Source: Naegleria gruberi
Lineage: Eukaryota
Assembly (NCBI GenBank): GCA_000004985.1
Contig: GG738859.1
DNA length: 64,000 nt
Direction: 5' to 3' (one strand)
This document shows positions 1 through 64,000 of this stretch, one piece after another. The notes below the pieces were generated by a model, which saw only the letters and a list, made by a program, of their open reading frames with translations, was not told where the DNA came from and made no database searches. Every line of letters begins with the position of its first letter. Position 1 is the first letter of the stretch. The translations under genes and the position numbers were made by a program.

Positions 1-408
1 GAATTTGTTAACAAGGTTGTCTCAATTAGTGGGCGTGCAATAGCTCATGCAAGTGAAATTTTGAAACAGGACAGAGAGATAGTGTTAGCTGCTGTTTCTC
101 AAAATGGAAATGCATTGGCTTATGTTAATCATTTTAAGGATGATATGCAAGTGGTACTACGAGCAGTTGAGTCCAATGGTGATTCATTCCAGTTTGCCGA
201 TCCCAAATTACAAGGTGATAAAGAGTTTGTTTTACAGGTTGTGAAACAAAACGCAAAAGCCCTTTTATTTGCATCATCCAAGTTAAAAGCCGATAGGAAT
301 TTTATTTTGAAAATTGTGCAAACTAATGTATTCGCCTACCCTTACATTGGAGAGTACTTTAAAAACGATGAAGAAATTAAAGCAGTTTGGCAAAGTGCAT
401 CTCAATAA
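1..408 (+). CDS. DUF4116-repeat protein, C-terminal part (5' end lies upstream of window)
   Basis: Frame is open from nt 1 and stops with TAA at 406-408. It has three tandem ~35-aa repeats of the DUF4116 type (REIVLAAVSQNGNALAYV / MQVVLRAVESNGDSFQFA / KEFVLQVVKQNAKALLFA). The same repeat family recurs at 24154-25605. Confidence 0.6.
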   Translation, partial: EFVNKVVSISGRAIAHASEILKQDREIVLAAVSQNGNALAYVNHFKDDMQVVLRAVESNGDSFQFADPKLQGDKEFVLQVVKQNAKALLFASSKLKADRNFILKIVQTNVFAYPYIGEYFKNDEEIKAVWQSASQ

Positions 409-416
409 ATATGGTT

Positions 417-2921
417 TTAATGATGTGTTAATATTGAAATGTCAGCGAGGGGTGAAAAGTATTCAACTTGCGCCAAAAGTTTTTGCTTCATAATTGATTC
501 TTTGATGGCATTCATCTTATTTGATTCTGAATTTTCTAGCCAGTATGGATGCTCAATAATTTGCTCAATGGTGATTCGCTCTGCAGGATTCCAGGTAAAT
601 ATTCTTGAAATGAGATCGAGAGCCACCTCTGAGCAAGAATCCAAAGCGAAACTAAATGAATTTCTTTTAGATTGGAGTGTTCTTTCATTCATCTCGAAAA
701 TAATTCTTTCCTTCTCCTTTTCGTTAATTCCTTCCATATTGGAAAAACTGAACAAGGGTGAATGTGGTTGTCTTGGAATGGAAATGTCTTCAATTAGTTT
801 TCTCAACTCATCACATTTCCCTAATACCTTGAATTGATTAAGTGGTAGTAAGTGCTCACTCACTATAAGGCCGAATATAGAATTCCTCTCCTTATTTTCC
901 TTCCTAGATAGATACATTAACTCTGTAAGTATAACTCCAATAGTCCAAATATTTTGCTTTGAAATGATAGAGCTGATATTTCTCTCTGGGACTAAAGCAT
1001 TGGTACACATCATTAACAGAATTTCAGGAGCCCAATATCTCAATGACAATCTTGGCAGCAACTCCAAGTTATTGTTATTTTCCAAATCAGTAAAATCTAC
1101 CAGAACTTCAGTGTCATGTCTTTGTTTGGAAATAAGTAAGTTAGTATCTGGGTTGAGTAAAAGATTATTTGGGAATGAATTGCTGACCTTTTTGAGGAGC
1201 TTGAGCATGAATGAATTTACATCTTCTAAAGTAAAATCTGAATGCAATAAGCTATCCAAATAGTCAGTCAGATATGCTGAGGAATTTTCAATTTCAGATG
1301 GAAGATTCATTTCCACCGAGTTAGGAGTTACTGTTGGTGACTCAAAACTTCTGTGTGCGATGAAATTCTGAATTAATTCATACATTGTCTCTAGATTATA
1401 ATATTTACACCAATCCAATACATTGAATCCCATCTTGTCTCTTTCCATTGGGTTGTATCCTAGTTTGAGTAGTTCATAAACTTGATTGTACATTTCTCGT
1501 GCAGAAAAATGATGCAATAAAGAGTGGCCGTTGTAATCTCGTTTCAGCTTGAATTCTTCAAACTTTTCAGTGGAATCCATTGGAGACATTTCAAATTGAT
1601 CAAACAAGTTCATTGAATCCATTTCATTAACCGATGATTGGTTCTCGAGTACTCCAGATGTCAACTCGTCCAAATCATCTAAAAAGTTATCTTCATCTCT
1701 GACTTCTTGTAGTGATGCATTTTGCCCCAAACCAATAGAGTTTTCCTCTCCAAAGAATTGAAAATCCAATCCACCATTATCGCAAGTCAAAATCTCATGG
1801 TGGCCATACATTAGTTTTACAATGCATTCTAAATTATTTTCCTTAATTATTGGAGTGTAGCTAAATATTTCCAAATCGTGTCTTAAACCTTCCTGAAGTG
1901 GTGTTAATATATGTTTTCTTGTGATGTTATATACATTGGATGGATTGGCCTTTTCAATAAAGCAAATTGTAGTTGGAAGAGAAAATGGAGAAAATAAATG
2001 AGTAATAAGGGACGACTTCATCAGTAAATCATTCTCATTGAGTGAGACATAAATTACAAAGTGGGTAGATATTTTGCTGTGAGCCCTCGAAGGTGACATG
2101 CTCAAGAGTTGCAATTTCAATTCAGGTTGGGGAAGATGTGCTTTTGGTTGAGTAAGACCAAAAGGTGGGAAATTTGGGAATGGTTGTAAAAAGCTCATGT
2201 CCATCTTTGGAACCATTGAAGAGAGAGGTTGAGTGAACAAATCTCTCTTTCTTTTCTTAGCCATTGGATCATTTGCATCATCAGATGAGTTATTATCATT
2301 TACAAGGAGTGGAGGAAAAGATGAATTTGATGAGCTATCTGAGCTTCCAATAAATGATGAAGGTGTGGTGGTAATATCCATGGATGATGTAGCTGCCACT
2401 GGATTCTTTTCTCTATTGCATTCAAACTCATCAATTACTGTTTCAGTAACCCAGGCATATTTGTTCGTCCCAATTTCAACTCCATATGTATTAAGCCTGT
2501 CTTGACCAACTCTCCTACTCGATCTCTCATTAACAATCATGACACCAATACTTCCTAATACTTTGATAGGTCTATTCGAATAGATGGTTGGATGTCCATT
2601 CACATTCGATTTTTGAAAACTAATCACCTTGCCAATTTCATATTTGTGCCCATTAAATCCTCCAATAATTGTCCTATTCTTACTACATTGACCCTCTGAA
2701 TCAATAACAACTGGTTGATTCTTATACATTTGTTCTTCCGAGGATGTTGAACATGATGAAGACTTTTTCTTCTTTTTCTTCTTTACCTTCTCGTCCTTCA
2801 TTGGTTTCATATCCAAATCATCTTCCTTTTTAATATTCAATGTTGAATCAATCATGGTTGCTAGTGATGCTAGACTTTCATCCGATGATTTGTTGTTGAT
2901 CAATTGTTGTTGTGATTCCAT
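417..2921 (-). CDS. large hypothetical nuclear-type protein (834 aa) with C-terminal degenerate protein-kinase-like region, ankyrin-like repeat, poly-Lys tract and KKRKR NLS
   Basis: Single 2505-nt ORF with ATG at 2919-2921 and stop TAA (reverse complement of 417-419). The C-terminus has kinase subdomain VIII-XI-like motifs (RYWAPEIL, IWTIGVIL, HPYW). The catalytic-loop and DFG equivalents are altered (NLLLNPDTN, VDFTD), so it is a probable pseudokinase. A K9 tract and an S/N-rich linker are present. Confidence 0.4.
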   Translation of the reverse strand: MESQQQLINNKSSDESLASLATMIDSTLNIKKEDDLDMKPMKDEKVKKKKKKKSSSCSTSSEEQMYKNQPVVIDSEGQCSKNRTIIGGFNGHKYEIGKVISFQKSNVNGHPTIYSNRPIKVLGSIGVMIVNERSSRRVGQDRLNTYGVEIGTNKYAWVTETVIDEFECNREKNPVAATSSMDITTTPSSFIGSSDSSSNSSFPPLLVNDNNSSDDANDPMAKKRKRDLFTQPLSSMVPKMDMSFLQPFPNFPPFGLTQPKAHLPQPELKLQLLSMSPSRAHSKISTHFVIYVSLNENDLLMKSSLITHLFSPFSLPTTICFIEKANPSNVYNITRKHILTPLQEGLRHDLEIFSYTPIIKENNLECIVKLMYGHHEILTCDNGGLDFQFFGEENSIGLGQNASLQEVRDEDNFLDDLDELTSGVLENQSSVNEMDSMNLFDQFEMSPMDSTEKFEEFKLKRDYNGHSLLHHFSAREMYNQVYELLKLGYNPMERDKMGFNVLDWCKYYNLETMYELIQNFIAHRSFESPTVTPNSVEMNLPSEIENSSAYLTDYLDSLLHSDFTLEDVNSFMLKLLKKVSNSFPNNLLLNPDTNLLISKQRHDTEVLVDFTDLENNNNLELLPRLSLRYWAPEILLMMCTNALVPERNISSIISKQNIWTIGVILTELMYLSRKENKERNSIFGLIVSEHLLPLNQFKVLGKCDELRKLIEDISIPRQPHSPLFSFSNMEGINEKEKERIIFEMNERTLQSKRNSFSFALDSCSEVALDLISRIFTWNPAERITIEQIIEHPYWLENSESNKMNAIKESIMKQKLLAQVEYFSPLADISILTHH

Positions 2922-3279
2922 TGAACAATCCGAAATGACAACTCAATTCTTTACAATTTACTAAACTATTTTGCACCGATATTATCAATTTACTATTATC
3001 ATGCACTTTTCAAACTCTAACTGAAGATCTTAAAAGTGATTTCTCTTGTTTTTTTTCTCAATGTTCTCCAATTGCAACGAATGATGGATGCAGCAGAGTT
3101 CATCATGTTCATCCATTCAATATTCCGAAACTCTAAAAATTGGAACAACAAGAACGCAATCATGATGATGATTCACAAGGAATTTGATTGAAAAGACCTA
3201 ATTGTTTTGATTTGGGAGTAATTATTATATTAACAAATCACTCTCTAATCAATTTGATATAAAAAGCAAAATCAAAAAA

Positions 3280-6200
3280 ATGATTCAATCATCAGCAAGG
3301 AATCTTTCAAAACATTTGATGAGGAGTGGAGGTGTTGCTTTTAAACGTACAACCCTCTCCGAATTGGATAAAAAAGTAATTCTGATTAGACAATTGGTGG
3401 ATAGATTTTATTATTCGCAAAATAGAGAGTTTGGTCAGGATTTGTCCCTTGTTGGATTAAAGAATCAAAAGATTAATTTATCTGCTAACATGATGACAAA
3501 TAGTAGTAGTACGAATAATAATTCACGTTCCTATTCATCTTCTACATCACCATCCGAGAAGAAAATTCTACTTGTCGATGGTACTCCACTTGTTGTGAGA
3601 GCTTACTTTGGAACACCTCCTCTGACTTCGTAAGTGATTTTATTGCTTTTCATCAAATGGTTCGAATAATATACAAATAGATCTAATGGAACTCCAACTA
3701 ATGCAATTTTAACATTTGCAAAGAGTTTAATTGCCATTCTGAAATCGGATGAATTTGATCATGTGGCTATCTTTTTCGATTCTGGAAAACCTTCAATAAG
3801 GAAATCAATTTCATCTGATTATAAGGCAAACAGAAAACCAACTGAAGATGTAAGTTATGACCTAGCTTTAGGAGATTCTTAAAATGTTTAGAATTTGAAA
3901 AAACAATTTCCAATCTGTAAATTATTAGCCGAAAAGATGGGCCTAAAAGTGATAAGCAAGGACGGATTTGAAGCAGATGATCTCATTGCTACAGTAGCCA
4001 GACAAGCAAAGGATGAAAAGTTTAATTCAATTGTTGTGGTTTCCTCTGATAAGGATCTTCACTGCCTTTCGGATACAAATTTAACTCTTCTTGACCCAAT
4101 GACAAAGAAGAAATTAACAATGGACGATATAATTGGAAAGTATGAATTGCCTCCAAAGTTGATTCCAGAGTTTTTGGCACTTGTTGGTGACACTGCAGAC
4201 AATATTAAGGGTGTTAAAGGTATTGGAAAGAAGAAGGCAGTTTCACTGTTGGAACAATATGGATCAATTTCTGAAATTTTGAATAATTTGGACGATGAAA
4301 ATATGGAAAAGAAGTCAAGAGAGGCCATCAAGAGTAATATTGATGACCTTAAATTATCCTTGAGGTTAGTTGCTTTGGACGAAGAAGTTCCTTTGGATTA
4401 TTCTTTACAAGATTTCCAAGTTGACCAATCCTCACTGGATTTTTCACAAAACGAAGAGGTATGTTTATATAATAATGTTCACCATTTACAAACAATCGTC
4501 AGCTCATTAAAATGTTAGAGGATTTGGAAATTAATTCAGTCATTAAACAATTAAAGAAGGAAACAGATAAGAAGGAAAAAACTACAAAATCCAAATCTAA
4601 AAAGAAGGAAGTTATAGAATCTGTTGTACTCAGTGAAGAAATGTCCTCTGCAGATGTAGCCTCCTTAAAATTATCCCACGTCTCGGATGACTCTAAAATT
4701 GGTAAGATTGTCAAAGCATCAGAGTACAATATTATTCTGAATGAGAAAGAGTTAGACTCTTTCATTGAACAGGTGAAGATATCAGGAGTAAGTTTGCAAC
4801 AATTTTCAACATACTGACATAATTTAGAATGTTTGTTTCTCAACGGAAATTTGTCTATTAAGCTTACATAATCCTGTAATGGCTGGTATATCATTCTGCA
4901 TTAGTCCAGGACAAGCATACTATCTTCCATTTTTCAAGGGTGGAAAGGTTGAATTTTTAGATTCTGTAAATATTCTAAAGGAAAGTCCAATACTTTCAAA
5001 GGTTAGGACAGAAATTATGGAAAATCCAAACATTCTCAAGATTGGCCACAATATCAAGTATCATATCAAAATGCTTGCAAACTATGGAGTTACAGGTAAG
5101 TTTTAAATTTATTTATTATTTACTAATATTCAATAGTGAAAAACTTTGACGATATCATGGTAATGTCTTATGTTTTAAATTGTGGTAAACATGGTCATGA
5201 AATGGATGAAATTGTAGAAAATGTCTTGTTACTCGATCCTAAGGAACATATCATTCCAGAGAAAGAAGTGCTTGGCATTGGTAAAAAGAAGGTTACCCTT
5301 ATGGAGGCAGATATTGTCAGTGTTGTTCATTTTGCATGCCAACATGCTGACTTGACTAAACAAGCATATGATGTTTTAAAGTCAGCCCTAGATAAGAGTC
5401 CTAAACTTACTCAATTTTACGAAGGTATCGAAAAACCTCTTGTTGAAACACTTGCAGGTATTGAAATGAAGGGAGTTTTTATGGATGAACCTGCCCTTGT
5501 GAAGATGGAAAACGAATATAGAGAAAAGATCAAAGCCATTGGAAATAAGATAAGAGAAGATGCAGGATATCCAACTATTGATGAAGATATTGAAATCCCT
5601 ACTTCAGAAGAGGAAATTGAAAGTATGATCATTGAAATGGATGAAATGAAACAAGAAGCTTCTGAAGAATTCAATATTAATTCAAATAGACAATTGGGAC
5701 AAGTGATATTCGAAAAATTGGGAATTGGTACAAAGTTAAGAAAAAAGACCAAAGTTGGAGATTATATTTTGAATGCTGAAGTTTTACAAAAACTTGCCGC
5801 AGAAGGACACAGCATTGCCAAGCATATTCTAGAATATAGGGCCTTAACCAAACTCTACAGTACATACATCTCTGGATTAAGACAACATATCAACCCATAC
5901 ACAAAGAGAATTCACACCACTTTCCAAAATGCCCTTACGGTTACTGGTAGATTGAGCTCAGTCATGCCAAACATTCAGAACATTCCTGTCAGAACAGCTG
6001 AAGGTAAACAAATAAGAAGATGTTTCATTTCTCCTTCTGATGATTATGTAATAATGAAGGTCGACTATTCACAGGTAGAGTTGAGAATTTTAGCCCATAT
6101 TGCCAATATTCCAGTGCTTAAGAATGCCTTTAAAGAAAATAAGGACGTTCACGCCATTACAGCCAGTCAAGTTTTCAATGTTCCACTCGATCAGGTCGAT

Positions 6201-6755
6201 AAGTCAACCAGAAATAAGGCCAAGGCCATTAACTTTGGTATTATCTATGGTATGAGTGAATTTGGTTTATCAAAGAGAATTGGAGTAGACACTCAAGCCG
6301 CCAAGTCATTTATTGAACAATACTTTAAGCAATATCCAGGTATTAAGAATTACATGACCAAGACTATTGAATTTTGTAGAAAACATGGTTATGTAAATAC
6401 TCTTTTCAACAGAAGATGTTGGATACCTGGTATTGAGGACCAAGGATTTGGAGGAAAATCATCTTTTGGTGAGAGAACAAGTATCAATACTCCAATCCAA
6501 GGTACCTCAGCTGATATCACAAAGATTGCAATGAACTCATTACACAAGGCATTCCAGGAGAAGGGATTGAGAACCAGAATGATTATTCAAGTTCATGATG
6601 AAATTGTTTTTGAAGTACCAAAGGATGAAGTGGAAACAGTCGAACCAATCATTAAGGAACTCATGGAAGGTGCAGCATTCTTTGGTGGAACAAACTTTAC
6701 GGTGCCACTAACCGTCGAAGCTACAGTTGACTCAAAATGGTTGGCAGATGAATAA
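3280..6755 (+). CDS. family A (bacterial Pol I-type) DNA polymerase with N-terminal 5'-3' exonuclease domain; 6 exons, ~1085 aa; N-terminal presequence
   Basis: Exons are 3280-3629, 3681-3849, 3892-4458, 4503-4787, 4828-5095 and 5137-6755. Introns are 51, 42, 44, 40 and 41 nt with GTAAGT/GTATGT donors, and splice phases are consistent. The N-terminus MIQSSARNLSKHLMRSGGVAFKRTT resembles an organellar presequence. The 5'-3' exonuclease (5' nuclease) domain is indicated by the motifs KKILLVDGTPLVVRAYFG, GFEADDLIATVA and LVGDTADNIKGVKGIGKK. The central region aligns to the Klenow 3'-5' exo domain but has Exo I altered (CFSTEI instead of FDTETD). Polymerase motifs are A DYSQVELRILAHI, B RNKAKAINFGIIYGMS and C QVHDEIVFE. 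An A7 run precedes the ATG. Confidence 0.85.
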
Positions 6756-6788
6756 ATAATAAATAATTTATTTCCTAGTAAAACTGGT
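6756..6788. promoter_or_regulatory. 33-bp convergent 3' spacer with AATAAA-type hexamers on both strands (shared poly(A) region of the Pol and SET genes)
   Basis: The sequence between the Pol stop TAA (6753-6755) and the SET stop (reverse complement of 6789-6791) is ataataaataatttatttcctagtaaaactggt. It carries AATAAA on the plus strand and TTTATT (= AATAAA on the minus strand). Confidence 0.4.
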
Positions 6789-9626
6789 TTAGGTTCTTGG
6801 TTTATGACTATTATATTTTCTCTTATTTGGTAAAGATGAGAGTCCTTCATAGGCTTTCACTTTGCTTATTCTTACATTGAATCTTCTCAACATTTCATAC
6901 TCATCTTCTTCACTTTCTGACTCGCTTTCAGATTCTTCTTCACTGCTACTGCTTTCCACAACTTTTCTTGGACGACCAACTTTTCTCTTTGTTTCACTTT
7001 GTTCATCCTTTCTTGGTCGACCAACTTTTCTTTTTGGTTCCTCCTCGTCCTTCTTGGTTTCTTTTTTCACGTTTTGTTGTTCGTCCTTTCTTGGTCTACC
7101 AACTTTTCTCTTTGGTGTTTCATCTTCGCTTTCAGAAGATGATTCTTCCTTAACTTTGGTATTGTGAACGATTCGTCTTGGCTTTGAATCTGCTGATTCT
7201 GATTTCACACTTGAACTACTACTACTAGTTGGCTTGGAAGATGTTGATTCCTTCTTAGTGACTACCTCTTTTGGTTTGGTTTCAGTTTCGTCCTTTCTTG
7301 GGCGACCAACCTTTCTCTTTGGAGCCTCTGGTTCTGGTGTTGTTTTTGCAGATGATGATGATGAAGAAGTAGAAGAAGGTTTTACAGGCTTTGGTTGAGA
7401 TATAGGTGTTTTTGGTGTGGTGAGAATTGGCTTGGCTGAACTAGTTGACTTTGATTCTTTCTTAACAGTACTAGGAGCAGGAGTTGTCTTCTTTTCAACC
7501 TTTTTCTCCTCTACCTTCTTTGGTCTTCCAACCTTTCTCTTTTCTTCCTCTACCCCTTTAGGAGTTGTAATAACAGAGTCACTCTTTCTTGGTCTACCAA
7601 CTTTTCGTTTAGCATCGGATCTAGCTTCTTTGTCATAGTCTGATTCTGATTCAGATTCACTGCTACTTTCCTCAACCTTTCTCTTTTTTGTTTGTTGTGT
7701 TTTCTTGTCTGTTGATTCATCCTTCTTTGGTCTTCCAACTTTTCGTTTGGCTTCAGATTTGGTTCCTTCAGTTCTAGCTTTAGACTTTTCCTTACTATCA
7801 CTACTTGAAGATGATTCAGATTTTCTTGGCCTACCCACTTTTCTCTTTTTCTCCTCTTCATCTGTATTCTTCTTTGGTCTGCCAACCTTTCTCTTTGATT
7901 TGCTCTTTTCATCATCAGATTCCTCATCATATGAAAGTTCAGAGTCTTCATCTTCCTCACTTTCGCTTTCAGATTCACTCTCCTCCATAGCTTTCTTTGG
8001 AGGTCTACCTCTTTTCTTTTTAGTTTCTTCTTCTGGTTTTTCTGCCTTCTTTTTGGCAGTTCTTGTCACTCTAGGTTGTGTTGTCTCAGTGAGTGATGTA
8101 GATATTCCAGCATTTTTACATCTTCTGGTTTTGAATTCGGTATGTCTCATTATTTCTCCTTTTTGAGCCTGTTCATACATTTTAGTCATGAGAGCTCGTT
8201 CGTACACAGTCAGACCAAACTCATCCAATTGTGGGGCATCATCCTTCTTTTGTGTCTCTTCTAATTGTCTTTCTATTGATAAAAATTGTCTGAAACGTTT
8301 CTTTTCAGTCTTTCTAATATTACGAATTAAAAAAGTATTTCCAAATTTTGCAGAGTCAATAACTTCTTTTGGAAGCTTTGAGCTGTCTTCCAATATTTTC
8401 AGTGTGTACAAAGTTCTTTGTTTGAATTTTGATTCAAGTTTGTGAGCTCTTAATTTTTTAGCTTGTTCACTATCCATTTGTGTTGATTTTTCCTTAGCTT
8501 CTAGCAAGGACATATCTTTTGATGTAATTGTTCCTCTGCAATTTGCACTTCCACAATAACATTTTTGGAAGGAAACACCATAACATTCCATTGCATAGTC
8601 AAAAGTAACTTCTTCTCCTTTTTCAATATCTCTAAGTGCAAAAACACCTATCCTAGATTGATGGCCAACTGTCCATTTTTGCAATACAGAGTTTGGATCA
8701 CAACTGTGATTAATAAACCTAGCATTATTACCCTTTTTTGAGGCATCAATAATTTGATTGGTACCAACTGAAAGGAAATAATAGTGGCGTTCACCATCAT
8801 AAGCTTCTTGTCTTTGTTTGTAAATTTTTTCATCTAATACTTCTCCTACATATTCAATAATAAAAGTTCCTTTTGAAATTTTCTCTTTAGCAAAAACTCC
8901 AAACCCCTTTTCACCAGCTCTTTTAACTTCTATTTTTTTCCAACTCTTTTTTTGAAATCTATTATTTGTGCATTTAGATCCACAACTACAATAGCCGATT
9001 ACACACTCCATGCACAATAATCTATTCACACAAAATTCACCACAGTGATCATCACCTGAAATATCTCCCTTTTTTGAAGGACCACAAGTACACATAATAA
9101 TGTCATCATCAAATAAATTTTTCCAGGCATAAACTGTACTATCACCTAAATAAATATTTTCATCAATCTTTTTAAATTGTCTGCTGTCGTAAGCTGCTTT
9201 TTCGTCATCTTCATCTTTTTGTTGATTTAATTCAATTTTCCTCTTCTTTTTTGGTAATTTAACTGTTTCTTCCGATGTTTTGTTTTTCTCATCCTTACTT
9301 TCAAGTCTATTATTTCCAGAAATAAATAATTCTTGTAATAACATGGCATCTTAAAAAATTAAATAAATTAAAATTAATAATAAATTACCTTCCATATCGT
9401 TCTTGGTATGTGATGCAATAGATTCTTGTTGTTCAACACCAGTAGATTTTTTATCATCTTTGTTTTCCTCTCCAGTTGATGACACTACATTTGATGATAC
9501 ACTATTTGGATTGGATAATTCTGATTGTTGGGTATTATCGCTTGGTGGAAGTATCTGATGATCTTCCGTCGTCCCTTCCTTGTTGGGCGATGATGACGAG
9601 GTTTGGCCACTTTCCGTTTGGCTCAT
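6789..9626 (-). CDS. SET-domain histone-lysine N-methyltransferase (AWS-SET-postSET, SET2/ASH1-like) with array of ~10 AT-hooks; 2 exons, ~932 aa
   Basis: On the minus strand the exons are 9389-9626 and 6789-9349, separated by a 39-nt intron (gtaattt...ttttaag) with consistent phase. The SET domain carries NHSCDPN and GEEVTFDY, and the post-SET motif is CYCGSANCRG. It is preceded by a Cys-rich AWS domain. The N-terminal two-thirds hold repeated KRKVGRPRK/KRKVGRPKK AT-hooks and S/E/D-rich acidic tracts. Confidence 0.85.
6950..8010. repeat. about 10 dispersed copies of a ~27-nt coding repeat (plus strand cttggtcgaccaacttttctctt and variants) encoding the AT-hook KRKVGRPRK
   Basis: Direct inspection finds copies at about 6961, 7012, 7088, 7303, 7524, 7594, 7728, 7835, 7876 and 7995, all inside the SET-gene coding region. 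Confidence 0.7.
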
Positions 9627-9974
9627 TTTTTTTAAAAATTATTTTTTAATATTTTTATTTGCAACTGATTGTAATATTAATCATTAATATTAATAATTAA
9701 TATTATTAATAGGATGATTTATTCTTTATTTAATTGAATTGAAATAGAAATTATTAGAAAATTTAATTCTCCATTATTGTCTATTTGTGATCAAAGATTG
9801 AAAGAATTATCCAATATTTCGAATTGAGCTATTGGATTATTTCAAATATCCAAGATCTTTTGGGTATGTATTTTGCCTGATGCTGTTCATTGTGCTCTTA
9901 CAGTTACATCCTTTGCATTTAGTTATGAATTGATTGAAATCTATACTTTCGACTAGTATGATAATTTGTAAAAA

Positions 9975-11315
9975 TTAATCGGTCATGTGATCACTAAAGA
10001 AATGTCTTGGAGTATCCTCAAGAACTAAATCTGTGGAAACTGTGCATGTATCTTTGAGGGTGTCATCAATAACTTGTTCCAATTCATCAGTCTTGGTCAT
10101 GGAGAGTGATTTGGTAATATTGGATGCAATCAATTTGACTGTTTCCATACTCTCTGGTGTATTCTTTACATATTGAGCTGTAATGTAGAGGAAAATGCTC
10201 ACAAAATTAAAGTAGATGGCCCAAGGGGACAGATCAGTTGTGAGAGCAAGATACAAATTGGCCACCAAACTCAATATCACTGCAATTTGTTTCTTCATAG
10301 AGTTGGTTTTCATCAACCAGTATGAACTGAGTGTTAATACTGCAGCACACAGAAATTCCTTCCAAATGAGTCCTAATATTCTCCAAATAAAATCTCCTTT
10401 TCGACCCTTTGAGGATGATCGTGATGATGCATTCCTATTACTACTATTAGTATTATTATTTGAATATCGATTGGAATAAATTTGTCTTGAATTTCTAATA
10501 TTTTGCAATAATTCTGATATTTTTCCACTTGGACTTGCAACGTTATCCAGCATGGAGGAGAGTGATCTTGTCTGACCAGTTTTAATATGTTTCAATTGAT
10601 TCAATAATATTCTACTCGTCCTATTTTTTGATGTCAATCCATACTTATTCAATGTTTCAATATTATTTAATAATTTTGATGAAGAATTTGCTGATCCAGT
10701 CAATCCACTAGGTTTGTTATTCTTGAAAATTGAAATATAAGTAAATGGATTCAAAATCGTCCCCTTATTTGAATATGCAAGTTCATAGAGTCTTCTTCCA
10801 ACAGCATATATCGAAATCAAAGTATTACTAACAATTAAAATTCTTCTAGTATATTTAATTGCATAGGAATGACTTTCATCCATCATACTTTCAACAATAA
10901 CTTTTAATTCTTCAATTTCCGATCGTAATTGTTCAATTTCAAAATCTATAAAACTCTTAGATGATGATTGTGCAAGAAGAGGAGAGGGTGAATAGGACCC
11001 GAGTGATGGTGATTGGTCCACCATAGCACCCATCGATGATGATGAACTGAAAGGAGGAATTGAGAGAGGAGTTGTAAATGGTGATGATGAATGCAAAAAA
11101 TTAGAATCCCTCGATGAAGTTCTAAAGTGTGATGATCTCTTGTTACTACTACTTGCACCATTAATACTATTACCACTACTATTACTTGCACCAACAACGG
11201 AGGAAATTAAAGAGTCAATCCCATTGCTACTAGGTGTTCTTTTTATGGTTGAAATGAATTCCTCCTCAATGCTGTCATTCTCTCTGGTTGGCAGAACAGA
11301 TCTGACTTTACGCAT
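9975..11315 (-). CDS. hypothetical S/N-rich protein with central coiled-coil and two C-terminal transmembrane helices (TMCC-like architecture), 446 aa
   Basis: Single ORF with ATG at 11313-11315. Features are an S/N-rich disordered N-terminus, a heptad region (EIEQLRSEIEELKVIVESM), and hydrophobic helices (ILGLIWKEFLCAAVLTLSSYWLM, IAVILSLVANLYLALTT). Confidence 0.45.
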   Translation of the reverse strand: MRKVRSVLPTRENDSIEEEFISTIKRTPSSNGIDSLISSVVGASNSSGNSINGASSSNKRSSHFRTSSRDSNFLHSSSPFTTPLSIPPFSSSSSMGAMVDQSPSLGSYSPSPLLAQSSSKSFIDFEIEQLRSEIEELKVIVESMMDESHSYAIKYTRRILIVSNTLISIYAVGRRLYELAYSNKGTILNPFTYISIFKNNKPSGLTGSANSSSKLLNNIETLNKYGLTSKNRTSRILLNQLKHIKTGQTRSLSSMLDNVASPSGKISELLQNIRNSRQIYSNRYSNNNTNSSNRNASSRSSSKGRKGDFIWRILGLIWKEFLCAAVLTLSSYWLMKTNSMKKQIAVILSLVANLYLALTTDLSPWAIYFNFVSIFLYITAQYVKNTPESMETVKLIASNITKSLSMTKTDELEQVIDDTLKDTCTVSTDLVLEDTPRHFFSDHMTD

Positions 11316-11566
11316 TTTTTTAGATTTTTATTATCTTTAATGCAAGTAAATTGATAAAGCAATACAATGGATTATTATAAAGCAAAAAGACAGTCCTATT
11401 AAAAAAGATTACCTTGTTCATATGAGCATTAGAGCAAACAATCCTTGAGTTACTGAAATTATCATTCTGAGTGGTTCGATTGAGAATTGTTTTTGGTTTG
11501 TTTGCCTTTGTATTTCACAATTTTGGCGCCACATAAAATACAACAAAACCAAACAGAAAAAAAACA
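11316..11566. promoter_or_regulatory. 251-bp divergent intergenic region (putative bidirectional promoter)
   Basis: It lies between the minus-strand ATG at 11315 and the plus-strand ATG at 11567. The plus-strand start has an aaaaaaaacaATG context. Confidence 0.35.
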
Positions 11567-13582
11567 ATGCAACAACAACATTACTCTTACAAACAACAAC
11601 AATTTGGAATTTTAATACTCTTAATTTTATTTATTATTAACCTTGTCGGAACTGTAAAATCACAAACCAATTCCACAGATACAATAGATTATGTTGTTAA
11701 TTGGGATAATGTTCCAACAACAGCACCAACAGTTACCAATCCACAACAAAAGTCATTTGGTTCCTGTGTTTGTGATGTAACTTTAAATCAATGTGATGTT
11801 AACTGTTGTTGTGATCCTGATTGCGCATATTCAATAGTAGAAAACTCCTTCTCAAAATGTCTGGTGCCTTACACAAAGAAGGATTTTAATTATTTGTGTG
11901 TCCAAAAAACATTAGTAACTTTTAGTAATTTGAACAATTTGAAAATTTCAACTAAGGAAGTGGTACAAGATGCTGGAACACCTCTTTTTTGTGTTTACTT
12001 TGAAGCAGGTTTGTTTTAACTTTCAACCTATTTTAACATTTTGAAAAAGCCTCTGTTGATGGGTTGTATTATGCTGTTGTTTCCGATTTGGATGCAACAT
12101 CTATTAAGAAGGTATTTGAAAAGTATGAAGCTTTAACTACTTACAGAACTAGCTACACACAAAAGTATATTTATGATGTGGCAGCTGTCAAAACAAACAC
12201 AAGAGTAACTATATTTCAAGATGGTGATAAAATTCCTTACACCATATCGGCTCCTTCAAGCAACACCTCTCAAGTAACTACAGTATCCTATTTCACTTTG
12301 CATAGAAGCTCTAATTCGGATGTTTGTGAAAAAACTTTTGTAAAATTTATGAGAAATAATGGAAAAGAAAATAAGTGTTCATGGATTCCATCAACTTTAG
12401 AAGATTTCAGAACAAAATGTCTAGGAGATTTTAGTGTGAGCTCATTTGTATCGAACTACTTTTCATATGGAGCAGCACCAGATAGCTATTCTCAATACAT
12501 AAAAGTGGAACTTTTGGAAATGATATCAGTAAGTTCAAGTGGTGCAGAAACGGTTCTCTCAACCATTCCAACAACTACCTATGCCTCCCAAACTTGCACA
12601 AATGCTGTAATTGGAGCAAAATATTATTTTGTTTTTACTAGTTCAGGATCAATTTCAAAAGCTTACGTTACCTTAAGAGTCAAAACTCTGGTCAATCCTT
12701 CATTTGTTGAATTGAAATCACAAGTGAACTATATCAATGGGGTACGTTTAAATTTTATGGCTTTTTTCTAACAATAATTCTCAGACTATTTCAGATTTCA
12801 GACAGGGTGTAATCAAACCAAAGAGTGGTAATCCAGGTTATATTCGTAAAAAGCCTGTACTTGCTGGTTACATGGTAACAAACTCGGTAAAGAATGCTAT
12901 CTATCAACACTACTTGGGTCTGACTGCACCAACTGGATATGATTGCAGCTCCAAGAGTAGTATTCTGTTTGATGTGGATGCTGTATTTTCGTGCAGTTTC
13001 ACTTACACTCTTTCACAATTGAAAGCAGCATGTTTGTCAAATACATTTTCCCAATTAGAATCAAATGCCACATATGTAGGAAGATATGGTAATGCTGACT
13101 ATACAAATACTAACGATTGGGTAGCCATAGTAGAAGATTCCAAACCAAGCTCTGTAAGTATTTTTCATATTGTAAATAGTATTAACCCTCATCTAAAGAC
13201 ATGGGACGAACTTACACAAACATGTAATAACATTGCGGCAGGAATCGAATATCAAATTGTTATATCCAAGTCGGGTTCTGTTCAAAACGAGCAATGGAAA
13301 GTGCAAGGCATACAAAGATCTCGTTACTCTCTCACTTGGACCTTCAGTGGGGACAATACGAAAACAAACACTTTTTGGATTGAAACCAGAGTGAAATATG
13401 TAAGAACTGAAAATCAAGAAACCATCCAAAAGAATTATCCAGCTCCTAACTTTTTACCATTCCTTCCAGAAGATGTTTTCTATCCGTTCTCACTCCTCTT
13501 ATCATCCTCTTCTCAACCATATCACTTGATTTCTCTTCTTCCTTTCCTCCTTGTTTCTATTGTTTCAATTTTAGTTTTGTAA
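11567..13582 (+). CDS. TCTN: Tectonic-family (DUF1619) protein, ciliary transition-zone component homolog; 3 exons, ~643 aa; signal peptide and C-terminal hydrophobic anchor
   Basis: Exons are 11567-12008, 12050-12741 and 12785-13582, with 41- and 43-nt introns (GTTTGT and GTACGT donors). The signal peptide is GILILLILFIINLVGTVKS. The Tectonic signature [20 protein letters not shown] (human TCTN1 [20 protein letters not shown]) and KSGNPGYIRKKPVLAGY (human LSGNPGYVVGLPLAAGF) are both present. The C-terminal hydrophobic stretch is LISLLPFLLVSIVSILVL. Confidence 0.7.
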
Positions 13583-13704
13583 ATGGAAATATGCAAATTC
13601 TCTTTCTTTCCATTCAGAATGTTAGTGCTGCAATTCACAGCCTCTCAATTACACTCCCAACACATTCTTCTGCTATTCGATAGAAACTTGGAATTCAAAA
13701 AAAA

Positions 13705-15600
13705 ATGCCAAGTGATGAACGTGAAGGAAAATACTCATCAACCAACGAGGTAGATAATAACCACTCTGATGAAGTAGAAAATAAATCAAAAATTCCAAAG
13801 TATGACAATGATGAACAAAACCCTTCATCAAATGTAAAAGAATTGGCGGAAAGAGGTAAAAACAAAGTTCTTGAAATGATGATGAAAATGGGCTATAAGG
13901 AAGGAGAAGGTTTAGGTAAATTCGGTCAAGGAAATGCCTCCGTCGTCAATCCACAGGTAAATACAGGTAGAGGAGGTCTCGGAACAATTGATGAAACCTC
14001 TAACTTGTCGAATGTTGTCGAAAGTAGTGATGGAACTTATAAATTACCTTCAAATTTTCAAGTTCAAAGACATGAAGCTGATCCAAAGATTTATAGTCAT
14101 AAGGAAGAATTTGAATGGATTGCATGCAAGGAGGAAAATAGAAAAATCTACTCTGGACCAAATGATCCAATTTACAAAATTGTCAAACCAGAGAGTGATA
14201 ATTTGGATCCATCCAAAATGGCACCAAACGATGCTAATGAAGGACAAAATCCATTCATTGATCCTGAAATTATGAAATCCATTTTCAAAACAAAAGCAGA
14301 CTTTGATGATTTACCACCGAAAATATTCCTCGATGCAAGATTGAGATCTAATCCATATGAAAAAATTGGTAAATCAATCTTTCAAAATAGAGCTGCTGTA
14401 AAATTGGCTAATATTGATTTAGTAACAGATTTGACCAGTGAAACATCCTTGCCAAGACTTGTAGAAGAAAATGGCGTTCTCTATTTTGCAGATATTTGTG
14501 CTGGTCCAGGTGGTTTTACAGAATATTTATACTATAGATATAAAACCTCTAAAGCTAAGGGTTGGGGTTTCACGCTTAAGAATGATAAGGATGATTGGAA
14601 GTTGGAAAAATTCAATAATGAATCTCCATGTTCAAACTTTGAGTTAAATTATGGTGTGGATGGCACAGGTGACATTACCAAAAATGAAAATATGCTTTGT
14701 CTTGATGATGCTGTAAATAGAGGAACAAATAATAGAGGATTGGCACTTGTGACTGCTGATGGAGGATTTTGTGTTGATGGTGTTGAGAACTCTCAAGAAT
14801 ACTTGACACAACAATTAGTTCTTTGCCAATTTTTGACTGCTCTTCTTACTTTGAGAAAGGGGGGATGTTTTGTTTGCAAATTATTCGATTTGAATACCTG
14901 GTTTTCTGCCTCTCTGATATATGTCATGTATCAATACTTTGAAAAGGTTACCATTTTCAAACCATTTTCATCGAGACCAGCAAACTCTGAAAGATACATT
15001 GTTTGCAAGGGAATGACAGAAAGAAAGCCTGAAATTATCAAGTTTCTTCTCCAAGCCAATACCAGACTTTCTGAACGGAAACCAATCAAATCACTTGTTG
15101 ATTGTGATGTAATGACTTCTGATAAGGAATTTGCTCAATTTATGACCACCTCTAATAATACCTTCTCAGAAAATCAAGATTATAATTTGAAACGATTGAA
15201 AATGGCAATTGAAGATAGGTATATTGATATTAAGGATCTTCAATACCAACTTCAACAATCATGTCTAAAAGAGTGGAATTTACCTGAATCAAGATCCAGA
15301 TCGTATAATAAGAGATCTTATGATAATTATAGAGGTAATAGGTCATATGACAGAGACAGGAATTATAGTGGTGGACGTGGAGGTTATGGTGGAAATCGTG
15401 ATAACAACAGATATGATAACAGAAATAATGATAGCAGATATGATAGACATGACAGAAGGGATAACAATGATTATTACAACAATAATGGTAGAAGCAATAA
15501 TAGTCGTAACTATGGAAGAGTAAATAATCATGACGACAGATATGAAAGAAGAGATTCCCATCATTCAAATTCATACAGAAATGACAGACATTACAGATAA
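13705..15600 (+). CDS. cap-specific mRNA ribose 2'-O-methyltransferase-like protein (G-patch + FtsJ/RrmJ methyltransferase, CMTR1-like) with R/D/N/Y-rich C-terminal tail, 631 aa
   Basis: Single ORF with ATG at 13705 after an A9 run. The G-patch is MMKMGYKEGEGLGKFGQGNASVVNPQVNTGRGGLG. The SAM-methyltransferase motif I is YFADICAGPGGFTEY and the fold is RrmJ-like. The last ~100 aa are RSYDNYRGNRSYDRDRNYSGGRGGYGGNRDNNRYDNRNN... low complexity. Confidence 0.7.
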   Translation: MPSDEREGKYSSTNEVDNNHSDEVENKSKIPKYDNDEQNPSSNVKELAERGKNKVLEMMMKMGYKEGEGLGKFGQGNASVVNPQVNTGRGGLGTIDETSNLSNVVESSDGTYKLPSNFQVQRHEADPKIYSHKEEFEWIACKEENRKIYSGPNDPIYKIVKPESDNLDPSKMAPNDANEGQNPFIDPEIMKSIFKTKADFDDLPPKIFLDARLRSNPYEKIGKSIFQNRAAVKLANIDLVTDLTSETSLPRLVEENGVLYFADICAGPGGFTEYLYYRYKTSKAKGWGFTLKNDKDDWKLEKFNNESPCSNFELNYGVDGTGDITKNENMLCLDDAVNRGTNNRGLALVTADGGFCVDGVENSQEYLTQQLVLCQFLTALLTLRKGGCFVCKLFDLNTWFSASLIYVMYQYFEKVTIFKPFSSRPANSERYIVCKGMTERKPEIIKFLLQANTRLSERKPIKSLVDCDVMTSDKEFAQFMTTSNNTFSENQDYNLKRLKMAIEDRYIDIKDLQYQLQQSCLKEWNLPESRSRSYNKRSYDNYRGNRSYDRDRNYSGGRGGYGGNRDNNRYDNRNNDSRYDRHDRRDNNDYYNNNGRSNNSRNYGRVNNHDDRYERRDSHHSNSYRNDRHYR

Positions 15601-15846
15601 ATTTACCTACTCAACCTTTTAAATGAAGTTTCTCTTGCCCTACAATGTTCATTTACAGTTTTCCAATCAATCACCATAGTCCTCTTCATCAAATAAATTA
15701 ATAATAATTTAATATTTAATTATTACTGTTATTGTTTATTATATTGTTCAAAGGAAAAAAGCAAGAAATGCCCAAGATTTATTTGTAAAGACCGTAAGAT
15801 GTGATCGGGAAGGAAGTAATTATGGTGTGTGGATAGAAGATTATGT

Positions 15847-16473
15847 TTACATTTCATATTCAGCAGCTTCCAATGTAGACAACAATGGTTCTAGGAGTTC
15901 CAAACCAATTTCAGCTTGACCTCTAACAGCATTGTCTCTGCTCTTCAGCAATTCCTTTTGAGCTTCAACTTCACGTCTAACGAGATTGACATCCAATTCA
16001 TCAAGTTTGTATGCTTCAGACAAGTTCAATTGAACAAAACCGTGATAGTAAACAAAAGCGAAACCACCAGCACTGAACCATTTAACAGTCTTTTCATCGT
16101 TATATTTGATTTTGATAAGTCCAGGATTAATTCTCATAACTTGAGTTCTGTGGTTAGGGAAGATACCATAGTCACCGAATTCAACAGTGGAGAGAGAAAT
16201 GTCATCAACTTTATCACTTCTGATGATGTAACTGTTGTTTGTACAGAGAGTGAGGGTAAGTTTTTTAGTTTGGATGGCTTCAGTCAAATCATCAGGGAGT
16301 GATTTAACGAAACGATTTGGAATGTAAGAAAAGGCATCTTCAATTTCTTGTTTATCCTTCTTCTTTTCAGAGGCGAAACGCTTTACAACATTGTTGCAAG
16401 CAACAGCCAAAATTTTCTTTGATGATTGGTTGTTGTTAACTCTGAGGAGTGGCTTGGTGATGTTCTTGAGCAT
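15847..16473 (-). CDS. mitochondrial F1 ATP synthase delta subunit (bacterial epsilon homolog) with presequence, 208 aa
   Basis: ATG at 16471-16473. The ~40-aa basic N-terminus (MLKNITKPLLRVNNNQSSKKILAVACNNVVKRF) precedes a beta-sandwich region (LTLTLCTNNSYII...QVMRINPGLIKIKY...WFSAGGFAFV) and a C-terminal helical hairpin. This is the pattern of yeast ATP16 and bovine delta. Confidence 0.55.
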   Translation of the reverse strand: MLKNITKPLLRVNNNQSSKKILAVACNNVVKRFASEKKKDKQEIEDAFSYIPNRFVKSLPDDLTEAIQTKKLTLTLCTNNSYIIRSDKVDDISLSTVEFGDYGIFPNHRTQVMRINPGLIKIKYNDEKTVKWFSAGGFAFVYYHGFVQLNLSEAYKLDELDVNLVRREVEAQKELLKSRDNAVRGQAEIGLELLEPLLSTLEAAEYEM

Positions 16474-16711
16474 TTTTTTCGATTTTTTAGCGCACAGGTT
16501 AGTTTACAAAATGGACACAAAAATGAGGTTTTTTATTAATATTTTCTCTCATTCACCATCATCATGTAGAATATTATTACTTTAATTTAAATAATAATAT
16601 TATTACAAATAGATGTACATGATGAAACTCTTGGTAAAAGAAGCCTCGGGTGAGCAATCTTGTTCATTTATTATGATGGTAATCTTTTTCTTCATCGCAA
16701 AGCTGAAAAAA
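16474..16711. promoter_or_regulatory. 238-bp divergent intergenic region between ATP synthase delta and MYST HAT genes
   Basis: Both flanking ATGs sit in A-rich contexts. The short ORFs here are spurious. Confidence 0.3.
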
Positions 16712-18074
16712 ATGCCAAAGAACAAAAGGGCAGCTGCCAGTAGCAGTGGAAGTACTAGTAAACCAACCGATTCAGAGAATGGTCTTCAGCAAGGATCAAA
16801 AGTGTTATGTAAATCGCTGAGAGACAATGAATACCGTAAGTGATTGTACTAGTTGATTGTGATCATAACAACGTTGACGACGGAAATTTTTATTGTTGTA
16901 TGATGATTATGTGGTAGATATGGCCGAAATTATCGAAATTAATGAAAAGAATGCCCAATTCTATGTTCACTACATTAATTGTATGTAGATTTTTATTATA
17001 ACAGCATTCCGATCATGTCATTAAATAGTTGATAAAAGATTGGATGAATGGGTTACTATTGATCGATTCAATTTGGATGAGGATGAAAGTGTTACAAAGA
17101 GAGATGAAGATACTAGAGTGGAACGTAAATTAACGAGAAATATGAAAAGACAATATAATGAATTACATAATGTGTCAACTGAGATTGATGTAGATAATGA
17201 TCCTGTGCAAGCAGCATTGGAAAAGGAACATGAGGAATTTACCAAAGTTAAAAACATTCAAAAAATTCAATTCGGAAAATATGAAGTTGAAACATGGTAT
17301 TTCTCACCATATCCAGAAGAATACTCAATGATTGATAAATTATACATATGTGAATTTTCTTTGAAATACATGAAGAGCAGGAGAACATATGAAAGACACA
17401 GAGACAAATGTACTTTAAAACATCCACCTGGTGACGAAATATATAGAAGTGGATCTCTAAGCTTTTTTGAAGTTGACGGAAAAAAACAAAAGATTTATTG
17501 CCAAAATTTGTGCTTGTTGGCTAAATTATTTTTGGATCACAAAACTCTCTACTTTGATGTAGAACCTTTCCTTTTCTATGTACTTTGTGAATGTGACGAG
17601 GAAGGATGTCACATGGTAGGATACTTTTCAAAGGAAAAACAAAGTGCTGACGGTAATAATTTGGCTTGTATTCTGACCTTACCTCCTCATCAAAGAAAAG
17701 GTTATAGTAAGATTTTAATTGGATTTTCATATGAATTATCTAAAATTGAAGGAAAGGAAGGAACTCCAGAAAGACCATTATCCGATCTAGGTAAAATCAG
17801 TTATCGTAGTTACTGGAAGAATGTTCTTCTTGACATTTTACAGGCTCATTCAGGTATTTCAATTAAGGAAATTTGTAAAATGACAGCCATCAAACAAGAA
17901 GATGTATTGACAACTTTGCAATCACTCAATTTACTCAAGTATTGGAAAGGTCAACACATTATTTCTGTTGCCCCTAAGATTCTCGAAGAGCACATGAAAA
18001 AGCAAAAGAGAGATGAAGTTAAGATTGATCCATCTAAGATTCACTGGAGTCCATATCCACTTTCTCAACAATAA
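16712..18074 (+). CDS. MYST-family histone acetyltransferase (Esa1/Tip60-like: chromo barrel + MYST zinc finger + acetyl-CoA binding domain); 3 exons, ~410 aa
   Basis: Exons are 16712-16835, 16918-16980 and 17029-18074, with 82- and 48-nt introns (GTAAGT and GTATGT donors). The chromo barrel is [12 protein letters not shown].../[28 protein letters not shown]. The MYST core carries the motifs [24 protein letters not shown] (C2HC finger), [42 protein letters not shown], and the acetyl-CoA site [25 protein letters not shown]. Confidence 0.9.
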
Positions 18075-18156
18075 ATATTTAACAATTGAGATAACAATCA
18101 TTTTGGTTAATTTTTTTTCACTCACAGAAGAATAAATTAACAAGTTTATAATTATT

Positions 18157-18891
18157 TTACACCAGTTTCACCTTTCCTTCAAAGAGTAAAGTTCTTATCA
18201 TTCTGTATTGAATGAAAAATATTGTTCCCTTAGGTAGTTCAAGTTCCAATTCATCTTCATCTTCATTGTTTGGATCAGCATTGAAAGGAGTGAGTGTCAC
18301 AGTACCTAAATCTTGTACAACTTCACAGAATAAATATTTAAACCAATCTGGTTCAACAAAAGGTACAATGTTATCCTTTCCTTGACCTTTTGAAGCAACA
18401 TCCACATTGGTTTGATTGATGAAACTATTATCGAAATAGGTAGATCTTAATTTAGAGAATTTTTGGAGGAACTTCCACTCTGAAGGTGTAACAATTTTCA
18501 AAGCTGAATGAATTTCCTCATCCGTACTTGTTTCCCAAGATAAGTCACTATTATTGATATTTTTGATTTCTGTTCTCTTTACATATTCACACAATGTTTC
18601 CAACTTGAATAGTCTTGTCCTCATCAGAGATGTTACTAAAAATTTCAATCTATTTAATTCTGTATTTCTAATAGAATATTCTTCCGTATAGACATCACTT
18701 TCCATGAGTTTTTCTTCCTCCGATTCAATCCTTGACTTGGCTCTTTCGACCATAGATTCAAGACGTTTTCCTCCAGGTAAAAGTTCGGGAGAGTTTTTTT
18801 CATTGACAAGCCAAATCCTCATATCCTCGAATACTTCGGCATCATCGCCACTCTCCATCATCAATTCGGCAGAATCTATTAGGCTTTGCAT
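18157..18891 (-). CDS. SLD5: GINS complex subunit SLD5 (GINS4), 244 aa
   Basis: ATG at 18889-18891. It matches SLD5 in WLVNEKNSPELL (human WMNEKFAPELL), LKFLVTSLMRTRLFKLE, and the C-terminal IQYRMIRTLLFEGKVKLV (human IRYKTIAPLVASGAVQLI). Confidence 0.75.
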   Translation of the reverse strand: MQSLIDSAELMMESGDDAEVFEDMRIWLVNEKNSPELLPGGKRLESMVERAKSRIESEEEKLMESDVYTEEYSIRNTELNRLKFLVTSLMRTRLFKLETLCEYVKRTEIKNINNSDLSWETSTDEEIHSALKIVTPSEWKFLQKFSKLRSTYFDNSFINQTNVDVASKGQGKDNIVPFVEPDWFKYLFCEVVQDLGTVTLTPFNADPNNEDEDELELELPKGTIFFIQYRMIRTLLFEGKVKLV

Positions 18892-19144
18892 TTTGTTATT
18901 ATTGTGATCTTTTTTTTATTTAATTTTTAAAATATTTTTTAACCTAGTTTTGGCGGGAATTTGGTGTTGGCATCTTTAAAATCATCTTGATTTGTGGCAA
19001 GAATATATTAATGTATTTCACAAAGTAGAACATTCAGGATTTTCATATGGGAAGCTGAAGCTATTGATTTGGTATTGAGATTTAGGAGGTTATTTTGTTT
19101 TTATTTGAGGGTAGATTGATATTTCACAAATTCATGAAGCAAAT

Positions 19145-19263
19145 GGCTACGGCCATATCACGATGAATGCACCTCATCCCGTCCGATTTGAGAAGTTAAG
19201 CATCGTCGAGCCACATCAGTACTGAGGTTGGAGACAACTTGGGAACCTGTGGTGCTGTAGTCT
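19145..19263 (+). rRNA. 5S ribosomal RNA gene (single copy in window, dispersed)
   Basis: The gene reads GGCTACGGCCATATCACGATGAATGCACCTCATCCCGTCCGATTTGAGAAGTTAAGCATCGTCGAGCCACATCAGTACTGAGGTTGGAGACAACTTGGGAACCTGTGGTGCTGTAGTC. The 5' and 3' ends pair to form helix I. Conserved box A and box C-like internal elements are present (CCGATCTCGTCTGATCTCGGAAGCTAAGC-type; GGGAGACC...GGGAA). Confidence 0.85.
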
Positions 19264-19268
19264 TTTTT
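19263..19268 (+). terminator. RNA polymerase III T-run terminator (TTTTTT) immediately 3' of the 5S gene
   Basis: The sequence tcttttttcg directly follows the 5S 3' helix strand. Confidence 0.6.
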
Positions 19269-19445
19269 CGTGAAATTTTTTATCTGAGTTTCCTGACCAA
19301 TGAATCTTCCAAGTGTCATTATTTCAAGAGTTTCGTTAAAATGTAAATTCATCTTTATGAGAATCATAAGAGGTCACCTCATACTGATGCTCCACTCTCA
19401 ATAAGGAGAAGAATAGATTTTATTATTGAATTATTCGTAAACTCT

Positions 19446-20093
19446 TTAGACAACTTGTTGATAGGAAGCCTTTCTTCTTCTGAGTACAAAGAAAATCAAT
19501 CCAGCACAACATCCAACACAACACAAAACTCCAATAATACCTCCAACAGATGCAACAGCAATCACAATTGCTGCAGTATTATCTTGTTGAGGAATGATGG
19601 TCAAATCAATAAAAACTCTTGCTGTGGCACCTTCATAGGATGGATTTCTCTTGACGAGAACTCTAATCTTACCCAAGTCGGTTCTTGGTAGAGTGACTAT
19701 ATTACCCTTTGATGATAGGTAGCCACTGTTTGGGAAGTAAAAGTAGAACATGTATTCTGCAATGGAAGGTGGAACATAGGCAGGGTTGGCTTTAACTTTT
19801 TCAACAAAGTCATTATATTGAGGTTCTGTTAAAAAGTAAACAGAAGCTCCATAGCCAGAGCTTGAATAATTCATTTTGAATTGATTATAGTCTGGACCTA
19901 CTTGACATTCCAATGCAATGGCATACTCATTGCTCCATGAAAATTTATAGTCCTTATCCACTGGTGTGCAAGGAGTTGCAACTTGTTGTTGTTGGCTTGT
20001 TGCAACCACAGTAGCATGTGAATTGTTCAACAAAAAGAGAATGGCAACAATTGAGAATAAGACTAAAGTGCAAGAGTTGAGTGGAGTATTCAT
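19446..20093 (-). CDS. type I membrane glycoprotein, LAMP-like topology, paralog A (215 aa)
   Basis: ATG at 20091-20093. It has a signal peptide, a luminal domain with conserved Cys and N-glycosylation sites, one C-terminal TM (IVIAVASVGGIIGVLCCVGCCAGLIFFVL) and a short basic tail RRRKASYQQVV ending in a YxxPhi-like motif. Confidence 0.55.
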   Translation of the reverse strand: MNTPLNSCTLVLFSIVAILFLLNNSHATVVATSQQQQVATPCTPVDKDYKFSWSNEYAIALECQVGPDYNQFKMNYSSSGYGASVYFLTEPQYNDFVEKVKANPAYVPPSIAEYMFYFYFPNSGYLSSKGNIVTLPRTDLGKIRVLVKRNPSYEGATARVFIDLTIIPQQDNTAAIVIAVASVGGIIGVLCCVGCCAGLIFFVLRRRKASYQQVV

Positions 20094-20631
20094 CAATGCA
20101 GCTTGTTTTTTTTAAGTGTTCACTTTAACACTCCGTGTAAGCAAGGTTATGAATCTTATAGGAGGTTACCATTTGAACATCATGCTAAGAATGGATATTT
20201 AAGAGATTGAATACGCAACATAAGCGTACAATTGGATCATCGAAGTAAAAAAGTGCAAAGCAACATGGTTTGAAACAGTTTACAACAAATGTCAATTCAA
20301 CTTATTAATACGACATTTCATGTTTTGAGGGAGAGTACATGAGTACATAATATCCTGTAATTGTTAGATTATTCAAAGAGACTTGGCATCTTTTTACTTG
20401 CAAGTAAAAACTTTCAAATTCATTTCTATTTAGTTTTCAAAAATTGGTTAATAGAAACTTCCTTTTCGCTTTTGAGCTTTCCAAACTATTATTCGAATCT
20501 ATAATATGTTACCAAGGATTAGTGAAATCAAACCTTTCATTGAAACCCTTTACAACGGTATAGATATTTTAAAAATAAATTTCAAAGAAGAGACGCTGCC
20601 AGATGTGTTACAAAAAGATAATAACATTCAT

Positions 20632-21297
20632 TTAAACTTGTTGATAAGCATCTGATACCATGGGTGTTGTCATTTGTTCATTGCTCATAGCAACTTTTCT
20701 TCTTTTAACCACAAACACAATGAATGCAATGGCACATGCTCCACAACACAACACTCCAATCAATCCTCCAACAACCATAACAGCAATCACAATCGATTTG
20801 GAATTGTTTTTTTGTGGAGTGATTAGCATTTCAAGATAAACACTGGATACTGAGGTTGTTGGTAAGGTTGGATTTCGTTTTACAAGAACTCTGATGGTGC
20901 CATAACCTTCATCTCTTGGCTTGGGGATGACATCACCTTTGGAAATCTTGTAGGAAGTATCAGAGTAGTAGAAGGAATGCAAAAATTCTGGCGGAAGGTA
21001 TTGTGGATTGGATTTCACATTTTCAAGAAAGGAAGAATATTGAGAATCTAATAGAACAAACACGGAAGAACCATATCCATAGGTTGAGAATGTAATTTTG
21101 AGTTCATTGCATTCAGAAGATACTTGACATTCCATTGCAATCGAATAATTGTTAGCATGTGAAAATTTAAAGGTTTCTTCCATATAACATGGTGTTGCAC
21201 TTTGACAATGAACAGTGGAGGAACTGATTAACAATAATTGGAGAGCAATCATTAACGCGAAAACCACTAACAGTAACGAATTGTTTGAAGTGTTCAT
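20632..21297 (-). CDS. type I membrane glycoprotein, LAMP-like topology, paralog B (221 aa)
   Basis: ATG at 21295-21297. It is colinear with paralog A: ATPC...FKFS...Y.IA.ECQV, GTIRVLVKRNP versus GKIRVLVKRNP, TM IVIAVMVVGGLIGVLCCGACAIAFIVFVV, and a tail KRRKVAMSNEQMTTPMVSDAYQQV ending in YQQV. Confidence 0.55.
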   Translation of the reverse strand: MNTSNNSLLLVVFALMIALQLLLISSSTVHCQSATPCYMEETFKFSHANNYSIAMECQVSSECNELKITFSTYGYGSSVFVLLDSQYSSFLENVKSNPQYLPPEFLHSFYYSDTSYKISKGDVIPKPRDEGYGTIRVLVKRNPTLPTTSVSSVYLEMLITPQKNNSKSIVIAVMVVGGLIGVLCCGACAIAFIVFVVKRRKVAMSNEQMTTPMVSDAYQQV

Positions 21298-21486
21298 AGT
21301 GTGTTTCTTTTTTTTTCTTGTTTTTATTCGATTCTCCTATTTAATCGAAAATGGACATGGTGCCCCTTTTATGAGATCATACATTCACTTATCTCTAAAA
21401 ACAAACACTTCTAAGCATTACTATCCATTGTAAAACTATCTACGAATTGAAATTTAATTAAATTTCAAATTCTGAAAAGAAAAAAA

Positions 21487-22818
21487 ATGAGAAAATTGCT
21501 TCTGGCCACTTCCGTGTTGGCTCTTGGTGCCGGAATGTCAATGGATCGTGGAATAAAATCCTTCATGCCATTTTCATCATCCTCATCATCAATGGATAAT
21601 AATAATACTTTGGAAGTTTCTAAAATGGTGATGGGAAGTAAAATGATTGTGGAAGCACAAAGTGCTGCTCCAATGACACCACCACCAACACCAGCACTTT
21701 CTCCTAGTAGTGGTAGTGCTACAACACCAGCATCATCGGAACAAAGTGGAGAATCAGCAGAAGGAGAAGGTTCTGGTGCTAGAAATCCTGGTAGAGTTTC
21801 ACCACAAGGATTACCTAGACAACAAGCTGGCGATAATCAATCAGCCACTCCAGCTGCAATTATGAGCAAATTGCCAGGTTATGTTAAGGCACATGCCAAG
21901 ACAAAGGAAAATCAACAATTATTCCAAACATTTTACGAGTTGGGAATACCAAGTGATAGAGAAATGCACATGTTTTCTGGATATATTTCAGCAACTGATA
22001 CTAGATTGAGAATTCCATCACTTGTTGCTTGGACCATTAAAGGACGTACTAGTGGAGGAAGTAAGGAAAGAAAATCCGATAGATCCAATTCTCAATTCCA
22101 TTCGAGTCCATACCTTCCAGAACCATTCAATGCTCAAAATTCTGACTATTCTGGAGAGGGATATGATAGAGGACACTTGTGTCCATGTGGAGATTTTTAT
22201 TATAGTATGGGACAAAAAGCTTTGGATGAAACATTCTACTTGTCACACAATGTAGTTCCACAAGATCCAAATAATAACAGATTTTATTGGCTTAGATTGG
22301 AAATGTTCACTAGAGGAATGGCCAAACAGTTCGATAATGTCCACGTATTGGCTGGTCCACTGTTTGTTCCAGAAGAGTCAGGAAAAAAAAAGTTTGTTCG
22401 TTATGAAGTCATTGGAGATAATAATGTTGCTGTTCCAACACACTTGTACAGAATTTTGGTTGGAGAGAAAAAGTCTGAAAACAAATTTTTCATTCAGGCC
22501 TTTATGATTCCAAATAAGCCAATTCCAAAATCAAAGCCAATTACCGATTTTATTGTTCCAGTTTCAGACATTGAAAAGCTCAGTGGTATGCAATTGTTAC
22601 ACAGAATTGAAAAGACAAGTACATTACCACTTTGTAAACATTTCCCATGCGAATTGAAAGCATGGCAAGAATTGGAAATGCAAAAGATTCTGTGGGATAA
22701 GAGTATGGATTCTAAGGAAAAGGTTGAAAATGAGTGGAATAAGCTCATCCAAGAAGGTTGGAAGCCAAGTCCACAAATTGTTCAACAATTCCAATCAAGA
22801 CTGTCTGATTTAAAGTAA
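21487..22818 (+). CDS. DNA/RNA non-specific endonuclease (EndoG/Nuc1-like) with N-terminal presequence and S/T-rich linker, 443 aa
   Basis: ATG at 21487 after an A8 run. The catalytic DRGH motif is in GYDRGHLCPCGDF, with NVVPQ and AGPLF motifs of the NUC/EndoG family. The N-terminus is MRKLLLATSVLALGAGMS. Confidence 0.8.
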   Translation: MRKLLLATSVLALGAGMSMDRGIKSFMPFSSSSSSMDNNNTLEVSKMVMGSKMIVEAQSAAPMTPPPTPALSPSSGSATTPASSEQSGESAEGEGSGARNPGRVSPQGLPRQQAGDNQSATPAAIMSKLPGYVKAHAKTKENQQLFQTFYELGIPSDREMHMFSGYISATDTRLRIPSLVAWTIKGRTSGGSKERKSDRSNSQFHSSPYLPEPFNAQNSDYSGEGYDRGHLCPCGDFYYSMGQKALDETFYLSHNVVPQDPNNNRFYWLRLEMFTRGMAKQFDNVHVLAGPLFVPEESGKKKFVRYEVIGDNNVAVPTHLYRILVGEKKSENKFFIQAFMIPNKPIPKSKPITDFIVPVSDIEKLSGMQLLHRIEKTSTLPLCKHFPCELKAWQELEMQKILWDKSMDSKEKVENEWNKLIQEGWKPSPQIVQQFQSRLSDLK

Positions 22819-22837
22819 ACATGTGTAAATGATTGGT

Positions 22838-24051
22838 TTATAAGTAAATTGTGCAAATCTTAATGTCCGATAGATGTGAATCAGTTCCCTGCACTACCTT
22901 ATCTAGAATGGATGTCATGAATAGAAAATGAATATTTTCATGGTTATTGTAATAGGCAAATGAAAAACTCTCACCACACATAATACTGGTTTTTCTTGGA
23001 AAGAGTATTTCTTTTGGTTTAGAAATTCTAACTGGTGTGGAGGTAGATGAAAATTCTTGAGTTCCAAGCTGATAATATGAGTTCTGCCCACCCACATAGA
23101 GAGAGCCTGATTCTCCAAGAAGCACGTAATGTCTCCAACCAGCTGAGAATGCTATCCATTTTCATTATAGAAAACTCAATTTAACTTTATAAACTTACAA
23201 ACAATTGGCTCATTAATATCAAGTTTTTTATAATAATTTCCAACATGTTTTCCAACTCCAAAAATTTCATTATTCTCCAATTGAACTATTGTACATAACC
23301 CTCCACAGGTAACATTACTAATTTTCTTTCCATGAAAAGGTATTGTAATTGGTTTAAAAAATTCGTTATTTCTTTCATTAGAAGAGGAGTATGAATTTGC
23401 ATCATTTAATCCACAACCATATAATTCAAATTCAGTAGCAATCACAGTGAATTGAGCACCCATTGCAATTTTTTCAACTTTGTTATAATCTTCAAATGAA
23501 ACAAGTGAAAGAGTTCCATACTTATCAATTCTAGTTCCATTTCCTAATTGTCCACAAGAATTCCATCCAGATCCATAAATCTTGCAGCCTATTTTCACAA
23601 AGAAATGTCCAGCACTAGCACTAGTATAAAACCCGTTAATCTCTTCATTCTCTTCTTTCTCAATTTTAACAAAACTATGTGATTTAGTTTCAAATCCACT
23701 CCAATAAATATTTCCACAATTTGTAATTACATAACTATTGATCTGAGAGCAGAAAGCATCCACAATCATCTCTCCCTTCTCAAGAAACGTTCCAACAGGA
23801 ATGATCTTTAGTGAGTCATCAGTTTTACTCGTACCAAACACTTGTCCGTTATGATTATTACCAATTCCGAATAATTGACCATCCTGCAACAATATCATAG
23901 TATGTTCCCTTCCACATGCAATCTTTTTAACTTTCGAAAGTGATGATTCATCATCATTGGGAAGGAGTGTAATTGGCGAGAAGGTTTTGCTTTTCGAAGA
24001 TTGACACGATTCACAAAATCTATTGGAGCCAGTGGAAAGAACATAGACCAT
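22838..24051 (-). CDS. RCC1-repeat (beta-propeller) protein; 2 exons, ~388 aa
   Basis: On the minus strand the exons are 23199-24051 and 22838-23151 with a 47-nt intron (GTAAGT donor). It has repeated G.N..GQLG blades (GIGNNHNGQVFG, GSGWNSCGQLGNG, VGGQNSYYQLGTQ). Confidence 0.7.
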
Positions 24052-24153
24052 TTTTTTGAAAGTTTACAAAGTGTTCATTGTTCAACCTCATGTTGTGATG
24101 TGTACTAATTTACTCTTGGAACAATCTTTTACAACAAGTATTGTTCATAAAAA
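24052..24153. promoter_or_regulatory. 102-bp divergent intergenic region (putative compact bidirectional promoter) between RCC1-like and DUF4116 genes
   Basis: It lies between the minus-strand ATG at 24051 and the plus-strand ATG at 24154, both with A-rich contexts. Confidence 0.35.
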
Positions 24154-25605
24154 ATGTTTCAAAATCTTCACGAGCAAGGGATAACAATTATTCTCGATGA
24201 TCAAATTGGATCGGAGAGGCTTTCTTTTAAATATAACCTCTCTCGATTCTATAATTTAGTAGTACATTTCACAGAGACAGCTCCAACACTGGCAACATTA
24301 TTGGAGGATGAACCCGAATTATTGCTAGAATCGATGAAGAGTTCTTCGACACCATTCATTCCCGATCAATATAAGAATGATTTAAATTTTCTGAGGAAGG
24401 CCTGTCGAATGAATTGTAGTTTGATAACAAATAATGATTTAATGCAAAATGATAAAGAGTGCTGCTTGATTACAGCATCTCAAAAAGGAGGTAAATTATT
24501 GCATTGTTGCAAAATCAAAGATCTAGATGTGATATTGCAAGCTTTCAAAGTTAATCCAAATGATATTTCATTCACATACGGATCAATGTTAATTAACACT
24601 CAAGAATATCAGGAATGGAAGAAACTGCAGGAACAGAAAAAAATTGCGCCAACCCACAAGACCAATCATAAAAAGGAAATTTTGGATGAAAAAGAAATAG
24701 TTCTCAATTCAGTTAATAAGAACGGAATGAACTTGAGAAAATTCCCATCATTTGCTTTGGATAGAGATGTTGTTCTAGCAGCCATAAAACAAAATGGTAC
24801 CATATTCCAAACAATTGATGAAAAGTGGAAAGAAGATTTGGAAATTGTGAGTACTGCAATAGATTCTGATCCCATGAATTTAAAATTCCTTCCAAATCAT
24901 TTCAAAAGTGACAGATCATTAGTGATGAAAGCAGTAACCAGCAATGGATTTGCTCTAAAATTTGCTGGTTCATCATTCCAAAGAGACAAGCAAATTGTTC
25001 TTTCCTCATTCACAAGTAATGGAAAAGCTGTAGAATTTGTACACAAGAGCCTGTGGTTAGATGAGGAAATTGTGAGATGTGCTTCTAGAAAAACTGGAAG
25101 ATGTCTATTTCATGCAAGTGAATGCATTAAATCCAATAAGGAACTAGCTCTCCAAATCATTCAAAAATTCCCAGAAGGATTCACCTACTTGAGTAATAGT
25201 TTGAAAACAGATAGGGACTTTATCTTATCAGCAATAGAGAAGAACCATTTAATTCTCTATCAAATCAGCCCCTTATTGAAACAAGATAACTCATTTCTAA
25301 TAGATGCCCTCAAACGAAACTCACTCATCTTTCCCAATTTACCTGAGAGTTTCCGATACGACCCCAATATGATCATTCTATCCTGCAAGAATTCTACTCA
25401 ACATCTGACATCTTTTCTGTATTACAAACAATCGCTCAGTCATAACTTTGACTTTGCATTACAATGTACTCAAATGAATGGTTCAGCTCTCAATTGCTTT
25501 AGTGATTTTTCACATAACGAGTTAAAATTACTTGCACTTGCTGCAGCTTCATCTTTCTTTCATCAGAAACACCCAAATTTTAAATTGCTTCTTCGTGATG
25601 ATTAG
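24154..25605 (+). CDS. DUF4116-repeat protein, 483 aa
   Basis: Single ORF with at least 7 tandem ~36-aa repeats (EKEIVLNSVNKNGMNLRKFP / DRDVVLAAIKQNGTIFQTI / DLEIVSTAIDSDPMNLKFL / DRSLVMKAVTSNGFALKFA / DKQIVLSSFTSNGKAVEFV ...). It belongs to the same family as the partial gene at 1-408. Confidence 0.65.
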   Translation: MFQNLHEQGITIILDDQIGSERLSFKYNLSRFYNLVVHFTETAPTLATLLEDEPELLLESMKSSSTPFIPDQYKNDLNFLRKACRMNCSLITNNDLMQNDKECCLITASQKGGKLLHCCKIKDLDVILQAFKVNPNDISFTYGSMLINTQEYQEWKKLQEQKKIAPTHKTNHKKEILDEKEIVLNSVNKNGMNLRKFPSFALDRDVVLAAIKQNGTIFQTIDEKWKEDLEIVSTAIDSDPMNLKFLPNHFKSDRSLVMKAVTSNGFALKFAGSSFQRDKQIVLSSFTSNGKAVEFVHKSLWLDEEIVRCASRKTGRCLFHASECIKSNKELALQIIQKFPEGFTYLSNSLKTDRDFILSAIEKNHLILYQISPLLKQDNSFLIDALKRNSLIFPNLPESFRYDPNMIILSCKNSTQHLTSFLYYKQSLSHNFDFALQCTQMNGSALNCFSDFSHNELKLLALAAASSFFHQKHPNFKLLLRDD

Positions 25606-25895
25606 ATTTCATTCCATGAATACACATTAAGGTGGTAACCTCCACAACTATTAACCATTCATCCGTACTAAAAAATCCTTCAAAAGAGAAAGCGTTGAGT
25701 TTATTCTACTGCAGTGAGGAGGTTATTTTTTCGTACACCAGTATATATTGAGGCTTCACGAAATTGATTGATAACCATTGCAATACAGACATTAAGTTTA
25801 CAACAAAGATTGCTTGCGTTTCAGAGGCCAAAAACTGCGCAACAAAAATCTCGCTGAGCCAACAGACCAAGCTAAATAAAAACAATTTAAAAAAA

Positions 25896-28800
25896 ATGCA
25901 CAAACTAAGCAAGGTCTTCAACGTTTCTTGCAATCATATTGCTAAACAGCAAGCCATTCGTCAATCTTGCTATAAAAAAACAAATATTATTTCATTGTTG
26001 GAAAAGGAAGGACGAAAGCAAGGATTCCATTGCACTGTTTTTAATTCAAGACTTAGAAAATATAGTGAATCGGGTGAAACACCAACAATTGGTATTCGTA
26101 GAGAAGATAAAAATGTTTGGGAACGTAGAGTACCTCTCACACCATCCCAATGTGAAGAATTGATCAAGGAACATGGTATTCGTATTGTAATTCAACCATC
26201 AACAACTCGTGCTTTTGGTGATGAAGAATATAGAGAAGCTGGCTGTGAGATTAATGAAGATTTGAGTATTGCCCAAACAATCTTGGCAGTTAAAGAAGTT
26301 CCAGCCCAATTATTAATTCCGAACAAGACTTACATGTTCTTCTCTCACACAATTAAAGGACAATGGTATAACATGAATATGTTGGACACTATTTTAGAAA
26401 AGAAAATTAGATTGATCGATTATGAACGTATTGTGAAGGAAGTTGAAATTCCAGGAACTGAAAAAACAGTAGAAGAAAGATTGGTAAGATTTGGTCCTTT
26501 TGCTGGTAATGCTGGTGTTATTGATACACTTCATATTCTCGGAGAAAGATTATTGACTCAATATGGATATACAAGTCCTTTCCTCAGCATTTCATATGCT
26601 AGAAATTACATTAGTCTTGAAATTTGTAAACATGCCTTGAATGAAATTGGCAGAAAGATTAGTCAATATGGTATCAACAAGGATTTATTCCCAATGACCT
26701 TTGTTATGACTGGTAAAGGTGGTTCTGTTTGTCATGGTATGAAGGAAATGATTCAACAATTGCAACCTCCAGAATTAACACACAAAACAGTTGAATTTTT
26801 GAGAACACCACAAGAATTGAGAGCTTTGTGGGAAAAGAAAGCTAGAGGTGAAGTAACCAAGGAAGATTGTAGAAAGATTTATATTTTAATTTGTGGTCCT
26901 GAATATATGGTTAAACACAAGTCACAAACTCAACCATTTGACAAGTATGATTACTATGCTAATCCACAAGATTACGAACCAATTTTCCACGAAACAATTA
27001 TTCCATACACTAAAGTTTTGTTAAACGGCATGTATTGGGATGCCAGATATCCAAGATTAATCACTAACAAGCAAGCTAAACAATTAATTGATCAAAATAG
27101 ATTCCCACTCATTTGTGTTGGTGATGTTTCTTGTGATCCTGGTGGTTCTGTTGAATTCTTGACTAAGACTACTACAATTTCCTCTCCTGTCTATGTAAAT
27201 AATATCAAGGAAGACAAGATTCTTGACGATACTGTAATTGGTGAAGGTGTTGCAATGCTTGCTGTTGACCACTTGCCAGCTGAATTCCCAAGATCTTCCA
27301 GTAGTTTGTTTGGTTCTCACCTTTTCCCATTCATTCCAGATCTTGCTAGATCATTTGTTACTATGAGTTCTCCATTAGAAACTCAAATGAAATATTTGCC
27401 AACTGAGCTCAGAAAGGCTGTAATTACATCAGGTGGTAAATTGACACCAAACTTTGAATATATTGACAAGATTAGAGGTCCAAGATCTAGCAGAGTTTTG
27501 ATTTTGGGATCAGGATATGTTGTTCCTCCAATTATTGACTACTTGATCGATAATCCAAGAGATATTGCCACCGTTACCGTTGCCTCTGATAAGATTTCTT
27601 CTGAATTCAAGAGCAAGTATTCTGATTCTAAGAAATCTGTTGAATTTGTTAGTAATCTCAATGTTACTAATGATAGTCAATTGCTTGCTGATTTGATTAG
27701 CAAATGTGATATTGTACTTTCATTGGTTCCAGCTCCACTCCATCCAATTGTTGCTCAACAATGTTTAAAGTATGAAAAACATCTCGTCACTGCCAGTTAT
27801 ATTAGTCCAGAAATGGAACAATTGAACGAACAAGCTAAAGAAAAGGGTTTGCTCTTCATTAATGAAATTGGTTTGGATCCTGGTATTGATCACATGTGTA
27901 TTATGAAGACTCTCGATCAAGTTGTTGGTCAAAGAGGTGGTAAGGTTGAAAGCTTCAAGAGCTTCTGTGGTGCTCTCCCAGCCCCTGAATCATCTGATAA
28001 TCCTCTTGGTTACAAGTTCAGTTGGTCTCCAATTGGTGTTTTGAGAGCTTCTCAAAATCCATGTTTATTCATGAAGGATGGTGAAGTTGTCAATGTTACT
28101 GATGGTAACAAGCTCACTTTCCTCAATGAAAAGGTTGACGTCAAGTTTAAGGGATTCAATTTTGAAGTTATTCCAAACAGAGATTCCCTCAAGTACATTT
28201 CCAAGTACAAGTATCTGAATGAAAAGGACTTGAAGACCATGATGAGAGGAACCCTCAGATTTGGTGGTTTCTGTGAAGTTTTCAGATTACTCACTCTTTT
28301 AGGATACCTCAATCAAAGCACTGTCATTCCAGCTGATGCCAAGACTTATCGTGATATTTTCTGTACTCAATTGGGTGTTCCAGTTTCTACTGATTTGAAG
28401 ACCATTTCTGCCAAGGTCACCAGTCTTTACAATGAAAAGATTGATGCCATGTTCTCTAACATTACTGACAAGTACCAACAAGCTATTTACAATAGACTTA
28501 AGGCTAACGCTCAAACTGATGTTTCTTTCGCTCTCAAGAGTGTAAAACAACTTGGTTTGCTTTCTACTGATTCATTTGGTGAAAAACCAAAGAGTGGATT
28601 ACTCCTTGATTTGATCTGTACTCACCTTGAAAAGGAACTTGCCCTCTCTGCTGATGACAAGGATCTCAACTTTATGGTCCATGAATTTATTGTAAACTAT
28701 GAAAAGGAAAATGTTAAGGAAAAGATTACCTCAACTGTTTGTGTTTATGGTGACAAGAAGGAAGGAACTGCCACAAGTAGAACTGTTGGTTTACCTGTTG

Positions 28801-28973
28801 CTATCACTGCTGTACTTGTTGCTAAGGAATCAGCTGCCCTTAAAAAGTCAGTTGGTGGAGGTGGTGTCATTGGTCCAACTTCAACACCACTTTTATATGA
28901 AGGAGTTTTGAGTAAGCTTGAACAACAAGGAATTACTGTCGAAGAAACTGTTGAACCATACGAAGAAATGTAA
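25896..28973 (+). CDS. AASS: bifunctional lysine-ketoglutarate reductase / saccharopine dehydrogenase (alpha-aminoadipic semialdehyde synthase, AASS-type), ~1025 aa, N-terminal presequence
   Basis: ATG at 25896 after an A-run; the ORF-track start at 25764 is a TTG. The N-terminal half is the AlaDH/PNT-like LKR domain (GIRREDKNVWERRVPLTPSQCEEL, VFFSHTIKGQ). The C-terminal half is saccharopine dehydrogenase (VLILGSGYVVPPIIDYL Rossmann fold, EIGLDPGIDHM). The whole protein is one uninterrupted ORF. Confidence 0.9.
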   Translation: MHKLSKVFNVSCNHIAKQQAIRQSCYKKTNIISLLEKEGRKQGFHCTVFNSRLRKYSESGETPTIGIRREDKNVWERRVPLTPSQCEELIKEHGIRIVIQPSTTRAFGDEEYREAGCEINEDLSIAQTILAVKEVPAQLLIPNKTYMFFSHTIKGQWYNMNMLDTILEKKIRLIDYERIVKEVEIPGTEKTVEERLVRFGPFAGNAGVIDTLHILGERLLTQYGYTSPFLSISYARNYISLEICKHALNEIGRKISQYGINKDLFPMTFVMTGKGGSVCHGMKEMIQQLQPPELTHKTVEFLRTPQELRALWEKKARGEVTKEDCRKIYILICGPEYMVKHKSQTQPFDKYDYYANPQDYEPIFHETIIPYTKVLLNGMYWDARYPRLITNKQAKQLIDQNRFPLICVGDVSCDPGGSVEFLTKTTTISSPVYVNNIKEDKILDDTVIGEGVAMLAVDHLPAEFPRSSSSLFGSHLFPFIPDLARSFVTMSSPLETQMKYLPTELRKAVITSGGKLTPNFEYIDKIRGPRSSRVLILGSGYVVPPIIDYLIDNPRDIATVTVASDKISSEFKSKYSDSKKSVEFVSNLNVTNDSQLLADLISKCDIVLSLVPAPLHPIVAQQCLKYEKHLVTASYISPEMEQLNEQAKEKGLLFINEIGLDPGIDHMCIMKTLDQVVGQRGGKVESFKSFCGALPAPESSDNPLGYKFSWSPIGVLRASQNPCLFMKDGEVVNVTDGNKLTFLNEKVDVKFKGFNFEVIPNRDSLKYISKYKYLNEKDLKTMMRGTLRFGGFCEVFRLLTLLGYLNQSTVIPADAKTYRDIFCTQLGVPVSTDLKTISAKVTSLYNEKIDAMFSNITDKYQQAIYNRLKANAQTDVSFALKSVKQLGLLSTDSFGEKPKSGLLLDLICTHLEKELALSADDKDLNFMVHEFIVNYEKENVKEKITSTVCVYGDKKEGTATSRTVGLPVAITAVLVAKESAALKKSVGGGGVIGPTSTPLLYEGVLSKLEQQGITVEETVEPYEEM

Positions 28974-28997
28974 TAAATTATTTAATGATTAATTGGA

Positions 28998-30230
28998 TTA
29001 TTTAAAGATTTCTAATTCGTGATTCTTACGAACAACGTGCAAAACTGGAATGAATGAGGATGGAAGTTGGTAGTCTGATCTTGTCAAAACCGTGATAAGT
29101 GGAGTGTTTAAATTCTTAATCTCAATGAAACGATTCTTTGAATTCTTTAAGGAGGTAGGATCTAAAAAGAAAACTTTCAAATTTGAGATCACGTAATCCT
29201 TTTCACATCCATAAGGGAATGCAGGTCCATTTGGAGGGAACATCATGTCCAATTGTTCTCTCACAGTTTGGTGTTCACTAAAAGTATGAATGAAATCTGT
29301 TTGATTGAATTCATCGTAGGCAAAGATAACAGAGAAGAATACTTCACCACTGTGTTCATCAATTTGGATACCTCCCAAAGGTCCATCACGAGTGTAGGTA
29401 TTCAATTGTTCAGATTCTAGCTCTGTATAATCTCCAATTTTGATTCCCTTTCTATTGGAGAGGAATTTCTTCAATTGTTGTATGGTTTGTTCTTGTTGTC
29501 TCTTCTTTTCTTGCTCTTCAGCTTTCTTTTCTTGCTCCTTTAAAAGTGCATCCTCGGCCTTCTTCATGAAATCCTCAAACAAGGCATGTTTTCCTTCAAT
29601 TTTAAGAGCCCTTTGACAATATTTGATAACTGGCTTGTATTTCTTTAAAGTCATGGCAGCTTTAGCAATTCTGAACATGGCTTTAGTATTCTTATTATCA
29701 ATTTTCAAAACTTCCTTTGCATCCACAATGGCATGTCCATAATTACCCATCAATGTAAAGATGTGTGATCTATTATTTAACAAGTCAATTTTCAATCTTG
29801 TGTCAGTAATTGGTTGCTCCAATCCTTCTGAATAATATCTGATAATATCCTTGTAGTACATTTCTGGATTTTTACTATCCTTCAACAAGTTATTTCCTTG
29901 ATTTTTAAAATTGGTTGCAATTTCATCTGGAGTACCATCATATCTAAGTTCAGCCAAAGCCATAGCAATTGGATTGTCCAAACCAATGTCATTCATCAAC
30001 AATGGATGGTCTCCTTTACACCAATCAGGTAATTCCTTTGGAACAACAGGAATCCAGTCATCATCATCGTCATCACCTTCCATTAATTCTTGATAAGTCA
30101 TTGGCTTCTTCTTGTTTGTTGCAGAGGCTTCAGGTGTAACAATATCTTCTACCAAAACCTCTTCGGTACTCTTTTCCGAAGTCGATGATGAAGAAGTGAG
30201 AGGAGTTGAAGTTTGTTCGTTATTACTCAT
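28998..30230 (-). CDS. TPR-repeat protein, TTC4/Cns1-like Hsp90 co-chaperone architecture (N-terminal TPRs + C-terminal wheel-like domain), 410 aa
   Basis: ATG at 30228-30230. It has an acidic stretch DDDDDDW, three TPR-like helical pairs (FKNQGNNLLKD..., MGNYGHAIVDAKEVLKIDNKNTKAMFRIAKAAMTLKKYKPVIKYCQRALKIEG) and a K/E coiled region. The conserved C-terminal region is IFAYDEFNQTDFIHTFSEHQTV...FFLDPTS. Confidence 0.5.
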   Translation of the reverse strand: MSNNEQTSTPLTSSSSTSEKSTEEVLVEDIVTPEASATNKKKPMTYQELMEGDDDDDDWIPVVPKELPDWCKGDHPLLMNDIGLDNPIAMALAELRYDGTPDEIATNFKNQGNNLLKDSKNPEMYYKDIIRYYSEGLEQPITDTRLKIDLLNNRSHIFTLMGNYGHAIVDAKEVLKIDNKNTKAMFRIAKAAMTLKKYKPVIKYCQRALKIEGKHALFEDFMKKAEDALLKEQEKKAEEQEKKRQQEQTIQQLKKFLSNRKGIKIGDYTELESEQLNTYTRDGPLGGIQIDEHSGEVFFSVIFAYDEFNQTDFIHTFSEHQTVREQLDMMFPPNGPAFPYGCEKDYVISNLKVFFLDPTSLKNSKNRFIEIKNLNTPLITVLTRSDYQLPSSFIPVLHVVRKNHELEIFK

Positions 30231-31005
30231 TTTTTTGCTTCAAATTGAGATGTGAATCAACGCTGATTGAAGCTTGGACTATTTATCCTCCAAGAAATTG
30301 TACCCAACCTTTGAAAATCTATTGGTAAGGTTTCTGCTCTTCAACTCAACTCAAACAACAATTTCATTTTGTGTTGTGTGCTTATTCAAAATAATTTCGA
30401 TATTTTTTAAAATTATTTATTTAAAACCACTTTGCCTTCATGATAATTCCCTCACAAAATAAATGAGCCAATTCATACCACGAAATTACTCCTAGAAAGC
30501 TCTGCCTATTCCTCACCTTCATGATTCATTCGAGTCAGAACGTTAATGATGAGTCGGAGGGTGTAAAAGCCACTCTGACAACACCATTCAAGTGTCGAGT
30601 TCTTCGGTGCTTGGTGGAGTTGTGTGAGGTTTGCGTGGGGTTTCATAATAAAGAATAAGCTCGTCATGGTGCATGATTGTGGGAAGTGTCTTTGGCATGG
30701 AACAAGAACACGATAATGTCTCCATATGCTTAGAACATATTCATCTTTTTATTTCCATGGTATATGAGTTGTTTTTCATTCTTTTAGGTTGTTCCTTTAA
30801 GGTTTGAACATCGTGTGTTGTGATGAATAATGTGCTTTTTAAAACCTTTAATTACAGCAGTAATGAAATGTAAAGATAATAACCAACATAACAATAAAAA
30901 AAAGTAGCACGTTGAGGACCTGAAGTGGTTTCTTTGATTTCCAATTGAATTCTTTTTGCCAACCAATTGCAACCACGTTGTTTTGTATATATACCGAGAG
31001 AGAAA

Positions 31006-31996
31006 ATGTGTTGTGGAGGAGAGAGTGATAAAACAAAAAACAACAATGAATGTAGTGTATCACCTCATCATGATGAAAATTTATTAATTAATAATATTAA
31101 TTGTGTGATGAATGTTGTTATATAATCTGTATCGGAACTAATAGTAAACATTAAAGTTGTAAATCCACAGCCATCAGCTTCTACAATAGCTGCTCGCACC
31201 ATTCAATCAAATTATGACGAATTATTTAAAGTAATTGTCATTGGAGACTCAAGTGTTGGAAAAACAAGTTTACTGAACAAGATGGTTGTAAGTTAATTTT
31301 GAAAATAATCGGAAAATAATTATTACAGTCAGGAACATTTACAGATTCGTTCATGCCAACTGTTGGAGTTGATTTGTAAGTTTTTTAAAAGAGAGGAATT
31401 TGACTGAAATTTCAATATTAAGGAAAGTGAGGTTTTTAACAATTGACGGTAAAAACATTAAACTCCAAATATGGGATACTGCCGGACAGGTATGTTTTAA
31501 AAAAATTGAAAATATTCAAAAATGTTTTAGGAAAGATATAGAAATTTAACAAAATCATACTATCGTGGAAGTGATGGTATTATACTTGTTTATGATATGT
31601 AAGTTTTTTTTTGAAATAGTTCAGTAATATATTGGTGAATTGGTCCATTCAAACATGCAACTGTTCAAATATGATAGAACCCAAGAAAAAACATTTAATA
31701 ACTTGAGTATTTGGTTGAATGAAGTTAAAAAGAACATTTTGGGAGTAAATAATGGAGATGCATTACCTATTGGAGCTGATCTTAATATTTTCATTATTGG
31801 AAACAAGACTGACTTGGAAACTGCTAGAAATGTATCAACAGATAAGGGCAAAAAGTTTGCAGAATCACTCCAAATTGATGCCATGTTTGAGGAAATTTCT
31901 TGTAAAACAACTGAATCCATTGAGGAGACTGTATTATGTAGATTGGCCAGAAGAATTCTCGAAACTCGTCAACGAGAAAAGAATGAAGAACGTTAA
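31006..31996 (+). CDS. Rab-family small GTPase lacking C-terminal Cys prenylation motif; 6 exons (first exon tentative), ~222 aa
   Basis: Exons 2-6 are well supported: 31171-31287, 31331-31377, 31425-31491, 31531-31598 and 31678-31996, with 39-79-nt introns, GTAAGT/GTATGT donors and consistent phases. They encode KVIVIGDSSVGKTSLLNKMV (G1), TVGVDL (switch I), WDTAGQERY (G3), YYRGSDGIILVYDIT, FIIGNKTDL (G4) and EISCKT (G5). The tentative first exon 31006-31056 (MCCGGESDKTKNNNECS, GTATCA donor) joins in frame. An alternative GTGATG donor lies at 31105. The protein ends ...ETRQREKNEER with no Cys. Confidence 0.75.
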
Positions 31997-32100
31997 TTGT
32001 AAATAAAATTATCATAAAACAAACCACTCGTACCGTCCTTTATTTTCAAATATTGATAATTTATTTTGGTGTGACTAGAAAATGATTTTTCAATTTCAAA

Positions 32101-33049
32101 GTGTCAACACCAACTTTTATTCCCCAACAACCAGTGGTCCGTCTACATGCTCTATTGAAGGAGAATCCAACTCTCTTGGATCAACAACAAACCATGCAAT
32201 TGATCAAGAATATTTTACAAAATATTGTTGCTCATCCGTACGATGATAAGTTTAGATCGATTAAATTGTCAAATCCAAAACTCTCTGAGAAGATTGTTCA
32301 AGTTAAAGGTGCTCTCGATATATTGTTATTGTGTGGTTTTTCTAGAGTGAGAGAAAATAATGAGGAATATATTAAATTGTATGATGCTGATGTTCAATCA
32401 ATAGAGGTGATGAAGAAGATTATTGAGACCTATGTAGGTATTGAAACATTTTAATGTAATCGAAACTAAATTTGTGGAATAATTATAGGAACAACGAAGA
32501 GAATTATTAACATTACCAAGTTTGGGCTCCCAACCATCAACATCTTCCAACAATTCCACAAATTCAACTCCTTCATTTGTTTTAGATGAGTCCTATACAA
32601 TTATTTTGCAATTCAGAAATTCTCAACATCAAGTCATTGAAGAAATGCTTTTTGAAAAGGAGAAATATGCAGGTCATTTAACATTGGGAGAAGTTGTCTT
32701 TCCACGAATGGAACAAAGACTTCGTGAACTGAACTGGCCAGGTTTCGCGTTATATGCCGAACATGAACCAGTTTATAGACATACTACTTTAGATGATTTG
32801 AATTATCAGAGAAAGAATCAAAAAATAACTTTACAATGTGAAGATCATAATTGTCAATATCGTGCTGTCTTGACGCCTGTAATTGAGAGTGAGGAATGTG
32901 TTGTTTGCTTTGAACCTTTAAATAATAGTAATAGAACTGGAGGATTATGTATGCATCGTTGTGCATGTAAGAATTGCTTTAAATTGTTGGATAAATGTCC
33001 AATTTGTAGAAAGACAATTGACCATAATAATAGAAGCAGACTTTTATAA
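32101..33049 (+). CDS. PUB-domain + C3HC4 RING-finger protein (putative E3 ubiquitin ligase); 2 exons joined in frame; 5' end/start codon unresolved
   Basis: Exon 1 (frame open from about 32086; first in-frame ATG at 32194) ends at 32433 (GTAGGT donor). A 55-nt intron follows, and exon 2 is 32489-33049. The PUB/PUG-like region is LLKENPTLLDQQQTMQLIKNILQNIVAHPYDDKFRSIKLSNPKLSEKIVQVKGALDILLLCGF. The RING is CVVCFEPLNNSNRTGGLCMHRCACKNCFKLLDKCPICRK. Confidence 0.55.
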
Positions 33050-33115
33050 ACACTCACTGTATAATATTTTCAAAAGTTGAATTCAATTGAATTTTAATTT
33101 ATTTTTTTTATTTCC

Positions 33116-33823
33116 TTATTTGCAAATGTTAACATTATTATTACCTCCAGAACAAGTATTGACCTTTCCATTGTAAGCACTTTCGAACCTAGTACATTGA
33201 GGAGCGTTATCGGTGGCTGGTTTGTATTTCAAAAAGGAATAGTCAGTAGAATTGCACTTGATAACTTCAGTACTATCAAACCAAGTCAAGCAAGTATTAA
33301 TTCTTGAAGCAAAGAAGCTGACAAGGAAATCATTACTTGTTCTTCCGCATTGATTTTCTTTTTCATTTGAATGGACTTGGTATTGCAAATTCCACAACAT
33401 GCTAACATTGAAATGATCAGAATAGAGAATAAAATCTGGCAATTTACCACATCCACTCACACTTCTATCATTGCATTGATGCAATGGATGGGTTTCATAT
33501 TCGAAACATTCAACACATCCTGGTCGACAGAGATTTTTAACATTTGCAGTAGAAGCATCACATTGATATTGAGAGTAACCGTATTGGTCTGGTGCTTTTT
33601 CAAAACATGATCCACTGAGTGGATATGAAGGATTGGCTGGTTTGACAATACTCAATCCTGACACTGACTGAATAGTACTTGGAGAACATTTAGAGTCGCC
33701 GAATGTAATGGTGTAGAAGAAGTTGCCTTCGAGTTCCCTGATACTTGTAGCACAAGCACAAAAGATAGCAAAGAATAGTACCGACAGAGTAATGGTGGCA
33801 ATGATGTTGGTGGTTGACTTCAT
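33116..33823 (-). CDS. cysteine-rich secreted protein (signal peptide, ~24 Cys), 235 aa, no recognisable family
   Basis: ATG at 33821-33823 after a T8 run on the plus strand (= A8 upstream on the minus strand). The signal peptide is MKSTTNIIATITLSVLFFAIFCACATS. The mature part is Cys/Asn-rich with N-glycosylation sites. Confidence 0.5.
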   Translation of the reverse strand: MKSTTNIIATITLSVLFFAIFCACATSIRELEGNFFYTITFGDSKCSPSTIQSVSGLSIVKPANPSYPLSGSCFEKAPDQYGYSQYQCDASTANVKNLCRPGCVECFEYETHPLHQCNDRSVSGCGKLPDFILYSDHFNVSMLWNLQYQVHSNEKENQCGRTSNDFLVSFFASRINTCLTWFDSTEVIKCNSTDYSFLKYKPATDNAPQCTRFESAYNGKVNTCSGGNNNVNICK

Positions 33824-34014
33824 TTTTTTTATGAATGTTAGTGTTTGTACTGGAACGAAGGCGGTAGACTAATATGTCGATTTCGGAATGTTTAGGTAGT
33901 CCAGTAGCGAATCTTACGACTAAACAGAATCTTGTAAACATTCTCATTGAAGAAGACACATTGTAGTGGTTTTAACAATGGTTGTAAATTCATAATAATT
34001 CAAAATCAAATGAT

Positions 34015-34365
34015 TTACTCGATTTGATCTTGTTCATATTGTTCATATTTTCTCTTTCTTTGTTTTTTTCTCTTTTCCAATAACCTTCCTAATCTGAAAA
34101 GTAATCTTTCTTCTTTATCTTTTGTAAATTTAATCAATTCATCATCACTTGATGGTTCCTGTTGATCCAGCTGCGAATATTCCTTCACCATTTCTTTTAA
34201 TTTGGTAATATAATTTTCTTCTTCTTCTTGTTCCGAATTGTTTACTCCATTATTATTATTATTTACAGATTTATTATTATCATTAGCATTTGATTTATCT
34301 TCCGATGTATTTTCATCTTCTCTCACAAAATTACTGAATAAATCCCCATCTACATTTGTTGTCAT
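34015..34365 (-). CDS. small acidic N/E/K-rich hypothetical protein (~116 aa)
   Basis: The real ATG is at 34363-34365 (MTTNVDGDLF...); the ORF-track start is a TTG. The composition is N-rich and acidic with a basic C-terminal patch KRKKQRKRK. The coding call is low-confidence. Confidence 0.3.
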   Translation of the reverse strand: MTTNVDGDLFSNFVREDENTSEDKSNANDNNKSVNNNNNGVNNSEQEEEENYITKLKEMVKEYSQLDQQEPSSDDELIKFTKDKEERLLFRLGRLLEKRKKQRKRKYEQYEQDQIE

Positions 34366-34564
34366 TTTTTTCAAATTTGATTTAAAAAAAGATTTAATAA
34401 TTGAAGGTGTTGTTGTAATAAGTTTACAAACAGAATACTTTCCTTAAACATATCAATGGAATGCTCACTTTTTAAAAAGTACGTCCACCCTTTCTTCAAA
34501 CTCTTACAATTGAATATCGGGAATTTAATAAGCTGATGTTTACAAAATAACAATCAAAAAAAAA

Positions 34565-35391
34565 ATGTCATCATCCACTTCATCTGTTGTTTCCATTCCA
34601 ACTTCAAACAAACTCGGAGATTGTCCAGGTTATGTTGCCAAACCACAAGAATCCACCACAATGGGTGTTATTATATTGCAAGAATGGTGGGGAGTTAACG
34701 ATCATATTAAAAGCAAGGGAATTAAAATTGCTGAAGAATTGAAGGCTATTACTATCATTCCGGATTTGTATAGAGGACAAGTTGCTACTGATCATGAACA
34801 TGCTGGACATTTAATGCACGGTTTGGATTGGCCTGGAGCAATTGCTGATATTTTGGGTGCTGCTAAATATTTGAGATCTGCTCATGGTTGTACAAAGATT
34901 GGTGTTACAGGTTTTTGTATGGGTATGTTTATAATTACTATTTAAATATTAATTAATTAATAATATTAATATTTATCATTATATATTTACTTGATATTAA
35001 AATTGATTGTAATCTTAATAATATTGGAAATAATAATCAAATATAAATAGGAGGAGCTTTAACTCTTGCAGCAACAGCATCACAAACCGATGGTACCATT
35101 AATGCAGCATCATGTTTCTATGGTATTCCACAAATGGATGTATCCAAGATTAATGTTCCTGTTATTGCTCACTTTGGTGAATTGGATGATATTAAGGGAT
35201 TTTCTGATGTTGAAGCAGCCAACAAATTGCAAGAATCATGGAAGCAAAATGGAGTTAATGGAACTGTCTACATCTATCCAGGTTGTAGCCATGCTTTCAC
35301 CAATAATACTAGACCAGAAGTTTTCAATGCTGAAGCTTATGCTCTTTCTTTTGAAAGAATGTATGATTTCTTTAGAACTAATCTCCAATAA
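34565..35391 (+). CDS. dienelactone hydrolase-family (carboxymethylenebutenolidase-like) alpha/beta hydrolase; 2 exons, ~232 aa
   Basis: Exons are 34565-34922 and 35051-35391, separated by a 128-nt ~90% AT intron (GTATGT donor, aaatag acceptor), and the phase restores the GFCMGG nucleophile elbow. The protein carries the family residues (ILQEWWGVNDHIK, PDLYRG, HAF). Confidence 0.8.
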
Positions 35392-35540
35392 TCTCATGTT
35401 TTTTCCAATGTACAATAAAGAGTAAACAATACTCTTACTTTAAAAGTTAAATACATACAACTATATTGAAATTTTCGATAGTGTATGATGCAAAATTAAA
35501 ACGAAACTCTTTTGTAAATTAAAAAAATTCATAAAAAAAA

Positions 35541-36383
35541 ATGAACAAGCAAATTTTAAGAAGGGATCAACGTAAAACCTCCAACCAACTCAGAGATATG
35601 CAAGTCGAGTTGGGAGTGTTGGGAAAAGCTGATGGAAGTGTTAAATTTTCTCAGGGAAATACCACAGTAATTTGTTCAGTTTGTGGACCGGAATCATCAA
35701 TGAAGGAAAAAGGAGATCAAGCTATTATTGATGTCATGTTTCAACCAAGAGATAAGAAGGCTTCGGAAGAGGAAAAAGAATATGAATTAATTATTAGACA
35801 AACATTGGAAAATGTGATTTTAACAAATATATATCCAAGAACTGTTATAACAATTTCGATTCAAGTGGTTCAATATGATGGATGTTTATTGAGTGCGAGT
35901 TTAAATGCTGCATCATTGGCTCTTCTTGATGCTGGAGTTGCTATGAAAACAACACTTGTTTCATCATCTTGTTCATATTTAAATAGTGGTGATTGTTTGT
36001 TGGATCCAACGAGAATTGAACAAGATTTTTCATCAATTTTACACAATGACGATTCATCATCATACATTCAATATTACAAGACATCATCAAAAGGACCAAA
36101 AGTTATTGTACCAAAAGGATTTGCCTTCTTTGTTTTTGATTCTGCTCCTCTCCGAAATCCATCTAAAACAGATTCTGATGACGATTCCTTTCTTGTCACC
36201 AGTATTACTGAAGGTTTATTAACAGATGAAGCTTTAAGAGAATGTATTTCATTAGCAAAAGAAGGAGCCTTGTCAGTTTATTCTCTCATTCGTTTAACTC
36301 TTGAAAGAAAGTCAACTACTCCTGTTTTACCTACAAATAAGGTTGTAGCTTCAAATAATTTCATAAAACCTAAGGATAATTAA
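35541..36383 (+). CDS. exosome complex RNase PH-like subunit (Rrp46/Mtr3-type), 280 aa
   Basis: ATG after an A9 run. The RNase PH domain 1 pattern is RRDQRKTSNQLRDMQVELGVLGKADGSVKFSQGNTTVICSVCGP...ASLNAASLALLDAGVAMK, followed by a C-terminal domain 2. Confidence 0.6.
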   Translation: MNKQILRRDQRKTSNQLRDMQVELGVLGKADGSVKFSQGNTTVICSVCGPESSMKEKGDQAIIDVMFQPRDKKASEEEKEYELIIRQTLENVILTNIYPRTVITISIQVVQYDGCLLSASLNAASLALLDAGVAMKTTLVSSSCSYLNSGDCLLDPTRIEQDFSSILHNDDSSSYIQYYKTSSKGPKVIVPKGFAFFVFDSAPLRNPSKTDSDDDSFLVTSITEGLLTDEALRECISLAKEGALSVYSLIRLTLERKSTTPVLPTNKVVASNNFIKPKDN

Positions 36384-36399
36384 GATTTTAGTAATTTAT

Positions 36400-39300
36400 T
36401 TAAAGTTCTTCTTCTTCGTCCATTGGGGTATTCTTGAAAGCGTTGGCATAAGCATAGAGGCCAATCAATTTCTTGCCTATCGTACCCATCTCACAAATAG
36501 TACACAATTCACCATCATATCTTGGTAAATAAGCAGCTCCACAATATGAGCAAGCAATCTTGTCACTTCCTTGATAAATTGGAGTGTGTGAAATATTACA
36601 AACAACAAATGGATTTCTATCGTCATAATTCAATTCAATCTTGTCGGTAGGTTTGCTTTCCTTTTGTTGGGCCACATAGGCTGCTTGCTTTTGGATCTTT
36701 TCTGGAGGTCCCATCTTAAGCAATCTATTAGCAAATGTAGCTGCTGTTACAAAGTTTTCAAGTTTGAAGCAAATAGCCATGGCAGAATTCAAACCTAACA
36801 TGATGTGATTATTTCTCAATTTACATCTAGTGAAATAAGCTGCAAGTTCGGCTGCTCTCTTTGAATCAGTGGTCATAATATCCTTTCTGTCTAATTCCAT
36901 TCTGAAAGCACTGACGTATTCACAACAAGTAGATAAAGTTTCCTTGAATTCTCTTTCATCCTTCTTTGATAAGATTGGAAGGAACAATAATTGTCTCATA
37001 ATTTCACGTAACATGTCCAAACCATTCTTGATTGTATTTTGATTCGATAAGGCATTGAGAGCGTCCTTCAACTTTAATTGCAACTCAGAAAGTGTTGGCA
37101 CTGCAAGTTTAGGAAGGGTATTCTCTCTGGATCTCTCATTTTCTGATTTACCAGCTTGAAGTGCTAATGGAATACTTGGTTGACATGATGGAGAAGGCAT
37201 TAAAAGATTAGAACCAGCATAAATAGAGAGGAATAATTCTTTGAGAGGAGCAAAATTCTTGATACCAACAGCCTTTTGGAGAATTTCAATGGCAGAATCA
37301 AATGAACCAGCTGCAATGTGATTACCTGGGAATTGAGAATTGACTGGCCACATATCCAAAACGTTTCTTCCAGCATTTGGAGGAACAAAATTGCTTGATT
37401 GAGATGTGGAAATTTGAGCATCAGCAGGAATATCAATGAGATCATAGTCATCAACATTGATTTGATCCTCACCCATTTCATCCAAGTCTGATGGTGGAGG
37501 AACAGATTTCTTGCTTGTTGTGGCTTGTTCCATTCCTGGAATTTCAATACTATCACCGAATTGGTCAAATTCAAGTTCATCAATTTCACCCAAAGATTGA
37601 CCAACATCACCATAATCAATTTCTTGAGTATGTAAAAGAGGCCAGTTACCACCAGCATTGATTGGTACAGGAGGAAGGAAGAGGGAAGGCTTAAAGTTGA
37701 ATTCTGGCATCTTGAAATCTTCTGAGAGGGATTTTTTGACTTCTTCAGCAAGAGCATCCAAACCGTGATTCTTGGCAGTCATATAAGCCAATGCACTTTG
37801 GCCAACACTTTGAAGAACCTTAACTCTTTCTTCAACGTCACCAAGGAAGAGAGCATTGTGGAATCTGGACATTACATCATTTCTGCTGTTGGCAATCTTG
37901 AGCATCAATTTGAGACTTTCTTGATTACCAGTAACACTGTGCAAGAAGGAGAGTCTTTCGACATTCTTTGTTCTTTGATAAGCCTTTTCGACAGCAGAAA
38001 CATCACCTTGGTTCAAAGCTTCCAATCCCAAACTGTTCCAACATTCCTTCTTGTCCAACTTTTGGGCAACTTCAGAGGCAGTCTTGATATCACCACATTC
38101 AAGGGCAAGATTGAATTTGGTACTTTCATCTTCAACAAATTTGAGAGCAATTTCAGGATAACCCTTTTGTTGGAGGTAAGCAATAATGGAATCTCCAAGA
38201 ATCTTGGCTTCACCAATAATCTTCTTAATGTCACCAGTTCTTCCTTGAGATAAGGCAAGTTTGAATCTGTATTCAGTTGCATCAATAGTGATAACCTTGA
38301 CAGTACCTTCTCTATCAATAATTGTAACATTATTATTTTCAATATGGGCAATATAAATTGGGAGATCCAAAGTCTTGATTGTACCAAAATCACCTGATGC
38401 CAAACAATACTTCATGTGATTCAATGTAGTATAAATGAAAACACCATCCTTATCGAAGGCACCACTCTTAATACGAATGGTTTCAACAGTTGTGCAGAAA
38501 GGCTGCAAGTTACTATCACATACAACAACCAAGTGTTTTCCGAGTAAAGCAACTTTAGAGTTATCATCAGACCAAACAACAAACTTGATACCAGCTGAAG
38601 CATGGCTGGAAACAATCTTTTGTTGTTCCAAATCATACAAATGAACTCTATCATCAGTTGTAAAGATCAATCTACCAGAAACTGCTGGGAAAATTCTCTT
38701 AATTGGTCCGACAGTAATTGGAAGTTCCTTAGATCTGTCAGATTGTGTACTGTGAATGAAAATCTTTCTATCCTTTGGATCTAAAGTAGCAAACTTTTGT
38801 AAACCAACAAAAGCAGCAAAGAGGGCCTTTCCTTTTCTAATTGGGTTTCTAATTGGAACTTCATCAGTTGGTCCCTTTTTAATTTCAAACAATTCATAAG
38901 AACCACCATCATGATCTGATGTGAGAATTCCATAAGTGTTGGTTGGGTCAATACAAAGATTTCTTGTTGATCCTGACCATGATTTTCTCAAAACAGCAGC
39001 TGGAGCATCCTTGCCACCTTTAACAACTCTCAAATTCTTTTCCTTCATATACATGAGACAATTCTTGGAAGCAGTGAAAGCTGGTCTTTCTCTTTCCAAT
39101 TTGAAAACAATAAGACCACCATCATGACCAGCAGCAATAAGATTTTGAGTTGGGTGAACATCCAAAACCCAGAATCTTTCATATTCTCTCTTATAACTTC
39201 TAATGAATTGTGATTTTCCAATATCATAAAATCGGAGAGTTTTATCCTCACTGGCAGAAATAATCATATCCTTCTTTTCATGGAAAACTGCACAAGAAAC

Positions 39301-40269
39301 ATTGTGACCATGTCCTGAGAATGTATCAACAGCCCAAGCTCTTTGATCACTAACTTTCCAAGTTCTTACAGTTCTGTCATCAGAAGCAGAAACAATCATG
39401 TCAGTTTTTGGATGGAAAACAGCATAGTTTACACCTCTATCGTGTCCATCAAGAACATATTTAACCATAGCATCTCCAGAGTTAAAGAATTCTTGATTCA
39501 ATTGTGTTAACTTGAGGAATTCATCTCCTGGGCTCATTCCAACATTAGCATTCTTTTGTTTAAGTGCTGAAATATCCCAAACTCTGATAGATTGATCCAA
39601 AGAAGCGGAAACAACAAGGTCTTGTTTTGGATGGAATGATGCACTCATAACATAGTGATTATGTCCAGGTAAGACTGAAATACAAGTACGTGATTGCCAA
39701 TTCCAAATACGAATAGTTTGGTCATCAGAAGCAGAAATAATCCAAGGCTATTTTGTTAATCCACATAATATTATTTAAATTGTATCAAATTATTATCATA
39801 CAACAATAGTAAATATGTTAATAAATAAACAATAATCAAAATGTTGATAATTACTTGTTCGCGGTGGAATTCTACAGTTCTAACGTAATCGTAATGTCCT
39901 GTGAGTGTAAATAAACATCTTCTTAATTTATAATTCCAAACTTTGATTTTATAATCATCACCACCACTGACAAAAAGTGGTTGAGTACTATGGAAGTCCA
40001 ATCCTCTAACCGGTCCTATTGTATTATCATATCAACAATTAATACACACACCATAGAGCATTAAACACAATAACAATAAAACAACTTTAGATTTTTACAT
40101 TATAAAAAATCTTACCTTCATGTTCAAGATACGAGTCAATCATGGTACCCATTCTATAATCCCACAATTGAATAGCACCAGTGTGCAAGCTGGCCAAGAT
40201 CCACGATCGCTTTGGGTGGAAACTTAAACCTTTTACACGTTGGCTCTTGGTCTCGAATTTGATGATCAT
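36400..40269 (-). CDS. COPA: coatomer (COPI) alpha subunit; 3 exons, ~1220 aa
   Basis: On the minus strand the exons are 40116-40269, 39855-40015 and 36400-39747, with 100- and 107-nt introns (GTAAG and GTAATT donors). It is collinear with human COPA from [52 protein letters not shown] / [53 protein letters not shown] / [20 protein letters not shown]... through the C-terminal [24 protein letters not shown] zinc-binding tail. Confidence 0.95.
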
Positions 40270-40651
40270 TTTTTTAATAAATATTTTTTAAAGGAGTCAT
40301 CATTACGTAAGCTTTATCGTCACCACCCATATGCAAAATAATTTGTTCTTATTGCGATATGAACGAGAGTATGATGATGATAATAGTGATGATGCTAATA
40401 TGATGACATCATTTCCATACAACAATATAATATTTTAACTTTTAACATTACAATACAGATGTATTATATCTAGAAATATAGTTTGATGAGTATAAATTGA
40501 AGAAAATGCAAGTTAGGGAAAAAACTAAGAGAAAGCATGGATGCATTAATTCAATGTATCGGAATAACAATCGATTCTCTCTGGTAGTACCCTTAACTTG
40601 TCATCACTTCAACTTGTCAAACTAAACACGTAAAAAGCAGCTATCAAAAAA

Positions 40652-42022
40652 ATGTCTAGATATTCACACAGTTTATTTCTTCTACTGCTAGTTATCATTT
40701 CTAGTTGTTTACTACTATTGACAACAACAACAGTTTTTATTCAACCAACTCATGCTTTCATTCCATCTTATTATGTCACCAAAACAACAACCGATGGTCA
40801 ACTTGTTCAAGTCAATTTATTGGAAGAAGAAATTGAACGTTTCTTTAAAAAATTAGGAACCTTCCCAGGTGTGGAATTTGATGAAATACTTTCTGAATAT
40901 TTCCCATCTCCTCAATATATAACCCCTGATAACTCTACTTCTGATTCTAAGATTCTCGTGAATAATATTCATGTCACTCTTCCATTAATTGAAAAACATT
41001 CTGGACCTGAGATTTTATCTAAATTTAGAGAGTTGCAACAGATTGTATTTGTTGGAAATGTTCATGATTTGGGTAAATGGTTTAATGTTGCAATGAAGAA
41101 GGATTATGAAACATTACACGTTGAATTCAATAAGGATGACATTATTTACTCAATTGACCAAACTGAAATGCCAAATAGATTGAATGCAAATTCTGGACAA
41201 AAGAGATCAACTATTTTTGATACTTTGAATTTGGAACCAGGAGTTGAACGTTTCCATGTTGCTTTCAGAAGAAAATTCCAATACATTCACAAGAATCATC
41301 TCCGTCTCCAAGCTGATGGTTTCACCTTAATGTTATGGGAAAGAAGTTCAGATCCAAATAAGAGACCATTCATTTTGAGAATGTGGCAAGAAGTTTATGA
41401 TCGTTCTCACTTTGTTTATCAGAATTTTGGTGAAAGACTCGTCACTCCATATGAACATGAACAAGAGACCAATTCTCGTTTCTTCCACATGTTGAATAGA
41501 ATGTACTCTCTTCATGAAAATGAGAGAGGAAATCCAAATTTTGGTATTACTGAAGATATGAATATTGGCTACACTCCAAAGAGAGTTTTAGAGAAAATGT
41601 TCCCACTCACTGAAGATGATAATAAGAAGATTAGAACTGACATGTTAAAGATTATGCAAGACAAGTTGGAATTTGCATTCCCAGTCAGTACTCAACCAGT
41701 ATTTGGATTTGCTTCTGCCAAGACAATGTACTCTGCACTCATGTCAAGCTCAAATCTTGAGAGAGCTTTCTTATTCCCAATGAGTCCAGTATTTTCCTAT
41801 AATAATGATCATGCTGTCATTCAAGTTTCTTATTTGATTTATCCAAAGAAGAAACAAGATGATTCAAGAGGTGATCCAGTTTCATGCCCTGCCATCATTC
41901 ATATGAGTTTGAATCATATTGACAAATTTACCAAATTACACTTTTATTTCGATCTTAATAGTTGTATTAATAAGTTATTCACAGGAAATGCTAAGAGCAA
42001 TTGGGTAACCATTGATATGTAA
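40652..42022 (+). CDS. secreted hypothetical protein (signal peptide), 456 aa, no recognisable domain
   Basis: ATG at 40652 after an A7 run. The signal peptide is LFLLLLVIISSCLLLLTTTTVFIQPTHA. The body is a long non-repetitive ORF with balanced composition. Confidence 0.5.
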   Translation: MSRYSHSLFLLLLVIISSCLLLLTTTTVFIQPTHAFIPSYYVTKTTTDGQLVQVNLLEEEIERFFKKLGTFPGVEFDEILSEYFPSPQYITPDNSTSDSKILVNNIHVTLPLIEKHSGPEILSKFRELQQIVFVGNVHDLGKWFNVAMKKDYETLHVEFNKDDIIYSIDQTEMPNRLNANSGQKRSTIFDTLNLEPGVERFHVAFRRKFQYIHKNHLRLQADGFTLMLWERSSDPNKRPFILRMWQEVYDRSHFVYQNFGERLVTPYEHEQETNSRFFHMLNRMYSLHENERGNPNFGITEDMNIGYTPKRVLEKMFPLTEDDNKKIRTDMLKIMQDKLEFAFPVSTQPVFGFASAKTMYSALMSSSNLERAFLFPMSPVFSYNNDHAVIQVSYLIYPKKKQDDSRGDPVSCPAIIHMSLNHIDKFTKLHFYFDLNSCINKLFTGNAKSNWVTIDM

Positions 42023-42135
42023 AATAGTCTAATTCTTATTTCACATCAAATCATTATAACTTGTAATAACAGCACTAGAATAGTGCTAATAATAATAATT
42101 GTGAGTGGAATAAATTAATAATTTATAGAATTATC

Positions 42136-42852
42136 ATGATGATTTACATCAGTGTGTTGTTAACCTCATCGTACTCTATTAAAAGTTTGATGTACAGCAG
42201 CGAGACAATTATTCTCAAACAGAGGATGACAAACCAATTTTGCTCAATCTTTCAAAACAAAATACATCTTAATATACCTTATACACTTGGCATAATGATC
42301 ATTCGTGATTCAACAGGAAGAAAACTACCCAGAAGATCCGAACGTATTCCCATCATTCAAGAGAGAGCAAGAAAGCAACAAGAATTCATGATGGAAATGT
42401 TCAGAAAGACAAAACATTTGTACCGACAATACAGACCCTATCCTTCCGAATTGATTGGTAAAGACAAACAAGTATTTGACACATCCACTGAGAGAAGGGA
42501 TAATATAGTAACTTTTAGAGTTGAGTATGATGAGTCTTTTAATTCAGCTACAGCAATTAATGAATCACTTATTTCGAAGCTTGACATGAATGTAGCTGAA
42601 TTAAGAGAGCTATTCCCTCAAGAAGAATCAGAAGAGACAGAGCCAAATAATGAGTCAACCATCAATGAAGTGGATTCATTCCAAATGCTGAATCAAGACT
42701 CAACAAGAATTCATTCCATTATTGAGTTGGCTCCCAATTCATTCAAGATTATTTATGAGGGAAAGGTTTCTTCGACTGAGGACTGTCTCTCATTCATTCA
42801 ACAAAGTTACGAGGCTTGTTATGATTTGAAAGATAAAATGGTGGATGACTAA
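42136..42852 (+). CDS. hypothetical acidic protein (238 aa); N-terminal ~35 codons dubious (start/intron unresolved)
   Basis: The ORF has the coding-like segment RSERIPIIQERARKQQEFMMEMFRKTKHLYRQYRPYPSELIGKDKQVFD...VEYDESF. The MMIYISVLLTSSYSIK N-terminus looks non-coding or intronic. Confidence 0.3.
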   Translation: MMIYISVLLTSSYSIKSLMYSSETIILKQRMTNQFCSIFQNKIHLNIPYTLGIMIIRDSTGRKLPRRSERIPIIQERARKQQEFMMEMFRKTKHLYRQYRPYPSELIGKDKQVFDTSTERRDNIVTFRVEYDESFNSATAINESLISKLDMNVAELRELFPQEESEETEPNNESTINEVDSFQMLNQDSTRIHSIIELAPNSFKIIYEGKVSSTEDCLSFIQQSYEACYDLKDKMVDD

Positions 42853-43209
42853 ATTTTTTTTAACGCGAACCACAACAATTTTCTTATTCAATGATAGTTG
42901 GAGAAGAGGGGTGAGCTTTTACAACTCAAAATTGTTTTTATGATGAATCAATAACATATTCTAACTTACCTACATTGTCCGAGCTCTTTAATGAGGATTC
43001 AGAATATCTGACCATAATGCACTTGCTGCATTTTGTTTTTTCTTGTTCATTAAGCAATAACAAAGTAAAGATGAGGAAGGAGGAGCTTTCTCAGTAAATC
43101 TTCAAGAAACCTCACTATCCAACCTCGGAGTTAAAATCTTGCCAGCTGGCTCGTTCTAAAAATTAAATAACAGGAAATTTAAATTTTCAATATTTTAAGG
43201 TTAATTTAT

Positions 43210-43884
43210 TTAGTTGAGTTCAGGCTTTTGATTAATGGCGACAACCTTATTTTGATACCACTTTTGCAAAGAACCTCTGTTGTTGATGTGCTTGGCGTGA
43301 ACACCCTTGGAGATGATATCCTTTGAAGCTTGGAGCTTGGCAATTTGTTCAGGAGTGTAGTTAGTGAAACCATACTTTCTAGAAACGAGGACCTTTTGTC
43401 TACCTGGGAACTTGAACTTAGCTCTTCTCAAAGCTTCACAAGCAGTCTTGACGTATTGTTCCTTGGTTCTGATGGAGATCAAGATTTGACCAATATCAAC
43501 TCTGGCAGTGGTACCCAATGGCTTACCGAAGGCACCTCTCATACCAGTTTGGAGACGATCCGCACCGGCACATGACAACATTTTGTTGATTCTGAGAACG
43601 TGATATGGGTGAACTCTGATTCTCAAGTGGAAACCGTCCTTGGTGGCAACCTTCAACATGTACTTGTTGGCAGCAATACGAGCAGCTTCAAGAGCTTCGT
43701 TGGTGATTTGTTCCTTTTCATCAGAGACGAGATGGACACAGTGACCGAAGAGAGTGTAGTCAGCCTTCTTTCTACCGGCATCATAAATTCTGATCTTTGG
43801 ATCAGGGACACCTCTACAGAAACGAGACTTAATGTATGGCTTACCCTTTTGCCATCTGTAACATCTAGCTGGTCTTCTACCCAT
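43210..43884 (-). CDS. RPL10: 60S ribosomal protein L10 (uL16/QM), 224 aa
   Basis: ATG at 43882-43884 ([35 protein letters not shown]...). It is near-identical to eukaryotic RPL10 throughout. Confidence 0.95.
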
Positions 43885-44349
43885 TTTTACTGTTAATGTA
43901 AGAGAGAACAATTCTCTAATAGTAATACAAACCTTTTGACTATTTTTTTTTCAACAATTTTTTTGGAGTGGATGACTGCAGTCTTTACAATGAAAATTTA
44001 TTGGCAAAAATGCAAGGTTATTTTTACTCTCATCAAATGCAAAGAAGGAATACATTTAGAAAAATATAGGTGAAAAGAAGACATGAGAGTGAGCACTATT
44101 TATTGATCAATAGGACGAAATTCCCAGAGATGAATCTATTAGTACTTCCTCTACATTGTATTACACACTCTGATTGAACGTAAAATTCAAACTTTAACTT
44201 TATTCTAGCTGAGAAGGATTTTTGTTCTTTTGGAATTAGTTGTGATAAATCATATGATGATCATCTACAATTTGATAATTTCGGAATTGTGTTTAAACAA
44301 TTAATTGGATGAGTGAGGAATTGATACGGAAATAATTGTTAAATTTTAA

Positions 44350-45003
44350 TCACTCTTTAACCTCTTGTTTTAATAATAATTGCATAATCATGGACTTGGT
44401 TGAAAATCTCTGAATTGGTCTCAACTCATAACTAGTATTATTAGCACCACCAATAATCATTGAAGTATCCAAATTATTCTCCTCACCAAAAACTTTCCAA
44501 TCCAAATGTTCATCCAAATCAGTCACACTCACATCCTTACAACACAATCTAACATTGAATGTTAATTCTTCACTATTCTCAATTTCTAAAGTGTGTAGCT
44601 CAATGAAGAAATTTCTCATTTGAATATAGAGTTGTGAAAATTCTTCATGACTGAATTTACTGACATCACTACTCGGTTGATTTAAAAACTTGAATTGAAA
44701 TATAAATTCTTTCAATAACAACGATTGATTTTTTGTTAGAATTTGAAAGAGAATCTTTTCAATCTTTCCCTGTTCCAAATACATTTTCAGAGACATGACA
44801 CATTCTCTAATATAATTCCTAACAAGTTTCGATTCACAAATAAAACATTGTTGATGTAAATAATCAGTCTTGTACTTTTTAAAGAATTTTTTCGGATAGA
44901 TTGAATAAACGTAGAGAATGGTATGGAAAATACTCTCCAAAAATTCAATCACAACCAGTATCAAATCTACATCCTGTGGTGTAATGTTATCACTTTTAAG
45001 CAT
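44350..45003 (-). CDS. REV7: HORMA-domain protein REV7/MAD2L2 (DNA polymerase zeta / shieldin accessory subunit), 217 aa
   Basis: ATG at 45001-45003. It aligns with human REV7 (DVDLILVVIEFLESIFHTILYVYSIYPKKFFKKYKTDYLHQQCFICESKLVRNYIRECVMSLKMYLEQGKIEKILFQILTKN versus [79 protein letters not shown]). Confidence 0.7.
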   Translation of the reverse strand: MLKSDNITPQDVDLILVVIEFLESIFHTILYVYSIYPKKFFKKYKTDYLHQQCFICESKLVRNYIRECVMSLKMYLEQGKIEKILFQILTKNQSLLLKEFIFQFKFLNQPSSDVSKFSHEEFSQLYIQMRNFFIELHTLEIENSEELTFNVRLCCKDVSVTDLDEHLDWKVFGEENNLDTSMIIGGANNTSYELRPIQRFSTKSMIMQLLLKQEVKE

Positions 45004-45083
45004 TTTTTTCAATACAATTTTTGTAATTCAAGTAGTTGCTAGATCGGTGTTATTCGAAAAAGAATATTTAGCAAAATGATTTA

Positions 45084-46739
45084 TTAATCAACAGTTGGCT
45101 TTGGAGTGTAACTCAAATTGGTAATCATTAACATGTCCAAAATACCCTTGAGTTGACATAATTTTTCTTGTGCTTGAATTTCTTGATTAATCTTCTTTCT
45201 CAAAGTTCTCAAAAGATTATCAACCTTTTCACTCAACCCCACAACTTGGCCATAATGTTTAAGAACAATTTGTGTGAAAGGAATGAGGGAGGTGGAAAAT
45301 CTAGGATCTCTAATGTGCATATTGATAAATTGTAAAACATTGGACAAACGTGTTTCATCCATAGCATTGATAGCATTCAAGGTTTCATTTCTAACTTCCA
45401 ATTCGGCAATCAAACTCATAACAATGACAGGTTGCTCCTTAAACTTGGTAACGGCCTTTTGCAAAGCAAGTTTGTAATTATATTTGGAGAGTTGAGACTT
45501 GAAGTGTAATAAATTTACAGATCTTTTTCCTGGTAAGAATATTTCTTCTTGCATTTCGAAAATTTGATTTAACAAGGCACTATTGACAAAGTTCTTATAG
45601 TTTTCCTTTGTCATTTCTTCTCTATAAATATCAGCTCTTAAAACTTTTCTATCAATTCTTTGAGATTTCAAAACTCTAGCAGGTCCATTCAATCCCAAAA
45701 CAATTTGTCTTTCATCTCTTGAAATGGCATTGGCCATAACTGGTCCATCAAATGAAATGTTGTGAATTTGATTATAATTTTCATCAATCTTGAAGAAACA
45801 TGTTAAATTATCCAAACCACTGGTCATTAAATAATTTCCACCACCTGATGCAAGTGAAAGGGATGTAATTGTTTTCTGGTGAGATCCATGCATGGTTAAC
45901 ATTTCCCTTCTTTGTAAAAGATCCCAAACTTTAAAGTAATTTCCACCACAACTGTACATGATTGGAGCAGTTGGATGTTTAACAACACACTCAACTGGAG
46001 CACCATGATCGAATTGCATGACACAAGCACTATTATCTGATTCTCTTACATCCCAAACCTTAATGAGATGGTCGTAAGCACCTGTTGCAAATAAATCTGG
46101 TGAAGAAGAAATATCATTGCTGCTTTCAGTTCCATTACTAAAGATACATCCTGCCTTGATGTAATCAGAGTGTCTTGAAAACTCTCTGACCTTCTTTCCT
46201 GAAATAATGTTAAATAATCTAGCAACACCATCATCACTACCTGCTAAAATATTGTCAGAATGTTGTTGAGAGAGGAATCTAGTTAATTGTATAGCTGTAT
46301 AATCATGTTCATTCTTTGAGCTTGTGAAAATAATTTTAATTGGTTGGTTCAATCTTTGTGCTGTCAATTCCTTGTCATAGGATTGAAAAAGTTTAACAAC
46401 ACCACTATTAGTACCAACTGCAAACAATAAACCATCTCCTGGTCTATAACTTGCACTATATAATTGAGAATCTCTTTGAAATTTAGTATATCGAATAATC
46501 TTTTTATATTCTTCATCAACTATTTGTACGGAATTTTTATGTGTGATGAGGAATTGTCGATTCCTTGTCGGATGAAATTCTATATGATTAACTAATCCAA
46601 AGTTCGAGCTATCAACAGGTGAGAACTCTGTAAAATTCTTCATTACATAGTTTTCATTTTGTGTTGTGTAGTTTCTGAGTCCATGACTCTCGTCCAATTC
46701 AATATTGGTTTGTTGTCGTGAAACTTTTTGAAGGAACAT
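45084..46739 (-). CDS. UTP15: U3 snoRNP / SSU processome protein UTP15 (WD40 + UTP15 C-terminal domain), 551 aa
   Basis: ATG at 46737-46739. The N-terminus has WD40 repeats, and the C-terminal domain matches UTP15 (VLQFINMHIRDPRFSTSLIPFTQIVLKHY versus human [29 protein letters not shown]). Confidence 0.8.
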   Translation of the reverse strand: MFLQKVSRQQTNIELDESHGLRNYTTQNENYVMKNFTEFSPVDSSNFGLVNHIEFHPTRNRQFLITHKNSVQIVDEEYKKIIRYTKFQRDSQLYSASYRPGDGLLFAVGTNSGVVKLFQSYDKELTAQRLNQPIKIIFTSSKNEHDYTAIQLTRFLSQQHSDNILAGSDDGVARLFNIISGKKVREFSRHSDYIKAGCIFSNGTESSNDISSSPDLFATGAYDHLIKVWDVRESDNSACVMQFDHGAPVECVVKHPTAPIMYSCGGNYFKVWDLLQRREMLTMHGSHQKTITSLSLASGGGNYLMTSGLDNLTCFFKIDENYNQIHNISFDGPVMANAISRDERQIVLGLNGPARVLKSQRIDRKVLRADIYREEMTKENYKNFVNSALLNQIFEMQEEIFLPGKRSVNLLHFKSQLSKYNYKLALQKAVTKFKEQPVIVMSLIAELEVRNETLNAINAMDETRLSNVLQFINMHIRDPRFSTSLIPFTQIVLKHYGQVVGLSEKVDNLLRTLRKKINQEIQAQEKLCQLKGILDMLMITNLSYTPKPTVD

Positions 46740-47278
46740 TTTTTTTTCAATTTTTGCAAGCTTTGAAATTTAATTTCTTCAACATTTTGAATGCATAATA
46801 CTATTGTTGGTTTGGCATGACTATGAATTTAAAAACAATTGTTCTTTCACCATCCTGGATTCAAATCATAATTATTTAATAATTAAATAATTTAATAGTT
46901 TGTAATTATTCAAAGCTATTCCTTCTTTAAATTGTTTTATTGCAGATGACCAGTTTCTCTCCTGATGAGCAGAGATATTATAATATTGGTTATCATTCTT
47001 GAAAAACAAGTTCGGAGATTAACAGACGATGACACTTACTATTCCTCAAAACAGAACAAAAAAAACGTTTTAAAATCATAAGCGTTTTCAAAGAGAGGAG
47101 AGATTAATTGGATATTTGCTCAGCATTTTGCCAACTAACGAGGCAAGAGCAAAGATTGTAAATAGTGGAGTGTGTTCTTATCTAGAGAGAATATTTTGGA
47201 AACAGCAGTGTTGTTTGTTAATCTACAATTTTGGAAAGATAATTTATATCAAAAAACAATTTGGATTTTATATTAAGG
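46740..47278. promoter_or_regulatory. 539-bp divergent intergenic region between UTP15 and the S/T-rich gene
   Basis: It is AT-rich and has no ORF. Both flanking starts sit in A-rich contexts. Confidence 0.3.
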
Positions 47279-49098
47279 ATGAGTGAGGATATTAATAATA
47301 GCTGTCTAGATGATACTAACAAAGCAAACAAATCGGGGTTTTTTGTGAGAAAGTATAGATTTTTGGATAATAGTTCAACTAATTCACCTCCTCATCAACA
47401 ACGATTGTCAACCTCTTTCAATGACTCTCTTTTATCTACCAATGAAAAGAGCTTGGTGGCCCTTTCAATCGAGAGTAGTATTTCGGAATGCATTCCAAAG
47501 AGTGAAGAAAACTCATCCGAGAGTGAATCATCATCAACAATGGAACCTCAATCCACTACATCACCTCAACAACAACCAACACCACCTAGAAAGACAGAGA
47601 TACCGAAATTAAAAGGTTTTCCAGCATCGGTTTTTAAACCTAGCCCAGCAAATCATCAACCTCATCATCATTTTAATTCTGCACGGGTTCAATCAGCCTC
47701 AAGTCGATCGAGTTATGCCTCAAAAGCCAATTCAAATCCCTCAACATATTTTAGCTCACTGGGGACAGCGAGAAATAATACAGAATCAAAAGCCTCTACA
47801 ACTACTGCACCCTACCCTAACAATACATCCAAACAAAGTGATCGATCCCTCGAGAGTTCACTATCTTCCACCACCTTTCAGTTTCATTCTGGGAAAAATC
47901 AGAGCCCTCCTAAAAAACCTCAATCTGCCACCACCTCGGGAAGAAAGAGTTTTAATACTGTTCAAGTTTCTTGGAAGGATGCAAGACAAACATTGAGAAA
48001 TAGTTTCAGTGCCTCCTACAACACCCCTAGGTCAACAAAGAAGTATAATAGCTTCATATCGGAGGAACCACAAGATTGTACTTATGATTCGTTCATGAGT
48101 ACGCCAAAACAAGCCACAACCATTTGTGGATCGGATTGTGATTCCTCAACAAATAGTATAGTAACAGCGAGCCCAATACCAAACATTCCTTCATATGATG
48201 ATGTTGTAAATCATATAGAGCTTGAGAATGACCTGCAGAGTGTTGAATCCTATCAGACGGGGACAACACTCAAAGAGGGAGTTTACTGGGATCAGTCAGA
48301 TTTATTGCTGAGGACTGGAATAATGGTGAGAGAACCACAGATGTCACCAAACTCTGAATACTTGTTAAATAGTACATACATGAAACTCAAAATGACTTCA
48401 CCAAGAGTTTACGAAGCTTTGGTGAAACAGATTGAAATCGAAGGACCTACAGAGAGGCTACCAAACAGTCCCATTGTGAAAGAAGTGGAGAAATTCTTTT
48501 ATCAAAAGTAAGTAGTAATTATCAATAACTTGAATCGTTAAATATTGAACCATTACTACTACTCAGAGAACAACCAAAAAAACAACTCGTTTATCCTCTT
48601 CTTCCACCTGTACAAGCAACTATTCCTGCTACCCCATCTTTTGAGAAACCTGGAGGTAAGGAAAGGAGAGAATCTAAAATGAGGCTCAGAGTGGAGAAGG
48701 AACTACTCAGATCCCAGCAAATGAATGAATTTAGAAACAAACAACGAATGCTATACAAGGAAGACTTGGAAATTTCTCGAGAACAAGAAATTGCCCAAAA
48801 CGAAATGTTTAAAAAACAAAAACTAAGGGATTTGAAGAAAAAGATGTCTGGATCACCCTTTCTCATTGATATGGAAGCTCATGCAAAAAAGACAGAGAAG
48901 GAAATAAAGAGAGCAGCTAAAATCAAGGAGAAACTAAGAGTGATGGAAAATAAGAAGAAGGAAGATTTACGAAAGTGTGAACTCATTGAACGAATAATAG
49001 AGAAGACCAAGGAGGACATTCACACCACTAGGAGAAATCTTATTGAGCACGAGAGGGAAATGAAAGTTATTATGAGTAGTACGAGATTAAACAAATGA
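47279..49098 (+). CDS. hypothetical S/T/P-rich protein with C-terminal K/E-rich coiled-coil; 2 exons, ~592 aa
   Basis: Exon 1 is 47279-48507 (ATG at 47279; the ORF-track start is a TTG), with a GTAAGT donor. A 59-nt intron follows, and exon 2 is 48567-49098 (phase 2/1 join gives ...FFYQK/EQPKK...). The C-terminus has the heptad RLRVEKELLRSQQMNEFRNKQRMLYKEDLEISREQEIAQNEMFKKQKLRDLKKK. Confidence 0.5.
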
Positions 49099-49122
49099 TT
49101 AGCTTGCATTCAATTAAAAAAA

Positions 49123-49533
49123 ATGGAAATTCGTTCCTTATATTGCTCTCTCTTAATGGACAAGAGAAGTACTGGTCATTTCAAGAAACCAAACTCTTCT
49201 GATCTAATTCGAAAATGTTTAAAAATTGGAAAGGAATGTGGTTTGAACATTGAGATATTGCCATCCAATGAAAGAGTACACAATCATTTGAGTGGAATGA
49301 TATCCAACCGTTTCTCCCTAAAATCCATTCTAACAATTAGAGTTTTAAATGGAAATTCCTATTCACACTTTTATAAGGCACTGCTGAAACAATTCAAAGG
49401 GTTGAAGGTTATGGTTGTGTTTGATGTGAAGAATTTGAAACTCTTGCAGGAGTTTGTCTCTTGCAATAATAGCAGTGTAAAATATTGTGGATTTGCTTCT
49501 ATCACAAATAATTCAAATCGAATAGATGAATAA
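49123..49533 (+). CDS. hypothetical protein, 136 aa
   Basis: ATG after an A7 run. The ORF is non-repetitive with no match I can name. Confidence 0.3.
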   Translation: MEIRSLYCSLLMDKRSTGHFKKPNSSDLIRKCLKIGKECGLNIEILPSNERVHNHLSGMISNRFSLKSILTIRVLNGNSYSHFYKALLKQFKGLKVMVVFDVKNLKLLQEFVSCNNSSVKYCGFASITNNSNRIDE

Positions 49534-49628
49534 ATAAGATTAATAGATCTCTATTATTTTAACTGAAATAGTTCTTAATATTTCATTGAGAATTTAGTTA
49601 TTCTATAACTATTATTGAGAATAAATTA

Positions 49629-50102
49629 TTATTGAGATAATTTATTCTTGATATCAGCTTTCCATTCATTGAGCATTTCTTCAGAATTTCCTTCAGCTTG
49701 ATCACCTTCTCTACATTCAACAAATGGACTCTTAATGGCACTCAATAACGTTTTGACATTTCTTGAAGCTTGTTGATAAGTTTCAGCATAATTTGAATTT
49801 CCATTTCCGAGAATTGAATATTCAAAATTTTCATGATTAAACAATTTACTAGCTGATGCACCAGTCATCCAATAGTGAAAATCAGTCATGGCATCTGGTG
49901 GTGATCCTTCAATTGATGTGCTAATAATGAAGAGGAACAAACTCTTCTTCTCCAATTTTTCATCATTTAAATACTTTTCAAAATTTTCGATAGAATCCAC
50001 AACACTTGATGATAATTGATCATTCAATTCAGTGGCCAAATATTCCGAAGTACCTGATTGTGAAGCATAGAGAATGTAAATAGTGTCAATATTTTGCGCC
50101 AT
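49629..50102 (-). CDS. stand-alone flavodoxin-like (FMN-binding) protein, ~157 aa
   Basis: The preferred ATG is at 50100-50102, which has an A7ATG context; an upstream in-frame ATG lies at 50123. The flavodoxin signatures are IYILYASQSGTSEYLATEL (phosphate-binding T/SxTGxT-like), FIISTSIEGSPPDAM and ILGNGNSNY. Confidence 0.6.
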   Translation of the reverse strand: MAQNIDTIYILYASQSGTSEYLATELNDQLSSSVVDSIENFEKYLNDEKLEKKSLFLFIISTSIEGSPPDAMTDFHYWMTGASASKLFNHENFEYSILGNGNSNYAETYQQASRNVKTLLSAIKSPFVECREGDQAEGNSEEMLNEWKADIKNKLSQ

Positions 50103-50294
50103 TTTTTTCAAGTTGACTTCCATTGGATTCTTATTCCAACACTATAAAGATTCTTTCAATTTTGAATTTTCTTATTACATACGTTTATCATTATTTCGAT
50201 TAATCTCTTCAATTAATAACAAGTTTTCTTTTCCGATAATTTTCTCAAACTCTGATGAAAAGAAAATCTTGATGAAAAAATCATTTTCAAAAAA

Positions 50295-52901
50295 ATGGAA
50301 AAGAATTGGAGTGAAACTTCGCTCGAGGATGGGCAGAATATAATACCATCGGATCAAGATATTCGGGTGGTGGAGAATTATTTTCAAAATGATAATAGTG
50401 CTGGTGAAGGAGCTAATCTTGTTGTTGGAGGTGCTGGAGAAGATAATAATTTGGAAATTACAAATCAGCAACAACATCATCATCATGTGATCAATCCGGG
50501 AACAACAATAACACCACCAACCTATTCAAATTTACAACATTATTTATTTCTATCACTTCCATTATGTAGTATTCAATTAAATAATTTACCAGATAATTTC
50601 GGAGGTATTTCACCAGTTACACAAAGTTTTACTAGTTCTTCCTCAGAATTTGAACAGAATAGACTCACTTTTAATGATGCTAATAGGGAAGTTGCAATTT
50701 ATAATAGCAAAAAGTTCATGTTATTTCCATTGATGAAGGGTGATATTATTACAAAAAGGTAGAGTACATTAATTTTGTAATGATTAATAATTTCTCAAGA
50801 CTTCCAACACTAGTTGACTTGAAGGGATTAATGCCAACTGCTGCAAAATCATCGAGTAAGAGAACCTTCTTTGCCATGCTGTATGAACAGAGAAGATTGG
50901 TCATATTTTCAGTTATTTCATCAGATTCTTCTAAACCACATAGCGCAGAATATTTCACTCACTTTGATTTGATGGAGAAAAAAACTAGACCAAATATTAT
51001 TTTGGATTTTCATTGGATTTCAGATTCTTATTTATTAGTTGTGTCGACATACTCAATTGATTTTATTAGTGTATGTATTTTAGTGATTGAAATATTGGAT
51101 TGATTTATAATTTGGAATTATTGGAAATAGGTTAAGGAAAAACACAAACCTGTAAAGACCTTGAAATCAATTTATGAGAATATTCGGTTCTGTAAATTCT
51201 CGCCAATTGATAACTTGTTGGTATTAGCTTTGGAGGGTAAAAATACAGCTCTCTATCCTTACATTATTACTCCAAGTGGCCAAATGAACAAATTGACAAA
51301 AGTTGAGCTAACAGAACTCAATATCGGAGATCATAAACCAATCAAGAGCTCTGAAACTTTCCTCGTTTCAATGTATGTAGTATAATTTGAGATGAATCAT
51401 TTTTGACATTCTATTTCAATACAACAGGTATGGTCGTTGCTGTCTCGTTTGCATATGCTCAGCCAATCATGAAATGCATATCTTCAAGTACAAGCCACAA
51501 AATGTTCAAGCTTTTGTACAACAAAGAATTTTCAATTTATTCTCTGGATCAAACATTGCATTGAATGTTGTTGATTCTCTCTTAATTGTTCACAACTTGG
51601 ATGATAAAACCTCAACTGCCTATGATGTTTTCACAAAACAAGATTACCCAGTCTCTCCTCCTCTTTCCATTTCTCCACATTATACTGTTAAGGATACACT
51701 GACACAGGCTGATATGCAAGTTGATGCTACTGATAGATTATGTAAGTATACGATTGGATTTATTTCCATATTGAGTCACTTTTGTAATTATATTATTAAT
51801 TTAACATTATGTTGAAATAGACAAATCCGATTCTTGGACCTACTGGTATCCAAATTATATCCTCGATAAGGAATTGGGTTATGTTTTCGAGCTTAAACTT
51901 TCCATCTCTCACATGCCAATCAATATGAGAAATAGAAAGGATTCTATAAAATTCCTATTCAGAAGAGTTAACAGTAAGGCTTTGCTCTTGACAACACTGA
52001 GAACTTTTATTGAATCTAAGAGTGAGGAGTTGAAGACTATATCAGAAATTTTAGAACTTGTTAACAAGTATTATTGGAATCAATTAGTTAAACTTGAAAC
52101 TGAAAAACAGGAAAAGTTTAGTGAAAAATTGAAACGTCTTTCCGTATTTACCAAACCTAAAGCTTTGGAATTTGTAGATATTAACATGCTCACAGAAATT
52201 GAAGAAGGTGATGAAATGCAAGAAACACAAATTAATACCATTGGTTATCCAATAATTATGCAATCAGACATGTACAAATTTGTATTTGTTCCAATTGATG
52301 AAGCAGGATCTCTATCTACCATAGAGCTAGTCTCAGTTTTGGTTGAATATGTCAGAGGACTGAAGAAGAGTAATGTGCCAGTTCACAATTTTATTCAAAA
52401 GTTGCTCATTGAACTGCTGGTGAAGGATAATAATTTTTCAATGTTGCATCAATTGATCCAATTCAAGGTCATTGGCGATAGTCAATTGACTGCATTGCAA
52501 ATGTTGCACATTTCCGAAAAGTATCCTCCAGCTTATCAAATTTCCCTTGATATTCTAAAGAGATTGAATGATTATGATTTGTTGTGTGAAGTTCTCCTTT
52601 CAAGGAAGGATGTTTCCAGAGTTTTAGAATTAATGATGGAAAATAGTGAAAAGCATCCATTCAAAATTTCCTACGCTCAAGTATTTGAAGCTGGTAAGTA
52701 GTGTTAAATAATAATTCAATAATTAATTTCACACAATTCAATACAGCTGTCTCCCAAAATAATCCAACTCTTTTCTATACCACTTATGAAATTTTGCAAA
52801 GAATTAACTTGAAACAAAGAAAAACCCTCCTCTTCTCACCTGAAGACAAATGCAAAGAGTATGATGATCTCTACGCTAAACTATTTGTCAATGTAAAATA
52901 A
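50295..52901 (+). CDS. RMC1: RMC1/Mic1-domain protein (regulator of MON1-CCZ1, C18orf8 homolog); 6 exons, ~761 aa
   Basis: Exons are 50295-50739, 50814-51070, 51131-51372, 51428-51741, 51821-52693 and 52747-52901, with 53-79-nt introns (GTGATA, GTATGT, GTATGT, GTAAGT and GTAAGT donors) and consistent phases. Strong matches to human RMC1 are HIFKYKPQNVQAFVQQRIFNLFSGSNIALNVVDSLLIVHNLDDKTS (HILKLNRTGKFALNVVDNLVVVHHQDTETS) and VLVEYVRGL...MLHQLIQFKVIGDSQLTALQMLHISEKYPPAYQISLDILKRL (MLHQFLQYHVLSDSKPLACLLLSLESFYPPAHQLSLDMLKRL). Confidence 0.8.
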
Positions 52902-52910
52902 AACTACTAT

Positions 52911-53924
52911 TTATACTAATACTCTGGAATGCTCTTTCGTTTCAGTATCATATTTGATCATGGCAATTTCCTTACTTTTTGGATAGTTGCCAGAGGTGAA
53001 ACTCAAACAGTTACCCACAATTGAGGAGCAGTACACACCTTTCGAGGAATCCACTGAGCTATGGAAGTGTCCATGGAATGTGGCAGCTGGTTCATGCTTT
53101 TCAATAAATCTTCTAAGTGCAATTGATCCACAATGGAAATCACTGATATTATCACAGCATGTATCTTTTGGAGGCATGTGACAGATCCATATTTGATTCT
53201 TACAATTTTCTTTAGAAAATGAATACCTCTCCTCAATTCTTTCCAATTCTCTTTCAATAGAAAAGGCCTTCACCAATTCACTATCATTTACATCAAATTT
53301 GAAATGATAAAATCCTTCCTTTCCTCTAAAATGTGAATCCTCACTTGGATTCTCCTCCAACAATTGTCGAGTATTTGCATATTCATTATTGAGAATAATA
53401 TCATGGAGTTGCTGAGCATCAAAAGTAGTATATCCTTTCGTTCTTATCACATAAGAATCAACATTCTGAGCCAAAGTATCCTTCACATCCTTTGTATCAA
53501 ATCTCTCAAAATCCTTCTTATGTCCCTTCATGAAAACAATCGATGAGTAGGCCATTATTTCCAAATCATCATTCACTCTCATCATTTCATTATACAACAC
53601 TACAATATTTGTCTCTTTTGTTTTTTCCTTCATAAACTCAACATCGGAATATAAATCAGCATTTCCAAAGCAAACATACACCTTTCCATGCTTGAATTGC
53701 TTCAATATTGGAAGTAGTTTGTCCTCAAAATAGACTCGATGCTTATCAATTCCCTTGTTACTATCGAGATGGGAATATTCATCTAAATTGGATTCCTTCT
53801 TATTCTTCAAATATAAATCACCTCCGATAATAACAGCATCCATCTGATGATCATTTGCATAATTGATCAATTTTTGATATTGGGTAAGATTGCCGTGTAG
53901 ATCTGAGGAGAAGAGTAATTTCAT
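52911..53924 (-). CDS. calcineurin-like metallophosphoesterase, 337 aa
   Basis: ATG at 53922-53924 after an A8 run. The N-terminal motifs are DLHGN and GGDLY, followed by GNAD (VCFGNADLY), with later His-containing motifs (CHMPP, HGHFH). Confidence 0.7.
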   Translation of the reverse strand: MKLLFSSDLHGNLTQYQKLINYANDHQMDAVIIGGDLYLKNKKESNLDEYSHLDSNKGIDKHRVYFEDKLLPILKQFKHGKVYVCFGNADLYSDVEFMKEKTKETNIVVLYNEMMRVNDDLEIMAYSSIVFMKGHKKDFERFDTKDVKDTLAQNVDSYVIRTKGYTTFDAQQLHDIILNNEYANTRQLLEENPSEDSHFRGKEGFYHFKFDVNDSELVKAFSIERELERIEERYSFSKENCKNQIWICHMPPKDTCCDNISDFHCGSIALRRFIEKHEPAATFHGHFHSSVDSSKGVYCSSIVGNCLSFTSGNYPKSKEIAMIKYDTETKEHSRVLV

Positions 53925-54021
53925 TTTTTTTGAATTGATTTTTAAAATATTCTTTACAATGATTGTAATGTTCCATGTTCACAAGTTTATTAGTGACCGG
54001 TATTTAAATAGTTTGTAAATT

Positions 54022-57000
54022 TTAAATTGTAGGAGGGTTTACATTTTCGAAAGATTCAAATGCTACAATTTCATCCATAACAAGCCAATAAAATGTAATA
54101 CCAAAGAAATCTCTCATTTTCCTCTTCTTATTGTCATTTCTTACAGCAATATAGAAAACTGTGGCAACTGCTTGTCTTGGAAATACTTTACTCTCATAGT
54201 CGTCCAATACTTCAACTGCCTTGTCATGATAATATTTGGTGAAATGTTTAACAATTTCACTAATTTCCAATTTTAGTTTGTAATGGTTCTTTCCACATCT
54301 GACCTCTAATTCCTTTGTATTGAAAAATCCTCCTAATAATTCAACTTCTGATGAGACAAAGTATTGTTGCATGAGCTTTCTCAAATCTGATTTGTACTCT
54401 TCATAAATTTCTAATGCTGCATTGTAGGCGTGCATTATATTTTCATCAAAATAATCCCAGTCGTCATCTATGAGCATTGTTTTGAGATTAGGAAGTTTGA
54501 TAAAGACAGCATCTAAAATTTCAAGATGAGGATCCAGTTTTATCTCTTGAATAGAATCTAGAATGCCAAGCTTTTTTCCGTGAACTGTTTTTTCAAAAAA
54601 GACAGCCTTATCATAAATACTTCCAATAACATCTTCAGAGTGATATGTTTTCTTACCAAAAACTCTTGGCATATAGTGAGGTCTACTGTTGGAGAAAAGT
54701 TCAGTAGGAAGTGGTTTTCTGACACCAGTTTTGGCATAGTCAACTTGATAACTGTGGTGTTTGGCCAATTTCAAACAAGGTTCACTTCTTAGCCCATCCC
54801 CCTCCTTATCGTAATGTTCCAAATGCAAGAATGCAACAACACCAAGGTTGTCATTAATAATGTACTCTGTTAAGAATTCTCTAATAACTCGATAGTCACA
54901 TCCGTCGTGCTTTTCTTCAGGTGGAAGTCCCTCATAATTCATTGGGGGATATTCCTCAAAATTAACTAGGAGTGGATCCCAAAATACTTGGAAAAAGTCG
55001 CCGTCATAGTCGCCTCCACTCATTTTGTTAGCTGCAGGTCTATTGCCTTTTTGGCTGAATACAATTACATCTCTAAGGTGTGATAATTTGCTAATCTTTT
55101 CTGGATCTGTAACAGCTTTGAACTTTCTAATGTCACCAGGGTGAAGGCATGGTGATCTTGTAATTGCTACAGTTCCACTCAAAGTGCCACCATTCACAAA
55201 ACAATTGTCATCATAAAGATCAGAGTCAGAGTTTTCCAATTCAGAAAGTTGGATAAATACTTCATCCTCTTCCAACACTCCATAAAAGTCCACAACTCCC
55301 ATCAATAAAAGAGCCTTGTCAAGAATAATTCTACCATTCTTGAGATCATTCAATCTGTTTCTGATCAAACTATCCTTGATATTGCAAAATACTGGTTCTA
55401 TTTGGTAAAAGAATTTAATGTCCTCTCCCGATTGCACAACTTTAGAAAAGTCGTATTGAGAATCCAAATAGTTGAGAGAGGCCACTTTCTTCATATTCTT
55501 TCCAACGATATTATCTTGTGATTTTCTCAACACTCTCCTCATATACTTCTTATCATTAAATAACTTTTTGATTTCTTCAAGATCTCTATCGAGTAGTTGT
55601 AAAAATACCGAATCTGATACCTTATTGGAACTCAATAAAGCAATCAATTGTCTATTCAAACTAGCAAATCTATTTCTTTTCGAGTAAGTAATCAGTTCAA
55701 ACTCGCTACTGGAGGAATCTATGAACTTTTCCTGACTCTTAGATAGGAGAAGATCCAAATCTGAATATAAATGAATATCAGGATCTACAACAACAACTCC
55801 CTTCAACCCTCCCATACGAAATTGGAATGCTGATGGTATGTATTCTTTGCCAGCAAATGAGATTTGGAATTTCTTGGTTAATTCTACAGCAAATTCTAGT
55901 GATATTCTTCCTACACCATCTGTAAACACATAATTGTTTCTGGTAATGTCTGGAATAATTTCATACTCTTTTGAGATGCCTTCATACGTGTGTGAAAAGC
56001 ATTGTCCAATTCTTGCTGCATACCTTGCTTTAACTTTGATATGAGAAAAATTACCAAGAGAATTGATAATATTTCTTGGGGTGAAACTTCCATTCGAATA
56101 AACGAACCAAGAACTGGAACATTGTTAGAAATGTTTGAAATAATATAAGACGTACCTGTGGGCTCTAAGTTGACTGGTAGAATAAGCAAGCATTTCATAT
56201 TTTCTGTTAAAAACTAGAAGGCCCTTCTTTAGCACAATCTCAATTCTCTCATGCAAGTTTGTAAATTTTTCAGCACTAAGTTTATGAAGATCTTCATCGC
56301 AGAATGTGATTCTCAAAAAGTGATCTTCATTCTTTTCCTTATATTTTCTCAAAACTCTATTACCACCCTCAACTGATTTGTCAAAAAATCTCCAACCTGT
56401 TGGTGTAATCATTACTTTACGAATATTGAAAAAGTTTGTATCAAAATCAATGAATGCCGTGTCATTATGTTTCAATTTTTGATCAGCTAACCGTTGATTG
56501 AAATGTTCTAGGAATTCAGATGGATAGATGTTTTTCTCATTCAATACTTCTCTCATGGCACGGTCAACCATTTCATAGTCATGATCTTTGTTAATATATC
56601 TTGTAATAGTGTCCACTATTGCTTCCAATCTTTCTCTATTGTGTAGAATTCCTGGTATCTTAGTATCTAAGCAAAACAGCAAATATACTGTATTGAAGGA
56701 AAAATTATGAAACAATGGAAAGTCCAAGCTTTCATCATATTGGAATGTATCGATTTGCTTCCTTTTGATTTTCTTATCTCTCATTACCAAAGGATATGGA
56801 TAATTATGACCCTTCAGTAGGGAACTCACATCAGATGAAACAGTGAGCAGTAGAGATCTACCCCATCTGAAATTGTTCAACCACATGGATGATATGCTAT
56901 CTTGTTGTGAATAGTCAGGAGCTGCCATTCTTGTACGAAATGCTTCATCAGGCCTCTTACGGTAGATGAATGGCACATTTCTAAGTTCAATGGCTAATTC

Positions 57001-58068
57001 TGTGACACCAACAATAACACGTCTCACATTCTCTCGCTTAATGTCCATCCAATAGTCATGATTAGAGTTGAATGTTGCTTGTAATTTAATATCACCAGTT
57101 GCAGACCAGTATACTAATGATACCTTTCTCTCCAATAATCCATGTCCTACTTGTTCCTTATTTACACATAAAAATGTTTCATGCTTATTGTCATCAAAAT
57201 TACCAATCTCCATATTTATCCAGTTTAACTCCACTGACCCATACTCCACTAAATCATTGGGTTTTTCAGATTTGGTTGTTGATTTTGATGATGTTACACT
57301 TTCTTCAATTATTACAGGTGGTCCAATAATCTGCACAGGTTGTTTCTTCTTTTCTTTGGCCTTATCCTTCTTTTGAGTTGGTTCCTTCTTTTCCTTTGGT
57401 TTTAGACTGGGAAAGTTATTTTCATTATCAAGGGCCACAGGTTTTGGTGGCTGATTGACAATTACAGGTTGATGAATATTGGTAACTGGTGGATTGTGAA
57501 TTCTATCATTATCATTCCTCCTATAATTGTTATTTCCTCCTTTATAATTATTATTGTCTCCTCTTTGCTCTTTATATTCTCGATTATTATTATTTCCTGA
57601 ATATTCCCTATGCTTACTCGATTTATCATTGTTATCATTGAAATTATTATTATTATTGTAATTATTATTTCCTCTATATTCTCTATTGTTGTTGCCATTA
57701 CGCGAGTATCTATCATTATTATCATTGTAATTCTTCTGATAATTATTATTGTAATTGTAATTATTATTTTGATAATAGCGATTAGGAGGAGGCTTCTTGC
57801 TATTATCATAACTGCTACCATTACTCGGATTGATTAAATCACCAGTAGTATTATTAATTATATAATTTCTCGCTTTGTTTTGTTGATAAAAAGCCTTTTT
57901 CTGAGATGATTCGGAAACATGTTCCTCTGAATCATTAATTATTAATTCCTCTTCATTATGATGAGAACTACTACTACTACTACTACTTGCTCCACCATTC
58001 CTAGTACTACTTGCTCCTCTATAAATCTGATAATGTTGCTGATTTGTCTTTTGATTGGGATTAAACAT
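54022..58068 (-). CDS. eukaryotic cellular RNA-dependent RNA polymerase (RDR family, RNAi pathway); 2 exons, ~1334 aa
   Basis: On the minus strand the exons are 56156-58068 and 54022-56113, with a 42-nt intron (GTACGT donor, ccag acceptor) and consistent phase. The catalytic signature SGGDYDGDFFQVFWD is the DxDGD motif of the RDR double-psi barrel. An extended RdRP core follows. The first ~200 aa are an N/Y/R-rich low-complexity region. Confidence 0.9.
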
Positions 58069-58665
58069 TTTTTTTATCTATTGAGCTTCAATTATCTTGT
58101 TGTTTCTTTGTCTTTGGATTATTGGACTAACGATATCATTTGTTTGGTTGATGTACAGTGTGGTAATTTGGATTTGTAAATCTTATAACAATGAGACAAC
58201 AAGCTGAAATAAATAATCACTCGATTTACTCCTTACCAAAGATTATTGAGTATAACAGTATAAGGGAGAGGTGGGAATGATGCAGTGTAAGTTATTTCTT
58301 CTTTGGAGTTTGGTTCTTTTTCATTCAACTTGATATTCGAATAATTGTTTGAGTCCTCAATACCATAACACATGGAAGAGAATTGCTTATTTATGTCACC
58401 AGTAACACAATGATGACAGCAAGGTGGCTTTGAACTTAATGCAATTGCTTGTTGATGTGTTTTGAAGCTATGGGAGTACTTGTAATCTCAAAATGGTACC
58501 TAACCCTAAATGGAAAAGATTGCAAAAAAGTGTTTTCTTATTTCTAAAAACAACTAATAAAGGACAACTGTTGATTATCTCCAACAATAATTGCGAGGAA
58601 GTTACGTTTGTTGCAACAATCAAGAAACATCAATCTCAAAAACAAACTAGAAAAAACAACAGAGA
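58069..58665. promoter_or_regulatory. 597-bp divergent intergenic region between RdRP and 7TM-RGS genes
   Basis: It has no convincing ORF; the track ORF at 58493-58756 starts with TTG and has poor composition. Confidence 0.3.
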
Positions 58666-60390
58666 ATGTCACTCACTGTTTATTCGAAACCATCATCATT
58701 ATTCGAAATTAATGAAATACTTAATACAGTTTCCTCCCTTTATGCTTCATCTTTAAATTCTACAACTAACACCTCAATGATACCATGTGATTTGCGGATT
58801 TTTGAAATGTCATACCTCTCAACAAAACCCAACATGACAGCACAAGATTATAACAATATTTGCCCCGACACAATATTCGTTCCAATAGTTGCATGGATTG
58901 AAATTGCAATCTTCATTCCCTTATTTCTTCTCTCATTTATTGGAATTATTTGGAAGAGAAAAAGTGGACACATACAGGCGAGGAATCTCTCTTGTCTAAT
59001 TCCCATACTCATTGCTTCCTTTTTCTCAACCATCTTCCCATCATTGAGGTGGGCCTTAGGGAGAGATCTCTTTCCGTGTGGTGTTTTAATTTTTATATTA
59101 TTTCACACGTCGTGGGCAATGATTCTACCGCCAATACTTAATATGTTTTCCTTTATTGTGAGACATGCCTTGTACAGGTTATTGACTGGGAATTTTAAGG
59201 ATTTGAGTGATCAGTTGGGAATGGATAGGAATTCATTAAAATTAGATGTTAAAAAACTTTCGAATACGATGGAGGAAATGCAACACGCAGCCGAGTCGGT
59301 CATGCAAAATTCGACATCGATAGGATCTGTCAGCACTTTGCAATCAAATTCCGATCTAACAGCCACAAAAAGCAAATCAAAAAGTGCTGATTTAGTGAGT
59401 ACTATTGGCTCTTTGGATTTTACTCCAAATGAAGTGAGATTATTCAAATTTTACAAGTTTTTATTAAGTGCCAAATTTCGAGTACTGACCTATTTGATTT
59501 GTTTTGTGATTCACATATCGTTGTGGTTGATTTTGGGCTTAATTCAATTGACCAATCCTGAGTCTGCCTCTCCATATTACAATACTGGAATTAACAATTT
59601 TTTTGGAGCTTGTACGATGCATTCAGGAACAGTGGCAGTTTTCTGTGGATTATTTGCATCTTACTTGGCTGCTCTGGTTGTCCTGCTCTTGATTTCCTTC
59701 TTCTTGGAGAAGGATACATGGGGAATCAAAATAGAAACTTCAGTAATGAGCATTCTCCTCCTCATTGCTGTCATTAATTATCTTGTCTGTCCATACATTA
59801 CCATTATAAGAACTTATACTGATTATTTCTTTCCGTATGGTCAATCGATGGTTATGTATTCCATCATTCAACTCTTTGTTTTTGTAACCATTCCACTGTG
59901 CAGATCCATAAAAGGAGATGGGATATTTCCAGAGGAAATTGCTTCCACAATGTTCGAAAGAATTCTCCTCAATAAGGAAACTTTCAAAATAGCCCTCGAT
60001 TTCAGCAGGAGATCCTACTGTTCAGAACCAGTCCTATGTTTCGACAATATTGAAAATTATAAGAAAGCTCGAAGAAAATCAAACAAGCTCAAAATTGCAC
60101 TTCACATTCTCAATACCCATCTGAAGAAAGGTGCTCCACTCGAGTTGAATATTGACAAGATTGAGGAACGATTCAAATCACTCCAAGAGAACATTTCCAA
60201 TCAGGATGAGAAGAAAATTGATGAAGAAGTTGGATTGTTGAGAATTCACTGTTTACAAGACATGTCTGAAATGATGTATCGATTGATTTTGAGTGATAAG
60301 GTAGTTAAAGAGGTGGCAATGATGAATTCTGGTAAAATTCCAGTGGATTCACTAAATTCACCAGTTTCGTCTGAACTTTCTAATGTTTAA
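58666..60390 (+). CDS. seven-transmembrane protein with C-terminal RGS (regulator of G-protein signalling) domain (AtRGS1-type architecture), 574 aa
   Basis: ATG at 58666. There are seven hydrophobic helices between residues ~70 and 400. The C-terminal RGS box is FKIALDFSRRSYCSEPVLCFDNIENYKK...ILNTHLKKGAPLELNIDKIEERF...MMYRLILSDKV (compare RGS4 [25 protein letters not shown]...EVNLD...DSYRRFLKS). Confidence 0.7.
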   Translation: MSLTVYSKPSSLFEINEILNTVSSLYASSLNSTTNTSMIPCDLRIFEMSYLSTKPNMTAQDYNNICPDTIFVPIVAWIEIAIFIPLFLLSFIGIIWKRKSGHIQARNLSCLIPILIASFFSTIFPSLRWALGRDLFPCGVLIFILFHTSWAMILPPILNMFSFIVRHALYRLLTGNFKDLSDQLGMDRNSLKLDVKKLSNTMEEMQHAAESVMQNSTSIGSVSTLQSNSDLTATKSKSKSADLVSTIGSLDFTPNEVRLFKFYKFLLSAKFRVLTYLICFVIHISLWLILGLIQLTNPESASPYYNTGINNFFGACTMHSGTVAVFCGLFASYLAALVVLLLISFFLEKDTWGIKIETSVMSILLLIAVINYLVCPYITIIRTYTDYFFPYGQSMVMYSIIQLFVFVTIPLCRSIKGDGIFPEEIASTMFERILLNKETFKIALDFSRRSYCSEPVLCFDNIENYKKARRKSNKLKIALHILNTHLKKGAPLELNIDKIEERFKSLQENISNQDEKKIDEEVGLLRIHCLQDMSEMMYRLILSDKVVKEVAMMNSGKIPVDSLNSPVSSELSNV

Positions 60391-60407
60391 TTTTGAGATT
60401 GAACAAA

Positions 60408-62807
60408 ATGTCACAAAGTGCCAACTTAAGAAAGTGTACCAGAAATGTTTCAATTTGTGGTGAATACGCGAGCGGAAAATCGACTCTCGCCCAATTACTA
60501 ATCAACCATGATTTAACAAACAATGTAAAAACACAAATTCTATTCGAAAGTACTTTCCAATCACAATTATATTCTACAAGTAAAAAATTAAATTCCTCTG
60601 ATCATCAAGAATATTCCATCAATTTATTGGATTGTCCTGGTAGGTTAGAATTAGTCTCCCAAGTCAGCACAAGTTTCAGATTGACCGATAGTTGCATAAT
60701 GTTATTCGATTCCACTTCAAAACTGGGGAAATATACAGAATTAATTACGAGACAAATTTCACAAGAGAATATTCCTCTTCTTATAATGTTAAACAAATTG
60801 GACGACTTGTTGATGGATTGCGATTTTAGTTTGGAAGAAATTTACAAATTATTATTGAAAATTATTGATTCGGTCAACTTGATGATTAGTACAAGTTGTA
60901 GTGATGTGAGTGGTGGTAAATTGAGTTTGGAAAATGTGGTGTTTGGATCTGTCAAGCAGGGATGGGCATTTACATTGAAAGATTTTGCCAAGTTTTATTC
61001 GAAACAATTAGGAATGAATCAAGAAGAATTGGTAGAGAAATTGTGGGGTGATTATTATTATGACACAGAAAATGGCCAATGGATGAATCAATCGAATGAA
61101 AATGTATTAGAAAGGGGGTTCTGTCAATTTATTTTGAAACCTATTCGAAATGTCTTATTGGCTTGTGGCGATTCACATTTTCATCAAGTAGAAGAATTGC
61201 TAAATCCTTTTGGAGTAACTCTTTCAGAATATGATGACCATTCAAAGAAAGAATTAACCAATTCAATCATCATGCAGAAATGGTTGCCAGCCAGTGATTC
61301 AATCCATGACTTGATTTGTAATAGTTTACCTTCTCCTGAAATGGCTCAACAATACAGAGCTCAAAATCTCTATTCTGGTTTACTTTCCGATAAATTTGGG
61401 TCAGCAATCAAGAATTGTGATCCAAATGGTCCTTTAATGATTCACATTTCTTCAAACAACATTGTAAATGGAAAGATTTATGCAGTGGGTAGAATATTTT
61501 CAGGATCTTTGAAATCAGACACATTAATTAGAATATTTTATTCAAAGGATGTATTTGAGGAAAAAGTGCTTGGTGGAATGGTAAATTTCAATGGTTTACT
61601 TGTTGAACCAATTGAAGAGGCAAGTTGTGAATTCAATTCGATTGTTGGACTGGTTGGAATTGAAAAGTATCTAACAAACAAGGGAGCTACCATTACTGAG
61701 AGCACAGAATTGGAAGCTAAATCATTTACTAGTGTGAATTCTCTCAATTTTCCAAAGATTAATATTTATGTGGAACCTAAAAAACAAGTTAATCTTCCTA
61801 AAATCATCAAAGGAATGGAACTGATTGCCAAATGTGATTCTTCAATTTCCCTATCTTTGGATGAAGAAACTGGAGAGAAAATACTAACAATATTGACTGA
61901 ATCTCATTTGAATTCAGTGCTAGATCAATTCCAACAACTATATCCAAATATTGAACTTGAATTGTCTGAACCAATATTAAAATATCAAGAAACTGTAACA
62001 ACTGAATCAGCCAATATAACGTTTGTGAAAACTCCAAACAAGCACAATAGATTATGGCTCACAGCTAAAACTCTCCAAGAAGAGATATCCAATTATATTG
62101 AATCAGGAAAATTACCAGAAGATTCTACGGAAAGAGCCAGAGTATTGAACGAGAGGTTTGGATGGGATCCTCTGGATGCCAGAAAGATTTGGTCATTCGG
62201 TAGAGATACTACTAGAAATATTGGAGCCAATGCAAATGCATTCGTCGATCAGACAAAAGGAGTTCAATACTTGAATGAGATTAGGGATTCGATTTGTCTT
62301 GGTTTCCATATTGCTGCACAAGAAGGTCCTTTATGCAATGAATTAATGCGAGGTGTTCGTTTCAATCTCAAAGATGTGACCCTGCATTGTGATGCTCTTC
62401 GTAGATCAACTGGGCAAATATCATCAGTAGCAAAGAGAGGTTGTTACGCCTCCATGTTAGATGCACAACCAACCCTAATGGAACCAACATTATTAATGGA
62501 ATTTAAATGTGGACAATCTCAATTGGGAACTCTCTTTTCAATTCTCAATGAAAGGAGAGGAATTGTGTTGGAACAGGAAAATTTCAAATCTTCAACCTTT
62601 GGAAAAGCTTATTTACCAGTTTCGGAATCGTTCGGAGTTGTGGACCATTTGAATAAGCTAAATATTTCTTCTCAATTCATTTTCGATCATTGGAAACCAA
62701 TTACTGCAAACTCAACTCGATTATTAGAAATTGTGAATAGAATTCGTCTCAGAAAAGGACTGCCCGAACAAGTTCCCACCTACACCGAACTAGTAGATAA
62801 ATTATAA
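60408..62807 (+). CDS. divergent elongation factor 2 (EF-2/EF-G superfamily) paralog with altered GTPase and diphthamide sites, 799 aa
   Basis: ATG at 60408 (the track start at 60393 is a TTG). It is collinear with eEF2 over the full length, for example KTPNKHNRLWLTAK, ARKIWSFG, TKGVQYLNEIRDSICLGFHIAAQEGPLCNELMRGVRFNLKDVTLHCDALRRSTGQ, KAYLPVSESFGV, FDHW and the C-terminal YTELVDKL. The G1 motif is GEYASGKST (eEF2 AHVDHGKST). The G3 motif is DCPGR (eEF2 DSPGH). The G4 motif is NKLD. Confidence 0.85.
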   Translation: MSQSANLRKCTRNVSICGEYASGKSTLAQLLINHDLTNNVKTQILFESTFQSQLYSTSKKLNSSDHQEYSINLLDCPGRLELVSQVSTSFRLTDSCIMLFDSTSKLGKYTELITRQISQENIPLLIMLNKLDDLLMDCDFSLEEIYKLLLKIIDSVNLMISTSCSDVSGGKLSLENVVFGSVKQGWAFTLKDFAKFYSKQLGMNQEELVEKLWGDYYYDTENGQWMNQSNENVLERGFCQFILKPIRNVLLACGDSHFHQVEELLNPFGVTLSEYDDHSKKELTNSIIMQKWLPASDSIHDLICNSLPSPEMAQQYRAQNLYSGLLSDKFGSAIKNCDPNGPLMIHISSNNIVNGKIYAVGRIFSGSLKSDTLIRIFYSKDVFEEKVLGGMVNFNGLLVEPIEEASCEFNSIVGLVGIEKYLTNKGATITESTELEAKSFTSVNSLNFPKINIYVEPKKQVNLPKIIKGMELIAKCDSSISLSLDEETGEKILTILTESHLNSVLDQFQQLYPNIELELSEPILKYQETVTTESANITFVKTPNKHNRLWLTAKTLQEEISNYIESGKLPEDSTERARVLNERFGWDPLDARKIWSFGRDTTRNIGANANAFVDQTKGVQYLNEIRDSICLGFHIAAQEGPLCNELMRGVRFNLKDVTLHCDALRRSTGQISSVAKRGCYASMLDAQPTLMEPTLLMEFKCGQSQLGTLFSILNERRGIVLEQENFKSSTFGKAYLPVSESFGVVDHLNKLNISSQFIFDHWKPITANSTRLLEIVNRIRLRKGLPEQVPTYTELVDKL

Positions 62808-62935
62808 CTCTGCCTACAGTTTCATCACAGGAATCTAGGAATGGACAAAGCCACAACAAACAAGAAACACTTTTTTATTCACTAAGACCAAATATTAAGG
62901 ATAATTAAACTGTGAATTGTCTCACTAATCATGCG

Positions 62936-63955
62936 TTAAAATTGATTCCTATTGGGTGTTTCCCAAAGTGGAATTTCTGTAAATTCGTTTGTGGGATCAA
63001 TCAGGATTGGAGTTTCGTTTCTAATAGATGGAGTCCAGTGAGAAATTTCAGATTTTATAGAATCTACTCTGAATTCCTCCTTTCGAACAATATCTACAGT
63101 ATTCACAGCTGCTTGAGATTTGGCATCTCTTTTAATGGTTTCAACAGTATCATTTGAGCTAGCTCTAATTTCTATCATGATATTATCCAAAGGACCAAAT
63201 GAAAACGTTACAAAAACACAAAATGATAACAAGGTTATTTTGTGGAAAAGAATGCATACGGGATAAATCTGAATAAATATTCCAAATGCAGCAGATCCTA
63301 CTATCAATGAAATCAAATTGAAAATTGCCATATAAAGTTGGCCAAATGTTAATAAAAGCAAATTTCTACATGATTTCTTACGTTGCTCTGTGATTGGAAA
63401 CTTTTGATTGAGTAATAACTTTCTGATAAGCAACACAACAATAGCCATATTTAGTAATGAGTAATAAATTGTTACTAAACTTGTAATTGAAATGTAAAGT
63501 CCAAACATGGCTTCACCAACTTGTTTGAAAATAAGAAAATCCGTTTCAGACAATAGCTTCCTGTCAGCGTCATAATATCTGAATATATTTGAAGAGATTA
63601 CAAAACCAACAATTATTACGAAAATCAAGTTGACTGTTACAATCAGCGAAATGCTCAATATTGTGATAAATCGTGAAATATAGTGTCTCTTCTTATTCAT
63701 TCTCATCCATTCATGTGATTTGTTAAAGAATAATTGATTTAAAATCTTTGTAATAAAACATTGGCAATTGACACAAGCAGCAATTGACAAGTAAAAGATA
63801 GATTGTTCCAATGATGAACTGACTACTATATAAATTACTTCCAAATCAAGTAGTAAACAAATACAAGTACCCAATCCAACAATTTGAAAAATTTCTTCCA
63901 ATATAAATAATGATAGAATTACTGAATAAAGTATTTTCTTATTGGAAACCATTTT
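62936..63955 (-). CDS. multi-pass (about 7 TM) membrane protein of unknown family, ~339 aa; start uncertain (may extend beyond window)
   Basis: The candidate ATG at 63953-63955 has an A-rich context (MVSNKKILYSVILSLF...). At least six long hydrophobic helices are separated by short loops, and the hydrophilic C-terminal tail is ISHWTPSIRNETPILIDPTNEF.... Confidence 0.45.
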   Translation of the reverse strand, partial: KMVSNKKILYSVILSLFILEEIFQIVGLGTCICLLLDLEVIYIVVSSSLEQSIFYLSIAACVNCQCFITKILNQLFFNKSHEWMRMNKKRHYISRFITILSISLIVTVNLIFVIIVGFVISSNIFRYYDADRKLLSETDFLIFKQVGEAMFGLYISITSLVTIYYSLLNMAIVVLLIRKLLLNQKFPITEQRKKSCRNLLLLTFGQLYMAIFNLISLIVGSAAFGIFIQIYPVCILFHKITLLSFCVFVTFSFGPLDNIMIEIRASSNDTVETIKRDAKSQAAVNTVDIVRKEEFRVDSIKSEISHWTPSIRNETPILIDPTNEFTEIPLWETPNRNQF

Positions 63956-64000
63956 CTTATAATTTAAAATAAAAATTGAAAGCATAAACAATGTTATGAT

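What the first reader, a model, noticed from the sequence alone, without database searches (positions are those of the whole stretch)
54022..58068. Cellular RNA-dependent RNA polymerase with a ~200-aa N/Y/R-rich prion-like N-terminus
The DYDGDFF signature and long collinear core identify an RDR-family RdRP, so this organism has an amplifying RNAi or small-RNA pathway. The N-terminus (NNNYNYNNNYQKNYNDNNDRYSRNGNNNREYRGNNNY...) is a tyrosine/asparagine/arginine low-complexity region. It is reminiscent of FUS-like phase-separating domains rather than of the helicase N-termini of dictyostelid Rrp proteins. Pervasive convergent transcript overlap in this same window would supply natural dsRNA substrates for such an enzyme.
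Basis: partly seen in the sequence, partly recalled or inferred. Interest (0 to 1): 0.6.

Follow-up and report, generated by a model that had tools for sequence, protein, structure and literature searches.

The report
Naegleria RNA-dependent RNA polymerase gene
This is an intact gene for a cellular RNA-dependent RNA polymerase of the amoeba Naegleria gruberi, already listed in the literature as NaegRDR1a; its asparagine/tyrosine-rich front end is real, but it is a species-specific disordered extension rather than a conserved functional module.

Summary
Window 58068..54022 (- strand) encodes a 1334-aa protein from two exons joined by one 42-nt GT..AG intron. Pfam RdRP (PF05183) matches it end to end (E 1.1e-154), and the DYDGD catalytic motif is present. 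Neighbouring proteins identify the organism as Naegleria gruberi. The gene is already catalogued as NaegRDR1a, one of ten N. gruberi RDRs (Bollmann et al. 2016). That published sequence is truncated: it starts at residue 657 and wrongly splices out 18 conserved residues, so it lacks the N-terminus.

The N-terminal 270 residues are predicted disordered. Residues 96-200 are 39% Asn, 12% Tyr and 10% Arg. This stretch must be translated, because M1 is the only in-frame ATG upstream of conserved sequence.

The closest relatives in N. lovaniensis and N. fowleri also carry a roughly 190-aa disordered extension. Theirs is Ser/Thr-rich with almost no Tyr. Only a short motif (LD.E..FP.L) is shared. The N/Y/R tract is therefore a lineage-specific expansion of decayed AAT-type repeats. 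With 26% charged residues it is not a canonical prion domain.

A role in RNA binding or condensates is possible but untested. RNAi in Naegleria is inferred from gene content only. Interest is low to moderate.

The parts
56156..58068 (-). Exon 1 of the RDR gene (codons 1-637 plus 2 nt)
   Evidence: Open frame from the ATG at 58068. Ends at CACAG|GTACGT.
56114..56155 (-). 42-nt intron (GTACGT...TTCTAAC...CAG) with an in-frame TAA
   Evidence: Its removal restores collinearity with homologues (SQLRAHS|SWFVYS against SQLRSHSAWFVCA) and gives a single contiguous Pfam hit.
54022..56113 (-). Exon 2, including the stop codon at 54022-54024
57259..58068 (-). N-terminal extension, residues 1-270, predicted disordered
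   Evidence: AlphaFold2 pLDDT is below 50 for residues 1-276, with a mean of about 26. There is no Pfam hit. The N. lovaniensis and N. fowleri relatives carry 192- and 188-aa extensions at the same place.
57469..57783 (-). Asn/Tyr/Arg-rich low-complexity core, residues 96-200
   Evidence: N 39%, Y 12%, R 10%, charged 26%. There are 14 aromatic residues, 1-13 residues apart. The DNA shows decayed tandem repeats with periods of 3, 9, 12, 18 and 21.
57403..57432 (-). Short conserved motif LDNENNFPSL (residues 213-222) inside the disordered region
   Evidence: The pattern [LF]D.[ED].[DN]FP[AS]L also occurs at residue 85 of N. lovaniensis P0011 and residue 77 of N. fowleri P0012.
56410..57258 (-). 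Folded N-terminal region upstream of the Pfam domain, residues 271-553 (beta-rich, then helical)
   Evidence: Conserved in five Naegleria homologues. pLDDT reaches 70-86 for residues 280-440. The only significant PDB fold match for the whole exon-1 model (residues 1-637) is Arabidopsis RDR2, 7eu0_M, E 1.7e-10.
54607..56409 (-). Pfam RdRP (PF05183) domain, residues 554-1140, spanning the intron
   Evidence: E 1.1e-154, profile positions 1-581 of 582.
54997..55011 (-). Catalytic motif DYDGD, residues 1006-1010
   Evidence: Direct translation. The Asp and Gly positions are invariant in alignment A1.
55339..55392 (-). 54-nt coding segment (VFCNIKDSLIRNRLNDLK) that the published NaegRDR1a sequence omits as if it were an intron
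   Evidence: It starts with GT and ends with AG. It is missing from the published sequence. The homologous residues are present in N. lovaniensis and N. fowleri.

Best explanation
This is the Naegleria gruberi gene for the cellular RNA-dependent RNA polymerase previously listed as NaegRDR1a. It is an intact two-exon gene encoding 1334 residues. By homology with plant RDR1/2/6, fungal SAD-1 and Rdp1, and QDE-1, the enzyme would copy single-stranded RNA into double-stranded RNA at a DYDGD metal-binding active site, feeding Dicer-like enzymes (inferred). In front of the folded RDR body sits a 270-residue disordered extension. Its Asn/Tyr/Arg-rich core (residues 96-200) arose in the N. gruberi lineage by expansion and decay of AAT-type codon repeats. 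It is not needed for the conserved enzyme architecture. At most it adds non-specific RNA or self-association through Tyr and Arg residues (speculative). The short conserved LD.E..FP.L motif downstream of it is the more likely conserved interaction site.
For: Organism: four neighbouring proteins match N. gruberi entries exactly. Family: a full-length Pfam RdRP hit. Solved plant RDRs match at E about 1e-83 and QDE-1 at 1.5e-24. The catalytic Asp residues are invariant. Identity to the published gene: 100% over 363 aligned columns with NaegRDR1a. The extension is translated: M1 is the only in-frame ATG upstream of the conserved block NDLVEYGSVELNW, and a TAG lies four codons upstream of it. The two closest relatives also begin MFK... 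and carry extensions in the same exon as the conserved domain. Disorder: pLDDT below 50 for residues 1-276. Lineage-specific origin: N. lovaniensis and N. fowleri extensions are 31-33% Ser+Thr with 0-1% Tyr, against 21.5% Asn and 6.7% Tyr here. The shared motif sits at residue 213 here and at 77-85 there, which implies about 130 extra residues in N. gruberi. The DNA shows degenerate tandem repeats, and Asn codons are AAT:AAC 37:4 in the tract against 44:16 in the core. A hint that Tyr and Arg are not pure drift: Tyr (13) far exceeds Ile (2), Thr (1) and His (3), all of which are also one step from AAT. The 11 Arg residues use 5 different codons. The only other Asn-rich tract among 43 ORFs in the window is an R/N/D/Y/G tail on another RNA enzyme, a G-patch + FtsJ methyltransferase.
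Against: No transcript, small-RNA or protein data were available, so expression, the intron and the start codon are inferred from sequence and homology. Orthology with the N. lovaniensis and N. fowleri genes rests on an NJ tree (98% bootstrap). Synteny is not conserved and intron positions differ. The structure model used only six sequences (mean pLDDT 46). Low confidence in the N-terminus is consistent with disorder but does not prove it. Any functional role for the tract is untested.
Confidence: 0.85

Rival explanations
1. The Asn/Tyr/Arg tract is a functional phase-separating or prion-like domain that concentrates the polymerase in RNA granules. This would resemble siRNA bodies or germ granules, with the scaffold domain fused to the polymerase itself.
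For: The tract is predicted disordered. It has 14 aromatic residues spaced 1-13 apart, 10% Arg and almost no aliphatic residues. Tyr exceeds the other one-step neighbours of the Asn codon, and Arg codons are diverse. A similar R/N/D/Y/G tail occurs on another RNA enzyme in the window. A different heterolobosean RDR, Willaertia P0001, carries a huge Asn/Tyr/Phe tract.
Against: The composition is not conserved in the closest relatives, which have 0-1% Tyr. The tract is 26% charged, unlike canonical prion or FUS low-complexity domains. Arg enrichment is marginal (P 0.03). The DNA repeat structure and AAT bias point to slippage. The Willaertia protein groups with a different paralogue, NaegRDR1c (99% bootstrap), and the visible starts (about the first 400 residues) of the N. 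gruberi RDRs listed with complete N-termini show no such tract. No predictor or experiment was run.
Confidence: 0.2
2. The N-terminal extension is not part of the mature protein, either because translation starts further downstream or because an unrecognised intron removes the tract. The functional protein would then be a plain RDR of about 1060 residues, like N. lovaniensis P0013.
For: The published NaegRDR1a sequence lacks the whole N-terminus. Paralogues P0013, P0014 and P0015 have no extension. Repeat-rich AAT sequence is open in several frames, so an open frame alone is weak evidence within the tract itself.
Against: No in-frame ATG lies between M1 and M296, and M296 sits inside the conserved domain, downstream of the conserved block NDLVEYGSVELNW. 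The LD.E..FP.L motif and the MF start are shared with two other species. In those species the extension and the domain are one exon. The published sequence is demonstrably truncated, since it begins without a Met in mid-domain.
Confidence: 0.07

Closest known systems
NaegRDR1a of Naegleria gruberi (Bollmann et al. 2016, Front Plant Sci 7:284, PMC4791657, supplementary sheets 6 and 7)
   Same: It is the same gene: 100% identity over 363 aligned RdRP-domain columns, including GGDYDGDFFQVFW.
   Different: The published sequence starts at LGNFSHIK, which is residue 657 here. It omits 18 conserved residues (window 55339..55392). It therefore lacks the N-terminal half of the enzyme and the low-complexity extension.
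N. lovaniensis C9374_008112 (P0011) and N. fowleri FDP41_007115 (P0012) RDRs
   Same: These are the closest relatives, at 57% and 52% identity over the core and 98% NJ bootstrap. They share the N-terminal domain, a disordered extension of about 190 aa starting MFK, and the LD.E..FP.L motif.
   Different: Their catalytic motif is DLDGD rather than DYDGD. Their extensions are Ser/Thr/His-rich with almost no Tyr. Their intron is at residue ~302 rather than 637. Their gene neighbours differ.
Plant RDR1/RDR2/RDR6 and fungal SAD-1 and Rdp1 (RDR-alpha type; solved structures 7eu0, 7w82, 7w84)
   Same: These are the best matches outside Naegleria, at 29-36% identity. RDR2 aligns over about 800 residues at E 1e-83, and the exon-1 model matches RDR2 by fold. 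Identity to alpha markers is 33-38%, against 29-31% for beta markers and 27-28% for gamma markers.
   Different: No hits to the RRM or accessory Pfam families that were precomputed for many of those hits. Deep placement in an NJ tree is unresolved, with bootstrap of 10% or less. The Naegleria group forms its own long-branched clade (100%).
Neurospora QDE-1 (2j7n)
   Same: It has the same DYDGD form of the catalytic motif and a homologous catalytic core.
   Different: It is much more distant: E 1.5e-24, only about 325 residues aligned, and 28% identity in the domain alignment.
Dictyostelium RrpA-C type helicase-RDR fusions
   Same: They share the RdRP domain (P0004).
   Different: There is no helicase domain here. 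None of the ten N. gruberi RDRs is listed with a DEAD domain.
FUS-family and yeast prion-like low-complexity domains (from general knowledge)
   Same: The tract is disordered, rich in Asn and Tyr, and poor in aliphatic residues.
   Different: It is 26% charged, with Arg and Asp interspersed. It is not conserved among orthologues. No aggregation or demixing evidence exists.

Membership tests
Eukaryotic cellular RdRP (RDR family, Pfam PF05183) | Full-length match to the RdRP profile above the curated cut-off | tested here: met
   516.7 bits against a cut-off of 23.8, E 1.1e-154, profile positions 1-581 of 582, residues 554-1140.
Eukaryotic cellular RdRP (RDR family, Pfam PF05183) | Catalytic DxDGD motif with all three aspartates | tested here: met
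   DYDGD at residues 1006-1010. D1006, D1008, G1009 and D1010 are invariant in six Naegleria sequences.
Eukaryotic cellular RdRP (RDR family, Pfam PF05183) | Homology to RDRs with solved structures (RDR2, QDE-1) | tested here: met
   By sequence: 7eu0 at E 1.2e-82 over core-query residues 255-1051, and 2j7n at 1.5e-24. The exon-1 model matches 7eu0_M at E 1.7e-10. The catalytic half was not modelled.
Eukaryotic cellular RdRP (RDR family, Pfam PF05183) | RNA-templated RNA synthesis | not testable with these tools
   Needs a biochemical assay.
RDR-alpha clade (Zong et al. 2009 scheme) | Greater similarity to alpha markers than to beta or gamma markers | tested here: met
   33-38% identity to alpha markers, 29-31% to beta and 27-28% to gamma, over the 370-column published alignment. 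RDR2 scores 1e-83 against 1e-24 for QDE-1.
RDR-alpha clade (Zong et al. 2009 scheme) | Supported monophyly with alpha members in a tree | tested here: inconclusive
   In the NJ tree with 500 bootstraps, all nodes deeper than the Naegleria-only clade have 10% support or less. No ML or Bayesian tool was available.
Helicase-RDR fusions (Dictyostelium and oomycete type) | DEAD/helicase-C domain N-terminal to the RdRP domain | tested here: not met
   Pfam finds only RdRP, even at E up to 5. The published table lists no DEAD domain in N. gruberi RDRs.
Prion-like / FUS-like low-complexity domain | Disordered, enriched in N/Q/S/G/Y, depleted in aliphatic residues | tested here: met
   N+Q+S+G+Y is 65%, ILVMFWC number 4 of 105, and pLDDT is about 26.
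Prion-like / FUS-like low-complexity domain | Few charged residues | tested here: not met
   26% D+E+K+R in residues 96-200. The criterion itself comes from general knowledge of yeast prion domains and the FUS low-complexity domain.
Prion-like / FUS-like low-complexity domain | Compositional conservation in orthologues | tested here: not met
   N. lovaniensis and N. fowleri extensions are Ser/Thr-rich, with Tyr at 1% and 0% and Asn at 7-8%.
Prion-like / FUS-like low-complexity domain | Positive PLAAC/PAPA score; demixing or amyloid formation | not tested
   No such predictor is installed, and experiments are required.

The most novel reading that the evidence does not exclude
N. gruberi RDR1a carries its own condensate-forming and RNA-binding Tyr/Arg-studded Asn-rich domain. 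In this amoeba the polymerase would then self-assemble into small-RNA amplification bodies without a separate scaffold protein. Heterolobosean RNA enzymes, including the CMTR1-like methyltransferase in the same window, would share this 'N/Y/R' flavour of RNA-granule domain.
Probability: 0.15. Interest if true: 0.5.

Novelty: already known. Interest (0 to 1): 0.2.

Why it matters
The practical value is a corrected gene model. The only published sequence of this gene is a C-terminal fragment with a false intron. Studies of Naegleria RNAi that rely on it, including efforts to build knock-down tools for the pathogen N. fowleri, would miss half the enzyme and its N-terminal extension. The ten-member RDR family of N. 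gruberi is unusually large for a protist and has not been studied functionally. The low-complexity tract itself is probably an evolutionary by-product. If it did drive granule formation, it would be a compact example of a polymerase carrying its own scaffold.

Tried and rejected
1. A search with the full-length protein was swamped by low-complexity words and returned only 4 hits. It was repeated with the core alone.
2. Exact look-ups of the spliced protein and of both ORF products found nothing. No N. gruberi entry for this gene appeared in the homology search, so its status in the current NCBI annotation could not be checked. The literature supplement supplied the published sequence instead.
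3. The metagenome contig carrying the neighbouring gene (L001) stops 31 nt before reaching the RDR.
4. The Biopython bootstrap timed out and was replaced by a numpy NJ implementation. The deep alpha/beta/gamma placement remained unresolved.
5. Synteny as support for orthology failed, because the neighbouring genes differ between N. gruberi and N. lovaniensis/N. fowleri.
6. I considered and rejected the idea that Willaertia's Asn-rich RDR shows conservation of the tract. It groups with a different paralogue.
7. I considered and rejected a pseudogene reading. Both exons are open, all catalytic residues are present, and the only in-frame stop lies inside a canonical intron.
8. No other RNAi component (Dicer, Argonaute) was found among the 20 large ORFs scanned against Pfam out of the 21 other ORFs of at least 250 aa (62936..63991 was not scanned).
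9. PLAAC/PAPA scoring was not attempted, because the parameter tables are not available offline and I would not reconstruct them from memory.
Full report
**What is there**

On the minus strand, two long ORFs in the same frame (58068..56125 and 55929..54022) are interrupted by 42 nt at 56155..56114. This segment has a GTACGT 5' site, a TTCTAAC branch-point-like element 12 nt before a CAG 3' site, and an in-frame TAA. Splicing it out gives a 4005-nt coding sequence of 1334 codons. The ATG at 58068 follows an A-rich leader, with an in-frame TAG four codons upstream.

Unspliced, the two ORF products match the two ends of Pfam RdRP separately. The spliced protein gives one contiguous hit: residues 554-1140, profile 1-581 of 582, 516.7 bits, E 1.1e-154. 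This confirms the exon join. The motif GGDYDGDFF is present, with DYDGD at residues 1006-1010 (window 54997..55011). Its Asp and Gly positions are invariant among six Naegleria homologues.

**Whose gene it is**

Exact look-ups of neighbouring ORF products return Naegleria gruberi proteins (EFC46376, EFC46378, EFC46266, and the cluster of EFC46391) on a 530-kb scaffold. The window has 31-38% GC and tightly packed genes.

The literature already lists this gene. Bollmann et al. 2016 (PMC4791657) catalogue ten RDR homologues in N. gruberi, none with a helicase domain. Their 'NaegRDR1a' contains GGDYDGDFFQVFW and FTDGVGRISLEFAVEL. It is 100% identical to the window protein over 363 aligned domain columns.

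The published sequence is incomplete in two ways. It begins at LGNFSHIK, residue 657 of the model built here, with no initiator Met. It also lacks VFCNIKDSLIRNRLNDLK. That 54-nt stretch (55392..55339) starts with GT and ends with AG, which explains a false intron call. The homologous residues are present in N. lovaniensis and N. fowleri.

**Relatives and classification**

With the low-complexity region removed, the best hits are:
- N. lovaniensis P0011: 57% identity, 1266 aa.
- N. fowleri P0012: 52% identity, 1190 aa.
- More distant Naegleria paralogues P0013, P0014 (close to NaegRDR1b) and P0015.
- Fungal SAD-1, RDR1 and Rdp1 and plant RDR1 and RDR6, at 29-36% identity.

Among solved structures, plant RDRs (7w82, 7w84, and RDR2 in 7eu0) score about 1e-83. 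QDE-1 scores 1.5e-24.

I added my sequences to the published 370-column domain alignment and ran NJ with 500 bootstraps. The results were:
- The window protein groups with P0011 and P0012 at 98%.
- A Naegleria-only clade, adding P0013, NaegRDR1b and P0015, has 100% support.
- Everything deeper is unresolved, at 10% or less.

By plain identity the protein is closest to alpha-type markers (33-38%), then beta (29-31%), then gamma (27-28%). I therefore call it alpha-like by similarity, with clade membership unproven.

The N. lovaniensis and N. fowleri genes are syntenic with each other but not with the N. gruberi locus. Their single intron lies at residue ~302 instead of 637.

**The N-terminus**

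Residues 1-270 precede a conserved block (NDLVEYGSVELNW...) that all close homologues share.

The core of the tract, residues 96-200, has this composition:

| Measure | Value | Enrichment against the protein's own core |
|---|---|---|
| Asn | 39% | P 7e-24 |
| Tyr | 12% | P 1.5e-3 |
| Arg | 10% | P 0.03 |
| N+Q+S+G+Y | 65% | not tested |
| Charged residues | 26% | not tested |
| ILVMFWC | 4 of 105 | depletion, P 7e-14 |

An AlphaFold2 model of the exon-1 product used a six-sequence alignment. It gives pLDDT below 50 for residues 1-276 and confident beta-rich structure from about residue 280. The model's only significant PDB match is RDR2.

The tract must be translated if the gene is expressed as modelled. 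There is no in-frame ATG between M1 and M296, and M296 lies inside the conserved domain.

P0011 and P0012 also start MFK... and carry extensions of 192 and 188 residues in the same exon as the domain. Their composition is different, however: 31-33% Ser+Thr, 7-8% Asn and 0-1% Tyr. One short motif is shared, LDNENNFPSL here against LDLEKDFPAL and FDLDKDFPAL. It sits at residue 213 here but at 85 and 77 there. N. gruberi therefore has about 130 extra residues upstream of it, and this is essentially the N/Y/R tract.

At the DNA level the tract consists of degenerate tandem repeats with periods of 3, 9, 12, 18 and 21. Its Asn codons are 37 AAT to 4 AAC. The simplest reading is a lineage-specific slippage expansion inside a pre-existing disordered linker.

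**Is the tract more than drift?**

Two observations hint at some selection:
- Among residues one mutation away from AAT, Tyr (13) greatly outnumbers Ile (2), Thr (1) and His (3). The 11 Arg residues use five different codons.
- Of 43 ORFs of at least 150 aa in the window, only one other has an Asn-rich tract. It is the C-terminal R/N/D/Y/G tail of a G-patch + FtsJ methyltransferase, another RNA enzyme.

Against a conserved function:
- The composition is not conserved in the closest relatives.
- Arg enrichment is marginal.
- The high charge content departs from canonical prion or FUS-type low-complexity domains (general knowledge).
- The very Asn-rich Willaertia RDR is the counterpart of a different paralogue, NaegRDR1c, at 99% bootstrap.

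I give the functional-condensate reading about 0.15-0.2.

**The pathway claims**

N. gruberi has three Dicer-like genes and ten RDR genes (PMC4791657 supplement). A 2026 review reports Dicer, Argonaute and other homologues in N. fowleri and concludes only that an intact RNAi pathway may be present (PMC13315211). A small-RNA pathway is therefore a reasonable inference from gene content, not a shown fact.

Three convergent gene pairs, all with strong Pfam support, have stop codons 16, 24 and 33 bp apart. Overlapping 3' ends are therefore likely. Sense/antisense duplexes would feed Dicer directly, whereas RDRs act on single-stranded templates. The RDR gene itself has tandem and divergent neighbours, at 97 bp and 597 bp. 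No Dicer or Argonaute is encoded among the large ORFs scanned in the window.

**Verdict**

The RDR identification is correct but already published. The 'prion-like' label is a compositional analogy that fails two of the tested criteria. The useful new points are a corrected full-length gene model and the finding that a disordered N-terminal extension with one short conserved motif is shared by the closest Naegleria relatives, while the N/Y/R tract is specific to N. gruberi.

Noticed in passing
window 13705..15597 (+): A G-patch + FtsJ methyltransferase (CMTR1-like cap 2'-O-methyltransferase architecture) has a C-terminal tail of about 100 aa rich in Arg, Asn, Asp, Tyr and Gly (...RSYDRDRNYSGGRGGYGGNRDNNRYDNRNND...). 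It is the only other Asn-rich low-complexity tract among 43 ORFs of at least 150 aa in the window.
   Followed up: partly
window 55339..55392 (-), and residues 1-656 of the gene: The published NaegRDR1a sequence (PMC4791657 supplement) is a fragment starting at residue 657. It splices out a 54-nt GT..AG segment that encodes 18 residues conserved in other Naegleria species. NaegRDR1c in the same table also starts at the equivalent mid-domain position.
   Followed up: yes
window 56114..56155; L002 6907..6971; L003 6895..6958: Intron positions are not conserved. N. gruberi has one 42-nt intron at residue 637/638. N. lovaniensis and N. fowleri have one 64-65-nt intron at residue ~302 and none at the N. 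gruberi site.
   Followed up: partly
L003 8060..8167 (N. fowleri VFQX01000058.1): The N. fowleri model P0012 lacks about 70 residues, including the conserved YSKR...LNRQ block. The 108 nt spliced out in the model still read as homologous coding sequence ending in a TAG. This suggests an assembly error, a mis-annotation or decay of the N. fowleri copy.
   Followed up: no
window 6755/6789, 28973/28998, 36383/36400: Three convergent gene pairs have stop codons only 33, 24 and 16 bp apart: DNA polymerase A / SET-domain protein, saccharopine dehydrogenase / TPR-Cns1 protein, and RNase PH / coatomer alpha. Their 3' UTRs almost certainly overlap.
   Followed up: partly
P0001 (Willaertia magna ABK040_016899), residues ~231-720: This 2206-aa RDR has a tract of about 490 residues that is 51% Asn with 7% Tyr and 6% Phe. 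In the NJ tree it pairs with NaegRDR1c (99%), not with the gene studied here.
   Followed up: partly
L002 and L003 compared with window 52911..60390: The RDR's neighbours in N. lovaniensis and N. fowleri are a CRAL_TRIO protein upstream and an ankyrin/hemerythrin protein downstream. In N. gruberi they are a metallophosphoesterase downstream and an RGS-domain membrane protein upstream. Local synteny is not conserved.
   Followed up: no
L001 (ENA ERZ929261, PRJEB11402 metagenome contig, 3836 bp): A metagenome contig encodes a protein identical to the 337-aa metallophosphoesterase encoded next to the RDR, followed by the same RMC1_C neighbour. The source organism, or a very close strain, is therefore present in that environmental sample.
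   Followed up: no

Follow-up and report, generated by a model that had tools for sequence, protein, structure and literature searches.

eEF2 is usually treated as a single-copy and nearly invariant marker gene. Among other translational GTPases (trGTPases), Ski7 is a paralog in the eEF1A/Hbs1 family whose GTPase centre is inactive and whose role is that of an exosome adaptor, and in EF-Tu and EF-G replacement of the switch II histidine makes ribosome-stimulated GTP hydrolysis much slower. Snu114 and EFL1 are eEF2 paralogs that had arisen before the last eukaryotic common ancestor and serve new roles, and the EFGII paralog of bacteria still translocates, slowly (PMC4342817). The same study lists 9 eEF2-class and 12 eEF1A-class entries for Naegleria gruberi as ‘highly divergent’ (Atkinson 2015; PMC4342817), so that divergent eEF2 duplicates in this amoeba are already known. 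In archaea, lineage-specific second EF-2 copies (aEF-2p) lack residues for diphthamide modification and normal translocation; their domain IV loop residues are unconserved, their occurrence correlates with dph gene loss, and another ribosomal role has been predicted for them without experiment (Narrowe et al. 2018; PMC6143161). Our search of the literature for earlier descriptions of such eEF2 paralogs in eukaryotes returned only the passing mention in Atkinson 2015, alongside the archaeal case of Narrowe 2018.

The window analyzed here is a 64,000-nucleotide stretch of the N. gruberi NEG-M genome. Near its end, the plus strand carries an eEF2-like gene that we refer to as EF2L-A (60408..62807; 799 aa plus stop), identified by its open reading frame, Pfam architecture and PDB match and deposited as NAEGRDRAFT_32442 (EFC46271.1, XP_002679015.1, UniProt D2VAA0). 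The plus-strand reading frame is open through 62807 from either TTG 60393 or ATG 60408. From the alignments we take ATG 60408 to be the real start, since it lines up with the Met1 of both eEF2 and a paralog described below (paralog B) and lies in an A-rich context (caaaATG) resembling that preceding other genes of the window. The reading frame is identical to the public protein XP_002679015.1 apart from an annotated intron (60788..60925, plus strand; 138 nt, GT..AG), which spans residues 127-172 and would remove the NKLD motif. Because this segment is in frame, stop-free, alignable with eEF2 and conserved in both paralogs B and C, it is most likely coding and the annotated intron is probably spurious.

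EF2L-A shows the five-domain EF2 architecture, that is, a G domain with a G'' insertion followed by domains II, III, IV and V. Pfam assigns GTP_EFTU, EFG_III, EFG_IV and EFG_C together with a weak domain 2. The best PDB match is eEF2 (1e-153), and phmmer scores against PDB fall from 516 bits for eEF2 to 304 for Snu114, 278 for aEF2, 215 for EFL1 and 93 for EF-G. An AF2 model (pLDDT 78.7) returned eEF2 on 80S ribosomes as its top Foldseek matches (E 4e-72). The predicted inter-domain arrangement is somewhat closer to Snu114 (TM 0.70-0.74) than to eEF2 (TM 0.52-0.64), which is weak evidence. The PDB phmmer scores and the fold match thus support placing EF2L-A as a paralog within the eEF2 subfamily, in agreement with the first-pass annotation, and as neither Snu114 nor EFL1. 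That annotation had also called the protein full-length, which holds for the presence of all five domains but not for the finer scale, where deletions relative to eEF2 remove ~16 residues of switch I, a 6-residue domain II loop and short C-terminal loops.

Motifs were read from alignments in which EF2L-A was set against eEF2 chains of solved structure and against canonical eEF2s. The P-loop, GEYASGKST (residues 18-26; 60459..60485, plus strand, as are all features below), keeps the GxxxxGK[ST] pattern of G1 (G18 to GKS25) and has lost the His and Asp of the eEF2 sequence AHVDHGKST. This Asp is a monovalent-cation ligand in trGTPases (PMC4342817). The switch I or effector region (residues 34-65; 60507..60602) is shortened and unalignable; it lacks the RFTDTR segment and is modeled with pLDDT below 50. 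Depending on the alignment, the Mg-coordinating G2 Thr of switch I (RxITIKST) corresponds to Leu45 or to Thr49. Switch II reads DCPGR (residues 75-79; 60630..60644) where eEF2 has DSPGH, so that the DxxG of G3 is present (D75 to G78) and Arg79 (codon AGG) occupies the position of the catalytic His. The G4 motif NKLD (residues 129-132; 60792..60803) is intact and lies inside the intron of the public model.

In domain IV, the loop TPNKHNR (residues 542-548; 62031..62051) is conserved relative to SPNKHNR of eEF2. The diphthamide loop is HCDALRRSTGQ (residues 660-670; 62385..62417) in place of HADAIHRGGGQ, and the His that would be modified is Arg665, whose codon CGT (62400-62402) is one transition from CAT. 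These alignments bear out what had been read from the letters in the first pass, namely that the P-loop, DxxG and NKxD are kept, that the G1 histidines are replaced, and that both the switch II and the diphthamide histidines have become Arg.

EF2L-A and two further N. gruberi paralogs, which we call B and C, make up one family; EF2L-A is 64% and 51% identical to these two. No further family member was found in 15 billion proteins, and the next matches were canonical eEF2s at 34-39% identity. In a word-indexed search of 5.8 billion clusters, with a single sequence and with a profile, only three relatives were recovered, after which the score fell from 1399 to 702 bits; HMMER, run exhaustively over 1.84 billion representatives, gave a single 50% cluster at 1472 bits, with the next match at 631. 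A metagenome copy (P0002, contig L001) was considered as an ortholog from another species and ruled out, as it matches N. gruberi EFC36859.1, which is paralog B, at 99% identity. The N. lovaniensis proteome is present in the searched database and no EF2L family member was found there. The canonical N. gruberi eEF2 was not among the best 120 matches listed in either cluster search. Two 802-aa eEF2-like proteins from ENA assemblies (P0103 and P0090), ranked as candidates for it by the rare residues they share with the paralogs, proved to be degenerate themselves, carrying DTPGD and SIRRGTGQ.

The switch II Arg is common to all three paralogs (DCPGR in A and C, DCIGR in B), which indicates that it is old and constrained. 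Its codons, AGG in A and AGA in B, are at least two steps from CAY. The diphthamide His, in contrast, is lost only in A and is kept in B (YSDAIHRGTGQ) and C (NSDSIHRGAGQ). A lineage-wide change, which would have undercut the idea of paralog divergence, therefore does not account for the loss of the diphthamide His, since two copies in the same genome retain it. The P-loop Asp and His are gone in both A and B (GEPSSGKSS in B), and switch I is shortened in both; the public model of C is without the P-loop region. Paralog C has NKLE instead of NKLD, and binding of guanine nucleotide may thus not be a family-wide requirement. Derived residues common to the paralogs cluster near switch II (DCPGRLE) and in domains II and III. 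As part of the best explanation of these data, the three EF2Ls arose from eEF2 within the N. gruberi lineage and then evolved fast.

This divergence is unevenly distributed along the protein. Residues that are near-invariant in eEF2 are kept at 34 of 45 positions in domain IV, 23 of 32 in domain V and 23 of 31 in G'' (~75% overall), compared with 42 of 110 in the G domain, 16 of 41 in domain II and 17 of 43 in domain III (~40%). Between paralogs A and B, to which all of these rates refer, dN is 0.22-0.23 and dS 0.90-1.34, giving dN/dS of 0.16-0.25, and the ratio is below 0.4 in each of six segments. EF2L-A has thus been under purifying selection and is not decaying. Its reading frame, intact over 799 codons in a genome of 33% GC, points in the same direction.

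Compared with canonical eEF2 (yeast EFT1/2, PDB 1N0U), its best match in both sequence and structure, EF2L-A shares the five-domain fold with the G'' insertion, the SPNKHNR-type loop of domain IV, the C-terminal RKRKGL motif and the GKS, DxxG and NKxD motifs, but differs in its low identity, the two His to Arg changes, its P-loop and its deletions. Like Snu114/EFTUD2 and EFL1/Ria1, it is eEF2-derived, keeps the fold and probably has a role other than translocation. Both of those factors, however, retain the switch II His and carry added segments that EF2L lacks, and EF2L is confined to N. gruberi. Snu114 has an acidic N-terminal extension of ~100 residues that is absent here, residue 10 of EF2L-A aligning to residue 128 of human Snu114. 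EFL1 exceeds 1000 aa owing to a large insertion, and its match to EF2L-A (5anb) is fragmented into 4 stretches (215 bits). Archaeal aEF-2p offers a parallel as a lineage-specific copy that is missing diphthamide and translocation residues and is predicted to act otherwise on the ribosome, although EF2L keeps most domain IV motifs, retains the diphthamide His in two of three copies and has an independent, eukaryotic origin. Ski7 and bacterial EF-G II are likewise trGTPase paralogs with degenerate or diverged catalytic machinery and a factor-like shape, but they belong to another subfamily (EF1) or another domain of life and show no sign of common descent with EF2L.

The key catalytic residues are lost and the shape is kept, which suggests that the EF2L copies probably bind ribosomes without moving them. 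EF2L-A retains the EF2 fold, the GxxxxGKS, DxxG and NKxD motifs and those surfaces of domains IV and V through which eEF2 works on the ribosome, while the parts that make eEF2 a ribosome-activated GTPase appear to be missing. EF2L-A may therefore dock in the ribosomal factor site and A site as eEF2 does, whether nucleotide-bound or not, and would be unable to complete a GTPase-driven translocation cycle. It could then act as a non-hydrolyzing occupant or regulator of the ribosome, for example in stress, encystment or differentiation. Taken as a whole, a fast-evolved eEF2 paralog that docks on ribosomes without GTPase-driven translocation is the reading we lean towards, with modest confidence and on sequence and modeling grounds; nucleotide binding, loss of hydrolysis, ribosome binding and the biological role are what we infer from these features. 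Ribosome occupancy of this type has a precedent, as several of the PDB entries matched here (9rvu, 6mtd, 8y0w) show eEF2 on 80S ribosomes that are dormant or hibernating. The conservation of domain IV is no proof of ribosome binding, however, because sequences that we take to be Snu114, although not identified by name, also keep TPNKxNK-like and HRGGGQ-like domain IV loops, and we know of no action of Snu114 on ribosomes. It is also possible that Arg at the catalytic position could support an unusual chemistry rather than none.

Three other accounts of the protein itself were weighed against this reading. An off-ribosome recruitment resembling that of Snu114, in which the EF2 fold would provide a scaffold, either gated by nucleotide or purely structural, for another ribonucleoprotein or a cytoskeletal complex, draws on the precedents of Snu114 and EFL1 (PMC4342817), on the domain IV loop motifs of the apparent Snu114 sequences and, weakly, on the superposition of the model. 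We consider it unlikely, as EF2L-A has no N-terminal extension or insertion of the sort that makes the contacts of Snu114 or EFL1, its sequence similarity is clearly greatest to eEF2, and it is best conserved in domains IV and V, which face the ribosome. EF2L-A could also be a functionless or decaying duplicate left over from a species-specific burst of eEF2 and eEF1A duplication, as the many divergent N. gruberi entries listed by Atkinson might suggest. The retention of only 38% of near-invariant G-domain residues, the several changes in the diphthamide loop of copy A and the single transition needed for its His to Arg change fit such decay. The intact reading frame in an AT-rich genome, the A/B dN/dS in all six segments and the 72-76% of invariant residues kept in domains IV and V argue against it, and the identical derived residues fixed in all three paralogs point to a new constraint rather than drift. 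This account is in our view decidedly improbable.

Amoebae feed on bacteria that make toxins, and EF2L-A might accordingly be a translocase isoform that still works, for example a diphthamide-free one resisting the ADP-ribosylating toxins of prey bacteria, with Arg replacing the His or the charge of diphthamide. The toxin target site is indeed gone, a positively charged residue stands in its place, and the SPNKHNR-type loop is kept. Toxin resistance cannot explain the family, however, as B and C keep the diphthamide His and yet have a GTPase centre degenerate in the same way. EF2L-A also lacks the catalytic His, the P-loop Asp and a large part of switch I, and the slowing of hydrolysis established for EF-Tu and EF-G would be expected here. 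We regard a working isoform as highly improbable, and that EF2L-A serves as the translocase of the cell appears very unlikely from its sequence. The first-pass annotation had reached the same view; besides the absence of both His residues, EF2L-A is only 34-39% identical to the more than 100 canonical eEF2s among the matches listed, whereas two distant canonical eEF2s, one from C. elegans and one from Galdieria, share 66% identity.

A further explanation concerns the neighboring gene. Immediately upstream lies a 7TM-RGS gene of 574 aa (58666..60390, plus strand; TAA stop at 60388-60390) with seven hydrophobic segments and a Pfam RGS domain at residues 430-518 (E 2e-5); its public model, P0296, begins at Met160 and shares the stop. 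Only 17 nt (60391..60407) separate this stop from the EF2L-A start. As had been pointed out, this is the shortest head-to-tail spacing in the window, and it is a real outlier, since every other head-to-tail gap measures 80-850 nt when ORFs of 150 aa or more are mapped crudely; convergent genes in that map are often 16-33 nt apart. The spacer is too small to hold both a 3' end and a promoter, which would almost force the transcription units of the two genes to overlap, and a bicistronic or read-through mRNA is a secondary possibility. Fusion of the two products by splicing was rejected, as the ORFs are in different frames and the only GT..AG pair across the stop would define a 13-nt intron. To our knowledge, trans-splicing has not been described in N. 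gruberi.

The first-pass annotation had proposed functional coupling of the receptor and the GTPase-like protein, and a dicistronic unit, or one in which the RGS protein acts as a GAP or regulator, would account for the tight spacing. RGS domains, however, act on heterotrimeric G-alpha subunits, whose switch regions they recognize, and not on translational GTPases. EF2L-A carries only EF-Tu/EF-G family domains and no G-alpha family in Pfam, and the catalytic residue that a GAP would assist is absent. The comparison of loci also lends no support, so that an adjacency resembling a signaling module should be read with caution. At the paralog B locus (L001), the neighbor is unrelated, divergently oriented and 158 nt away. 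Downstream of the RGS homologs in N. lovaniensis (L002, 22 kb) and in an environmental contig (L003, 4.7 kb), the next gene is a second 7TM-RGS gene, and tblastn found no EF2-like sequence in either locus. No true orthologous locus of EF2L-A seems to exist. We consider a functional or dicistronic unit very improbable; the 17-nt spacing most likely reflects a dispersed duplicate that sits close to its neighbor in a compact genome. The upstream regions of A and B showed no significant similarity, and around EF2L-A we saw no target-site duplications or flanking repeats beyond short chance matches.

These results show that a free-living amoeba keeps three selected eEF2 copies in which the catalytic His is consistently Arg, one of them also without the diphthamide site. 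If EF2L does bind ribosomes without hydrolyzing GTP, it would represent a natural trapped-factor regulator of translation, as well as a natural experiment on the contributions of the switch II His and of diphthamide.

Degenerate copies are not restricted to N. gruberi. A survey of cluster representatives suggests that protists and fungi commonly carry degenerate eEF2 copies under the plain annotation ‘elongation factor 2’, with consequences for annotation, for the marker sets used in phylogenomics and for conclusions on diphthamide biology drawn from sequence. Copies lacking either or both of the two histidines, in switch II and at the diphthamide site, were seen in Tieghemostelium lacteum, Dictyostelium discoideum, Entamoeba marina, Pelomyxa schiedti, Adineta vaga, Dactylellina haptotyla, Aspergillus lucknowensis and Cunninghamella, and some of these may be gene-model artefacts. 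It is conceivable, but doubtful, that the three EF2Ls are dedicated hydrolysis-dead eEF2 mimics that park in the 80S factor site to silence or protect ribosomes in cysts or during the amoeba-to-flagellate switch, and that the copies in dictyostelids, Entamoeba, Pelomyxa, rotifers and fungi do likewise, forming a recurrent, undescribed class of eukaryotic ribosome regulators. Each of the degenerate copies is 37-51% identical to canonical eEF2 and 31-37% identical to EF2L-A, and this greater closeness to canonical eEF2 indicates independent origins. The examples are of eEF2 length and include Tieghemostelium, with DIPRN and AIRRGGGQ, and Dactylellina, in which switch II reads DTPGR.

The eEF2-like gene EF2L-A runs on the + strand from the ATG at 60408 to the TAA at 62807, where the first-pass annotation had placed it, and encodes 799 aa when read as an ORF. 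Its Pfam domains are GTP_EFTU, EFG_III, EFG_IV and EFG_C, together with a weak EF-Tu domain 2. The top database match is the gene's own public entry (P0001; Naegleria gruberi NAEGRDRAFT_32442, EFC46271.1, XP_002679015.1, UniProt D2VAA0), which is identical apart from residues 127-172, removed as an intron by the public model. The annotated intron of XP_002679015.1 (753 aa) spans 60788-60925 on the + strand and consists of 138 nt that begin with GT, end with AG, and are in frame and free of stop codons. This segment encodes the G4 motif NKLD and a helix; since it can be aligned with eEF2 and paralogs B and C conserve it as well, it is almost certainly coding sequence and the intron probably an annotation error.

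When 5.8 billion protein clusters were searched with a single sequence and with a profile, just three relatives stood above the canonical eEF2 background, after which scores fell from 1399 to 702 bits. HMMER, run exhaustively over 1.84 billion 50% cluster representatives, returned one cluster at 1472 bits, with the next match at 631. P0002, from metagenome contig L001 and 64% identical to EF2L-A, is 99% identical to N. gruberi EFC36859.1, and the relative 51% identical to EF2L-A corresponds to the partial model EFC49643.1 of N. gruberi. The family (EF2L) therefore comprises paralogs A, B and C, all three from N. gruberi and dispersed over separate contigs of 530, 197 and 942 kb; they are 37-40% identical to canonical eEF2s. 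No member was found from the N. lovaniensis proteome, which is present in the searched database, as the RGS neighbour of EF2L-A matches a protein there. Across the annotated proteomes searched, this distribution is consistent with the family having arisen in the N. gruberi lineage or having been lost elsewhere.

Alignments to solved eEF2 chains bore out two substitutions described by the first-pass annotation, DCPGR in EF2L-A versus DSPGH in switch II and HCDALRRSTGQ versus HADAIHRGGGQ in the diphthamide loop. The P-loop change it reported (GEYASGKST versus AHVDHGKST) was also recovered in alignments, and the NKxD motif it listed as kept is present as NKLD. The catalytic His position of switch II is Arg in all three paralogs, and this change is old, since AGG and AGA, the Arg codons used, both lie two or more steps away from CAY. 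Among the three, the diphthamide His is absent only from copy A, where the codon is CGT, one transition away from CAT, and the surrounding residues are altered too (GG to ST, IP to SS); paralogs B and C retain IHRG(T/A)GQ. The His in B and C, with the 37-40% identity of all three paralogs to canonical eEF2s, is indirect evidence of paralog divergence rather than a lineage-wide change. Switch I of EF2L-A is approximately 16 residues shorter, with pLDDT <50 in the model, and whether its Mg-binding Thr is retained is alignment-dependent, the Thr of eEF2 falling on Leu45 in one alignment and on Thr49 in another.

The reading that best fits the evidence is an eEF2 derivative deficient in hydrolysis, which would still dock on the ribosome through domains IV and V, may still bind nucleotide, and would serve as a ribosome occupant or regulator, not as a motor. 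Retention was scored on 302 columns near-invariant among 29 canonical eEF2s, and copy A keeps 34/45 canonical residues in domain IV, 23/32 in domain V, 23/31 in domain G'', 42/110 in domain G, 16/41 in domain II and 17/43 in domain III. A still-active, toxin-resistant translocase is a less likely reading of a protein that carries Arg at the catalytic switch II position. Several derived states, in switch II (DCPGRLE) and at positions in domains II and III, are common to all three paralogs; being identical in each, they indicate that the three share a new constraint and have not simply drifted. A functionless relic is likewise a less likely description of a gene that evolves under purifying selection: between A and B, dN is 0.22-0.23, dS 0.90-1.34 and dN/dS 0.16-0.25, with all six segments giving a ratio <0.4 and domain IV the lowest one. 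The AlphaFold2 model of EF2L-A (mean pLDDT 78.7, pTM 0.64) reproduces all EF2 domains, and its top Foldseek matches in the PDB are eEF2 chains, often bound to 80S ribosomes, some of which are dormant. A Snu114-like role off the ribosome is also less likely.

A coupled unit of EF2L-A and the 7TM-RGS gene directly upstream, as the first-pass annotation proposed, is also less likely than a hydrolysis-deficient, ribosome-docking derivative. The RGS ORF occupies 58666-60390 on the + strand (TAA at 60388-60390), leaving a spacer of 17 nt at 60391-60407. As had been claimed, this gap is a real outlier, since other head-to-tail gaps in the window are 80-850 nt on a crude ORF map, on which convergent neighbours are often 16-33 nt apart. 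So short a spacer requires, by its geometry, either overlap between the two transcription units or read-through. The RGS-gene protein contains a Pfam RGS domain (residues 430-518) along with seven hydrophobic segments. The targets of RGS domains are G-alpha subunits, and EF2L-A shows no G-alpha features. Comparison gave the coupling no backing. The upstream neighbour of paralog B is unrelated, on the opposite strand and 158 nt away, and neither flank on L001 resembles the window. The RGS protein has only three relatives in the database, and when the adjacency was sought in related loci, as the first-pass annotation advised, the 7TM-RGS homologs of N. lovaniensis (L002, 22 kb; 10001-14855) and of an environmental contig (L003; 2036-4684) were each followed in tandem by a second 7TM-RGS gene, whereas in N. 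gruberi the EF2-like gene takes this position. A tblastn search found no EF2-like sequence in either locus, and no flanking repeats marking an insertion were found around EF2L-A. The public RGS model (P0296, 415 aa) takes Met160 of the 574-aa ORF as its start, which leaves out the first three transmembrane segments (missing part, 58666-59143); homolog P0297 aligns from residue 11, supporting the long 7TM form.

Paralogy of N. gruberi eEF2 is already catalogued in the literature, with nine eEF2-class, 12 eEF1A-class, one 'aEF1A' and two Snu114 entries (PMC4342817, Additional file 2), and translational-GTPase duplication in this organism extends well past EF2L-A. No residue-level picture, three-member subfamily or function of EF2L is described in the papers searched. 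The closest described analogue of EF2L-A is archaeal aEF-2p, which is without diphthamide residues and domain IV motifs and whose non-translocase role is likewise a prediction (Narrowe et al. 2018, PMC6143161).

The switch II His is missing in ~35 of 149 other best 50%-cluster representatives and the diphthamide His in ~35; the set combines eEF2 with apparent Snu114 and further relatives and was checked at the motif columns only. Proteins without one or both histidines, many among P0145-P0292, are labelled simply 'elongation factor 2' and include copies from Tieghemostelium lacteum, Dictyostelium discoideum, Entamoeba marina, Pelomyxa schiedti, Adineta vaga, Dactylellina haptotyla, Aspergillus lucknowensis and Cunninghamella. 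Because each of these is nearer to canonical eEF2 than to EF2L-A, the degenerate copies in other eukaryotes appear to be independent events, and some may be gene-model artefacts. Two 802-aa eEF2-like proteins encoded on contigs over 1 Mb in ENA assemblies, P0103 and P0090, have unusually many rare residues in common with the N. gruberi paralogs at 24 and 22 of 122 informative columns (typically 5-8). Both are degenerate themselves (SIRRGTGQ in P0103, DTPGD in P0090), and the similarity could reflect relatedness, convergence or compositional bias.

The window has a GC content of 33%, as expected of N. gruberi, and an A-run (AAAAAAATG) lies ahead of most gene starts. Many stop codons lead directly into TAAATAAA/TAATAAA-like sequence, and stop codons and poly(A) signals may overlap; the RGS gene stop (TAATTTTGAG) is without such a motif. 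Other genes scanned against Pfam (COPA, UTP15, saccharopine dehydrogenase, a SET-domain protein, a kinase, a metallophosphoesterase and an RNA-dependent RNA polymerase) look like unrelated housekeeping genes. The polymerase gene (54022-58068, minus strand) is split across two ORFs, one at 56125-58068 with an Asn-rich N-terminal region and a match to Pfam RdRP positions 1-91, the other at 54022-55815 matching positions 196-581. These ORFs are separated by 309 nt, approximately the length of the domain portion that is missing, so that an intron or else a disrupted frame lies there.
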